Of a DNA stretch of 64,000 nucleotides, positions 1 through 64,000 are shown piece after piece; the first letter of the stretch is position 1, and every line of letters starts with the position of its first letter. Under the pieces are notes generated by a model. That model searched no databases and was not told the origin of the DNA. It worked only from the letters and a program-made list of their open reading frames with translations. The stretch covers positions 101,680,001 through 101,744,000 of the forward strand of contig NC_059427.1 of NCBI RefSeq assembly GCF_021028975.2, read 5' to 3'. The translations under genes and the position numbers were made by a program. This DNA is from Sphaerodactylus townsendi (Eukaryota).

Positions 1-2112
1 GGGGAAGGGAAGGAAGGGAAGTTGAAGATGGCAGGAGGACTTAAAGTTAGGGTGGGGGTGGGGGGTAAGGAAAGAAAGAAGCAGGAAAAGGGGAGAGGTT
101 ATGGGGACAACTGGAGAAGGGAAAGAGGAAATGACAGAAGGGGAGAAGAGATGCCCAGACAAGTGCTAGAGTATTCCCTGTATCAAACTAATTTGTTACA
201 CACTTTTAAAATGTAGTATTCTTATATTTGCTTTGCATGTTTTACCAGAAGAAAAACCCTTGAAATACTGAAGGTTTCACAATTGGGAAATGTCATTAGC
301 GACTTCTAACAAAATATAACAAGAAGAGTATTTTTGCAAATTACCTAAGGAAATGTAGCTCATTGCACATCAACAAAACTGAATTTGCCACAGAGTGTTC
401 TCACATCCAAGAAATGTTTCCAATTCCAGGTCTTATCTATATGATATGATATCTGGAGGTACACCTAAAAATGTAATTGTGAAGAGGCCCAAATATCAGT
501 ACAGTATCTCACCTTATGAACATGGAACACATTATTGCACCTATAATTAATAAATTAAATTTAATATTCAGGGATGCTTTCAGATAAATAAGATAATTTT
601 CTTCTTTGCTCTTGATGAATTTCCTTGCAAACAAAACAATTAGGAAAGGAGTAGCTCATGCAAGAAAAAGACCCTGTTACCTGCACATCAAACCTAGTCA
701 GACAAGCAACAATGTATCTTTTCAAAAAAAGAAACCTGAAAATGTGGAAAACCTTTTGCTGATTATTCCTTTCTGAGATTCTCTTGGGACTGCTGATAAT
801 AAATAAATGACACTAACAGATTGCACGCTGTCACTTGGAAGCACTTTTTCTCCCTAGGAGAATTGATTTTTAATAACAGCGTAGATGACATGTGGCGAGG
901 GTTGTAGCTGACACCAGAGTTTTGTAGACCATAATAAATCAAATCAATCTGGAGGCTTCCAAATCCACAAAAATCTACAGAACTCAGAAAGAGAGACACT
1001 TGAATTCATGCTTCTGCTCATTTTTGCACAGGAGTTCAAGTGTTCCCATGTTATCTCAGACCAAAAGCCCACTCTCTTTTCTGACCAAGGAGACAGGAGC
1101 TTAATTTATTAAACTGTCATGTAGTTAACCTCACATTCTTACACAAAAATGAGGATAATTTTGACTTGCTTGCTTTAGCCCATGCACAGTTGCAGCTAAA
1201 ATGTACATACTCATTAACCAAAGACCTGAAATATTAAATTATTTCTGAGTTATACACTGCAAATTATATCTTACTTGTGACGCTTTCTAGCATATGCTTC
1301 TGCAAATAAGTGATTCTCAAAGGATTGATGGTTCAACATAGAATTGATATCCATGTAGCAATTCATTGTATTGAAAGTAGTTGTCTATGGCACAACAGAT
1401 CACCACATTGCATCAACGGCCACATCCTGCTGTTCGTAATGTTCTGATGACATCCATATTTCTTTATCTAAGTCTCCAGAAGCATCTGTAGTGGTTCTGA
1501 ACCAGTGTCTTGAGGCCATGGTTGAGGGTGAAGAAGCTGAAACTGAGAGCACATCTAGTCCCAGGGACATGCAGCCTGCTATGCACCCCTCTGCTCACTA
1601 ATGCCCTCAAGAGATTTTTCCTCTAAAATTCCAACTGCTGTTCTCTGCACTCTGAACTATTCTGTCAGATTATAAAAACAAAAATAGAGTGTGAAGGTTG
1701 TCTTTTCTTGATATTTCCCTGGTTTTCCCACCTTAGTAATAGCTTCTTCAGATCACATTGTAGGCAGAAATGAAAGGCCAACAAGCAGCTAAAGAACTGG
1801 CAGCTGTGATATTGAACAAAATTAAATAATAACAACAATTGTGATGATGATAAGGTATTGGCACATAATACACCAGATGTAACAGTGGTTGAAAAGAAGA
1901 TGTGTGGATTGTTGATGCAGCAATACCTATTGACAGCAGAGTTGAAGAAAAAGAACTGGAAATTATGACAAAACTAGCGGGGCCCAGCCACGTGTTGCTG
2001 TGGCTTATTGTGGTGAAATGGGAAAGGAACAGTAGCAGCAAATCAATTGCAGAAGCCAGCAGTACGTGCTCATGCAAACACTCAGCCTGATACTGTGCAA
2101 TGTCATTGATGT

Positions 2113-2933
2113 GTGTGCCCGCATTCCTTGTGGGGGGGAATGGAAAGGCACCCCTCCCACACATCTAGGCTGGCTGGTCATGATCCTTTACCTGGGAGTA
2201 AGTTTGGTTGGTGGCAATGGGTGTCGCTTCTGAGGAAACCCTCTGAGGGGCGCGACGCAGCCATTCAAAGTATGTCACTGTTGCTGTACCGAGCTCACTC
2301 CTGAGTAATGCATGCCGGGTTTTCTTAACTGTAACCGCAGTATTCAGGGAATCTAGGGTGCCTGGCCCCTCCCTCCCGTCCCTTGAATGTCGTCCCTCCC
2401 TCCCTTCCCTTTCCCTCCACTAGGGTGGGTGGGTCATATCAAGATGCTGGGCCCCCTGCCTCCCCTGCCTTGCATGCCACCCCTCACTGTCTCCCCTCTC
2501 TCCTCTTCCCTTGCATGCCTCCCCCTCTGTCCCTTTCCTCTCCCTCCCTCTCTTCCCTTGCATGCCACCCCTCCCTCTCCCTCCCTTCCCTCTACCTCAT
2601 GTGTATGTGTGTGTATATGTTTCACTTCCACTCAAGTTACTGCCTATGTACTGTTTTCACTGCTCATATCTGGCCATCTGAGCGAACATTCTAAGCTGCA
2701 CGAACATTCTAAGGGTGACAGTTACACACAGGCAGCTGCATGTCCTTCACCATGGAGCACCAGGAAAAAGGCATTTTACCTGGGCCAGGTGTGAAATTTC
2801 ATGTATGTGAACATCTGAAAACACTCTCACCTGGCTGACTATAGTTGCTGGGAATTTTCAGAGGAATTGGCCCAGCAGTTACTGAGTTATACTACCTCTA
2901 ACAAATACACGGTTAGCTTTTTATATATATAGA
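2113..2933 (-). mobile_element. Putative non-autonomous Helitron-like element
   Basis: The minus strand starts A^TCTATATATATAAAAAG, a Helitron-like TC start after A. There is a GC hairpin (cccgca..tgtggg) near 2118-2134 at the other end, but no clean CTRR terminus. The pyrimidine-rich core resembles 53640-53800. Confidence 0.35.
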
Positions 2934-4079
2934 TACCAAGCTCTGAGAATGAAAGTCAAGAGGTTACTAGTAGTTACCAGCACAAACCAGCCGTTTTCTT
3001 CGATTCCCTCCACAGCTGCAGGTCTGAGGGTGGGGAAGTCTGGGGGAGTGGGGTTTGGGGTTGACGTTGATAGGGTTTTGTTATTTCTTTTAATTGTCAT
3101 AGTTTAATGTTTTATTGTGATCTTTGATTGTTTTGTGATCTTTTATCATTATCTTTTATTGTGTTTACTACCTAGAGACTTGGTATAAAGTAAGGTATAA
3201 ATATTTCAAGTGAAAAATAAAATAAGCTGTGGTCCCAGTGATTATTGGCACAATGGGTCAATCTTTTCCAGTTATTTTTTTTAACCCTGCTGTCACCAGG
3301 TATTGCTTCATCAATAATCCAAAAAACCTTGGACGGCAATTAAACCAAAAAATCTTAGGCAGCACTTAAACCATCTACATATTGATAAAATCTTCATCTA
3401 TTAAGTACAAAGGCCATATTGCTTGGATCTGCACATCTACTGTGCTAATATACTGTGACACACTAGATTCCTGGGAAGAACCTGATATATATGAAGGCCA
3501 ACAACGGCTGAAAATCTGATGGCTGTGATTTCATTAAAATAATCATAATAGGAATAATAATAATACATTGGAGATTAAGTTTCCCCAAATAATTAATGCA
3601 GAGACTGTTTTTAAGAAATGGATGCCTTCAGAGATCTCATTTGCCATTCTCAGAGTTGCTAGGCAACCACAACAATATCGCCTGTCTTCAAACCCTGGTT
3701 TCTGTCAGTAAAAGGATGGAGGACAGCTTTTTCCAGGGCTATTTTAGTCTCCCAGTGTATCCCTGTTCCCCTTCCTCCTCCCTGAGGAGCAACCCCCAGG
3801 TGACTTCCTATCATGTAATTTGCATGATATACCTAGGTGCAGTGGTGACTACCAGACAAATTGGACATGTGCTCAATTTGCACAATTCATTTGGACCCAA
3901 CATTGACTACCACACAACGTACTTGATCAACATGCTAAAGCATCACTTTTCAACTTAGTTAGACTTTGTTTCCTGGGGAGAGGCTACGGGGAGGGGGAGG
4001 AGGTAAGGAAGTAGCAAAAGGGGAGAAGGTATGAGGAGCCCCAGGAGAAGAGAAGGAAAAACATAGTATAGAGAAGGGG

Positions 4080-4179
4080 ATAAGGGAAATGAAGTGACTT
4101 CCCAAAGTCCTTACAAGTTTCCCATTTTCCCATAAGGGAAATGAAGTGACTCCCCCAAGTCCTTACAAGTTTCCCATTT
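4080..4179 (+). repeat. Tandem duplication, ~52-bp unit (ataagggaaatgaagtgact...ccttacaagtttcccattt) x2
   Basis: Direct repeat read from the sequence, with 2 mismatches. Confidence 0.9.
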
Positions 4180-4395
4180 GTTAGCACCTATTTTCCTTTC
4201 TGTCCTCGTCAAAAAGAGGAACCAATGAACACATATCCCCAAACCATTTTACTCATGAATTATGAAGCTGCTAAAATATACTGTTTTCTAAATGATGTAT
4301 CCAGTGGGTCCTATAGAGTGGTTTTTACAATCTGTGTATTTTAACATTGCTTTTGGTAATGCCATTTTCTAATGTGTTATTTCCTCTTCTCTTAG

Positions 4396-4467
4396 GACTC
4401 TTCATGGCAATGATATTTCCAGTGTCCTGGAAGGGTCCTTTAATGATCTTGTATCACTTTCCCATCT
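4396..4467 (+). CDS. SLIT3: SLIT3 internal exon (72 nt), last LRR of LRR domain 4: (L)[23 protein letters not shown](L)
   Basis: Acceptor cttctcttAG and donor GTAAGT. The 72-nt, 24-codon phase 2-2 size is typical of SLIT LRR exons. The translation matches SLIT LRR4 and joins in frame to the exon at 15934. Confidence 0.93.
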
Positions 4468-5601
4468 GTAAGTATTGTTCTTTTGAATGACACGTTACAA
4501 ATTATTTTACACATTTTAAAACAGGGCTGTATGGATGATCTTCTGAAACATCAATCAATGCCTGGAGCCGAATTAAATGTGACAAAGATTATAAACCTGA
4601 ACAGAAATTTCCGAACTTTCATATCAGATTTAAATGCCAGAGTATCAATGATCCAGCTGGATGTTTATTTTCAATAAATCATGAAAAAGACCAGCTGGAT
4701 TTTTGATGATGCCTGATTGCATGAATGGATGTGCAAGTAATTAGTTATATTGGATTGTCTGCAGCGTGGATTGTTAAAATTATAGATTACTATCTCCCCA
4801 ACTGCAGTTACTAAATGTACTTTTTTACCCTCATGATAGGACTTACTTGGTACAAATTCCACCTTTTAAGAAAGGATGTTTGATGATGAAAATTTGTAGC
4901 ACAGAACAGAGAACCAGAGAATCAGGAAAGATCATTGCTAAGTTTAGGTTCCTTGTTAGGATATAATTTTTTCTTTTTCATTTTGTTTTAAAAACATACT
5001 GGTTTTCATTACTGAAGCCATTTATTTCATCCCTCCCTCGTTCTCTGCAACTTACTGTGCTGCGTGGGCCTGGAACTGGGACTACAACTGCTGTAGGCCA
5101 AGCCAAATCCATCCAGGCAGAGAGTTAACAGGACAAGATGAATGAGCAGGAAGAAAATCTTTTCCTGCTTCCCCTCGGTCTTTCTGATGAGACACCTTGG
5201 AAAATATAGTTATCTTTATTAATGGCCGGTACCTGAGAAATACGTTTTTCATGGTGCTCTCAAATGCCACATTCAAAAACACCAAGGGTGGAGCATCAAG
5301 GGAAGCAGCAGGAGAGGGATGCTCTTCCTGCTTTCCCTTGCTGACCTTACTGTATCTGACCTTAGCTGTCACCTGGGCAGCTATGGTGCTGGTTCTATCA
5401 CAGGTTCTGACATGTTGTGGGGCAAGGGTGAGCTGGGTTCAAATCTTCACCCAGCCTTTAACGTTACTGGCTGATTTTGGGCTGTCATTGTCTGTCAACT
5501 CAGGCTTTGCTAAATGGAATGCTGAAACGCACCATGTATATTTCAGGGTGTGATTTGATAGAACAAGAATCCTGTTAAAACAAATTGTTGTTGATAGAAC
5601 A

Positions 5602-5899
5602 AGCAGCAGTGGCATAGGAGGTTAAGAGCTCGTGTATCTAATCTGGAGGAACCGGGTTTGATTCTCCGCTCTGCCGCCTGAGCTGTGGAGGCTTATCTGG
5701 GGAATTCAGATTAGCCTGTGCACTCCCACACATGCCAGCTGGGTGACCTTGGTCTAGTCACAGCTTCTCGGAGCTCTCTCAGCCCCACCTACCTCACAGG
5801 GTGTTTGTAGTGAGGGGGGAAGGGCAAGGAGATTGTAAGCCCCTTTGAGTCTCCTGCAGGAGAGAAAGGGGGGATATAAATCCAAACTCTTCTTCTTCT
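5602..5899 (+). mobile_element. tRNA-derived SINE, Squam3-type, full length with (ctt)n tail
   Basis: A-box-like tggcataggagg and B-box-like ggtttgattc. Core gctgggtgaccttgg..tagtca, followed by ctctctcagccccacctacctcacaggg and a CTT tail. Confidence 0.85.
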
Positions 5900-6576
5900 G
5901 CTGCTTCTATTCAAAGAAAACATTGTACCCAGGTTTTAGCCATATCAGGGGAAAAAATTAAAAACAGAATTCTTGATTCTAGTCTTGTTGAACATGATGT
6001 TTGTGTGATATTTAGAATATATTTTAATTCAAGAAACATTTGAACCATTGGAATAAATATGAAACACTTGATAACTGGTTAGGTAGCATTTGCCCTTTTT
6101 TAGGGCAGTTTAGTGAATGATTGAAGAAAAATGCTGTTGAGAAGTGTTGCTTACCATTCACATAATAGTTGAAGAGAGAAAAATAAAAAGACATGGGGAA
6201 GCAGCAGTCTGAGAGTCCACCACTCTTCAGTACCCTATAGCAATTCCATAGGGGGAAAAGTAAGGATCTCTCTGCAAGGCCCAGTGAATACACCAGAGTT
6301 CCAAACAACAGGAAGTGACATCTTGCTGATGTCCATGTAAGTGGGGAGAAAATGATATGTCTGCACCAGTCAGTTACTAAGAGATAAAAAATAAGGCTAA
6401 TGGTTCAGAAAAAAAACTTGTTATCTTTTTGAAGAAACACAAGACTAACAGATTTCCTGAAGAAGCATATTGGCGAAATGCATTGGTTATACTGGGAATT
6501 TTAACAGAGTAATAAAATGTATTTTTACTTAATCTTGTTCCATTGTTCCAATGGAACAAGTTCCTTGGCCTTATTT

Positions 6577-7500
6577 TTTATCTCTGTGTAAGTAGCACAC
6601 ATGGGTGCAGTTGACCACCACCTCCCAGTGCAGCCATGACTCCCTGACATTATGCTGCCCTTCCCACTGGCAAAGCACCAGAAGACAGGAAAGACTCACC
6701 AACGTTGAGCCCTTAGAGAAGCTCACAATATGTACAGCAGGAGTCCTGGCATCAGTGCACTCCAGGACACTCCAGAGAAACACGTTTGAATTCCAGCCCA
6801 TTTTTGGAGTTCCTGTTTGGCAGGCAGGGGGACTGCAGTAATCAGGGAAGCAGAATAGCAGTACACAGCGGCACCTCCAGCAATGGTTTCTCCATCCACT
6901 GGAAGAACACACATGTGTCAGACAAAAAGCTTGGATCCAAGACCGGAGTAAGAGAGACAGCAGCCAAAAGGCTTATTGCCTGACTGTTAGCTGATAGGAG
7001 CAAAATACAAGTCAAAGGCCAGGTTCAAACCTCTGTCTCCTGCAGCCAAGGACCAGCATCCAGGCACATGCAGAGTATGAATAGCATATGACATTAGGCA
7101 TTCTACTGCAGTCCTGATATCACCACCAGTCATATGGAACCATGTAGGAAACAATGCCAAGATAGTCACAGGCCAGTTCACTTCAATAGCATATGTTGGA
7201 CCCCTGGTTTGATCCCTTCACAGGGAGAGCACAAAGGCAGCTCGCCATTCACAACTGAAGCTTTGCCCCATATACAACCTCAAAAGGGGGAGGACAGCCG
7301 TGTAGATGGGTCCCCCCAGATGGCCATCATTTTGGCACACACTCTTCACATTGTCTCTCCCCCGCATTTAAATGCTCCATCACTGCCATAATCTTTTGTG
7401 CCCCCATTACCCCTTCTGTGCCAATCATATTCCCCCCAACAAGCTGCATGACTTACCAGATGCCAGCAGTATTGTGGGGGAGTGAGACCCAGATGCCTAT
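6577..7500 (-). mobile_element. Possible highly degraded Gypsy-type integrase/chromodomain remnant
   Basis: Minus-strand peptide fragments PSTRLS/PFEVVYG (~7265-7310) and QWEGQHNVRESW (~6630-6670) resemble the integrase SPFExVYG and chromodomain WxG....SW motifs. Motif spacing is not well preserved. Confidence 0.3.
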
Positions 7501-10500
7501 CATCTTCTCCCTTGCAGGAACATTCACGCCCCCTTAGATCATCTGTCTGTCCCCATAGCCTGTGGGAGTTGCACATATCACCTGAAGGACATTGGGACTG
7601 AGAGTAAGCCTAATCTCCCAACTATCTGCAGCATTACAGCTGCCACTCAAATTTTATTAAACAGCAGCATCGGAAACATTGACATGAAGTCCAATGAATT
7701 GGTTGCCATCACCAATCTATCCAGTATCTTTAGAGACGAAGTACCTATAAGGGTTCTGATCAAAGATGGCTTAGTAACATTGGAATGTTCTCTCCTTTGA
7801 GTGTTAGTGCTAAGCTCCCTCTCTGTGTATTTCTCACTGCCAAAGTGCAACACTGCATGGTTGTAGTGTGCTCAGTAGGTTCCTAAGTGACAGAACATCA
7901 TCTGTGCACCCTATCATCTGAGCTATGCGTGTCCTGGTTTATGCAGAATTGGGGGGATGACTGGGTGTGGGGGGGACTGTCCAGCCACTGAGGAGAGGTA
8001 TGATTGTCTGTGACTGTAGTCAGTATCCTGTGCCACACTGGAGATTGTGGGTGAATCTGAAATTATCAGGCAAGGGATTGGGGGAGCTTGGACTTTCCCT
8101 TTGTTGTGGACACCTATGGACCATGCCGTGGGTTTTGCTGGCATAACTTTAGGATAACCCTAGGATTTGCCAACAATAAACTTTCCCTTTGAAATGCTGG
8201 GATATGTTGGCTCCCTTAACACTTTTGGTTCCTGATTCACTGCTGTGTTGTATGATGAAGTTTCAAAACTAATTGGCGTATTTAAGTCATCAGGGACCAG
8301 AGTTACTCACCTAAGAGGCTTTGAAGACCTCCAATGAATAAGTTTTCTGGTCAGGCGAATGTCCTTATATCATAGGAAAAACTCAAACTGTTCCAAAATT
8401 TCTGGACTAAATAAATTATTATCAGATCCACACATGGGCATAGCTACAAAACATGGCATCCAGGGCAACCACTGAAATTGCACCCCACCCCCCACCCCCC
8501 GAATCCACTTCCCTACCATGGCATGCAGGAAAGAGAGAGAGAGAGTAATGAAGGAAGAGAGAACAAGAGAAAAAAGAAACCCCCTGAAGGTCCAGAGACT
8601 CAGATTCTCAGAGGAAAGAGGTCTATTTTCAATTCAGGATTCCCAAATAGAAATAGAGGCTGATCAGCCTGGCCTGCAAATAAGACTTTGTTCTAGACAC
8701 AGAAGATGTGGGCAAGAGGAACCCCAGCCAGTCCCTTTGAACTCTCTGGGACTCCTTCCCAGCTGAGAAATGCCAAAGCCTGGTTTATTTAATGATCCAA
8801 ACTCCCACTGGCTTTATTTTTATCACTGCAGGGGAGGCAAGAAAAGGGCTGGAGGCCAAAGAATGGAGTTGTGTGCCTGTCATGACCTTGGTGCTCTGTA
8901 GCGCCCTGGCGAGGTGGCCTGCATGTCACAGGGCCCCACTAGCTTCCCCAGTAGCTTCCCTCAGGTGGCCTAGCAGACACAGGTCCTGACTGCTCCCTCT
9001 CTGAAAGAGGATTGGAGATATGGGAGGGGGAGATCTACAGGAGGAATCTGTGGGTTTTGCCAGGCTAGAGAAAGGGGGGCCTGCCTAGGCATGAAAAAAC
9101 CACGTCCCCTGCAGGAAGCTTGGCCTCTCACTGTCTCTCTTTTTCGGGCTGGCCCTCCTTCCTTCCCTGTCCCCCTTTCCAAAACCACCTGAACTCTACT
9201 ACCCTAGTGCAGCTTGCACAAGCATCAGGTGCATGTGCAAAGGGAGGAGGACCAAGTTAAGGAAGTGGCATGAGAGAGGAGGCCACCCACCATGAGAGAT
9301 GCCCCTGGCCTGACCCAGCCCATCCAACCTGGGTACTTCACTGTGGCCAGGCAGGTGAGCCAGCGAATGGGACCAGTCAGCTGGCCGGGCCCACAAAGCC
9401 CCTCCCTCATTAGCATAGGCCTCCCCTGAGCTAACCGCTGCCCACAAAGAGGCAGCACACCAGTCACTTGGAACTGCTCCACCGCTTCCACCTTCCAGTC
9501 TGGGACAGGCTTTGGTGTAGTGACAGTGTCCCAACTCCTCACCTTGGGGGGGGGGCAGACTGTCAAGTGCGCCCCCCATGTGACCCATCCCCCTCACAAT
9601 GGCTGTGGATCCACATGATCACTACAAGCCACTAATGATTTCCTCCAGGATCTGTTCCTTAGAATAGAATGAAACCTCTTCCAGTGAGGAACTGAAACAA
9701 ATAACCTTTGGAGTAGAATTTTTTATGTAGTTTTCAAATGCTCTCTGAAGCCTCAACACTGAATTAGCTTCTTGACCTTCATTAAGCCTCCACTTCAGAT
9801 GATGAGTGTAAAACTAGAATGTCTCAATCTGGAATAATATATTCTGGGTCAGTTAATTGGCTTGGCTTTGAGTGGCAATAACACCTTTTATTTTCAGAGA
9901 AAATTGTCATACAAGGACTCAGATCATATAAACATGTCGTGCACCATTTGTGCAGGGGTCTTTTTTTAGAAATCAAACTAAGTGCAGGTTGTTGTTTTTT
10001 CTAATTGTGATGGGTAATCATTATTGTCTTTTAGTCACACAGAAACACCGGAATTCGGGTCAGAGAGCTACGCAACTCAAAATGAAAAGCACTCACAATA
10101 CGAATGAATTTATTGTTTTAAATTACCTGATCTCAAAAAATCAGATCAACTAGCAATATATTAACAATATATTAAAATCATATAATTTAATTGACTATAG
10201 TGCATAGGGAAACCTTCATCCCCAAGCTGTTTTTCCCAACCTCATATGTCACTAAGGAGCTCTTCTTTGTCCTATTGGGGAATCTTAGCATGTAGCTGTG
10301 AGACAAATAATGGCTCCTTAGCATTATTTCAGCTCTAAACTTTCCCTCCACATGTAATCATTATCTGAATCAGGCCCATGCATTAATAGGAAGCATATAA
10401 CTCCCATAGCATAACTGCTGACCTAACACAGGAACATATCCATAAATTGGTATCAGCATGAAGGAAAGCTGTGAGCAAAAATGAACTATACGAGCTGAGT

Positions 10501-10787
10501 GAAAAAAATAGATAATTTCTATAGAATGCAAAGTAGATAGAAGGTATGTTATGGCAGACCAAATGCAATAATGGCAAGAAGTGTTGTAGCAAGAAGTAAC
10601 ATTTTTCTAATAGTAGTATGGATCCAACCCAATGGTGAAGCTCCCACGGGGACATCTGGGGACAAATACCCTGGGCACTCCCCGTGGGAGTCACGTGGGG
10701 GCACAAAATCACCTGATCGCACCCCGCCCCCTTCCTTCTCCCCAATCGCACCCCCTTGTCGTCATCCTCCTTCTCCTTGCCTGGTGT

Positions 10788-10822
<35 letters not shown>
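10788..10822. repeat. (CT)n microsatellite
   Basis: Direct read. Confidence 0.95.
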
Positions 10823-10826
<4 letters not shown>

Positions 10827-10862
10827 CTATATATTAAAAAACTCACTCAGCTTTGTATTTGT

Positions 10863-11144
10863 GGCCCTTTTCGCATGGGCCTTTTACAGTGCCCTGGGGA
10901 CGGCAAAAACGCCATCCCGAGGGAGCTATTTGCAAGGGGGAGCGGTCTCACAGGGGGTCCGGAGCGGTCGCGCAGGGCAGGGGGCGTGTCCCCTGGCCTC
11001 AGCGACACGCCGAATGGTTGCAGGGATGGTAAATCGATCGGGCGCTGCTGTCTGCCCGGTCGTTACCGGGACCGTTCGTGTGAACTGTCCCGGGGAGGTT
11101 GGGTCAGCGTACATGACCCCCAGCATGGCCGTGTGGAAGCGGCC
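10863..11144. mobile_element. CpG-rich non-autonomous DNA transposon (Harbinger-like termini)
   Basis: Imperfect terminal inverted repeats ggcccttttcgcatgggcc ... ggccgtgtggaagcggcc. CpG density is far above the flanks. Confidence 0.55.
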
Positions 11145-12095
11145 TATGTCTCCACAATCAGCAAATCTTTCAAATTATGGTGAGTTCCAAGTTCATTTTA
11201 CACAGTTTCTCAGCATCTTCAGGGCATCTGAAAATCACTATTTTGTAATTTGCCCTCATCCTTTTCTGCCCCTCCAAAAGGATATTTCCTCCAAACTGTC
11301 CCCCAGCACCCTCAGAGCCTGCATGCAAATGAGCCTTCTGCTCATTGGCTCCTACTTTCAGTTTTGCCTCATGAAGGGGGCGAGAGAAAACTGATGAAAG
11401 GGCTGGGATGAAGCCAGCAGGGACAGTAGAGAGGAGATCATGCATGCCCTTCTGAAAGTTGCACTGGTAAGTTTTAAAAGAAAAGACTTTCTGCTTTGAG
11501 TTTTACAGAGGCTTCACAAGGGGGCTAATCAAAACAAAAGCTATTGAGTGGCTTTTACCTGTTATCTTCCAACATAAGCACAGTATGATATCTGTGAATT
11601 GCATTTGCACGAGCTGTTTAATGCATTGAATATGAAAATAATCCCTTTATAGGTAATGGTTTAGCACTATAAAACTTCATTATGCAAACAGGCAGCATGA
11701 ATTTTGGAGATTCAGAATCTGGAGAGTTTACAAAATAATCTCATAAATGCTAGAATGCATCCAGCCATGAAACTTGAACAACTGAACCTGCAAAGTTTTA
11801 ATTAGTAGTTTTTTTTAATATTATGCATAAGCCATATAGTTTTAAAAATTATGCATGTACATGTAAGTGTTGCATACTTGATTTCACTTGAAAAAGATCG
11901 ATCTTTAAACCTTCCAGTCTTCCCCCTTGCTGTTTTAGTTGCTTGTGGCTATTTTGTTTTTGGTATAGCTTTTGGCATATACTGTAATTTAAAATGCAGT
12001 GTCTCTCAAAGTAAGTGCATAATGTGGTTTTTCGCTATAGATAGTGAAATGAATTTCAGATATTTAATAGTTAGCTAAAGAGTTCAAGTCATATT

Positions 12096-12298
12096 GTTCC
12101 AACCTCCAGGTGGTGGCTGGAGATCTCCTGGAATTACAAATGATTTCCAGGTACAGAGATCAGTTCACCAGGAGAAAATGGCAACTTTGTATGGTAGATT
12201 CTGCATTTCACTGCACTGTCCTCTCTCTGAACACCCCTTCCACAGGTTTCACCTTGAAAATCTCCAGGTATTTCCCTGTCTGGAGCAGGCAACCCTAG
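12096..12298 (+). mobile_element. Short non-autonomous DNA element (TAGGGTTGCC/GGCAACCCTA-type termini)
   Basis: Homologous to 42811-42969 and 38333-38452 (ggagatctcctg, gatcagtt, aaatgg, ctggcaacccta). Confidence 0.65.
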
Positions 12299-12689
12299 TT
12301 CTGAACAACGTTAGATAATAGCTATATCTTCAATGTTTGTGATGTCTAAATTGTAAACAAAGGAGCCTAGAAGAAAGAGCAGGGGACACAAACACATAGC
12401 TGTTCATAATTTCTCTGCATCTGGGATTGTAGAAAGTGATGTGTTGGAATGCTGGGAGTAAACTCGTCACAGTAAACTCCATGAAGTTCAACAAAAAGGC
12501 ATAGAGGCCAAAGTCTGATGTTGCCTCTTGGCACTGGTATTCAGAGGTTTACTGCCTGTGAACGTGGAAGTTCTGCACAGTTTCAGCACTCAAGACAGAT
12601 TTTTCAAGAGCAAGTCAAGAAAGTAGATTCTGAGTTTGTGCCCAAGCAGCCCACAGCAGCTTTTTTTTTTTTTTTGGGGCTGTCGCCAA

Positions 12690-12864
12690 TTGATTGTTTT
12701 AAATTACAGATGGAACTACTGTTTTATATTTTATTGTATGTTTTAATTATGATGTAAACCGCCCTGAGCCTACTGGGGAGGGCGGTCTAAAAATATAATT
12801 CATACATACATACATACATACATACATACATACATACATACATACATACATACATACATACATA
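12690..12864 (+). mobile_element. L2-type 3' tail followed by (CATA)n microsatellite (12801-12864)
   Basis: Tail motif tgtaaaccgccctgagcc...gagggcggt is shared with 17091-17150, 19617-19695 and ~30095-30140. Confidence 0.7.
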
Positions 12865-15098
12865 CCCAGGCTGATGACTGCTCACCATATAAATTCAAAT
12901 GAATACTTAACCACCACCCCCTCTCTGGAAAGAACCTTTGGGTCATCCAGGGGTTACTTTGGGCTGCACCCTTAGCAATTAGAGGACGACTCGGCAGTGC
13001 TTGGAGTTCTTGTAGATAGAAATGTGAAATAGGCATTCAGAGGAAAAGATGGAAATTCAGTCTTGCTTGTACTGTGGCTTATTTGGGCAGGTTTGATATT
13101 AATCCAAATTGGCTATTATTTCTGGCAATGCTTGGGAGAAATGCAGAGGAATGAGTGGAGGGTAATAAAACATTATTCACAACAGTAATAAAACATTTTG
13201 AAAGCATTTTAAGTTGTATGACACTTATAAAATTCTTTTAAGTGTTATAACAGTTGTTAAACATTTTGAAAACATTGTGAAAATGTTGTCAAATATTTTT
13301 CAACTCTGCTATGCGCCATGGCCCGTTGCTGTGTTCAGATTTGTGAGACAAATTCTATAATGTGATGATGGCTTTGAGATGGTGCAAAAAATCGTTCTTT
13401 GGTTGTAGTGGGGGAGGGTGACCTTTGGTCATGGGGGAGCGCAAAACTCAGATTTTGCCCCAGGCTCCATTTTTCCTAGCTATGCCTCTGATACAACCAC
13501 CCTTCTTCCAGTATTTCAAAGGCTTCTTCCAACTTAAGTGGCTTTTGCCACTGGAACAGGTTGTTAGAAATGTGGTGTCTTCTGCTTTTTGACAATCTAG
13601 AAGTTTTGATATGTGGGTCTTGCTTTTACAATTTGAAAATGCTAGACTTTTGAAACTCATAGGTAAATTCCACTGATTTCAGTGGAAGTTACAAATAAGG
13701 ATGCTTAGGAGCAGGTATATTTTGTGATAACAGCTGCAGCATCAGTGATAAATTAATAAATGGTACAGTGTATTTCATTAATACAACTACAGCTGGGTGT
13801 GTATAAACATTTAAAAGTGTGTTTGTAATCTGTAGGAATTTTGAATATAAATTGGGTACGGTGGCCCCTTTAAGGAAATGTTGCTGTTGCACTTATTTAA
13901 TTTTGATGGCTGAACCCCTGTTGGTAATTCAACTCATGAACTCTCAGCATGAGTTTGTCTAGGGCAGAGATGTTTCATCAATCCTGTCTGTAGAATTATA
14001 TCAACAATATTAGTAGGATTTCATCTGTCAGTATTCCATCTGCAATTTTTTTCAAAACATTTTTGAGCATGAACTCTATTTTCAGAAATTATTTATGTTA
14101 TCTTTAATGAAAAAAGTCAACATTCAAAATTAATTTTTGTTCGTTTTTTCTGTGTAAATAATTTCCGTTCTCTCTAGGAGCTGAACCCAATTTCATTTTT
14201 TTGTATCCATGAATATAACCAAACACTCCTGTAGAGTGAGAACTTTGTTAAAACCAGTCTAAGATTATTGGGAATTACTGCCCTTAACCTTTCAACCATT
14301 GTCCTACACAAGACATTTTAGTTGCAAAGAATTTTTGCAGTAATCAGTTCTAAGTTAAACTGAAACTGATAATGATGTTAGAAAAATATTCCAATAGTAT
14401 TATTGTACTCAACACAGATTGCCCTTTGGGTAGAAGCCGTAGTGATTGTCCTTTAAGTTTAAAGGATCATGATCCTTTAAGTTATACCATACTGCATACT
14501 ATGAATTTGCTCTTGATTTTTTGGCTTCCACATTAACCAATGCAAAATTGTTCATGATTGATGGGGATTCATACATAGAAACAGGAACTTAGCCAACATC
14601 CCATTTGGGGGTACGCAAAAATATTATGTAATCGCTTTGCTAATATGGGGGTACAGTTTTAGGGAAATGGATTTCTGAGGGGTGCAAGAGTGAAAAAAGT
14701 TTGGGAACCAGTGATGTAGAACCTACTCAGTACATCAGAATATCAGCCATAGACAAAAAAGTGTGCATAGGTAAATTAAGCGGCAAACTGTAAGTAATAG
14801 ATTCTTCATTTTGGGTCAATTCCGCACAGCATAATTATAACGGGTTACATTCAGTATTTTAAAATTCGGGTCTATTTTATCCTGGTTTCTCCCTTCACAT
14901 GGGTACCCATTTCTGTGAAAGAATCGAGTTAAGACCAAGAGGATTTATTTTGCATGAGGCCAGCTTTTTTTGCTTTTTACAACCAAGGATGTATGTAAGG
15001 GGGGGTTCCAGGGTTTAACCCCCCATTATATGTCTGAAGCTCCGCCCCATTTGTGATTTTTTAATATTTTGTATTTTTTTGTATTTTTTGTATTATTA

Positions 15099-15499
15099 AG
15101 TGTTCTCAAATAAAATATTATGTCCAGTTTTGTTTAACAGATGTTCTGCAACTGCAATTCTGCAGTTCTGCAGTTGCAGAACATGTGTTAAACAAAACTG
15201 GACATAATATTTTATTTGAGAACACTGAAAAAATGGACTGATAACCCCACCCGCAATACAATGCACTCAACCACACCTTTGCATAGCAAGTTCCACCCAA
15301 ACACTTAATGATTGGTTCCCCACCCTGGGACATGGACAATATACCCCACTAAACTTTCCCTTCTCACTTAGACACAGTGTGAAACAGACTTTTCTCTGTA
15401 ATACACCTCTGAAGATGCTAGCCACAGATGCAGGCGAAACATTAGGAACAAAATCCACCAGACCACAGCCACACAGCCCGGAAAACCCACCAGAACCAG
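15099..15499 (+). mobile_element. Penelope-like element fragment with 5' inversion, GIY-YIG remnant and pseudo-LTR
   Basis: Encodes SAVAEHVLNKTGHNILFENTE (Penelope endonuclease C-terminal motif). A 58-bp inverted duplication is present (15099-15156 vs 15169-15226). The pLTR sequence is shared with the copies at 23198, 24256 and 42500. Confidence 0.8.
15406..15446 (+). ncRNA. Minimal type I hammerhead ribozyme motif (Penelope pLTR), stem III palindrome decayed (ACAT)
   Basis: cct-CTGAAGA-t-gct...ggc-GAAA-ca-TT-agg. Confidence 0.65.
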
Positions 15500-15933
15500 A
15501 TCTGCTTAGGTTTGCTTGCACAGTCTTGGACTAGGATGCAGTGCCTAACCTGAAAGCTGACATCTGGAAGGACTACCTTGAAAGGAGGAAAGTTTAAATC
15601 CTCTCTCTTCTTTCTTCTCATCTACCTGCTTCCCGCCAATCTCTTCTTCCTACTTCTGGACTGCTCAGTGCGGCCAAGGGCAATAGTGTAAGGGATGTAA
15701 GCCTCAGTCTCTCCATAAATTAGATGAGTTTTCATGCTGATACTTGAAAGCAGAGGGAAAGACATGGTAGGAAAGGGATTGTGATTTGTTGTGCTGGATA
15801 TCTCAGAAACCAGCAATAAAGGAAAACTAAAAATATATGATCATCACATCTGCATAAAAGTATAATAATGCAAGAACATATGGGACAAAAAGTTTTAGAG
15901 ACTTGCTGAATCACTTTGTTCTTACCCTTTCAG

Positions 15934-16097
15934 GGCGCTTGGCACTAACCCCTTGCATTGTGACTGTAGCCTGCGCTGGCTTTCAGAGTGGGTAAAGGCG
16001 GGCTACAAAGAACCAGGGATTGCACGGTGCAGCAGTCCAGATGACATGGCAGACAGACTGTTGCTCACGACACCAACCCAGCGTTTCCAATGCAAAG
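15934..16097 (+). CDS. SLIT3: SLIT3 exon (164 nt), LRRCT4: [54 protein letters not shown]
   Basis: Acceptor ccctttcAG and donor GTAGGT. Contains the NPLHCDC LRRCT motif. [33 protein letters not shown] is SLIT3-type as recalled, rather than SLIT1/2. Confidence 0.96.
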
Positions 16098-16214
16098 GTA
16101 GGTGTAATCTATTGGGAAACAATGTATTTACTACCATACACTACATTGCTGCTGGTGAACTTACTCCATATCATTTGACCCAAGGCATTATGTGTCGAGG
16201 TTATTGGTATAGGA

Positions 16215-16362
16215 CAGGGGTAGGGAACCTGCGGCTCTCCAGATGTTCAGGAACTACAATTCCCATCAGCCCCTACCAGCATGGCCAATTGGCCATGCTG
16301 ACAGAGGCTGATGGGAATTGTAGTTCCTGAACATCTGGAGAGCCGCAGGTTCCCTACCCCTG
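16215..16362. mobile_element. Palindromic hAT MITE, 148 bp, 8-bp TSD GTATAGGA
   Basis: Termini CAGGGG...CCCCTG. Nearly perfect hairpin over its length. TSD at 16207-16214 and 16363-16370. Confidence 0.93.
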
Positions 16363-16960
16363 GTATAGGAGAACTCTATGAATGTAAAATGATGATAGTT
16401 CTGCCACCTATTAGTCTTTGGTGTAACTGCACCTTTTCTGTCTATAGAATGTACTTTTCTGTCACAGATTTGAAAACGATAAAACACAGTATATATTTTT
16501 AGTCACCTTGGTACACATCTATTATTTATATGAATGGCCTTGTGTGATTGTAGTCCTATGTAATGTAACTATTTTAAAAATCAGATTTTTTTCTTTTATA
16601 TTTAGTTACGTCTATTTTTATATTATGTTACTTTGTTCAACTAAAATTAATTTTTAAAAATAGGGGGAAATCAGGTTTTATAGACAAATATTTTAACTAA
16701 CTTTGTCATCTGCAAAAAGTTATCTAATTTTTATATGAACTGCTTAACCAAGCTTCTCTGTCTGCTTTAACCAATTGGGTGTGCCAGTGTTGTCTTTTGC
16801 TTAATTGGCTTGAGAAAAATGCTTGCCAAGTCCTTTTAGATGGTGTTTCATCACTTCTTGATGGATCATTCCATTTTAATTTTTATTTTGCACCTTTCAT
16901 TTGTGAACACTGGCTCTGACATTAAGTTTTTTATGGAATTTACACACATTTTCTAGAATA

Positions 16961-17090
16961 CAGGTGTCAAACTCGCGGCCCTCCAGATGTTATGGACTAC
17001 AGTTCCCATCATCCCCTGCCAGCATCATGCTGGCAGGGGATGATGGGAACTGTAGTCCATAACATCTGGAGGGCCGCGAGTTTGGCGCCT
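16961..17090. mobile_element. Palindromic MITE of the same core family
   Basis: caggtgtcaaactcgcggccctccagatg...catctggagggccgcgagtttggcgcct. Near-perfect hairpin whose right end abuts an L2 tail. Confidence 0.88.
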
Positions 17091-17660
17091 ATTTATTTAT
17101 TTATTTATTGAATTTCTATACCGCCCTTCCCTGAAGGGCTCAGGGCGGTGTCCATCAATATATAAAACAGTTAAAATCCATTCCGCATTTATCTCAGTTA
17201 AAACCATATATAAATTATTAAAATTCTGATGGCAATTAAAATTGTTTCCCCTTCCCCATTTCTTGTACCCATGGAGGCCAGATATCACAGAGTGTGAAGG
17301 TGAATTATTGTCCGGCTAAACGTAGCCAAGCAGCGTTGCATCACAGAGTGTAGCCGGTGTTATCCTGGCTGGCCAAACAGCCCTGACGGAACAAGGTCCG
17401 TTTTACAGGCCCCGGCTTGGAAACTCTTGTATGTCCCGCAGAGACCCTGGATCTCTGGAGACCTGTTCCACCAGGTGCAGGGGCCAGGGCTGTAAAAGCC
17501 ACAGGTCCCCTTGTAGAGGAACCAATAACCGGACCGCACTTTGGGGCCAGGGATCACCAGAAGGTCCGCCTCCGAGGAGCGGAGGGGCCTAGCAGGGCGA
17601 TATAGGGAGAGACGGTCCCGTAGATATGCTGGTCCAAGGCCACTAGAGGTTCGTGAATGG
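17091..17660 (-). mobile_element. L2 LINE 3' fragment
   Basis: Minus-strand peptide GLGPAYLRDRLSLYRPARPLRSSEADLLVIPGPK (L2 ORF2 C-terminus), with the L2 3' stem-loop motif and a (TAAA)n tail. Confidence 0.85.
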
Positions 17661-17699
17661 GCAGTCCTGAATTTCCGGAAGAATATTCTCTTTGTGACA

Positions 17700-17757
17700 G
17701 GCAGAGATATTGGTCCAAAACACTGAGAGGCAGAGATATTGGTCCAAAACACTGAGA
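17700..17757. repeat. Perfect 29-bp tandem duplication ggcagagatattggtccaaaacactgaga
   Basis: Direct read. Confidence 0.92.
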
Positions 17758-19260
17758 GACAGTGAGGGAGAACTGCGCCCAGAGCAGACGTACGCCCTGT
17801 GCCCCTGCATACACGCATACACACTAACATCACGCCAAAATATGTATCAGATTCTGTGAGTTCCCAGCTTTCTTTTTTTTTAAAGTCCTAGCCCATTTAA
17901 TTTTATCTATGTAGCTCCAAAAAACAGGACTAAAGGCTTATCTTTTTTAAAAAAAACAAAGGAGGAAAACAAGTCTGAGAAAGATTAGAGAAAAGCTAGG
18001 GAAACCTTGGGAGGTATATGAACTCTCTATGATGCTGTAGGGAAGCAGAAACAGAAAACACTTCCCCACAGCATTTAACTGGAGGCAAATAATTCCTGTG
18101 GAAACATGCTATACCTAGGTTTTCTCAAAACCACTACCAACTTGCAGAAAGACATAATAGGACTATAATTGTATCAATGAACTGCCTTTCAGACAGTTTG
18201 CTCAGAAAAAAATGACAGTTTTTTTCAAATAATACTTTATAAATGCATGTGGAAAAATGCGTGGGGTCTGTGTGAGTGTGTGTGCATGCAGGCATTTGTT
18301 TTAATGTGTTTGTGTGTTTTTAATTACTGTTTACATTTTCAGCCTTTTTTACTGCCTAAGGGAGCTAAAGAAGAAATGCTGCATGTTGTAAAGGAACAGC
18401 TTACCATCTGTAAATAGGAAACGTGACACTCAAAACAGTGTATTGAAAAATAAATTTGCATAAATGTCAAACAATAACAAACTATGTTGTACTCAGACAT
18501 ACAGTTACTTCTGGTTTGTCTCTCATGTCACCCCAGATCCCTGATTGTCACTCATACTATATTGTCACTGCCCTGCAAGAAGCACTGGGGCTGCTTCCCC
18601 TCTCTCTTTTCCCTGCAGAAGAAATCATTCAGTCAACAGGACTCTATACTGTGGTTCAATTTTGATGGCTCACGTTGCTAAAATCTACTATTTATTTGTT
18701 ATGTTAAACTTCCAGCTGACTCAAAAGAATAGACCTCTTCTTGTTTCATTCTGCTGTGCACAACTATGTACTTTGCTAATAGGATCAATTAAGGTTTGCA
18801 CTGCCTGTCAGACCAACGGCCCTCTTCCTTGCTGCAAACTATAACCACAGTGAAAATTAGGGATGAAGAAACATTTCTGGCCATGAGACTCAAATGAAAA
18901 AAGGGACTGATTCTTCTAGTTCACCTGATGATTATATTTGTAATGTGCAATATTCTCTTTATTTTGGTCGTTGCTGCTTGCATGACAATAGCTTGACAAA
19001 TTACAAGTATTTCTGGTTGCTACTCTTTGATCATTACAATCATTACTTGAATATCATGGTATAATGAATCTTTCTAAAAGAGCCCTTCTTACAGTACTGC
19101 CCTTAATTCGTTTTTGGTGCAGATCACCAATTACCGACATGCAACGTAATTCAACTAAAGTTCTTCAGATTTCCAGCAGCAAGATATGTGCTCAGAACAG
19201 TGATGAATACAGATTACAGGAAAATGTCTTCAATTGTAACAGTGTGTTTTTCTTTTTCAG

Positions 19261-19385
19261 GGCCCATTGATATCAGCATTGTGTCCAAGTGTAATCCTTG
19301 TCTATCCAATCCATGTAAAAATAATGGGACTTGCAATAATGATCCAGTAGATTTTTACAGATGTACTTGCCCATTTGGCTACAAG
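19261..19385 (+). CDS. SLIT3: SLIT3 exon (125 nt), EGF1: [42 protein letters not shown]
   Basis: Acceptor tctttttcAG and donor GTACGA. EGF cysteine spacing. Phase 1-0, compatible with both neighbouring exons. Confidence 0.95.
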
Positions 19386-19615
19386 GTACGAGAGCAGCTG
19401 GACTATACTACTAAATTAAATGTTATTGCTGTTGACTGCTTAAATAATATGCTTTAAGAGGGTACAGGGGAGAAAAGAAGTAAGTTTATAGCAAATAGCC
19501 TGCACTGGTGCCTCACTGGTTTACAAAGCTGATAGTGAATAGTGAGAGACATGCATTTACAACAGCTGATATCATGGGGGAAGTGCAGACGCATGTGAAG
19601 GAAGAAAACATGAAC

Positions 19616-19616
<1 letters not shown>

Positions 19617-19647
<31 letters not shown>

Positions 19648-19760
19648 TTTCCATTTTTAAACCGCCCTCCCCCGGAGGGCTCAGGGCGGTGTACATCAAC
19701 ATCAAATAAATACAAATATAAAAATATGAATACATTTCTTTAAAAGCAATTTTTAAAATT
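19617..19760 (-). mobile_element. L2-type 3' tail with (TTTA)n
   Basis: Motif accgccctccccggagggctcagggcggt, as at 17120-17150. Confidence 0.7.
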
Positions 19761-21629
19761 TCATATTCTGTCTTGCACTTTGGACGTATTAATCATTTCA
19801 ACTTGCAAACCTAAAAGTGTTGTTACCTATGTGTGTACCTAGTGATGATGGCATAAGATTGACAGATATAATGGACCCAAACATAAGGGGGAAGGAGAAC
19901 ACAATACCCAAAAACAACTTGTACGGTAGACATGGTAGAAACTGAATAAGCTTCATTCCCCTCCAGCCCACATCTATCTTTTTGCTACAGATTATTAAAC
20001 AAAAATGATATTTGAAAAGTTTAAATGTATAATTCAAATGTGCAGAAGAATCACTTCCTTGTTACCAAGCTAATCCCCACCAGAAAGGCATGCTAATTCA
20101 GTAACAATACCTTTCTTCCCTCTCACCAGCTACCACCAAACATATCTGTCCATCTGGAAGCTATTTCCTTTACCTAGATAAATTGTCCTAAGTCTGCCCT
20201 CTCAGTATGTGTTATTCCTTGTTTGATCTAGACGTGTAGAAAATTGTGTGTGGAGGAGTGCATTGCTATAGCAGTGAAGCAGGGGACCCTAATCCAAGTA
20301 TGAACTTCAGCAAAAGAGCTGAAGGAGTTTAATTGATTAGTCAGCAACACAACTAAAAAAATATTTTCCTTTTCTGGTTCATAATCATAAAAGCAGCAAG
20401 CCTTCAGCCACATGTGTTGCCATAAGTTAAATGTGTCACTGCTTCAACTAAAGTTGGAATCTTAAATTACTCAAGAGCTGAACTAGCACTTTTTTGCAAC
20501 CTTATCCATTTGGAAATTAGGACATAATTGACATAGATGAAGTTGCAGTGTTAAATTACCTCATGGGGCTGAGTCTAATAATCCAAATTGTGGCTAATCC
20601 ATAAAGGGCTTATGTGGTGCCTGCATAAGAACATCTACTGCTCCTGGGTCAACACTTTAGTACCATACCATTAAAGACACATTTTCCAAAAATATAGGTA
20701 CATTTTAGCACACAGAAAACCCAATCAGCACTGATTATATTGCTGCTGATATATAGACCACCCCCTACAACATAAGCAATTGAACAAATAAAACAGGTTC
20801 AACTTAAACAATACATATTGGATGTGATAGACACAACCAATCCACTGAATAATCCATTATGAATCCATACTGGTTGATTTAACACACAAGGTTATTTTGA
20901 TGTTGGACAAGTAAAAGATTGTAACATATTGCTGTTTCATATTAAGGGAGTACATAGATCCATCTAGTCCAATCTGGTCTCTTTTCACTGGAATAAACTC
21001 TGATCCTTCCCTGGCCTATCTGAAATTCTTTATCTTGAAATCGAAACTATGACCCACACCATATGTGCTGTCTCACTTAAATAGGGCCCATTCCCATGCA
21101 TTATAAAAGCACCATATAGATTGGCACTCCCATCCAAAGACCCCCATGCTTATAGCATGCCACCATGGTACTGGCAACCATAGTCAGTATTCTTTCATCA
21201 TTCTTCAGAGGTGGAAGAGGTGATTCAAACACCCCTTGGCAAGGCTGTGACTGTATAGCAATCACACCAGAGTATACAGCAACCCCACTAACATCCACCA
21301 ATGACACTCACACACAACTCAACCGATCTCTGCCTAGCAGTGCCGCCACGTTCCCCTGATGCCCACACAGAGAACACCAGAAATGAGGGAGAAAGGAACA
21401 GCTAGTCTCTTTACTCTCATGAGCACCAGTGGCACAAACAGCAAGAGTCTAGAGCTAACCTTCTCTTGTGAGCTGCACAGATGTGGGTTGAAGTCCACAA
21501 CTGTAGCCAAATTGCTTTTTGCCAGTTGTGACTGGCTGCAGACTTAGCCAGTATCCTAAGCTGCATGGGTGTACGTGGTAGGTGTATTTTTTTCTTCTTC
21601 ATGGGTCACTATGGGATGACTTCAAGCTG

Positions 21630-22162
21630 TGTAACCTCAGCTTGTGGGTTCTGTGGGGCAGTACTTGGAATGAGTTGCAACAACAATTTTTAAACAACAA
21701 AATGGTTTACTTTTCTTTACAATTTACACTTTTAAAACATCAACATTTAACGTTACAATTCAAGGTCCTGTTCAGGTTGCATTACAAGTCCTTCTATTTA
21801 CAGTCTACTGATATTGCCAAGTCCAAATTCTCCTTTGCAAGTTGGCTGGCTCCTGAAGACTCCAAGGACTTGATGAACAGGTTGCAACATGATGAAGGTC
21901 TCCAGGAGAACTCTCACCCATTACAACCACAAAAGAAAACCCTGAAACAATAAACTCCAACATTTACAACACAGCAAACAACAACTACCTTCCCAGTAGT
22001 TCCCAACAATATTGAAATTACCTTAACAAGGTGTTAAGGGCTTATAGAAATCAAGGTCCGAGTCTGGTAGCCTTGCTTCTGTAAAGAGCTCTTTCAGCCT
22101 TTCTGCTGCTCCGAGTCTCCACCCCCTTACTGGGCCAACCCATTCTGGGCATGGGGGTTACA
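21630..22162 (-). mobile_element. Solo LTR, 533 bp, TG...CA, 4-bp TSD GCTG
   Basis: Termini TGTAACC...GGTTACA (7-bp inverted repeat). GCTG at 21626-21629 and 22163-22166. Orientation is inferred from minus-strand TATAA/AGTAAA-like motifs. Confidence 0.85.
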
Positions 22163-23197
22163 GCTGCACCAGGGTTTTCAGTAGCATAATGATGAGAGGG
22201 TCACATCTGGGACTGGAGAAGGTTAGGAAACGAGTGAGGTCCTCCTCTGCCCGTAGCCCAGTCCTGAAACCAACCATTTCTATGTACATAGGTTATTATG
22301 ATGCTGCACTGGTTCAACTTGCTGCCAGTGTAACTGCAAGATATCCCAGCATAGTATTTAGTCAGCATCCTAAGCCCAATCAAGACGGGTCTTAAAATGG
22401 ATGTCTAAAAAGTGTAGACATGAAAAAAATAGACGTTGGATGTTTCACCATTGATAAAGCCTTAAATTCAAAGTGCCCTTAGGCTTAAGCAATTTTTTTT
22501 TGTATTTGCACTGAATGTTTCCCTATTTACACTTCCACTTGTCGTATGGAATCCATTGCCGAATAAAGTAATAGTTTCAGCAGTGGCTTGGCAGATGGAA
22601 CTGTTCTTTAAAGAATAGTTTTAGACTCATGCCCATGCTTATTCCCCACACATGAAGAGATTCCCTATGGCCCTTTTGTGTAATTGGCAAATATTTATGA
22701 GCTTTGACTATTATAATAAAAGCCATTTGTGTTTTAGAATTTAAAGGGAGACTCAAAGGAAGATGGAATAATATTGTGGTCAATCAGGCAATGCAAAATA
22801 GCATAATTAAGAATAGTAAGAGTAGAACACTGAGTGTGCTACTGGTTGCTCACTAAGATTCAATTAAAGCACAGAAGATCGATGAGAATACACAAAATAC
22901 AAATGAAAATTGGCAATTAAATTTGCACGGTAACTCCCACTGTTAATGAAAACCTTGCAGGGAGTTTCGTTTGGAGTAAGTTCAAAGATTTATTATGATT
23001 GACATCAGATAGCCACATAACCTTAAAGTCCCAACTTTAATAATGCCATCTTAGAATGTATGTTCACAGTTTCAGCAGGGTTAAGATGGAACACAGTACT
23101 GGCTGTATTATTCAGAATTCTCCTGGGAAACAACTACCCTATTGTGAGAGGAAAATATGCAAACATTTCACTCTGAACCAAACAATTGTATACATTA

Positions 23198-23404
23198 GTT
23201 CTGGAGGGTTTTCCAGGCTGTGTGGCCGTGGTCTGGTGGATTTTGTTCCTAACGTTTCGCCTGCATCTGTGGCTGGCATCTTCAGAGGTGTATCATAGAG
23301 AAAAGTCTGTTTCTCACTGTGTCCACCACCACCAGACCACGGCCACACAGCCCGGAAAACCATCCAGAACCAGTTGAATCCGGCCGTGAAAGCCTTCGAC
23401 AATA
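23198..23404. mobile_element. Penelope pLTR insertion with inverted arrangement and 14-bp TSD AATTGTATACATTA
   Basis: Arms 23198-23240 and ~23329-23370 are reverse complements. TSD at 23184-23197 and 23405-23418. The 3' end is gtgaaagccttcgacaata. Confidence 0.88.
23248..23288 (-). ncRNA. Minimal type I hammerhead ribozyme motif, intact, antisense to SLIT3
   Basis: Minus strand: cct-CTGAAGA-t-gcc...ggc-GAAA-cg-TT-agg. Confidence 0.75.
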
Positions 23405-24255
23405 AATTGTATACATTACTCTTCAACAAGACTCAGTAAATAATAAACGCTACATTTCTAAACTTGTTCCTATGTATCATCATAGCCATGGTTTTTCACA
23501 GTGTGAGAAATGTAATCATGGAGGAACTGGAAACCACAACTCTTATTTTAGCCACAAATATAGTTCCAGTCCCCTCTTCACATATAGTATATAATTTATT
23601 GGTTAATGGAATAAATCTTACATTCTCAAATCTAATTGATAAATTCCATATCACTACTATTAGTGCTCATCCTAATATATTGTCCAACCAGGTCTATTGG
23701 TAAAATGGTACACTTCCAAACCTGAGTTTTTATTCTTTTGGACTGTGCGTCAAATTCTTACTTCAATCTTCATAAAACTGAGCAGAATTATGCCACTTGC
23801 TGAAGATTGTTCTTGTTTTCTAGAAAAACAATGGTTTGAAAAGCAATTTTTTTTAAACTTCTGAAACTTCTACTAAATTTCCCCTTTAATAAATGTGGAG
23901 GTCCTTTCTCTGCATCCAGTTTCAAAGGTCTTAATTCTATGGAACATTTCTGCTTATTGAAGGATTTCCATCAGTTGAGTAGACCTTGCACATCTCTCCC
24001 AACTTCCAATTGCAATTCCAAAAGCTCAATGCTGCTTCAGGGTGGCTCCTTGCCTCCTGTCCCAAAACTAGTTAACCTTGAGGGAGCCAGTCCAGAGAAA
24101 GTCTGCAGTGGGAGAAGGGAATCAGCCCCCACTCCAGGCACAGAAATCCTCTCTTTGTTCTGATTCCCAAAAAGCAAGAATAAAAAGGAAAATGCTATTT
24201 GTATCCATAAAAGTGAAAGTAGAATCCTCCATTCTCTTTATTTAACATACTATGT

Positions 24256-24385
24256 AAGATCCTCTGAAGATGCCAGCCATAGATGCAGGTGAAACGTCAG
24301 GAGAAAATCTACTGGAAAACGGTCATACAACCCGGAAAACCCACAACACCCTAGTCATTCTGGCCATGAACGCCGTGGGCAATAC
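24256..24385 (+). mobile_element. Penelope pLTR short fragment
   Basis: Homologous to 42505-42632. Flanked by an imperfect duplication, atactatgtaa/ataccatgtaa. Confidence 0.8.
24260..24302 (+). ncRNA. Minimal type I hammerhead ribozyme motif, intact core, sense to SLIT3
   Basis: tcct-CTGAAGA-t-gcc...ggt-GAAA-cg-TC-agga. Stem I tcct/agga, palindromic ACGT stem III loop, predicted cleavage after C24298. Confidence 0.78.
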
Positions 24386-26472
24386 CATGTAAACTTCCAT
24401 TAATATCTCAAAACAGTGTTAGAATCTAAAGTTAGAAAAATATGCATTTGTAAGTGTTCCCTGTAATAGACTTGTTTATGCTTTAAGTCATTTATTGCAA
24501 GGTGCTGTGTTTAAATGTGCAGTCAATCTGGAGCCAGTCAGCCCTGTTAAGCATTAATACAAGTAAACAGGAATGTAAGCAGGAATTTTACAGTATAGTA
24601 CAGTCCTCTGGAGACCTGATTTTCAGCTGTGGATGTATGTTGTTTTTAAATGGCAAATACCCAGACTCCAGATTGAAGATTCAGAATCCAAGAAGTAGCT
24701 TATACAAGACATATAGCAACCCAACTGCTGGCGTCCCTTTCAGTGCCTTTCCTGCCTCTTAATACAGGACACTAGAAATAACATCCGGAGGACTGACCTT
24801 TATACAACAAGGATGAATGGCCACTAAAGAACAAGGACTTGAAGAGCTTTTTTATAAGATTTTTAAATTCAATTTCGTCTTATTAGAAGGTGCAGGAAAT
24901 ATCTTACTTGTTATATGACTCTGTATATTCTTTATCCTAGAAATATTTATGCTGGCTAACATTTCAGTAACCTTTAAACTTATCCTAAATTCAACATGTC
25001 TCCATCCCTATTAATGTAATATTGCCTAGAGAAAGAATAGAAAGGATTTTCTGTTCTGTGTAAATTGAGTACAAAACACAGTACAATTAAGTACAACATA
25101 CAATACAATGAAGCGGCACTATCTTTTATTTTTCTTACATGACAGTAGCCAACATTTATTGTGGATTTAGATTACTTTAAATGGTGGGAAACAGAAGCAA
25201 TTAAAACTGTTCACATAGTGAGAGTGCCATTGTTTCACTGCTTCTTATGTTCTCATTTATCATGAACTTGAATTTCTGAAGAAAATAATTGGCAGTTGTC
25301 TATTAAAAGCCCAAAAACTTCAAGAGATTCTTATCAGATCAGATGAGCAGTAGGAACCAGATGCCATCAAGAATCTTATAAGTAGATTATGGTAGTATCT
25401 CATCAGCATATGGAAATCAGAGGTTTACTGCCAGGGAGCTTCCATTTTCATCTAGTATCTGCTGCTGTACATAATGTCCATGAATTTTACAGCCACCTAA
25501 ATTAGCTGTGAAGAACACATCTCATGGAGTGGAATAGTTTAAGGCAGTTATTTTTACACTGTGGGTCAGGATCTAAAGTGACTTGTGATTCTCTCGCAGT
25601 TGGATCACAAGGTCAGGAAGAAGGAGAGAGGAACAGGGTGAACTGATCATCATAGTGTTATTTAAAAGCATTACAATATTCACTCGTTTGCCTAATCATT
25701 CAAAACCTTTTTTTTTTCATTGTCCCAGCATTAGAAGCTGACATTACCAGTGCACGTTCCACTGTGATCCTAAGGTCTTTTTTCTGGTTAATTATTGCCA
25801 AATAAATTCCAGTAGCTTTATATGGCATTGAATTTTGCATGGGTGTAAGGAATCAGTTGGAGACTTACAACCGAAAAGTATCTGCTTTTAATTTGTTTAT
25901 ATTCAAAAATAAATTACATTATGTAAAACTGTTTTATGGCAGAGAAAACAGTACCAGTTAAGATATATTGAACTCATATGTTTTATCTTTCTTTGAGTGT
26001 AAGCACTATAAAAAACAGGAAACATCTAAAGAGGCAGAAAGTGGACGCTTCAGCTAATGCTGATATGGAATACCAATATGTATTGTGCTTGCGATCCTTT
26101 CCCGTCTATTTGGGATCTAAAATGGTCATCAACATTATAATACTGTGTACTGTTTTTATTTTTTTATTTGATATTTATTTATTCATTTCATATCTTTTGA
26201 TGTTGGTGTCTTTGAGACATTTTTGGTGTGAGCATTAATTGGCAGAAGCAACTTACCAGATTACTTGGTTGATATAATTCTGAAGGTCTTCAGACTTGCC
26301 AGTGGGTAAACTAGGACTGCAATCCTAAGAATGCTTTTTGGGGAGCAAGGCTATTGAATAAAATGGGGCTTGCTTCTGATTAGGTCTGCTGAGGAATGCT
26401 CCCTACAATATGCATGTTTGTATAAGAGAGATAGCAAAATACTAACCAGTTTTCATTGACATTTCTTGGTAG

Positions 26473-26570
26473 GGTCGAGATTGTAGCACCCCCATTAATG
26501 CCTGCATTCAGAATCCATGCCAGAATGGAGGGACGTGCCATCTCACAGATACAAATAAAGAAGGATTCAG
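26473..26570 (+). CDS. SLIT3: SLIT3 exon (98 nt), EGF1 end/EGF2: [32 protein letters not shown](S)
   Basis: Acceptor ttcttggtAG and donor GTAACT. EGF motif [12 protein letters not shown]. Phase 0-2. Confidence 0.94.
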
Positions 26571-26892
26571 GTAACTGAAAGCAAATTGCATTAAAATCAT
26601 GTTAATATCTTTTTCTGCTGTTCCTGTCATACAAAAATGTCATATAACTGCAAATCCTGCTGCCATTAAATTAGGGAACAATCCAAAAAAAGTTAAGCCT
26701 TTCTAACCTTGATTTCAGTACAAAAGTTAAGTCACAGGTAAATCTTTCCCATTCAAATCATTGAAACATTAAACTGTTTAACATTGGCTGTATCATGGCA
26801 TTATTTGTTTGTTTGTTTGTTTATTAATTATCCTGCACCTTTCCTGGCTGAGTCAAGCTCAGAATTGCTTACAAAGTCCCCAAAGTTTTTCC

Positions 26893-27990
26893 TTTTTATT
26901 AGTCTGGATGCTGTATAGCAGTTTAAAGAGGAAGCCTTAACTTTGCTGGATAGTGTTGGTTCACAGATAGATGACAATAGGAAGATTCAAAGAAAAATTG
27001 AGTGGGCAAAAAATGGAATGGGAAAGAGAGAGAAAATTAATGGGGAGAGGGAAAAAAAGAGGCCAGCTAACATGGAAGCCATCACAGCTTTCAGCTATTG
27101 GCCTAGTGCAGGGGTCTGCAACCCGTGGCTCTGGAGCCGCATGTGGCTCTTTCGTCCTTGTACTGCAGCTCCTTGTGGCTTGGGTCCTCTCAACCTCCTT
27201 CGGAGAGTCACCCTAAGGGTTAATAGGAAAGAGTCCCTGTTCCTAGAGAGGCACAGTCCGAGACAGCTATCCCAAGCCACTTCTGGCTTTCCTGTACCAG
27301 CTGCCTGGTTGGCTGATAACTGTGATGTAACACTTCATGGATTTCATAACACACTATAATTGTTTATACGAAGCGTAAAGGTAAAAAAACAATATATACA
27401 GTGTTATCTTCATTTTAAATGTCAAAAAGTATTCACGGCTCCAAGTGTTTTCTTTTCCGTGGAAAACGGGTCCAAATGGCTCTTTGGGCGTTAAAGGTTG
27501 CTGACCCCTGGCCTAGTGGAACATTTCCTGCAGAACTGAACTAGGTCCTGCAGGGACTGTTTAACTTATCCAATAAAAATAATAAATAATGAAATATTTT
27601 TGATCAGTTTTACCTAACAAGGTGCCTAAACATTTCTTCCTTCTTATTAGTCTGGGTGTTGCATGGTAGTTTAAAGAGGAAGCCATAACTTTGCCGGATA
27701 GTGTTGGTTCAGCAGGAGATGACCGAAGATTCAAAGAAGAATGGGAAAGAGAAAAGGAAAATAAAGGGGAGAGGGAGAAGGGAGGGCTGATGGTATGGAA
27801 GTCATCACAACCCTCAATTATAGGCCTAGTGGAACATTTCTGTCTTACAAGTCCTGCAGAACTGAACCTACAGGGCCTGGGTCTCATTGAATAGAGAGTT
27901 ACACCAGGCCAAAGCCAGGACTGAAAAAACCCAGCCCTGGTTGAGAGCAGCCAGACAGTTTTGGGTCCAGGGGCTACCAGGAGGTTGTTT
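26893..27990 (-). mobile_element. Two diverged tandem copies of an L2-like 3' segment (26893-27560 and 27643-27990)
   Basis: Shared ttattagtctgg...gtttaaagaggaagcc.taactttgc.ggatagtgttggttca. The minus ORF fragment LLVAPGPKTVWLLSTRA is L2-like. Confidence 0.7.
27109..27510. mobile_element. Non-autonomous hAT transposon, 402 bp, 8-bp TSD GCCTAGTG
   Basis: TIRs CAGGGGTCTGCAACC / GGTTGCTGACCCCTG. TSD at 27101-27108 and 27511-27518. Confidence 0.92.
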
Positions 27991-30900
27991 TTATTTGAGT
28001 GTAACTGTATCAATATTGGCAGTGCAAGTCAGGGTGGAGTGACAAGATTTTATCCAAAAAATAACTCAGCAATGCCTCACTGAAATACCAAATTTTAAGG
28101 ATTTCTCAAGTCCCCTGGAAGAGACGTAACCAGTTTATCTTAAATAATTATCCTGGGCGAGAGAGCTTTGGGTGTTCAGCAATCTTTGGAGTATTGCCCT
28201 TTTAAGAAAGTCATAGAGACAGGCTGTCCAACTGGCAGCTTCCCTGAAGCCGAGCCTCAGAGCCTGCAAGGAAAGGAAAGGGTAAGTGAGTGAGGGAACG
28301 AGGCACTGTGTGAGTAAGCACTGCAGCGCTTACTCGCAAGTAAACAGTGCTCCGCAGGGGGGCACCCGGAGGTTTTTTGTCTCCGGCCGCCATTTGGACA
28401 CCGTACACCACTGCAAGCATTGGATGCACTACCAATGAACTTAATTTGGTGTCTACAGTAGTTTGAAAGAGAAATAAGGAAAGGGCTAGAGAAAGGTGGG
28501 GAGGGGGGAGGAACATGAACAGCAAAATGAGATAAAATTTATTATGTTTTTGCATATGGGCAATAAACCAACTGGAGGGGGTTGCTATTTTGAGCAGAAA
28601 AATTACCACAGTGACAAAAGGAAGGATTAAAGAACTTGTCTCCTTGTACCCCTCCTTTGCAAACTACAGTTCTGGTCAAAGTAGCATGCTCCCATGACTT
28701 CTTTTCTGTTAAAAGGTGGGGAATGTTGCAAGATTATGACAGAATTTTTAAATGAAACATCTAGTACAATCCTGAGAATAAACGGGAAAAATTTTATACT
28801 CACATGCTGGATATTTTTATAGTCAACATGCAGCTCCTGCTGGCATCCAGAGGAACTGCGTTCCATTATCACTGCATCAAGATGAAGTGTGTTATCACAT
28901 GTGAGATGTTTTGTATCTGAAAATGTTATAAGGAGAAGACCCTGTGGAGTTTTCTGTTGTTTGACTTGTGAAAGAAATTATATCTTTTATACATTTACCT
29001 CCCCCCTTTAGAGAAACATATTAACACACAATCTCAGCTGCCAAACTTGTCAAATCTTTGTTCTTGTAAAAGGAAATTTAATCCAAAGCATTCCTCCATA
29101 TGAAATGCTGAGTGACTTAACTCCAAGGCTCTTGCAGTCACAGAAAAGAAAAATTATCTTTTAAGTAATGGTAAGGTGGTGACATAAGCCAGGAAATTCA
29201 CCCTGTTATGCCTGAAACTCCATCCTCACACCCTTCCTTCCCCTGCCGTGCCTAGGTAGCGAAAGGGGCCCAAGCAGCAGGTGATTCTGCTTCTCATATT
29301 GACTGTGCTAATACACTGCCACAACTGTGTCATCAAGAGGAATGGAATCTGACAGTATTTTTAATCACAATTTCTTTTGAGCTCTTAATTGTTAACAATT
29401 TAGCATAAGGCTGCTTTTCTGTTTGAGGCATTTGACTTTCCTGTTTTGGTAATGGAGAAAAAGGTCACCTAACCTTTCATGATTTTTGATATAACAATTA
29501 GGGCTAAGGGTTAAGAATTATACTTCAGTGGCAATACCTCTAATATTGTTTTGGTTCCATTTTAATACTGTTTTGTTACTTTATTTTTAAACAATTATAG
29601 TTTTAGAATTTATTTTTATGTTCAGTAATTCAGACCATTTCTAAATCTTGTGAGATAGGTGAGTGAAATGTAAATAAGATGAATTACGGTCAGATTTCCA
29701 GATCAAATCTGGTTGCACTCTTTTGTATCAAAGACAGAAATACCATGTTTCCCTGAAAATAAAACATGGTCTTATACTAATTTTTGCTGTACAAAAGATG
29801 CGTTAGGGCTTATTTTCAGGGGATGTCTTATTTTTTGTGCCCCAGGGGCGTAGGGAGGGGAAAATGGCAACAGGACCTTTCTGCCATGCCCCTCCCTCCC
29901 ATGAGGCCACATGCCCTGCCAGGCCGGGCATGAGTGCCTCAGATACCTCAGGCTATACACAGGCCTGCTGGCTCTGTGCATTAAAAAAGGTCGTCTTTTA
30001 GCAGGCATGGTCCTGCCTTTGTGCTATCTTTTAAGTTATGGTGAGCATTTTTTAAATTATGATTTTTAACTGTAATGTAGGTTTAACATGTTGTTGCTGC
30101 CCTGAGCCCTTCTGGGATGGGCAGGATATAAAAATAAAAATGAATTTAATTTTTTTAACAGCATACCCATGAGCCTTTGCTAAATATGGAAATTAATAAT
30201 TTATGGGTATGCTCATGGGTATGCTATTAAAAAAATTAATTCATTTTTATTTGCAAAGTTATATATTAAAAGCCCCAACCTGGGGGACTCAGAAGAGCTT
30301 GAGGGAGCAGCATGGCCTTGCACTGGCATATTTGTCCTTCTCAGAGCACTTACCCTGGCAGAGGAGGCAGTCCACCAGTGACCGACTGCCCTTCAGCCCC
30401 TTCAGACAAAACCCAGAAGTCCAGGCAGGGCTGCACTGGGATCCTGATTGGATACCAGTGTGTGGGTGGAAGGCAGGCCGTGGCATTCCTGGGGGCAGAT
30501 CTGACATTAGTCACCTCCCATCCAGGGTTTAGGGCCGGAAGCATGACACTTGGCCCTTAGAGGACTTTCTGGTGGGGGGGTTGCAGTTTTTGTTCCCCAT
30601 GCTGCCAAAAGCCCTTTTGGAGGTAGCGGGGCATCACTGCAGCGGTGCTGTGTCCCACCACCAAGGACTTTGGATGCTGCTGCTCATTAGTTCTTTAATG
30701 GATCTGGAGTTATTCTGAAACTTTCATCTATTAAATCCAATCATTACATTGCTCTACTGTTTCAGGAAGGAACTGATTAATGATTTCTAGATTTGAATTT
30801 AGTAATATTGAAGTGTAGTGCTCTGATTTAGGTATCAGATCCATTAAGGAACTGACTTAGAAATTTAGAAATCTTCATGATATCTTAAAAATCTGAGTAA

Positions 30901-32094
30901 ACTATCTGAGGAAGAGACTTTGCTTTGACACAGGAAGATTATGGACTCCTTTTTATGTTTGATATATTTGTACACATATGCATAAACATGAAAAAATGTA
31001 TTCTGTTTTTGTACATATTTTTAACATTCTCACATAAAAGATGGTTTGATAGACAGACAGATCCCTTGACCTGGATAGCACAAACTTACTACTGTACAAA
31101 TATATATAAACCAATCAAGATATATCTATGTATTCCATTTGGTCTAAATATATTTGTGCAGTAGTAAGTTTTTGCATGCTGGGTTTTGCATGACAAAAGT
31201 AACTGGTATAACTATAACTTTATTAGCATCCTCTCTCTATTAATAGTCACTGTCTTTGCTGAGAAAGATTGGCAAAGGAATGCTGTTTTCCCAAATTGTT
31301 GCTGAAATCATATTGAGCATCTTCAGGTTAAAGTTAAGCACTTTTAAAAGTCCTATTGATTTCACTGGGAAAGGTTTAAGCATGTGTTTAACTAATCTAC
31401 AGAAATAGAGTCAAAAGGACTTAACTTTAGTGAGTACATTTCCATTGTGATGAAACATATATAGGCCCTATGCTAATTGTAAATATTATTTCTGTATCTG
31501 AAGCATAACAGTCTGCAGTACTTTTCCTTTTCCTTCCGACAATACAAATCTTACTTAAGAACATTTTTAAAAACCTTCAGCTGATAGATTTTGGAGAGTT
31601 AATGTTCCGTAGTTGATGGATGAGTTCACTGTTTATGGACTATTGAGTCTGTCCAGTTGATATGCAGGTGTGCATAGTTTTTTTTAGCCAGAAGACCTTC
31701 AAACATTTCTGAGGAAAAAAATCAATTTCGAACACAGCAGCTGATTTGTATACTACAGTACATCTGGTCAGTTCATATCATTCAAATACAAAATCAATTG
31801 ATCATAGCATGCAAATATAAATTACTAGTTTCAATTCAGCCAGGCATTTCAAATTCTATTTTAAAAAGTATAGCATTTAGCTCTATGCTAATCTTATTTG
31901 CGATGGTAGGGTCAGATACATGCTTTTAGTGAAAAGGCAAAAAGTGCTCTTAAAAATTTAGACCTAATTTATATGGTGAGTAGTGACATGGCAACTGTTT
32001 AAATACAACCAGAATTCTAAACTGCAGCTAAATTTTAATAGTAGTACTATCGCGCTCGAGAGTAGGATTGATGAGACTATTGAAATGCTACCTA

Positions 32095-33245
32095 GAATAT
32101 TTTACGTATAATGTCCTGCAGTTAAATTTTGATAAATCCAAAATAATGGTTTTTACCCACAAGTGGTAAGTGAGCAGATGGGAACTGAATGGTAACCAAT
32201 TTGAGCAGGTCAAACGGTTTAAATATCTAGGCCTAAATTACCATCACCAGGTCTCTTGATCAACCCTCAGATCTCAGGCCATTACAGCACCTAACATTAA
32301 TGCTAATGCCATTCTGCGGTTTTCTATAGTAAGGGCAAGGGATATGTTCCTGCTGTATTGAAGTTATTCAATGTTAAGATCTGCCAGCAACTCCCATATG
32401 GAATCCCCATATGGACTGAGGCCTGGAACCGAGACGTTAAAAGAGTACAATCGTACTTTCTTTATAAAATCTTTGGTTTTCCTCACTCCATTCCTTATGC
32501 AGCGCTTTGCCTGGAATCGGGCCAGAATTTGTTGGTAACTAAGGCTTGATCTCTGGTGATCAAATTTTGAGTTTGGACTTGTTTTAATCAAGATGCCAAG
32601 TGCTTTTCCTACCTGGCACTAGCTGGCATTCATGCCACCAAATGGTGGAATTGTATTGAAAAAAAACCTAAATTCCTTGGGGATGTCGCTTGATGAATTG
32701 GCTATGTTATCAAAACAAGAAATTTATCTTGCCATCAAAAAAAGGCTTTACCAAGAAGAATTCCTCTTCTTGTTGAAGGAAGCTGTCAAGTTTTGTTCTC
32801 CTCTCTATTTGGGAATTTCCCTTACCAACTTAATGCTTGCTAGCTATCGCCACGTTTTAATCGAGGCCAGATGGCACAGAGCCTTGACCCTGGCCAGATG
32901 TAATATCTTACCCTCTGCTTTTAGACAGGGGAGGGGCTTGGGAATTCCCCATCATGAAAGAACGTGTTCCTGCGGAACTGGGTGTGAAGAGTAGGTTCTT
33001 CATGTTCTATTGTATTGCCCCCTTTACTACGGGCCTAGGAGCAAATATTTAGAACACTAACTGATGGGTCTTGAAGAGCATGCTGATAACCAAATAATTG
33101 TATTCCTTTTGAATGGTGATTGTAAGGAGATTCTGGAGCCAGTAGCAAAATTTTTATGTTTTGTCATTGACAAATGTGCATAAAGGGGTTTATTGTATCA
33201 TGCTGTTGTGTTGTTATGCCAATAAAGGTTAATTGAATTGAATTG
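32095..33245 (+). mobile_element. 5'-truncated LINE (RTE-X-like) ORF2 C-terminal fragment, degraded
   Basis: Peptides SKIMVF, EQVKRFKYLGL, RALTLARCNILPSA and a C-terminal CxC...HxxLxC motif. Ends in aataaagg + (aattg)n. Homologous to 39862-41771. Confidence 0.8.
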
Positions 33246-34374
33246 TGAGCTAAATGCTAATGTAGAATCCTGGCTTGCATGGAGTAAACAAATGCCAAAG
33301 TATAAAGACATCTGTGTTCAGACATCACAGCCTGGGATCACATGGGAGCTATTCAAGTGGGGAGCTGTGTGGGACTACTTCCTTCATAATCTGACTAATT
33401 GCAATCACACCAACAGTCCTGAAAAATTTGACAGGTAGGCCTTATTGTGGCATAAGTCTCTGTACATATTGATGGACTGAAGCTTTGCATATATAATCCC
33501 TTTTTACTACAGTAACTTTCCACTGTTCAAGATATGTATTTAAATATATCCACCCACTCATCTAGTGCAGATTCTATGTTCAAGTACTTTCAAACTCCTT
33601 TGAAAGTTCCCAAGTGCTCAGATTTGCAGAATAATGACAGTAAGTGAAAATGTGGCACCAACTATCAATAATAAATCTCCCCCCAAATCCCTAAACTTAG
33701 CTGCTAAAGCTTTATAGAATATGTAATTTCTGCAGGTGAGAAGCGGGAGGATTTTTTCTTTCTTAGTAATCACTTGGTTTATTTAGTTTACATCCTTTTA
33801 TGCATGTACTGCTTGCTGTGTGGCTAAGAAATAGTTGATTCACAGTGTTTTCTTTAGAGTGTGTTTTTGCTTTTGTGCACTGTCTTTTTTTGTTTAATCT
33901 GTTGCAGGCTTTTTATTTTTAGTATCTGCAAAAGCTGTAGCTTTTGCTTGTCTGTGTGCAGGGGTGTGACTTTTGACTTTTGACGAGGCAAAAGGGGTAT
34001 TCCTTTTTTTCTTTTGGTGCAAAATGTCTAACCCAGCTACGCAAAACTTAACTCTTCGCAGCATGGTGTGAACGCATGCATACTAACATTCCCTATTCAT
34101 TGTCTTCCAGTATCTATTTTACATGGTCCTCTCCCCCTTACCCCTAAGTATCCTGATCTGCCATTTTGCCTGTCTTTTTTGTTGTGACAGACTGAGACAC
34201 GCAGATCTTCCCAGGCTTTATAAGCTAGTGAGCTTAGCAAGCTCAAATAAGTCAATGCACTGAATCATGGGTCTACTTCCAAGGAGATGGGGTTACTTAA
34301 AACAGCTTTGAATCCTCCCTTTTTTTAAAAAAAAAAGTACACAGAAACCACTGAAAATAAATCAAAGCCTCCAG

Positions 34375-34375
<1 letters not shown>

Positions 34376-34420
<45 letters not shown>

Positions 34421-35370
34421 GTTTGTTTGTTTGTTTGTTTGTTTGTTTGTTTGTGCAGCCTTTGGGCCAGCCAATAATTTAAAATCAGAATATATATAAA
34501 TACATATCATTCCATTTGTACAAAAATCGAACATATAAAATCTTATAAAAGATCTATTCATTAATAACATTAAAAACCATTGACTTCAGATGTTATTAAA
34601 ATCGTCATCACTTCATGCAGCTCTGTGTCTTAATAATAACCTACACTTGTTATATACCAGTATACAAAATTTGACTACCTTCTGTGATGTAGAGGGAACA
34701 TGATCTTCTAATAGCAATCTTACAAAGTTTGTGTCTGAATTATCTATAATTGAGCATGCATGACAGGTTAGCAGTGGTTGGATTACAAGTTCCCTTTCGC
34801 CTTTATGTAACTTGCAGTGTAATAAGATGTGTGACATTGAGTCCACTTCCCCTGAGCCACACACACAGGTTCTCCTTTGCCATGGAATATTTTGAAATCT
34901 TCCCATCAGCTGATGGGAAGGCGTCAAAGCGAGCTCTTGAAAAGGCCCATCTGCTTCTTGCCTAAGTTATGTCAGATAGATAAGATGCAGCTGAGATACC
35001 TATCCATTACTTTAATGGTCTATATAAAGCGGGTAACAGGGGGAAATCTATTTGTATCTCAATGTCATTAAGGTGTTGACAAATCATGGCCATTGCTCCA
35101 CAGTTATCTAGCTCCAAAAGTTGCATAGGATCGAGACCAAAGCCTTCAGCAGTCTTTTACCCTTACCTTCCTAACTTGCAGCAAAATTCATTTGTTAGTT
35201 GATTGGGAAGATTTCTTGTGCCCCAAGCCCCTCATTCATTTTGGACCAGCAGTCAAAACAGATATTCTGCCTAAATGCAGCAAACAAAGCCATTCAGCTC
35301 AGTTACTCTTGAGCAACCCAAGGCTTGCAAAAGGATAGCTAACGTGCCTCTAGGTATAAAATCATAGGGC
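34376..35370 (-). mobile_element. LINE (RTE-X-like) 3' fragment with (AAAC)n/(AACT)n tail (34376-34452)
   Basis: Minus ORF GRFQNIPWQRRTCVCGSGEVDSMSHILLHCKLH carries the same C-terminal Cys/His motif. Microsatellite tail. Confidence 0.72.
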
Positions 35371-35402
35371 TCCTCCCCCCGCACACAAAAAAAGTGTCAA
35401 GC

Positions 35403-36133
35403 AGGGGCGAATCTAGGCAAACTGGAGCCCAGGGACAAAATCTGAGTTTGGTGCCCCCCCACCCCCACCCCAGGTATGGACGACCACCCTCCCCCACAAC
35501 GACCAAACAATGATTTTTTGCACCAGCTCACAAAACACCTCCCACCACCAGCAAAACATACATGGCTCTCTCCCCACCAATTCTCTTTCCTAATTGTGTC
35601 CTCACACCAACCCTATGAGGTAGGTTGTTAGCCTCAGAAAGAGCTCCAAGCCAGTGCAAGTGGGAATTAACTTTTAAGCATGTAAATCTCTCACAAGTCA
35701 CCCCCATCTGAAGGTTTACCAAGCAAACATCAGCATCATCTTCAGTTCTGCTGCTGCTGGGCTCCCTGCTCAGCTGGCCTTTTCCTGTGCCTGCCGGGGC
35801 TGGCTGCCGGGGAGAAGGCTTCTGAGTATTGCCACACTTAATTTAAAGCGAATAAGGCATGCTGGGTTAGAGGGAGGGGAGACGGAGCTCCCCAGTCCTG
35901 CTCCTGGGAGCCCAGTGGGACTTCTCCCCCGCCCCCTGGACACTCCAGGCCACCGTACAGAGTGGGCGGGGCTACAATAGGCACTGGGAGCAGTTGGCTG
36001 CTTCAGTGCCTGCTTTCTAGGGCTTGCTCAATCCCTCGCTGTGTAGGAGGATGTTTTGGTGCCCCCCACGTGACCTCAATCGATGCGCCCGGGGATAAGG
36101 GGTACCCCATGTCCCTAGGCAGGAACGCCAGTG
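35403..36133. mobile_element. GC-rich non-autonomous DNA element (Harbinger-like)
   Basis: Termini aggggcgaatctaggc ... ctaggcaggaacgccagtg and subterminal gcccc motifs. Similar ends occur at ~49700-49740 and ~53506. Confidence 0.45.
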
Positions 36134-36472
36134 GTGTCAAGTGTCCCAAAATGGAGGTGGCATGGAAATTAAAGGGGGAGGGAGGTGGGCAGTCAAGTGG
36201 GGGAAAGGACTGTTGTGTAGGCAGAAGGGAAGTGAGAGAAGAAACCCATGGCAAATGTTTACGCATCAGGATTGCCTTCGCTTTTCCTGCGAAGGGAAAA
36301 AAGTGACATTTTGAGAGCATTCACAAAAATTCTGTAACTAGCAGAAGTGGCAGTGTTGTCAGTGCTGAAGAGGGGTAAATGAATGCATTCAAAAAAATAA
36401 AAGCCCAATGGGAATATATGCTGAAAACTAAGACAACACATGGCCTACATGTACAGTCTCTAATTCCTAGTG

Positions 36473-36603
36473 CTATGGTGGCGAACCTATGGCACTCCAG
36501 ATGTTCATGGACTTCAATTCATAGCCAATTGGCCATGCTGGCAGGGGCTGATGGGAATTGTAGTCCATGAACATCTGGAGTGCCCATTGGTTCGCCACCA
36601 CTG
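36473..36603. mobile_element. Palindromic hAT MITE, 8-bp TSD TCCTAGTG, internal deletion in the left arm
   Basis: TSD at 36465-36472 and 36604-36611. Same family as 46118-46251. Confidence 0.9.
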
Positions 36604-39257
36604 TCCTAGTGCCTGTTCCTCTGACAACAGAGGAAGAAATGAATTAAATATTTACTGTAAATTCGATTTTTGGTTTCTGGTTACACATTCTGTTTAACTT
36701 CAATATTTAATTCCTTCATATAAAATTAAACTTCTGTTATCTCTTCAGTTAGCCAGAATCACTAGCATTTCTGACTAATTTACTAGGTATTACATTACCC
36801 AAGACCAGCACTCTCATTGTGCAACTGACTGTCAAAGGAAAGCTGTTTTCAGGGTGCCCCTTGCAATCCACTGAAAAAATATATAAAAATTGAGAAATCT
36901 TAGTATCCAACATGCACTCGAACACAGATTATAATAATTGAATATTATATACGTTAGTAAATGTGATATGTATGGCTTCACGTAGCCATATGTTTACAGC
37001 TACTGCTAGGGCCCTTGTACAGACACCAATGTTAATTGTTTGTCAGACTGTGACTCACAGAAAGAAAATAAAAGCCACCAGAACTGTGATCTTGTTCTTT
37101 CTTTTACTTTTAAATTGAAAGAGTGAATCTTTTCTTCCAAACTGAGATCTTGTGTGCCAAGTTGCAGCCTACAGCAAATTTTTATGGCTGAGTTATAAAC
37201 CCCTGCAAAATGGGGTTTTGTAATGGAAATGAGACACATGATGAATGGGTCACTTTATTTAATTAGCATTCTTTTATCCTCCCCCTCCCCTTCCTTCTTG
37301 ACTACAGAAGATGCTGTACCAGCTCTTCTTCTCTTCTCTTATCTGCCTCTTATGATCCTGTGTATCTCCACAGGGTCAGAAAGAGGACATTTTTTATTGG
37401 TACTAATGAGGGGAAAGACAGGCAAAGAAAATATTTCACTCTGATTTAGTGCACTTTAAGTAGAATTGATTCAAGCAGTTTGTTTTCCCTCATCCTTTCT
37501 AAAGATTTACCACCATCTCTTCTAACTCTTTTGACCTGTGTGTAGTCATAGGAGGATGAGGAATGTCAGAGCTCTTCTGCACTAGCAATCCAAAATAGTT
37601 CTTATGTATTTTTTATTATTAGTTTAATGCCACCATTAGCAGTTCTAGCACAGCTTCACAAGTATTGAAGTTAGTATGGTCATACTACACTGCTTTGTGC
37701 CTCCTTGTTGTACACCCTTAAAAATTAAGTTGAGGTAACATGTTCATTTTGCTGAGGAGCATTGTCCGTCCCTTGCTACTGATAACTGCAAAGGTATCAA
37801 ACCCATTTTACTCAGCAGTTGTATCTTTTTATTATATTATTTGCTTTAGCATTTACTCACATATTTTAAGTGTGTGGGGTTTTCTTTTTTTAAAGCAAGA
37901 GTAGACTTTTGGTGTAGCACAAAAAACTCCTGCACATACCCACTCACTTCCATAGCATTCTCCTCAAATCAGTTATTTTATTAGTGCAATTATTTGTGCA
38001 TGTACTCACATATGCACACTTTGCATACAGCTATTCGTCCCCCTAGAAAGTTTTGGGCTGATGTTTTCACAAAGGAATAGCAGGGATTGGGACAAGAAAG
38101 TATTAGAATCTGTAACACAATATCAAGTTCTGCTAACATCAAAATCCAAATCACCTTCAAGCAATTTAATGAAAACATTATTAGAGAGAAGACAGTGTGG
38201 TAGAAGTGGTTTGAACACATATTTGTTGAATTATCAGACATTTGTTTTCACTACAGAAGACTGTAGGGATGCCAGTATTGGGATTTAGGGATTATCCCAA
38301 ATTATATATTGTGCAGACTACACATAACGGTTTTCCTGGAGGAAATGGATGCTTTGAATGTGGATTCTATGGCATTGTTCCCCATTAAGGTCCCTGTCCT
38401 CCCCAGACTCCATCCCCAAATCTCAAGGTGTTCTCCAATCAGGAGCTGGCAAATTCCCCCCCCCCACACACACACACACAGCTGGGGGGGAGGGGGAACC
38501 TGGCAAACCGGGGAGACCTGGAAGTCCTTGAAGACAGGTATTCATTTCTACAGTGTTTTTGCTGCGGGACGACTGAAGGAATATTCAGGCATGTAATCCA
38601 GTGAATGCACACATATACATTCATACCTGTTGTCAGAATTTTATTCTATATAATGTCCTTCCCAAGGCAAATCAGAAAAAATAGCCATGGAGAAAAGTTG
38701 ATAAATTGCCTGAATTGACAGGAATGAATGGCAAAGCTTTTTGAGGCAGATGAACCTTTTACATATGTCACGCTTCTATCTGGCTTTTGGATTGAGAAAG
38801 AAATTCTTCAATTTTCATGTGAACTATATATAAATACTACAAAACCTCTAGACCTGTTTTTTCTTGTTCATTAAGTGGCAATCCCATGGAAATATACGTT
38901 GTCATTAATAGTGCTTTCTTAGTGAAATTCCATACCATTTTCTTACACCATTGAGCTTAGAAGATCCTGGTTTTCCATTTTGAGCAAAAACTGAATCCAC
39001 ACAGTGCTGAAAGGCTTTCACTTCTGTCAGTCATGAAGCACCTCTTCTATCTTCTTAGGTAGGGCTGTCTTCAAACTACTTAAACATCAAGGGAAAAAGA
39101 CAAGCACTCAACAACCATTTATGCATATAACCATCCAAACACTTTGATCTCTACAGGTCAACACTTGTATATATTTGGTGTGTAGTTCCTGCTGCCAGTT
39201 TGTTTCAGTATGAAATGCAAATTAATCTTCCTTTCTTCTTTAATCCTTTGTTAAAAG

Positions 39258-39397
39258 TTGTTCTTGCCCAATCGGATTTGAAGGGGAAAAATGTGAAATT
39301 AATCCAGATGACTGTGAAGATAATGATTGTGAGAACAACTCAACTTGTGTAGATGGGACCAACAACTATGCCTGTCTTTGTCTTCCCAACTTTACAG
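39258..39397 (+). CDS. SLIT3: SLIT3 exon (140 nt), EGF2 end/EGF3: [46 protein letters not shown](G)
   Basis: AAG acceptor after a pyrimidine tract and donor GTAAGC. Contains the [17 protein letters not shown] signature. Phase 2-1. Confidence 0.95.
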
Positions 39398-39861
39398 GTA
39401 AGCAAAAACCACTGCTTGAGATATATCATAAGGGTTGTGGGAAATGCAACTGGGGATGTTTAGGCATATCAACTAACAACTTGAAAAAGTAGGTGGAGTC
39501 GGAGGAAGCCCCTTTTGTGGTTTTTCAAAAATATGAAAAAATCTTTGTCACGGGCAAAGGGTGGGAGTGGAGACACCTTGAAATCCTACAATCTGAATGC
39601 ATGAACAGAGCCAGTCCTGTCCTTTTTGGACAAAGAAGTTTGAATAAACACATTTTGTAGTGCTAGAGCTCTCCAAACATCCTTTTCTCCCTATTGATCT
39701 GCTATGGTTGTTCTCCTTCTCCTTTTCTGTTATGTAAGCAGCTTGATTATGATACAGAACTAGGGGAAAGAATATTAAAGAAAATTTGAGCAGAGATAAA
39801 AAGTTGGAGTGATTTTTTTAATGGATGGGAATGGGCTTTGTTGTAGCTGTCTAGAATACTA

Positions 39862-41771
39862 GGACCCGACGGGTTCCCCCCAGAGTTATTTAAGAACTTT
39901 GTTGACTGGTGGTCCCCGGTACTAGCAGCTCTTTTTACATCCGTTAATCAAACAGCTCTTGTACCATCAGATTGGACCCATGCGATTATAATTCCTGTCT
40001 TCAAAAAGGGAGATTTTTTGCTCCCTTCCAATTACCGTCCGATTAGTTTATTGTCCATCACTGGCAAGGTATATGCAAAATATTTGCACAATAAACTCTC
40101 TTCATGGATTACAGAAAACAAAATCATTGGCCCAGAACAAATAGGATTTCAACATGGGAAATCTACTTTAGATCATTGTTTGATCCTTAGGACTCTCGTC
40201 ACAAAATACACCAGCGGAAGCAAATCATCCCTGTTTGTGGCCTTTTTGGACTTAAAGGGGGCATTTGACTCTGTCTCCAGAAATCTACTGTGGAGAAAAC
40301 TTGTTAATCTAGGAATTGACAGAAGGCTACTTACACTAGTAATGGCCTTACATCATGACACTACCTGTCAAGTCAAATGCTCTCCTGATGGTATACTTAG
40401 TCCTTATATATACCAATTAACAGGGGTGTCAAACAGGGGTGTGTTTTGGCCCCAACCCTATTTAATCTTTTTTTAAGTGATCTGGCTTCCTTTTTGATGG
40501 AGGATTCCTCGCACTGCCCTGCTTTGAATCATATGAACATACCTTTACTTTTGTATGCTGATGACGCTATATTACTCTCCCGTACAAAAGCTGGCTTGAA
40601 ATGCTTACTGGCACGCTGTGTTGAATATTGTAGTCATAATAACCTGACGCTTAATTTTGCAAAGTCAAAAAATAATGGTTTTTGCTTGTTCTTGGAGACC
40701 ATTTAGTTGGCCAATAAATAATGAACAGCTTGAACAGGTCAAACATTTTAAATACCTGGGTCTCCACTTTAATTATAACTCCTCTTGGGTTACCCAAAGG
40801 AAATTGGCCATTGAATCAAGCAAACTTAGTTGCAAGGCCATTAGCCGCTATTTTCGCACCAAAGGTCATGAATTTGTACCTGCAGCCATTAAGGCATTTA
40901 ATGCTAAAATCACCATGCAATTACTATACGGAATCCCACTGTGGATACAAGCATGGAGCTGCGATATGGAAAGAGTTCAGTCATGCTTTCTCTATAGTAT
41001 ACTCGGCTTACCTCACTCAGTCCCATATGCTGCGGTCTGTTTGGAGGTGGGCCAACATCTACTCCATACAAGAGCATGGTGCATGACCTTCCAATTCTGG
41101 ATACCACTGTGCTTTAACAACTGTCACAAAAGTTTTACCTATCAGGCTCTTTCTTTCATAGCCAAAACTAAGTGGTGGTCCTTTGTTGAGGCGAAAATCC
41201 ATGAAATGGGTCTATCCTTGGATGCATTGGCTTTAATGAATGCCAATGAGCTAAAGCTGACTATCAAAAAGAGATTGTATGATCTTGAGTATAGTCACCT
41301 GATGCAGCAGGCTAATAAACGCTGCTCTCCCTTGCACTTGGGTATACCATTAAAACCCTATACCATGGCCAAGTATTTCCATTTGGTCTTAGAACCCAAA
41401 CTGCGACGAGCCCTGACCCTTGCCAGGTGCAATATTCTCCCTTCAGCTACCACTCAGGGCAGAATACAGAAAGTGCCTTTTAATGAAAGATTTTGTCCCT
41501 GCAGTTCAGCTTACGAAGAATCAATCCAACACGTGATATTACACTGCCCGCTACACAGTTTAACCAGGAATAAATATCTAAACCCGTGGTTAAAACCCCC
41601 CATTGATAATATTAATCTATCAATTGTGGTAACGATGTTGGATTGTGGTTCTGTCATCAGCAAACGGTTATAACTGTACTGGAGATTGTATCATTACACT
41701 GAGGTCGCCATTTTTCTGGTATATTGCTGCTGTTTTAATTATGCCATTAAAGGTTTATATATATATATATA
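39862..41771 (+). mobile_element. 5'-truncated non-LTR retrotransposon (RTE-X-like), reverse transcriptase domain plus C-terminal zinc-finger-like motif, frameshifted
   Basis: Motifs GPDG, PVFKKG, NYRPISLLS, QIGF, FLDLKGAFDSV, GVKQGCVLAPTLFNLF, LLYADD, FKYLG and RFCPC..EESIQHVILHC. Ends in attaaagg + (TA)n. Clade assignment is tentative. Confidence 0.9.
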
Positions 41772-42289
41772 CAAGGAAGAAGTGGTAGGTTCAAGCTTCA
41801 GCCTTTTCACTGGTCCAGAATAGTCTCTACCTCATTCTTTTTGTGTGTATAGCGATAGGCAGCAGTTGATGATGTAAAAGTGTTCTGTGGATGAGCATTG
41901 TAGAGTATAGATGAGCATTATAGATGAGCACTTTTTTACACTACATCAGATAATTGTTTGGATGTTGTGGTTTTTCTGGGATCTGGTGGAAGTAAGGATG
42001 TGGAGTATATATACCTGTGAAGCACCCAGGGTGGGAGAAAGAACCATTTGCATTTGTTAAAGTGTAAAAGGTACAGTTTTGCAAATGTAATTTGCATGTG
42101 TTGTGTGGAATTCCCCCATTTTAGCATTTGTATGTAACACTGAAGTTGCATAATCAGTTAGTAAGGGAATTTGCGTATCAGTTTGCCTGTGCATTTAGAT
42201 ACTCATTTACATTTTATTGCTTCCTGCAGAGAGACAACCTGAGTCTGGATGGTGTTCATTAACCATTGTCTTGATTCTAGTGTTTTTAA

Positions 42290-42632
42290 GTACTGACAGC
42301 CACTCTGGACCACTCTGACAGCCACTATGTTAGACTACACAGAGAAGCCATTGAAATCCACAAGCTCATGGACAATTTCAACAGAAAGGAAGAAACTATG
42401 AAAATGAACAAAATTTGGATTACACTTGCAAAACTGCATCTTTAACACTTTTAACAAATGTAAATGGTTCTTTCTTCCATTCTGGGCGTTTCACACCTCC
42501 ACCAGATCCTCTGAAGATGCCAGCCATAGATTCAGGCAAAATGTCAGGAGAAAATACTACTGGAACACGGCCACACAACCCAGAAAACCCACAACATCCT
42601 TGTGATTCCGGACGTGAAAGTCTTTGACAATA
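42290..42632 (+). mobile_element. Penelope-like 3' fragment (endonuclease C-terminus + pLTR with mutated hammerhead at 42507-42549)
   Basis: Encodes LDHSDSHYVRLHREAIEIHKLMDNFNRKEETMKMNKIW. The pLTR reads tcctCTGAAGA...ggcAAAAtgTCagga (GAAA changed to AAAA). Confidence 0.85.
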
Positions 42633-45600
42633 CATAAGCAATTGTTAAGTAATAGTACTAATAAAATAAATTTCAGAAGTTGGAGCAAGCTTGGGAAGGG
42701 GTCCAAATGAAAAAAATATTGAGAATCACAAGCCTAACTATAGATGTTCTTTGGGGCATTCTGTAGTGATCATTTGTGTATGGAGTAGGGAGCAAAGAAA
42801 CACTGAGGCTAGGGCTGCTAACCTCCAAGTGGCACCAGGAGATCTCCTGCTATTCCAGTTGATTTCCATACAACCAAGATCAGTTACCCAGGCCTAGAGG
42901 AAGTGGCTGCTGTATGGCATTATACCCTACTGAGGTCCTTCCCAAACCCCACCAGAGCTGGCAACTCTAACTGAGACCTTATTAACTGTTTGCTCATTGC
43001 TGTGCGTATCTTTATTGTAAATCAAGCACTGCTGTTAAAACTGCAATTAAATGAAATGTTAGATCAGTTAAACAAATATGTGACTTTTCACCCTGGCTAT
43101 CATCCCAGGCAGAGTTAACCATGATTAGGCTCACTGGTAACAGTAACTGGTAATGAATGGGTGGCGAAAGTCAGGGATTCTGGCTACAGTGTTTGCGGCA
43201 TGAAAGCCTGGGTGGAAGCCTATAGTTGGTTCCACCCCTGAGAATGCTCTGAAGTGCCCTTGCTGCACAGACAGGGCTGGTGGCCATGCAGGAGCACTGA
43301 TGTCAACTCCAGCTACTCATTTTGCTATTCCAGAGAGCTGCAGCATCTGGACATTCTGCCCTTCCGTCGTGTTTAGTGTCCTGGGGAGGGTAAATCTGCT
43401 GACACAGATTTGTGTCGCATCCAGAGAGTGGTTCACCTCCCCCTTTGGATGGGGTTGTAGAATACATAGCTGAATATATACCTTGTCCAGAGTTTTATCA
43501 CCTTAGCTCTCACATTTGACCCGAGAAACTATACATTTTAAGAGTCTTGTTCCAATTCAAAGAGTGCCTTGAAAGCAAATTTTGAAGGCTTGTTTTCCTT
43601 ATTATCCAGTGTAAGCTTTAGATCTTTCCTCCTTCTTCATCTCCCAATTGTCCAAGGTTTTATGAGTTGAAAGTATATTAGCCCAAGGATCTTAGAATAC
43701 AATCTCCCAAGACATAGGATATTTGTTGCATTCTGGGGCCCCTAAATATAACTCCCTACACTCACTATTCAGTGGTAAGGGGGAAAAAAGCTATATACTT
43801 TTAAACCATGAACACTTGAACTGGTCTTGTTACTCTCTGAGCTACAGACACTTAGTGAAAGGCTCCTTGTAAGCTGGAGTGTATTACATATCATGGGATT
43901 TAATAAGTATCAGGTTTGAGGCAACTTGGTAAGTAAATCTAAAATTTCCCAAACTCTTAAAATATTATTTGGGGCCCATTTGGGATGTGTGTGTAAATGG
44001 TTGACTGGGAAAGAACTTAAACTTGAATGAAAACTAATTAGTTTTTTTAACCATCTTTCTGCTGGAAACTTTTACAAGACTTGAATTCAGCAGAATTCAG
44101 CTATTGGTACTTGATGTACTGAATCTAAGTATCCTATTAATTTTTAATCTGTACTTTTGTTTTCCATATGTTTAATGGGTTGGAATGGCTCAGGCAAAGA
44201 AACCTGCTTTCCTATAGCATGGCTAAAGGTGTTTTCCAGCAACAAATTTAAGGTGTAATAGAGCCAGATCCATTGCAAGCTCACTGAAAATATTTTTGAA
44301 AGATACCCTAACTTGGATTTCACTGACTTTCAATTAGTCATTTCTGACTTCAAAATAGATCGTATCTAAAACTCTGGGCACAAGAAGTCAAGTTGTCAGG
44401 GAGTTTTGAAATCATATTTCACTTAAGTACAACTCACTTGTAAAGATTTTGAAACTGTTTTACCTGCTAGAATGTTTGTCTTAATTATCTCAAGGACATG
44501 GTTCACAAACAACTAGTATTTAGATATGAATCACAAATAATTTACTTTGTACTCCAAGAAAATCTCTTTTGATGTTGGTGGGAAAATATAATTTTTTCCT
44601 GCTTTGTGCCCAGTGCACAGATTAGAGCTACTCCTTTCACTTATCTTAAAAATATCAGAGCTGAGCCTGACAAGTCTCCCTCAGAAAAGAAGAGGGACAC
44701 TTGGCAGCTAATTGCCCCACAGTTTCTAGGCCAGCAGGGACCCAGAACTCAGATAGACCACACATCACAAACATTGGACTAGAAAGCCCATGGGCTCATG
44801 AATGGAAACTGGATTTGGAGGCCACAAAGGAGTCTGTCAGAGAAACCCAACCTTCTCTAGGAATTCCACAGGTAGCACCAGTCCCTGGAGAACAGAAACA
44901 ACCTGGATAGGGGCTCCTGAAGCAGAATGCCCATATGGATTCTCAGGACATCTCCTCTGCCCACAAGGCTTGTGACAATCAGGATCCTTCGTGAGGTTTT
45001 GCAGGATGCTGGACTCAGTCCATCTGTATGTATCTGCAGGATTCTGGCCCTAGGGACAGCTGTACTCTGTCACCTTCAGTCCTTCCTGGGTGATTGTGGG
45101 ATCAACAGCTCCATTAGAGTTTGCTGTTGCCTACCTTGATTGCTGCCAACTTGGACTCCTGGTTGGTTTAACTCAGGTCTGCTGGTGCTCAAAGAGTCCT
45201 GACCTTCTTGAAATTATGCTCAGACATGGGAACTATACTGCATCAAAACTGCATATTGGATAAATTTGTACATAGTCAAGACAGAAAGCATTTTTTCTCC
45301 AACATCTGGTCTGCAACTGGATAGAAATAAATCAAGTAGCGGTTCTACTTTATTTAACAGACAAGTTGTATAATTTAATGGCCAGTAATACCTTAACTGA
45401 TGCCAGGCAGGATGAAGGACTTGTATTCCAGTTCGTAAGGAACGGAGTAATCATCACATAAGTATGACTGGTATCTTGCATCCAAATGGATCACAAGAGA
45501 CCAGAATGGACTGGCAGTTAGTAGGTTTCTGCTTGAGTATATAGTAGTTGGTAGACAGATGATAAAAATGACAGTAAAATCTCATTGATATTTAGCCTTG

Positions 45601-45907
45601 CTCGCCTTTTATCCCAGGTTCCCAAATATAGAACAAATAAAAATGGCAAGAGTCTTTGACATTAAACATCTCTTGCTACTTAAACTTGTAATCAATATAA
45701 AATGATATTTTATTTTATTTTCTGCTTTCTGTGTGATCCTGTTTGATAACTTCAATAATTTGTAAACCTACCATCTTTTAAGGGTTTCTATTTTCTCATA
45801 CAGGCATTTGGAAAATTACTGCCACTATTTTGGGAAGATGTTGAGATAAAAAATATTATGCTGGCCTGATCAACTAACAGTTTCATATCTTGCTTTAGTA
45901 AAGTTGT

Positions 45908-46449
45908 CATAAGAACATAAGAACTAGCCTGCTGGATCAGACCAGAGTCCATCTAGTCCAGCACTCTGCTACTCGCAGTGGCCTACCAAATGCCTTTGGG
46001 AGCTCACATGCAGGATGTGAAAGCAATGGCCTTTTGCTGCTGCTGCTCCTGAGCACCTGGTCTGCTAAGGCATTTGCAGTCTGAGATCAAGGAGGATCAA
46101 GATTGGTAGCCATAGATCAGTGGTGGCGAACCTTTGGCACTCCAGATGTTATGGACTACAATTCCCATCAGCCCCTGCCAGGGGCTGCTGGCAGGGGCTG
46201 ATGGGAATTGTAGTCCATAACATCTGGAGTGCCAAAGGTTTGCCACCACAGCCATAGATCGACTTCTCCTCCATAAATCTGTCCAAGCCCCTTTTTAAAG
46301 CTATCCAGGTTAGTGGCCATCACCACCTCCTGTGGCAGCATATTCCAAACACCAATCACACGTTGCGTGAAGAAATGTTTCCTTTTATTAGTCCTAATTC
46401 TTCCCCCCAGCATTTTCAATGAATGCCCCCTGGTTCTAGTATTGTGAGA
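45908..46449 (-). mobile_element. CR1 LINE 3' fragment interrupted by a MITE
   Basis: Minus peptide SHNTRTRGHSLKMLGGRIRTNKRKHFFTQRVIGVWNMLPQEVV is identical to the copy at 63.7 kb. (GTTCTTAT)n-type CR1 tail. Confidence 0.92.
46118..46251. mobile_element. Palindromic hAT MITE, 8-bp TSD CCATAGAT, nested in CR1
   Basis: Termini CAGTGGTGGCGAACC...GGTTTGCCACCACAG. TSD at 46110-46117 and 46252-46259. Confidence 0.93.
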
Positions 46450-49002
46450 TGTCCTGACATTCATTACAATTATGTTGTCTTAATTTTGTTTCTCAATATA
46501 TTCTATACAATTCAATGAAAAAGATACACCGTCCAAAGTCCAAAAGGGGAGGGGCGGTATAAATATCTAAGTAAATAAATAAATAAAACTAGAACTTGCT
46601 TTTCCTTAAGATATGTCTATTTTTTTAAAAGACAAATACGTAGAGGATAGCTCTATCAATGGCTATTATTGCATGACATATAAATAAATATGTCCAAGGG
46701 AATTTGAACATCATCTTTTGGGAGCATTCTCTCAAACTAACCAATCTCACAGGGTTATTGTGAGGATAGAATGGAGGCAAGGAGAACCTTTGGGGATTAA
46801 GCAGTGGGGAAAGACAGGGAATAAAGTAAATAAATGCAATAAAATAAAAATACAGCGTTGGAGGGCAGTTGTCTACATGTCCTGTGGTGGGCTTTTCAGA
46901 AGCATCCATATCAAGTTCTCTTTAAACATTCTTAGCTGCTATTCCTGCTGCACTATTAAAGGTGAAGATCTGCAGCGCAAACTAACAGCCCTAAATATTG
47001 CCAGTCACTGGTGTCAAAGATTCTAGTAAAAATGGTTACAATTGTACTTCTTTGTGTTAATGCACATTCAGCAAGTGGCAAATATCAGCAAATGTTAGAC
47101 CACTACATTTGTCCTGGTTTCCCTGACCCTAGTTTTCTATTTGATTATCTTTGGTCTTTCCCCCCCCCAATCTTGAGGTTCCGCAGAAGTTGCTCTTGCA
47201 TAAAGCAGAGCATATTTTCCATGTCTTCTTAACTCATTTTGATAAATATTACCAATAAATGTTTAAAAAAAGCCCTAATTAATACTGCAGACAGTAAAAG
47301 TATACAACACATGATATTCAGCTGTATTTAAACCAGTGGGCTGTTAAGATCAAAGCAAGGTTTGTACGGATTCCACACTCAGGTTTTTCTCCATTTTAGC
47401 AACTCTACCTTATACCATTTTCCCCTACAAGACAGCATCCTACTGTTTAAATTCTAAATGGGCCATTTTTTTTCCTGGCATGGCCTTGCTGGAATGATGA
47501 GAAGAAGGGAAAATATGCCTTTTATTTGAATTAAAACACCTTCTTAGCATTTTCACAGTGAACTGTCTTGGTGTTCTTCTTGATGCTAACAAAATTGAGA
47601 TTTTAAAAAATTATTCTGGGCGGGGGAGTTAGGGACCCAAGTCCTTTACATTGTTACTGTACTATGGCAGGGCAAGTGGCAAGTGTCTTTCTCCGCTCTC
47701 TCAATTCACATTTGGAAAGTATTAAGTACTGTCTTCCATTTCTCCAATGGAAGAGGGCCAATAATTTTTTCAAGATAGATGACCACAAGGGGACGCCAAG
47801 AACCTTCCAGCAAGTAGCATTACCAAACGACTCAAGTGTTATTATTTTGGAGCAGCACTATATAAGTATGCAGGGATTATTGTGAAATGCATTTGGTGTG
47901 GAAAGTAAACCTCTGGTAACAAAGATTTGTCTCATATGGAATCTCTTCTGCAAGTATGAATTGAATAATTGCTCTTGCAATGTGACCACCATGGAAAAAA
48001 AAACCCTTTGTGGAATCAGCAGTAGATTTTTTAAAAATGAGATTTGATCACCCAATGAATATACCTTTCATTAATCAAGAAATGATATTGTATCAGATTG
48101 TAGAGATTAGAATACTGAATGAAACTTGAAATGAAAAGTATACAGTTTGATATGGCAATTCCATTGTCATAAACTGCCAAATAATTAAATAAGGTCAACA
48201 GGAGATTGTTTTGATGCTCTCTGTTGTGTTTGTTGCTCTGGTTTTGAAGTCATGGGAGATCATGCGAGTCAGTATGAAATACGTCCTCAGTTAAACTTCA
48301 TGATTGCAGGCCTAAAACAGCATTTGTTGTTCTCCCTAGTATTTATAAGAACAGAGAAAATAATGTAGACTTCTTTGCTTGATAGACATTGTCAGTTCTG
48401 TAAATTTGATGTATCCTCCAGTTTTTTAATATATTTGCACGACAGTTCCTGTAAGGAAATAAAATTCAGTGTATGTAGGTAAGGCTGAAGCCAAATGTGA
48501 ACTTGTGAACTGAGTTGTTAAATCCCTAAAAAAAATGGGCAGGAAAGATGACTTAAGTTTTAACAAGGGCAGATGGAAAGAGATACTGTAGTCTTCCTTG
48601 TTCACAGTAACCTTTTCGATCCTCTCTTGCTAGCTGCTTATCTTCTGGTAGGCCTCCAAAAGGCCAAGATTTTAAAAAACAGCTCAGGAAAAGCAATGGG
48701 GGGGGGGGTAGCCAAAAATGGTGGGGTCTGTCCCTTTTTAGGATGGGGAATTAGTGAAGATAGACCTTGCTTGCAAGAAGCGGTAACCACAGACCTTTGT
48801 CACCAGAGTTTATGGAGTTTGTTCATCAGAAATCCACAGGCGTCAGAAAATAAAGTTTAACAATTTTTATTGGAAAATAACATAATAAACTTACATATAC
48901 TTAATGGTAAAACACAAGTACACAGAGAATTTCAAGAGTCCAAAGATGTAGAAAGAAGTGAGGGGATAGGTCTGGAATAGAGCAGGTTGTTCCAGGAATG
49001 GC

Positions 49003-49052
49003 TACAGCTCTGAGATATGGACAATATTACAGCTCTGAGATATGGACAATAT
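49003..49052. repeat. Perfect 25-bp tandem duplication tacagctctgagatatggacaatat
   Basis: Direct read. Confidence 0.92.
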
Positions 49053-49079
49053 TATGTAAAGAGACTTGTTTAATAAAAG

Positions 49080-49300
49080 TAACATGGAAGTTTTTTACTG
49101 AAAATGAAAACAGAAACAGGGTTAAAGAGAACATGATTAAATGGGTCCAAGACTTAAAGTAATTGGTTTAGAAAAGTGGGAAAAGATATAAACAAAAAGG
49201 TTAAAATTAAGTTACTATACAATTCTGAAAGGAAATGTTGGTATTTATATCCGATTAAATTAGCTAAAATGTATTCAAATGTTTTGGAAGTTTGTTGGAG
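49080..49300 (+). mobile_element. L1/Tx1-type ORF2 fragment
   Basis: Peptide WYLYPIKLAKMYSNVLEVCWR resembles the L1/Tx1 ORF2 C-terminal region. Confidence 0.5.
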
Positions 49301-49740
49301 AATCTGGGGAAATTTTGGGGATGCCTACTGTCAGGGGTGCAATTGTTAAGCTAGCAGCACCAAACGTTTAGGGTATCTTTAGGAAACTCTCCTGATGATA
49401 ACACCCAGATTTGGTGAAGTTTGGTTCAGGGGGTCCAAAGTTATGGACCCTCAAAGGTGTAGTCCCCATCTCCTATTAGCTCCCATTGGAAACAATGGGG
49501 GATGGGGCGCCCCTTTTGGGAGTTCATAACTTTGGATCCCCTGAACCAAACCTCACCAAATCTGGTTGGTGTCATCAGGAGAGTCTCCTGAAAAATCCCT
49601 GAAACGTTGGTTCTGCTAGCCTAAAAACTGCGTCCTCTGCAGGCCAAAAACTGAAAAAATACAAAAAATACAGAAATGAACTTGAAATTTTTGCGCCCCC
49701 CATGTGACCAAATGGGGGGCGCCCTAGGCAAATACGCCTC
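49298..49740. mobile_element. Internally palindromic non-autonomous DNA element (copy 1)
   Basis: Homologous to 53022-53480. Long inverted arms (tttggtgaagtttggttcagggggtccaaagttatg / cataactttggatcccctgaaccaaacctcaccaaa). Confidence 0.8.
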
Positions 49741-50451
49741 TGGTTTCCTAACAACAGGCCCCTCTGTCTCCCCACAGGTCGGTCTGGCAACAGTGGGAAG
49801 GGTGCAAGTGAATGGTTTAGTGTCTTTTTCTGTCTGCCTCAGTATACTTTGAATCCTTTTACTACTTAATTGAGAGTTAGTGGCAGCCAGATAATGACAT
49901 ATCCATAGCCTTAAACTAACAATGCAGCCTTATATGGAGGGTCTTCTTCTTTATCAGTGGGAAGAGAAAGTTCCCCTGTCTACTTGCAGAGCTGTATCCT
50001 GTATATTCAGCATTGGAAATCCTATTAGCATACATACTGCTTATTCTATCAATAAAATCTCTTTGAAGGATACATTAATCATGTAGAACATGGTAAGTTA
50101 TTCAGATAGGATTACAATTCATGATGCAGTAATAAATTGGAGGTTCTGCTTGGCGGCTGCAGGAGAAGGAGCTGTTGCAAGAGAGAGGAGATGCCGGCTA
50201 AGGAGAGGGGAGGCAAAGCAAGAGCAGGCAACAAAGCCTGGCTGCCCCCTCTCCCCAAAAGCTTTGTCTTCCATCATGTGGGTGGGATGCTCGACCTCTT
50301 CTTGCAAGCAGGCAAGGGCTCATGGTGAGTCTTGCCCCTTGCAGTTGTCAGTATCCCTGGAAGCCGGGGTGGGGTTTCCATCAGTTGGCTGAGCAATGCC
50401 GCTCCCAATTCAAGTGGTGCAAAGCAGCATCAAAGAAATGGAGTTGTAGAA

Positions 50452-50752
50452 AAGAAGAGGAGGAGTTTGAATTTAAATCCCACTTTTCTCTCCTGTAGGG
50501 AGTCTTCAAGCAGCTTACAAACTCCTTCTTTTTCTCTCCCCACAACAGACACTTTGTGAGGCAGGTGGGGCTGAGAGAGTTTGGATAGAAATGTGACTAG
50601 ACCAAACTCACCCAGCAGGCTTCATGTGGAGTAGCAGGGAAACAAATCCAGTTCACAAGATAAGAGTCCGCTACTCATGTGGAGGAGTGGGAAATCAAAC
50701 CCAGTTCTCCAGAGTAGGGTCCACTGCTCTTAACCACTACACCATGCTGGCT
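50452..50752 (-). mobile_element. Squam3-type tRNA SINE, diverged subfamily
   Basis: Minus strand reads agccagcatggtgtagtggttaagagc ... ggtttgatttcc ... ctctcagccccacc ... CTT/CCT tail. Confidence 0.82.
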
Positions 50753-51128
50753 GTTACACTGCAATGATCATTTTACAGGTAGAGGGTTAGTTCCCAAAAA
50801 GCATTATAAGGTTCTCTTTCTTGTTCACAGAGGACCAATCCCCTCAACGGTCTCTTGACATGCTGCCTGCCTGAATTCCATTCATTGCTTCATCTTAATG
50901 TCTTACTCATCATATACACCTTGTAGAGGTGTCAGTTTGCATAGGTAAATAAAACAGTTAAGATTTCTTTGATGCCACAGTCAGGCCTGGTCTGGATAGC
51001 ACAGTGTGATCACATGTCAGCATACTAGTGTAAATCCATACTTTGTCCATTTGTTCTGAAGATATAAATATTATTATTATACTCTGACACTGCAGTGTAC
51101 AAAAGATAGTATGTACCATCCCAACTAG

Positions 51129-51340
51129 CCCTGACCTGGAAAGCTCCAGGTTGGCCTGATCTCGTTAGATCTCAGAAACCAAGCATAGTCTACCTTGGTT
51201 AGTTTTTGGGTGGGTAGCCTCCAAGGTCCCCCAGGGTCATGATGTAGAGTAGGCAACTGCAAATCACCTCTGAAGATCTCTTGCCTTGAAAACCGTACGG
51301 AGCTGCTGTAAGTCAGCTGAGGCTTTTGATGGCACACAGA
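51129..51340 (+). mobile_element. 5S rRNA-headed SINE with Sauria-SINE-like tail
   Basis: gcctgatctcgttagatctcagaaaccaagca..ttggttagt..ttgggtggg matches the 5S internal control region. It is followed by a gcaaatcacctctg..tcttgccttgaaaacc..taagtcag tail. Confidence 0.75.
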
Positions 51341-52815
51341 CATATATACCCATCATCCCAACTGACCCATGGATTTTTAAAAAATTAAACACTGGGCTTT
51401 TGTATTCTTCACAGAACTAAACAGGTGTCAGTTGGATTTATAACTCTTCCACTTCTCATAATAATTAGTTCCTCTTTCCTAATAAATCCCAGGTCGATAC
51501 ATGATAAGCCTAGCACATTGGGGAGTCTTCAGGGAAACACCAGCAAACTAAGAATAAAGTATCTGAGAACTGTAACACTACCTAATTGTACACACTAGAA
51601 TACTTATTCGGACATTTCTCAGAACCTAACTGAACACCCCCTCCACACATGTGTGTGTGTATGTGCAAGGTACATGTCAAATTATTTTTAGTACGAGAGT
51701 GCTTTTTGGTTCTCATTTCATGTAATTCCTTTGGGCATCATTTACAGTTTATATAGCCTAGTGTCATACAGTGCGAATGGCAAAAGTATTGGTAGTATTC
51801 CAGGACATTACCTTTTGATTTTGTTGCCAGCAATCTCTAAAAGATTTTGATTTCTCATTTGGACTCCTTGGAAGATTGTGGAACTGACTCTAATACGATA
51901 GCGTTCTCTATGGCTTAATTTTTGCTGTTGAAAATTTGTTGTGGTTGCATAGAAACTGGTGTGTATGCAAAATGTCGGGTGGTCTGTCTGAACACAGTTT
52001 AACTTTACATTAAAAAGCCTGGCGTACACTGCATGGGAGATGTTAGGATTGAGTTTGGTTTGAGGGATTAATCACCTGGATATTAGTTACAAGGAATAGT
52101 TTCCAGTTCCATCATGGGCAGTATCTCAAGTTCTGAGGTACTGAAGTGTAACCAAATAACATGACTCAGAAGGCTGCTAGCTTGAACACCCTGGATCTGT
52201 TCATTATTAGGCTAGAAATGCAAAATCAGGGCTTGAGTTGTGCAGGTAATAACTTAAAGCAGCTGAACTATTCCTTGTACTCCAGGGCCAATTTTTCTAA
52301 AACAGCATATCCTGTGTTTCTAGGACATACTCTGCTCTTCTAGTAAATGTTGTATAGCTCTTTGTCCCTCAAGTCTGTTTTGCTTTACTAAAACATCTAT
52401 TTTTACAATTAGGAATACAGTAATAATATTATAGGAACATAAAGCATTTGGCACTCATTGAAAATGTCTGCTTAATTCACTACCTTTGTGTATATATGAT
52501 AAATATATCACTTGGTTTCTCTGCTGTGGGCTTCATGTGGTGAACAAAGTGTTGTATTTAAGCAAGGGTCTGAATTAACCTCCTGTGTTGTTTACAGTGT
52601 TGTGCTGTAATATTTGCATGGCTACACTGATATGATTTGGTGGAACAAAATAACTGTTCCAAAAGGTTTACTGAGTTTGGTTTTTAGTCAAGTGCCTCCA
52701 CCTAGTTTGAACTTTACAAACCTCGTCCTTTAACCTCTTGCTGAAGATGGTTCAGGAAAATGAACAAACTTCTCACAGCAAATATGTACCTTTGTTTATT
52801 TGTTTCCTGTTTTAG

Positions 52816-52909
52816 GAGAACTATGTGATGAGGTGATCAACCAATGTGTTCCTGAACTAAACCCTTGCAAACATGACGCCAAATGTATCCCTGTTGATAA
52901 AGGATACAG
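52816..52909 (+). CDS. SLIT3: SLIT3 exon (94 nt), EGF4: (G)[30 protein letters not shown](R)
   Basis: Acceptor cctgttttAG and donor GTAAGC. ELCDEVI..CVPELN..AKCIP.DKG is SLIT3-type. Phase 1-2. Confidence 0.95.
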
Positions 52910-53021
52910 GTAAGCATGTACATGTGTTGGACCATGTTCAGCCATAAATTCTACTTGTTTGCTCTCCCTATCCGCTCAGTGGTCCTTTCTGATCCCAGGA
53001 AAATTTATGGGTGGAGTTAAA

Positions 53022-53480
53022 AGGAGAATCTGGGGAAATTTATGGGGTGCCTGCTGTCAGGGGTGCAATTGTTAAGCTAGCAGCGCTAAAAATTCAGGGT
53101 ATCTTTAGGAGACTCTCCTGATGATACCACCCAGGTTTGGTGAAGTTTGGTTCAGGGGGTCCAAAGTTATGGACCCTCAAAGGTGTAGCCCCCATCTTCA
53201 ATTAGCTCCCATTGGAAATGATGGGGGATGGGGGCACCCCCTTTGGGAGTCCATAACTTTGGATCCCCTGAACCAAACCTCACCAAACCTGGGTGGTATC
53301 ATTGGGAGAGTCTCCAGAAAAGTCCCAGAAATTTTGGTGCTGCTAGCCTAAAATCTGCGCTCCCTGAAGGCCAAAAACTGAAAAAAACACTAAAAATACA
53401 AAAAAAACACAAACGGGGCGGATCTTCAGACATGTAATGGGGGGTTTGAACCCAGGAAACCCCCCTTACCTGCGTCCATG
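53022..53480. mobile_element. Internally palindromic non-autonomous DNA element (copy 2)
   Basis: Homologous to 49298-49740. Its right end also occurs inverted at ~14988-15090. Confidence 0.8.
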
Positions 53481-56400
53481 AGTAGAACTCACCTGGAAGC
53501 CCAACCAGTGGCGTAGCGCCAACAGGGAGGGGGCGCAATGCCCCAGGCATCAGTGCAAGGGTGTGGCAGGTGGGGGCATGGGAGGGGCACAGGTCGTGCA
53601 CATTCCCCAGACAAAGTTCCCCTTACTCTGCCCCTGAGCCCAGCCCCTCCCTTCCCTTGCATGCCACTACTCACTCACCCCCCTTCTCTTGCATGCCACC
53701 CCTCACTTCCTCCCCTCCCTCCCCTTCCCTTGCCTGCCACCCCTCCCTCCCCTCCCTCTCCTTCCGTTAGGGTGGGTGGGCCATGTCCAGATGCCAGGCC
53801 CCCATAATCTAATATTTCAGTGGCTGGTTGGACGGTCCTGAGAAACTTTACAATTTTTAATTATTAAAGGGTTTTTTTAAGAACCCTGTTGGGTCAGACC
53901 ATAGGCACCATGAGGGGGGCGAAGGGGGCACAAGTCCAGTGCGTCACATGGGAGCATATTCTGTAGCCAGCCTCCCCCTTTTCTCTCCATCCCAAAAGTG
54001 AGGAGCTGGAGCATTGCACTTCCTGTCATAGCCTCCTCCTCCTGTGCCCTCTGCCAGCTTCCACCGCCCCCACCTCTGCTGTCACTGCCAGCTCCTGCCC
54101 TATGCTTGGCCTCTGCCACCCATGGCCACCTCTCCCTCAGGTTGGCACGCTGATGTCAGGGCAGACGGTACAGTAGCAAGTTGGGCTGCTGCTACAGGTC
54201 TCAGCAGCTGGGCACAGGACTGGGGCACATCCCTCTCTCACACATCCCTCTCTCACCCAATGCAGCCCACCTGCCTGCCTCTGGAGCCACCATTGTTGAC
54301 TGCATGTCCTCTGCTCAGGCCGAGAAGGGGGGTGGGGGGGGCAAAAAGGCAGTAAGGCAGTGAAGGCTTCTGCCAATCGGCAGCAGGAGGGCTTGGGGAA
54401 ACTGCCACCAGTGCAAGCTAAATTTAAAGGAAAGGAGCCACCAGCCAAGCTAAATTTAAAGGAAAGGATTAAAATTTAAAACTCAATTGCGGACCTCACA
54501 AATGGGCTTTAATTTTTTTTCTGAATTTAAAAAAAATTTTTTTCTGAATTTTAAAAAAAAATCTTTTCGTTTTTTGGCTTCATTTAAATTACCACTTTTT
54601 TTTTCTTGTTTGGCATATCCAAATGTGCCTCCCTCATTACCACTGTGGCAGTTGACTGTTGCTGTTTTGTATTCTGTAATTATTTAAAGGAGGCAAATAT
54701 TGTGAGCAAGTAATCTACCGAATCAAACAATCAATGCAGTTATCTTAATATGTCTCTGAAGGAAAGAAACATGTTGTACTAGCACAGTTATAAATAAACT
54801 GCATTATTCTGGAGCATGGAATTATTACCTGACAGGCCAATGTATTGATTTAATGCAGTCCTTCCAAGAACAGTGGTGGTTCTATCATTACTGCAATAGC
54901 CAATACACATCATAAAAGTGATCCATGGCTGCTTTGAATAAAGGACCTACATGTTGTTCATTATTACATCACTTTATATTAGGACAACAGGGATCAATAA
55001 AGCAACAGGATTAAATGCTGTTTCCTCCCACAGCAATATATGATGGGTATTGCTCACTTGTCAGTGTGCCTTAAACATTACTGGCCTCCTTTGCCATGCC
55101 TTTTGCAGAACTTTGAGAAAGAATGGGTCCTGGCCTTAATAAGATCTGAGCCACACTACTGAATTACCTTTTTTCTGTTCTAATGTCATTTGCTAATAAA
55201 CATATAATTTCATCTCAGAGGTGAAGCTATAAATGACAGTAAGAACTACCTGACTCTTACTCGATGCCTAGAAATTATTGTTTTCAGTTGCAAATTCATG
55301 GCTGCAGGTCTCATGGGGAGAATAATGAAGTGACTGTATGAAGAGTCAGGTCTATAAGCAAAGTAAAATTAGTCATGGATGGAGATCATAATAGAGTGGT
55401 GCCTGATGACAGATGATTTGTCAACATTTCATGAAATGTCCCGTCAGTCCCCCTCCCCCCTCCCCCACAAGTGATTGAAGCCCTGGGTCCATCCTGTGCT
55501 CTGTTTTGCCATTTTAGAAGCATTTGTAACTATTTAACACTTTTCATGGGCCCCCAATCCAGAACAGGCACTCAGCACAACTCAGTATCCACAGGAGTTC
55601 TTCTTAACCCCTGCCTCGTTCACCTTTTCAGGTGCAGAAACAACCTATAACCAAATTAGATAAAAGCTTAATAGACCATCCATCGGCAAACAGTGAGTAA
55701 GGGTAAGGGTTGATGAGGCAGAATTGGTTTATCTGGGTATCAGGGGAACATAGCAGTGGTTTTTAGAATTCAGCAAAGTAATTCTAGGTTGCACCATCAA
55801 CACCAAGACTGCAAGGTTGGGGAATCCATTTACCTACATAGCTGTTCTTGCAGCTGGGGAGTTACCTGGTTCAGCAGATTTATCTCTTCATTCTCCAGAT
55901 GTGACTGCAGTTGGCCTGGAATGCCTATAATTCCCTCATCTGGTCAGCTGTATTCAAGCTGCAGGAAGTAAGAGATTGATGCCTGTTTCTTAGGGCTCTT
56001 CAAGTTCTGAAATCTAAAACACCTGACAATAACTCTGCTGATCTTTTTTTGTACCATGCTTGGATTTCTGTGTGTAAACCTGCGTGGATGCTATTTGGCT
56101 GCTGCGATTCTACTCAAACTGAGATTGGGAATAGACCTTGTTTTTATGTTTGTTCCTCTATCAGTCTCTTTCACTCTGGGCAATAGAAACTACACAAAAT
56201 GGGAGATCCTTTGTTCAAATGCATAAAAGATTAGTTCATAATCACCTACCAGCAATGAAGGAAATAACAGAGGGGACTGTTTGGTGGGCAGGTATTCTCT
56301 AAGCTATTTCTGTGTTTCGCCTCCTGATTGATCATTAAATTTCAACCCAGAGGTGATTGCATTTTGTAGTAACGATCATTACTTTGCAATAGTAACAATG

Positions 56401-58802
56401 TTCAGTCCCACCACTTGCTGAATACAAGTATACTATACTGAAGTATTTTGATGCTGGATACTTTATATTGCATGGCTTTGGTTTCATCTTCTGAAACTAA
56501 AGTGGAGAAAATTCACATTATTTCAGATACTTAAACAACATCCGAACATATAGCAAGCCAGATTCTGAAACATATTGAAACATCTCCTTAGTCTACACAA
56601 CTGAAACTGCCAAACAGTGGCCAAAATAGTGCTTTTTGGTTCCAAATATCTCATTTAAAAAAAATTGTACTGAAGATTTTTAATAGTAAAAGCTTTCAAG
56701 CAATTATACAGAACAAGCAGGGTCCCGAAAGGAAACTGCGGGAAAGGCTGTCCCATCCAGCCCCACCTATCTTCTCCATCCCTTCCATCAGTCTCTCTTT
56801 TCTTCTCCCTGTGTTTTCTCCTCTCTTTTCTCTTTTTCTCTCATCCCCCCTCAATCACTTATTGGATTCTGCCTGCTGGCAGCACTGCCACTGTCCTTTA
56901 TATGGCTACAGCAGTGGGGATAAGGCAACTACTAAGTGCAGGGAGGCGGGAGGGGATCCTGTGAAGGGAAACAGTTCCACTCTGGCAACGTTGCTCTTCC
57001 TCCTCCGCATTCAACATTGCTGCCTGAGAAGCTGATGTGTAGTGACAGCAATAGCGGGCTGACAGCATCAATGGTTCTTTCTTATCCCCCCTACCACAGG
57101 AGAGAGAGATGGTGGGGCTGATGATAGCAGCAATTCTTTCAGGAGGGATTTGCCCTCTGTCAGTTTGGTGTAGGTTTCTAGATTATTCTGCAAAGCTGGT
57201 AGCTCCCCCAAATTTGCAGAAAAATCTTCCTTCTCTGTGAATTTAAGTATCCACAGATGGGGCTGGGTTCAGAATTAGATACACTGATAATTGCATTTAA
57301 CAAAAATAAAATACAGAAGAAAAAAAGATTTTAAAAAACACATTCACAGCATTCTATGAGGTGATATTCAACGTATTCAATGGCACATGGATAGTTCTTT
57401 AATAACTGATCCAAAATTAAATGTACATCGTGTCTGGAAAGCATTAGATTATCCTGACTTCACAGACACAAAACACAAAGGAGTCAAAAAGTAGTAATCC
57501 AGGTACAATGGAAAATTGCCAGGAAAATTGCCATATTACAAAAGATGAGTCAATATGAGTGTTGTTTATTTATTTACAATGCTTGCATCCCACCTTTTCA
57601 CCCAGCTGCCCATATTAGTCAACCCTACAGTTTTTCATGAGATTTCATCTGAGCTACACTTCCTGTGGCCACAGAGCACACCCACATAATAGAATGACGT
57701 GAAGTTCTTGTCTCTATCTTTTGCCTTAATCATATTCCTTCTTTCTGTGTCCAGTCTTTGTTGCTGAAGGAAGAGCAGTCTGCAACTTTAAAAGTTAGCA
57801 TTAGCCTTAAATAAGTTGTTAACATCTAAAGTTCAGAGTTACATGAAAGTACAGTCTCCAAAATACTTAACATATGCTAACCCAAGATGTTTTTCTTCTG
57901 TTCTGGTTTGGATGATATGCTTATTATTTTCCAGCTGCAAAGTGAGATCCATCTGGGAGGCTTGAAATGTGGTTTATAGGCTGAAACACATTCAACCCTG
58001 TCCAAAACATAGTGTCGAAGATTTTGAGAGACTGCCCAGTTTTCCAGAGAGATCTGCTCCCCCTGGACTGAGACTATGAATGCCAAGTTTCAGCCTAGAA
58101 CACTTTTTTAATTATTGAGTTTTTAAAAAAACCTCTGAAAATAGGGTTTATAGTAGAAATGCTGACACAACTTTAACACAACTGACTTAACAGCTGGAAT
58201 AAAAAAGTACAATAGCCCATATTTGTGTTTCTAGGAATGAGTTGCCATGTAAAGGCAGGGGGTAGTGTTATCCCATAACTGGCTGTCATATTTTGATCAA
58301 GGGAAACCAATTATGTTATAGATTTTTCCCAATATAATAGTGAAAAGGAAGTCATATTAAGAAAACAAAAGAAGTGATTATTTCTGCAGTATAAGTGGAG
58401 CACAAGTGAAGGAGATTAATTTCATCCACGTCTTTTCGCTGTCTGAGCTACCTGTCTTAAATGGTGATGAATTGTTTTAAAATTCCATTCTTTCATGGGA
58501 TGGCTTAGTAACACCATATTTTCCTATTCAGCCAGTCCGCTTAGCAAGATATTCCAAGTTCCTTCCACATTTTATAGAGCTAAGTAGCATTTATTCCATT
58601 ATCTATACTGGAGAACCATCTGGAATGGGAAGCCCCTGAAGTGGTAGGATACATTCCTGTGTAATTAGATATATGAGATACGTTTCATCTTTTTTGTTTG
58701 GTGTTGTGCAGTTCACAACTGGAACCATTTTCTTTGGTCTCACTGTTGCTGTGGTTCTTAACAATGAGTTTTATCCTGAATTCTCTGATTATCTTGTTTC
58801 AG

Positions 58803-58940
58803 ATGTGAATGCTTACCAGGCTATAGTGGAAAACATTGTGAAACAGATGACAACGACTGTGTGGGACACAAATGTCGACATGGTGCATTGTGTGTGGATG
58901 CTGTCAATGGATATACTTGTATTTGCCCTCAAGGGTTCAG
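58803..58940 (+). CDS. SLIT3: SLIT3 exon (138 nt), EGF4 end/EGF5: [45 protein letters not shown](S)
   Basis: Acceptor cttgtttcAG and donor GTGAGC. HKCRHGA.CVD..NGYTC.CPQGFS is SLIT3-type. Phase 2-2. Confidence 0.95.
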
Positions 58941-59814
58941 GTGAGCAAAGTGTCATGGGTTTTCAGGTACAGAACTGAGTTCCATAGTTCACAGCTCTGT
59001 TGACAAGGATAGTTTTAGTTAACTATCTAAAAACAAAGCCATTTTGCCTGTTGCTTTCATATCTGACTTTTGGGGGGTACAAAAAAACAATAACAGTGCA
59101 TATATGAAGAAATATAATTACCAGCAAGAGTTGCAGTGTATACTTTGCAGAGGAAGAAGAAATGTAAATCATACTGTTGTTAAGATGTCCATTACCTATA
59201 TTATTTGCTTATTTATTATGAGAGAAGAGGACTTGTAGGAAGAGGATAGTCAGCCCAATCCAGAGGGCTAGTAGGTTCATGGCAGGAAGGGATAGTACCA
59301 CCATGCCTCATTCAAAGCAGTGCAGTCGCCTCAGCAGCCCTGCCAGCTGCCAAAAGCCCCATTCAAGGCAGCTGGCAGGGCTTATGCCAGGAGCCTCCCC
59401 TGCCCAACCCCCATCCATGTTAGTGCAGCCTCCTGTGGCAGAGGACTGCCACTGCCTGGGCAAACTTTTGCATTCATCTACTCTGGAGTTGCACGGCGCT
59501 CCCCCACCAACATCAGTTCCTCTGTGTCAGCAGGCATAGCTGTTTGGGTGGTGCAAGTATCAATGAAACTGATTCAGATGGTGCAGGCGTCATGCTGCTT
59601 CCAATGCAGCTTACTCCCCCCCCCCCCAAACACACACACACACTTTGGGCTTCACTAGAAGCCCTAAAATGCTGTTTCTGGAATGACTAACTTCTGAAAT
59701 AAAATAAGTGCTGCCATAGGAAAACATGGAGTCACTAAGCTGGGTGAATTTTTTTTTAGTGCTATAGGATACAAAGTAGAGTGTTATTCTTACTTAAACA
59801 AAATGGCATTTTCT

Positions 59815-59945
59815 NNNNNNNNNNNNNNNNNNNNNNNNNNNNNNNNNNNNNNNNNNNNNNNNNNNNNNNNNNNNNNNNNNNNNNNNNNNNNNNNNNNNNN
59901 NNNNNNNNNNNNNNNNNNNNNNNNNNNNNNNNNNNNNNNNNNNNN
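59815..59945. other. Assembly gap (131 N)
   Basis: Run of N. Confidence 1.
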
Positions 59946-62023
59946 CAATATTGTTATGTTGGTTGCAGGGCGGCACATTAAATTTAAGGGGTTTATAGAT
60001 ATCAAGATTAGCCAGAAGAAAATGCTATTTGAGTCTTCTTTTAATGTATTCAGAAAATACTTCTTTAGGGTAAAGAAACATATAAAATATTAAGTGTGGT
60101 GAAGTGATTTGCATCCCAGAAAACACATTTTGGTTGCATGTGGACAAATCCTTCAAAGTCTCTGCGTTTTGTGTGTATTTGTTTGTGCGCTTTCACATTC
60201 ATCTGGCATTCATCCACGTTTGCTCTTTAAATAATATAAATACTTGATCAAATCTAATGTAGATTTTCCTTTCTTTTTTGTGTCCCCTCCCAAACACTTC
60301 ACAGAGGTTGCTGTCCTTTTTTCTAGCTTTCTGCACTTGTATTTTTTGTAAACTTTAGAGTTTAATTTGTTTGATTTTAATTGGAATCAATTATTTTAAA
60401 CTTTTAGAAATTGCATGAAGATGGGAGATGGGAGGGGAGGTTGTTCGCAAAGACTAGCCAATCAGCACTGTGTGTACAACCTTCAAAAGAAATCTAGCCA
60501 CTTGTCATTTAGGCAGGAGTATTTCTTGCTCCTGAGTGAAAAAGGAAGGGAGCAAGAGGTCTTTGGGCAGTTATACCCTGTGTCTGCTCTTATCTGAGGA
60601 TCCCAAACCATCTCTTTTGATGGCTGGGGGACTAGGGGTTTCCCTTTGGTCTGAGCCTGGCATTTAAATAGAAATTATCAGAGTACACTCATCACAAAGA
60701 TCAGCAACACAGCACTTGTACATAGCCCCTTCAAAAAAACTGTGCTTCCCTTTGGTCAATCTAAGAATAGGGTATGTCTTTCCACGTTCATGCTGACCAC
60801 ACTAGTGCAGCAAGCTCACCAATCAAATTATGTATTCTTACTTTTAGGGCAGCCTTCAGACTATTTTCATTATAGTGTGTTTGTCTTAAAATACATCAAA
60901 AGTCCATAAGAAATGCAAGGCTAAGCCAAGCATAGAAATGGACTGTACAAAATCAGGTTAATTAGTTAAGCATTCCTATTCACTACCCTGTTCCTCATTC
61001 CAAAAGTCTGGAGATTCGGATCGCCATGTTTCTGCTTTGCTTTTGCTATACAAGATCTCCATGTCCTGCCTGACAATTTTAAGTCTACGATTCTGACAGC
61101 TGCCAATAGACCTGTCTTCTAAAAATATCTCTGTAGGTCAAAAATAAGAGCACTTCACCAAATGGATACCCTAATAATTGCCTAGGGGTAAACTGTTGCT
61201 TCCTTCCAGACAAACCTTTTCCATATTTAAAACAAAGCATACAGTGAGATAGCAATAGAACTTGTAAAAACTGCTATGATAAATTAGAAATATGGAATAA
61301 TTTCTGAGCCTTTTTCCTGGGTATTGAAAACACCAGCCATTTTCCGACTCCCCAGTTTCATAGTTTCTCTTCTTTTCTTCTGGCCATGTACTTCTGTTGC
61401 AATATTTTGTGTTTAGCATTTTGAAGAACACGTATTGATTCTTGTAGTGATATAAGGTCATGGTCTCAAAAGCTCAATGCTTACAAAAGATAAGATAAGC
61501 AACTGAATTTCTTTGTCTAGCCTGCCTCTTCAGTCCCCTTTTTAAACCTTCTCTTGACTTAATGCTGGTTGCACATAAAAGAGCTAATGGATGCATGTCA
61601 AAGTTCCTGAATTAACTATGTTCCTAAAAGCATCTGTTTGTTGGTGGCATGTTACTAGAAATATCATGAGGAAAACCATGTGGATTAAAAAAAAACTTTT
61701 GGCTTCTGGTGGTGTTATGAATGCTGATAAGATCTTTGGAACTGTGAAGGTCATCACTTGTGTGTCAGAACCTTGCCCGTTCTGGATACTTCAAGTATGT
61801 AAGAATCACATCAGTGAGTTTCTAAAGTTCATTACGAATCAATCACTGACCTAGGGCATCTTTCCTTGTGCCCTAAAACAGTTACATCTGTACATTACTT
61901 TTTTAAAAACCCAGAAAGAAATTATATGTCCAGTTATTGCCCAGTCTCTAATTTGTTCTTCATGTGCAAAATAATAAAAAGTGGTTGCTGAGCAGTTCCA
62001 GGCCACTGGATAAATAATTTACT

Positions 62024-62760
62024 CTAGACCCCTTTCAGTTCAGTTTCAACCTAGGCTACAGGACTGAGACGGCACTGAGATAGTCGCTTCTTTCTAAATG
62101 TAGAAAAAGGTTCTTCCTGTCTGCTGCTTTTCCTAGACATAGCAGCAGCCTTTAATATGGTTCATCGTGTTATCCTGTCGAGACATCTGGAGATAAAAGC
62201 AGGGATTAAGGTATGCTTTTTGGATTTGTTCAGACAGATCTTTAGGGGCAGGACTCTTGCTGTTGGGGAGAAATTCAATCTGTAGGTAAAGGCTTTACAA
62301 GAAATCATTCATGGGTTTGGAATAGGGTATCATCGATGTATTGATGGCACTCAGTTCAGCATTTCTATATTTAAATTGCTTGGTGAGATTCTGAACCAAT
62401 GCCTGACTGTTGTAGTTAAATGGATAAGGTAAACAAGCTGAAACTGAATCCTGAAAGATGGAGGTAATGTTGGTTGGGAAGTCTGAAGTCCTGGAGGACA
62501 TGGTGCTCTTTGCTTTTGATGGGGTTCAGCTGCCTCTCACTAACTCAGTTAAAAGTGTAGGGGATGATGCTGGATTCTGCTTAACAGCTGGAGAAGCAAG
62601 CTAATACATCTGCAAAGAAGGCATTTTACCAACTCCATTTAGCTTGGAAGATGGCCACTACTTTGATTCAGTTGGTGTATCCATGGGTACATAGCTGTAG
62701 ACTACTGCATTCAATATGGGTCTGCCTTAAAGACAATTTGGAAAATCCCATTAGCACAAG
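62024..62760 (+). mobile_element. Old degraded L2 RT fragment
   Basis: Remnant motifs LDPFQ..F.(P)GY.TETAL, LLLFLD.AAAFNMV.H and L.LTNSVKS.G..LD. Confidence 0.65.
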
Positions 62761-62804
62761 TGAAAAGGAATTGCACAGATACTGTCAAGCAGTAAGTGAA
62801 CCAA

Positions 62805-64000
62805 TCAGGCTTTTGACAAAGTTCCTCACCAGAGACTGTTGAGAAAACTCAGCAATGAAGGAATAAGAGGGGAAGTCCTCCTATGGATTAAAAAGTGGTT
62901 GAGGAACAGGAAACAAAGGGTGGGTATAAATGGGAAGTTCTCACAATGGAGAGATGTAGGGAGTGGTGTCCCCCAAGGATCCGTTTTGGGACCAGTGCTC
63001 TTTAACCTATTCATAAATGACCTGGAAGTAGGGGTGGGTAGCAGCAGGCCAAGCTCTTGCAGATGATAACAAATTATGTAGGGGTGGTGGAGAACCACAA
63101 ACATCATGAAGAGCTCCAAGCGGACCTTGATAAATTAGATGAGTGGGCTCAGAAATGGCAAATGCAGTTCAATGTAGCAAAATGTAAAGTGATGCACATA
63201 GGGGCAAAAAAAATCCAAACTTCACATACACGCTACAGGGGTCAGTGCTATCAGTCACAGACCAGGAAAGGGATTTGGGCGTCTTAGTTGATAGTTCCAT
63301 GGGAATGTCAACTCAATGCATGGCAGCTGTAAAAAAGGCAAACTCTATGCTGGGGATCATTAGGAAAGGAGCTGGATAATAAAACTGCAAGCATTGTCAT
63401 GCTCCCATATAAAGCATGTGGAAGCGACCGCGACTTGGAGTACTGTGTCCAGTTCTGGTCGCCACATCTCAAAAAGGATGTCAAAGAGATAGAAAAAGTG
63501 CAGAGAAGGGCAACGAGGATGATTGAAGGATTGGAGCACCTTCCTTATGAGGAGAGGCTGCAGCGTTTGGGACTCTTTAGTTTGGAGAGGAGACGTCTGA
63601 GGGGTTATATGATTGAAGTCTATAAAATTATGCATGGGGTAGAAAATGTTGACAGAGAGAAATTTTTCTCTCTTTCTCACAATACTAGAACCAGGGGGCA
63701 TTCATTGAAAATGCTGGGGGGAAGAATTAGGACTAATAAAAGGAAACACTTCTTCACGCAACGTGTGATTGGTGTTTGGAATATGCTGCCACAGGAGGTG
63801 GTGATGGCCACTAACCTGGATAGCTTTAAAAGGGGCTTGGACAGATTTATGGAGGAGAAGTCGATTTATGGCTACCAATCTTGATCCTCCTTGATCTGAG
63901 ATTGCAAATGCCTTAACAGACCAGGTGATCGGGAGCAACAGCCGCAGAAGGCCATTGCGTTCACATCCTACATGTGAGCTCCCAAAGGCACCTGGTGGGC
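62805..64000 (+). mobile_element. CR1 LINE, RT C-terminal half and 3' UTR, runs off the window end
   Basis: Peptides [50 protein letters not shown] and KVQRRATRMI. Several indels. Confidence 0.95.

What the first reader, a model, noticed from the sequence alone, without database searches (positions are those of the whole stretch)
24260..24302. Intact hammerhead ribozyme motif in the sense strand of a SLIT3 intron
Seen: tcct-CUGAAGA-u-gcc(loop)ggu-GAAA-cg-UC-agga has the full hammerhead core (CUGANGA, GAAA, UH), a 4-bp stem I and a palindromic ACGU in place of stem III. Established: Penelope-like element pLTRs carry such minimal type I hammerheads, which generally cleave efficiently only as dimers. 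Inference: SLIT3 pre-mRNA could be cut co-transcriptionally after C24298 between the EGF1 and EGF2 exons if a partner motif is available in cis or from other Penelope transcripts.
Basis: partly seen in the sequence, partly recalled or inferred. Interest (0 to 1): 0.8.

Follow-up and report, generated by a model that had tools for sequence, protein, structure and literature searches.

The report
Dead Penelope retrotransposon's hammerhead motif
The hammerhead-ribozyme motif is really there, but every copy of a very abundant Penelope-like retrotransposon carries it, and this copy is a short, decayed, solitary fragment that most likely does nothing to the SLIT transcript.

Summary
Window 24260-24302 (+) has the full hammerhead core, a 4-bp helix I, a bulged U after A9, a helix II hairpin and ACGU in place of helix III. 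A minimal-hammerhead descriptor finds it, with 0 hits in 200 shuffles.

It is not special. It is one of five fragments in the window of a Poseidon-type Penelope-like element (PLE). As in the published Anolis element PAc, the PLE start codon opens helix II, the cut site lies 26 nt after the ATG, and the copy ends at +116, inside PAc's internal reverse-transcription start zone (+111-118). Summed contig depth on the repeat is 10^4-10^5 times that of the flanks. This scan already holds 30 notes on such motifs elsewhere in this genome.

This copy is about 160 nt, 5'-truncated and about 16% diverged from its nearest relative here. It reads G.U where the class conserves G10.1-C11.1. It has no sense partner within 8.9 kb, and an antisense copy lies 0.9 kb upstream.

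Published tests found no cleavage by single motifs. PAc cleaves only with its own protein and leaves no RNA ends in vivo. Cleavage of SLIT pre-mRNA is therefore unsupported and unlikely. No RNA runs were available to test it. Verdict: an already known kind, low interest.

The parts
24260..24302 (+). Minimal type I hammerhead motif of copy A. It comprises helix I, the CUGAAGA core, a bulged U, the helix II hairpin, GAAA and ACGU in place of helix III, with C17 at 24298.
   Evidence: Sequence. Unique pattern match with 0 expected by chance. Descriptor hit with 0 hits in 200 shuffles.
24225..24385 (+). Copy A, a 5'-truncated Poseidon-type PLE fragment made of the end of the pLTR, the hammerhead and the first 116 nt of the PLE ORF. 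The 5' limit is approximate.
   Evidence: Blastn and alignment to copies B-E. 83.5% identical to B over the 126-nt unit. Short pieces of the Poseidon_Ac consensus match with 2-3 mismatches.
24270..24385 (+). Remnant of the PLE ORF start. The ATG at 24270-24272 spans A9, the bulged U and G10.1. The remnant ends at +116, the 'tail' end.
   Evidence: [quoted passage not shown] Coordinates.
23198..23323 (-). Copy D, antisense to the gene and the best-preserved hammerhead in the window (23288-23248). It has G10.1-C11.1, ACGU and U17, and ends at +82, the tail-less end.
23329..23405 (+). Copy E, the 3' part only (about +40 to +117, no hammerhead). It sits head-to-head with D, and the two form one fold-back insertion.
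   Evidence: A Poseidon_Ac 24-mer matches 23382-23405 with 3 mismatches.
23184..23197 (.). Left target-site duplication of the D/E insertion (AATTGTATACATTA).
   Evidence: Exact 14-nt repeat with 23405-23418.
23405..23418 (.). Right target-site duplication of the D/E insertion.
15371..15497 (+). Copy C, sense, in the preceding intron. Its core is intact but ACAU replaces ACGU. It is 94% complementary to D and ends at +82.
42308..42633 (+). Copy B, sense, in a later intron. It holds the last ~37 codons of a PLE ORF, a short pLTR, a hammerhead with a dead core (G12 and C15.2 changed) and a tail ending at +117.
   Evidence: The C-terminal peptide is 31/37 identical, by eye, to the Poseidon_Ac translation.

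Best explanation
The motif is the hammerhead that sits at the junction of pseudo-LTR and ORF in a Poseidon-type Penelope-like retrotransposon.

Why every copy carries it:
- These elements are transcribed as tandem copies.
- Reverse transcription starts inside the next unit, about 82-85 or 111-118 nt into its ORF.
- So every insertion longer than about 125 nt carries the hammerhead near its 3' end, however 5'-truncated it is.

What this copy is:
- Copy A (about 24225-24385) is such a terminal fragment. It has no coding capacity and is diverged from its relatives.
- Its 13 core nucleotides have survived.
- The helix II closing pair has decayed to G.U.
- It has no helix III, so it cannot fold into an active monomer.

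An active site would need a second matching copy to supply helix III and helix I in trans. For the characterised relative it also needs the element's own protein.

Inference: in the SLIT intron no such partner is at hand, so the motif is a molecular fossil with no or negligible cleavage and no effect on SLIT expression.

Shown: the anatomy, family membership, copy abundance and lack of a cis partner. Inferred: the inactivity in vivo.
For: Family membership:
- Five related fragments lie in the window.
- 22-24-nt pieces of the published Poseidon_Ac consensus match them with at most 3 mismatches, against 0 expected by chance.
- The ATG opens helix II and the cut site is 26 nt after it, exactly as reported for PAc.
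- Copies A, B and E end at +116/117. Copies C and D end at +82. These match the two published RT start and 'tail' boundaries at about 85 and 111-119.
- Copy B runs on from the C-terminal codons of a PLE ORF.
- The D/E fold-back has a perfect 14-nt AT-rich target-site duplication containing ATT, the reported target preference.

Abundance:
- Summed contig depth over the repeat bins is 10^4-10^5 times that of the unique flanks in four DNA runs.

Arguments against activity:
- G10.1.U11.1 occurs only in A. Copies B, C, D and Poseidon_Ac have C at 11.1.
- A:A double-hammerhead structure -13.1 kcal/mol, against a cofold MFE of -21.9.
- A:C double-hammerhead -4.3 kcal/mol.
- Antisense duplex with D -142 kcal/mol.
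- Published tests found no cleavage by single min-HHRs, cleavage of PAc only with its protein, and no in vivo ends.
Against: - All invariant core positions, the bulged nucleotide, the palindromic 15.2-16.2 pair and a 4-bp helix I are intact. Catalysis in a dimer, or with PLE protein, cannot be excluded from sequence.
- G.U at 10.1-11.1 weakens the motif but need not abolish activity.
- The genome holds very many related transcribable copies that could act in trans.
- D may be occupied by C (duplex -230 kcal/mol), which would leave A single-stranded.
- No RNA data were available, so inactivity in vivo is inferred, not shown.
Confidence: 0.82

Rival explanations
1. Conditional ribozyme. The motif pairs with a second PLE hammerhead RNA, or is assisted by PLE protein, and cuts the SLIT pre-mRNA after C24298. 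This would lower or modulate SLIT output.
For: - The core is intact, with palindromic ACGU and a 4-bp helix I.
- The family is very abundant, so trans partners are conceivable.
- PAc's hammerhead does cleave when its protein is present.
Against: - Dimers of min-HHRs cleave poorly and mostly at non-physiological Mg2+.
- No in vivo ends appear at the PAc site even for an expressed, active family.
- This copy has G.U at 10.1-11.1.
- There is no competent cis partner, and the double-hammerhead fold is not the favoured structure.
- Intron cleavage by a slow hammerhead did not reduce splicing in the published test.
Confidence: 0.07
2. The fragment matters through base pairing, not catalysis. Copy A pairs with antisense copy D 0.9 kb upstream in the same intron to form a long imperfect dsRNA hairpin. 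That hairpin could attract editing or dsRNA-binding proteins, or alter intron folding.
For: - A and D are about 81% complementary over 94 nt.
- The predicted duplex is -142 kcal/mol.
- Both lie in the EGF1-EGF2 intron.
Against: - D pairs better with C (94% over 126 nt, -230 kcal/mol), which is transcribed earlier.
- Such inverted repeat pairs are commonplace in introns.
- There is no RNA evidence.
Confidence: 0.1
3. Chance resemblance: a random sequence that happens to satisfy the hammerhead consensus.
For: The individual consensus blocks are short, and Rfam finds nothing.
Against: - 0 hits in 200 shuffles for the structural descriptor and 0 expected for the pattern.
- The motif sits inside a repeat that is homologous to a published hammerhead-bearing PLE over more than 100 nt.
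Confidence: 0.01

Closest known systems
PAc / Poseidon_Ac, the Poseidon-clade Penelope-like element of Anolis carolinensis (PMC11167929)
   Same: - The hammerhead sits at the pLTR-ORF junction.
- The ATG is at the start of helix II and the cut site is 26 nt after it.
- The motif has a bulged U after A9, a 6-position helix II with a 7-nt loop, and ACGU with no helix III.
- Insertions end at the internal RT start sites (about +82-85, or +111-118 with the 'tail').
- 22-24-nt segments match with 2-3 mismatches.
- The N-terminal peptide starts MPAID..GE.SGEN in both.
   Different: - Copy A is a ~160-nt dead fragment of a diverged subfamily.
- In helix II it has A.A where PAc has U.G, G-C where PAc has G.U, and G.U where PAc has the G10.1-C11.1 pair.
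- The spacer upstream of helix I is longer.
- It has no ORF.
min-HHRs of metazoan PLEs (Cervera & de la Pena 2014, PMC4209133)
   Same: [quoted passage not shown]
- No helix III, with palindromic 15.2-16.2.
- Mostly solitary copies from truncated PLEs, some as close pairs on opposite strands.
- Reported in reptiles (turtle and snakes).
   Different: The class is described with a highly conserved G10.1-C11.1 pair. This copy has G.U there and an internal A.A mismatch.
Conserved intronic hammerheads of amniotes (Rfam Hammerhead_HH9 and HH10) and canonical type I hammerheads (Rfam Hammerhead_1)
   Same: It lies in the sense strand of an intron of a protein-coding gene and has the same catalytic core.
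   Different: - It has no helix III and no loop-loop tertiary contacts.
- It gets no Rfam hit even at E<=10.
- Conservation is shown only in a ~1% diverged genome.
- It is a lineage-specific repeat copy.
Non-LTR retrozymes (tandem hammerhead repeats giving circular RNAs; PMC7229834, bioRxiv 10.64898/2026.07.22.740005)
   Same: Hammerheads derived from PLE pLTRs. Monomer copies are dispersed, and about 43% of copies overlap introns in Xenopus.
   Different: There is no tandem sense arrangement here, so there is no unit that could be excised and circularised.

Membership tests
Hammerhead ribozyme, minimal PLE type (min-HHR) | Invariant core C3 U4 G5 A6 N7 G8 A9, G12 A13 A14, A15.1-U16.1, H17 | tested here: met
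   24264-24270 CUGAAGA, 24291-24294 GAAA, U24297, C24298.
Hammerhead ribozyme, minimal PLE type (min-HHR) | Unpaired nucleotide between A9 and 10.1 | tested here: met
   U24271. The feature is described.
Hammerhead ribozyme, minimal PLE type (min-HHR) | Highly conserved G10.1-C11.1 pair | tested here: not met
   G24272.U24290 wobble. Copies B, C, D and Poseidon_Ac have C at 11.1.
Hammerhead ribozyme, minimal PLE type (min-HHR) | Enlarged helix II (6-8 bp) and short helix I (4-5 bp) | tested here: inconclusive
   Helix II has 6 positions: 5 pairs including the G.U, plus an A.A mismatch. Helix I is 4 bp.
Hammerhead ribozyme, minimal PLE type (min-HHR) | No helix III, with palindromic 15.2-16.2 that allows a dimeric helix III | tested here: met
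   ACGU at 24294-24297. A nested double-hammerhead structure can be drawn with 22 pairs at -13.1 kcal/mol.
Hammerhead ribozyme, minimal PLE type (min-HHR) | Site-specific self-cleavage | not testable with these tools
   No RNA runs hold the locus. The data are DNA contigs only.
Rfam hammerhead families (Hammerhead_1, _3, _II, HH9, HH10) | Covariance-model score at or near the gathering threshold | tested here: not met
   No hammerhead hit at gathering or at E<=10 on 401-nt and 63-nt stretches. The best family copy D also fails, so the models do not cover this class.
Penelope-like element, Poseidon clade | Hammerhead at the pLTR-ORF junction, ATG at the start of helix II, cut site 26 nt downstream | tested here: met
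   ATG at 24270-24272, and 24273-24298 is 26 nt. PAc description.
Penelope-like element, Poseidon clade | 3' end of insertions at the internal RT start ('tail' boundaries at about +85 and +111-118) | tested here: met
   A ends at +116, B at +117 and E at the same end. C and D end at +82. Published values.
Penelope-like element, Poseidon clade | Sequence similarity to a curated PLE | tested here: met
   Poseidon_Ac segments match with 2-3 mismatches in 22-24 nt, against 0 expected.
Penelope-like element, Poseidon clade | ORF with reverse transcriptase and GIY-YIG endonuclease | tested here: not met
   Copy A has none because it is 5'-truncated. Copy B keeps only about 37 C-terminal codons. The only RT in the window is a LINE-type RVT_1 at 40018-40473.
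Penelope-like element, Poseidon clade | Target-site duplication at an AT-rich site | tested here: inconclusive
   The D/E insertion has a perfect 14-nt TSD containing ATT. Copy A has only 6-nt candidates.
Non-LTR retrozyme | Two or more sense hammerhead units in tandem | tested here: not met
   The nearest sense copies are 8.9 kb upstream and 18 kb downstream.

The most novel reading that the evidence does not exclude
In cells that express an active Poseidon-type PLE protein, its protein-assisted hammerhead activity might act on the many sense-oriented relic motifs inside host introns, this SLIT intron included. That would be a genome-wide, transposon-dependent layer of host pre-mRNA cleavage.
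Probability: 0.03. Interest if true: 0.6.

Novelty: already known. Interest (0 to 1): 0.1.

Why it matters
It matters mainly as a calibration point. In a genome rich in Penelope-like elements, an intact-looking hammerhead core in an intron is the expected by-product of how these elements insert. Every insertion ends just downstream of the hammerhead.

Such motifs should therefore not be read as host gene regulators unless there are RNA ends, cross-species conservation or a tandem partner.

The five copies in the window also reproduce, in another genome, the two 3' boundaries predicted by the internal-initiation model for PLE reverse transcription. One copy pair is a fold-back with a clean target-site duplication. 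These are a small independent agreement with that model.

Tried and rejected
- Rfam scans: whole window at gathering, and three small stretches at E<=10. It is not evidence against the motif.
- Monomer fold: -10.4 kcal/mol with z-score -0.25. There is no special stability, and the MFE is not a hammerhead fold.
- RNA evidence: the look-up of sequencing runs listed no run on record as RNA. The four holders are contigs, which read laying treats as DNA. No RNA ends, coverage drop or editing could be examined.
- Target-site duplication for copies A, B and C: only 6-nt matches or none, so A's 5' limit stays approximate.
- Pfam on the short ORF remnants of A and B: no families.
- Lunse et al. 2017, on PLE hammerheads cleaving as dimers, is not held. 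The supplements of Cervera 2014 are not held.
- Full alignment of the window copies to the 2667-nt Poseidon_Ac consensus, and BLASTP of the B remnant against its protein: left out. I used only short pattern searches and comparison by eye.
- SLIT3 versus SLIT1 or SLIT2: not tested with a tool.
- Chance origin: rejected.

Full report
**1. Observation**

In standard hammerhead numbering:
- Helix I is UCCU (24260-24263) paired with AGGA (24299-24302).
- C3-A9 is CUGAAGA (24264-24270).
- An unpaired U follows at 24271.
- Helix II is 24272-24277 paired with 24285-24290. It has five pairs, one A.A mismatch and a G.U closing pair, around a 7-nt loop.
- G12-A15.1 is GAAA (24291-24294).
- C15.2-G16.2 is 24295-24296, U16.1 is 24297 and C17 is 24298.
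- ACGU is a palindrome with no loop, so a monomer cannot form helix III.

Chance does not explain it:
- The pattern CTGANGA-N(8-38)-GAAACGTC occurs once, with 0 expected.
- A structural descriptor hits twice in the window and never in 200 dinucleotide shuffles. It requires helix I of at least 3 bp, an optional bulge, helix II of at least 4 pairs, GAAA, a paired 15.2-16.2 and UH.

Rfam gives no hammerhead hit at gathering score or at E<=10, even on a 63-nt stretch. The same is true for the best copy of the family. The Rfam models simply do not see helix-III-less hammerheads.

**2. Gene context**

SLIT-type EGF exons lie on the + strand:
- About 19.30-19.39 kb ([12 protein letters not shown]...).
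- 26473-26571 (...[14 protein letters not shown]...).
- About 39.25-39.40 kb, 52.8-52.9 kb and 58.8-58.94 kb.

The motif is therefore in the sense strand of the ~7.1-kb intron between the EGF1 and EGF2 exons, as claimed. Assignment to SLIT3 rather than a paralogue rests on my memory of the human proteins.

**3. What it is**

The motif is part of a dispersed repeat. The window holds five fragments:

| Copy | Coordinates | Strand | Note |
|---|---|---|---|
| A | ~24225-24385 | + | the finding |
| B | 42308-42633 | + | 83.5% identical to A over the 126-nt unit |
| C | 15371-15497 | + | |
| D | 23198-23323 | - | 94.6% identical to C |
| E | 23329-23405 | + | 3' part only |

The key comparison is with PAc, the Poseidon element of Anolis carolinensis, characterised in vitro in PMC11167929. 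In PAc:
- The hammerhead lies at the junction of pseudo-LTR and ORF.
- The cut site is 26 nt after the start codon.
- Reverse transcription starts internally, 111-118 nt into the ORF.
- An optional ~34-nt 'tail' spans roughly nt 85-119.

Copy A has the same layout:
- The ATG is 24270-24272 (A9, the bulged U and G10.1).
- 24273-24298 is exactly 26 nt.
- The copy ends at 24385, which is +116.

The other copies fit too. B ends at +117 and E at the same point. C and D both end at +82, close to the tail-less boundary.

Direct sequence links:
- Segments of 22-24 nt from the Poseidon_Ac consensus printed in that paper's supplement match the window copies with 2-3 mismatches, against 0 expected by chance.
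- Upstream of its hammerhead, copy B continues into about 37 codons ending in a stop (42308-42445). By eye these are 31/37 identical to the C-terminus of the Poseidon_Ac protein.

D and E sit head-to-head. They are flanked by a perfect 14-nt duplication, AATTGTATACATTA, at 23184-23197 and 23405-23418. They are therefore one fold-back insertion into an AT-rich site containing ATT. That fits the reported target preference and PAc's ability to extend both DNA strands.

The family is very abundant. In four public DNA contig sets from two closely related organisms, summed depth over the repeat bins is 10^4-10^5 times that of the unique flanks. This is a rough indicator, not a copy number. Organism B, about 1% diverged, has the same flank-repeat junctions.

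The scan's own index lists 30 earlier first-reader notes on hammerhead or Penelope motifs elsewhere in this genome. I treat those as a lead only.

**4. How intact is this copy?**

| Copy | State of the motif |
|---|---|
| D (antisense to the gene) | Best: G10.1-C11.1, ACGU, U17 |
| A | Full core, but U at 11.1 where B, C, D and Poseidon_Ac have C. This falls at a CpG. |
| C | Core kept, but ACAU replaces ACGU |
| B | G12 and C15.2 lost |

Searches give these states. Cervera & de la Pena list a highly conserved G10.1-C11.1 pair among the marks of the class, together with the nucleotide between 9 and 10.1, the palindromic 15.2-16.2 pair and a short helix I. Two of four copies passing the descriptor is what neutral decay of a roughly 10-20% diverged family would give. 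Nothing singles out copy A as preserved.

**5. Would it cut the SLIT transcript?**

In a double hammerhead each active site takes its core, helix II and 15.x strand from one copy. It takes 16.x-H17-1.x from the other. A partner must therefore match in both helix III and helix I.

| Structure (ViennaRNA) | Energy (kcal/mol) |
|---|---|
| A:A double hammerhead | -13.1 |
| Two separate A monomer folds | -17.6 |
| A:A cofold MFE | -21.9 |
| A:C double hammerhead | -4.3 |
| A with the antisense image of D, 0.9 kb upstream in the same intron | -142 |
| C with D | -230 |

C pairs even better with D and is transcribed first, so it is open which arm D occupies.

Published experiments on this class are discouraging:
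- A single min-HHR showed no detectable cleavage. Dimers and trimers cleaved poorly, mostly at non-physiological Mg2+.
- The PAc hammerhead showed no cleavage without PAc protein.
- No RNA-seq reads begin or end at the PAc site, and coverage shows no discontinuity there.
- An intron cut by a slow hammerhead was spliced about as efficiently as an intact one (Dye et al. 2006, as described in PMC2995048).

No run on record as RNA holds this locus, so the direct test for ends at 24298/24299 could not be made.

**6. Verdict**

- The proposed cleavage of SLIT pre-mRNA is unsupported and unlikely.
- The feature is an ordinary terminal fragment of a known, hammerhead-bearing retrotransposon family. 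Its motif is present because of how these elements insert, not because of any role in the host gene.
- Novelty: already known. Interest: low.
- The least conventional reading I cannot exclude is protein-assisted cleavage at relic intronic motifs in cells that express an active PLE. I put it at about 3%.

**7. Limits**

- The 5' limit of copy A is approximate.
- The organism is not disclosed. A squamate origin is only inferred from the similarity to the Anolis element.

Noticed in passing
window 23184-23418: Copies D (-) and E (+) form one head-to-head (fold-back) PLE mini-insertion flanked by a perfect 14-nt target-site duplication, AATTGTATACATTA. One arm ends at +82 of the PLE ORF and the other at about +117, the two published RT start boundaries. 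The hairpin draws a spurious sub-threshold Rfam VA RNA hit (31 bits, gathering 62).
   Followed up: yes
window 15371-15497 (+) and 23198-23323 (-): Copies C and D are 94% complementary over 126 nt and 7.7 kb apart. They bracket the EGF1 exon, and the predicted RNA duplex is -230 kcal/mol. I confirmed only the complementarity.
   Followed up: partly
window 40018-41673 (+): A LINE-type reverse transcriptase remnant lies in a SLIT intron, just upstream of PLE copy B. It scores RVT_1 E=6e-17 at 40018-40473, has a weak zf-RVT further on, and carries a YRPISLL motif. It is not a PLE RT.
   Followed up: partly
window 16215-16362, 16962-17090, 46120-46249 (also 36520-36597): Several near-perfect palindromes have 62-74-nt arms, 96-98% complementarity and 0-6 nt between the arms. 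They belong to one dispersed family (arms contain ...GGGAATTGTAGTCCATGAACATCTGGAG...). They look like MITE-type or hairpin-forming repeats.
   Followed up: no
window 46289-46449 / 63675-63835 and 45981-46118 / 63863-64000: Long inverted repeats (161 nt at 99% and 138 nt at 90%) lie 17 kb apart near the end of the window, beside a strong positive GC skew in 62001-64000.
   Followed up: no
window 49297-49659 and 53023-53386: A repeat of about 360 nt occurs twice, 3.7 kb apart, at 87-90% identity. Each copy is itself internally inverted. The pair flanks the EGF exon at about 52.8-52.9 kb.
   Followed up: no
window 23988-24092: All four public contig sets differ from the window here by a cluster of substitutions and small deletions (11 other letters and 19 gap positions in one contig). 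This suggests a polymorphic or mis-assembled low-complexity stretch about 170 nt upstream of copy A.
   Followed up: no
window 59815-59945: A run of 131 N (gap or masked).
   Followed up: no
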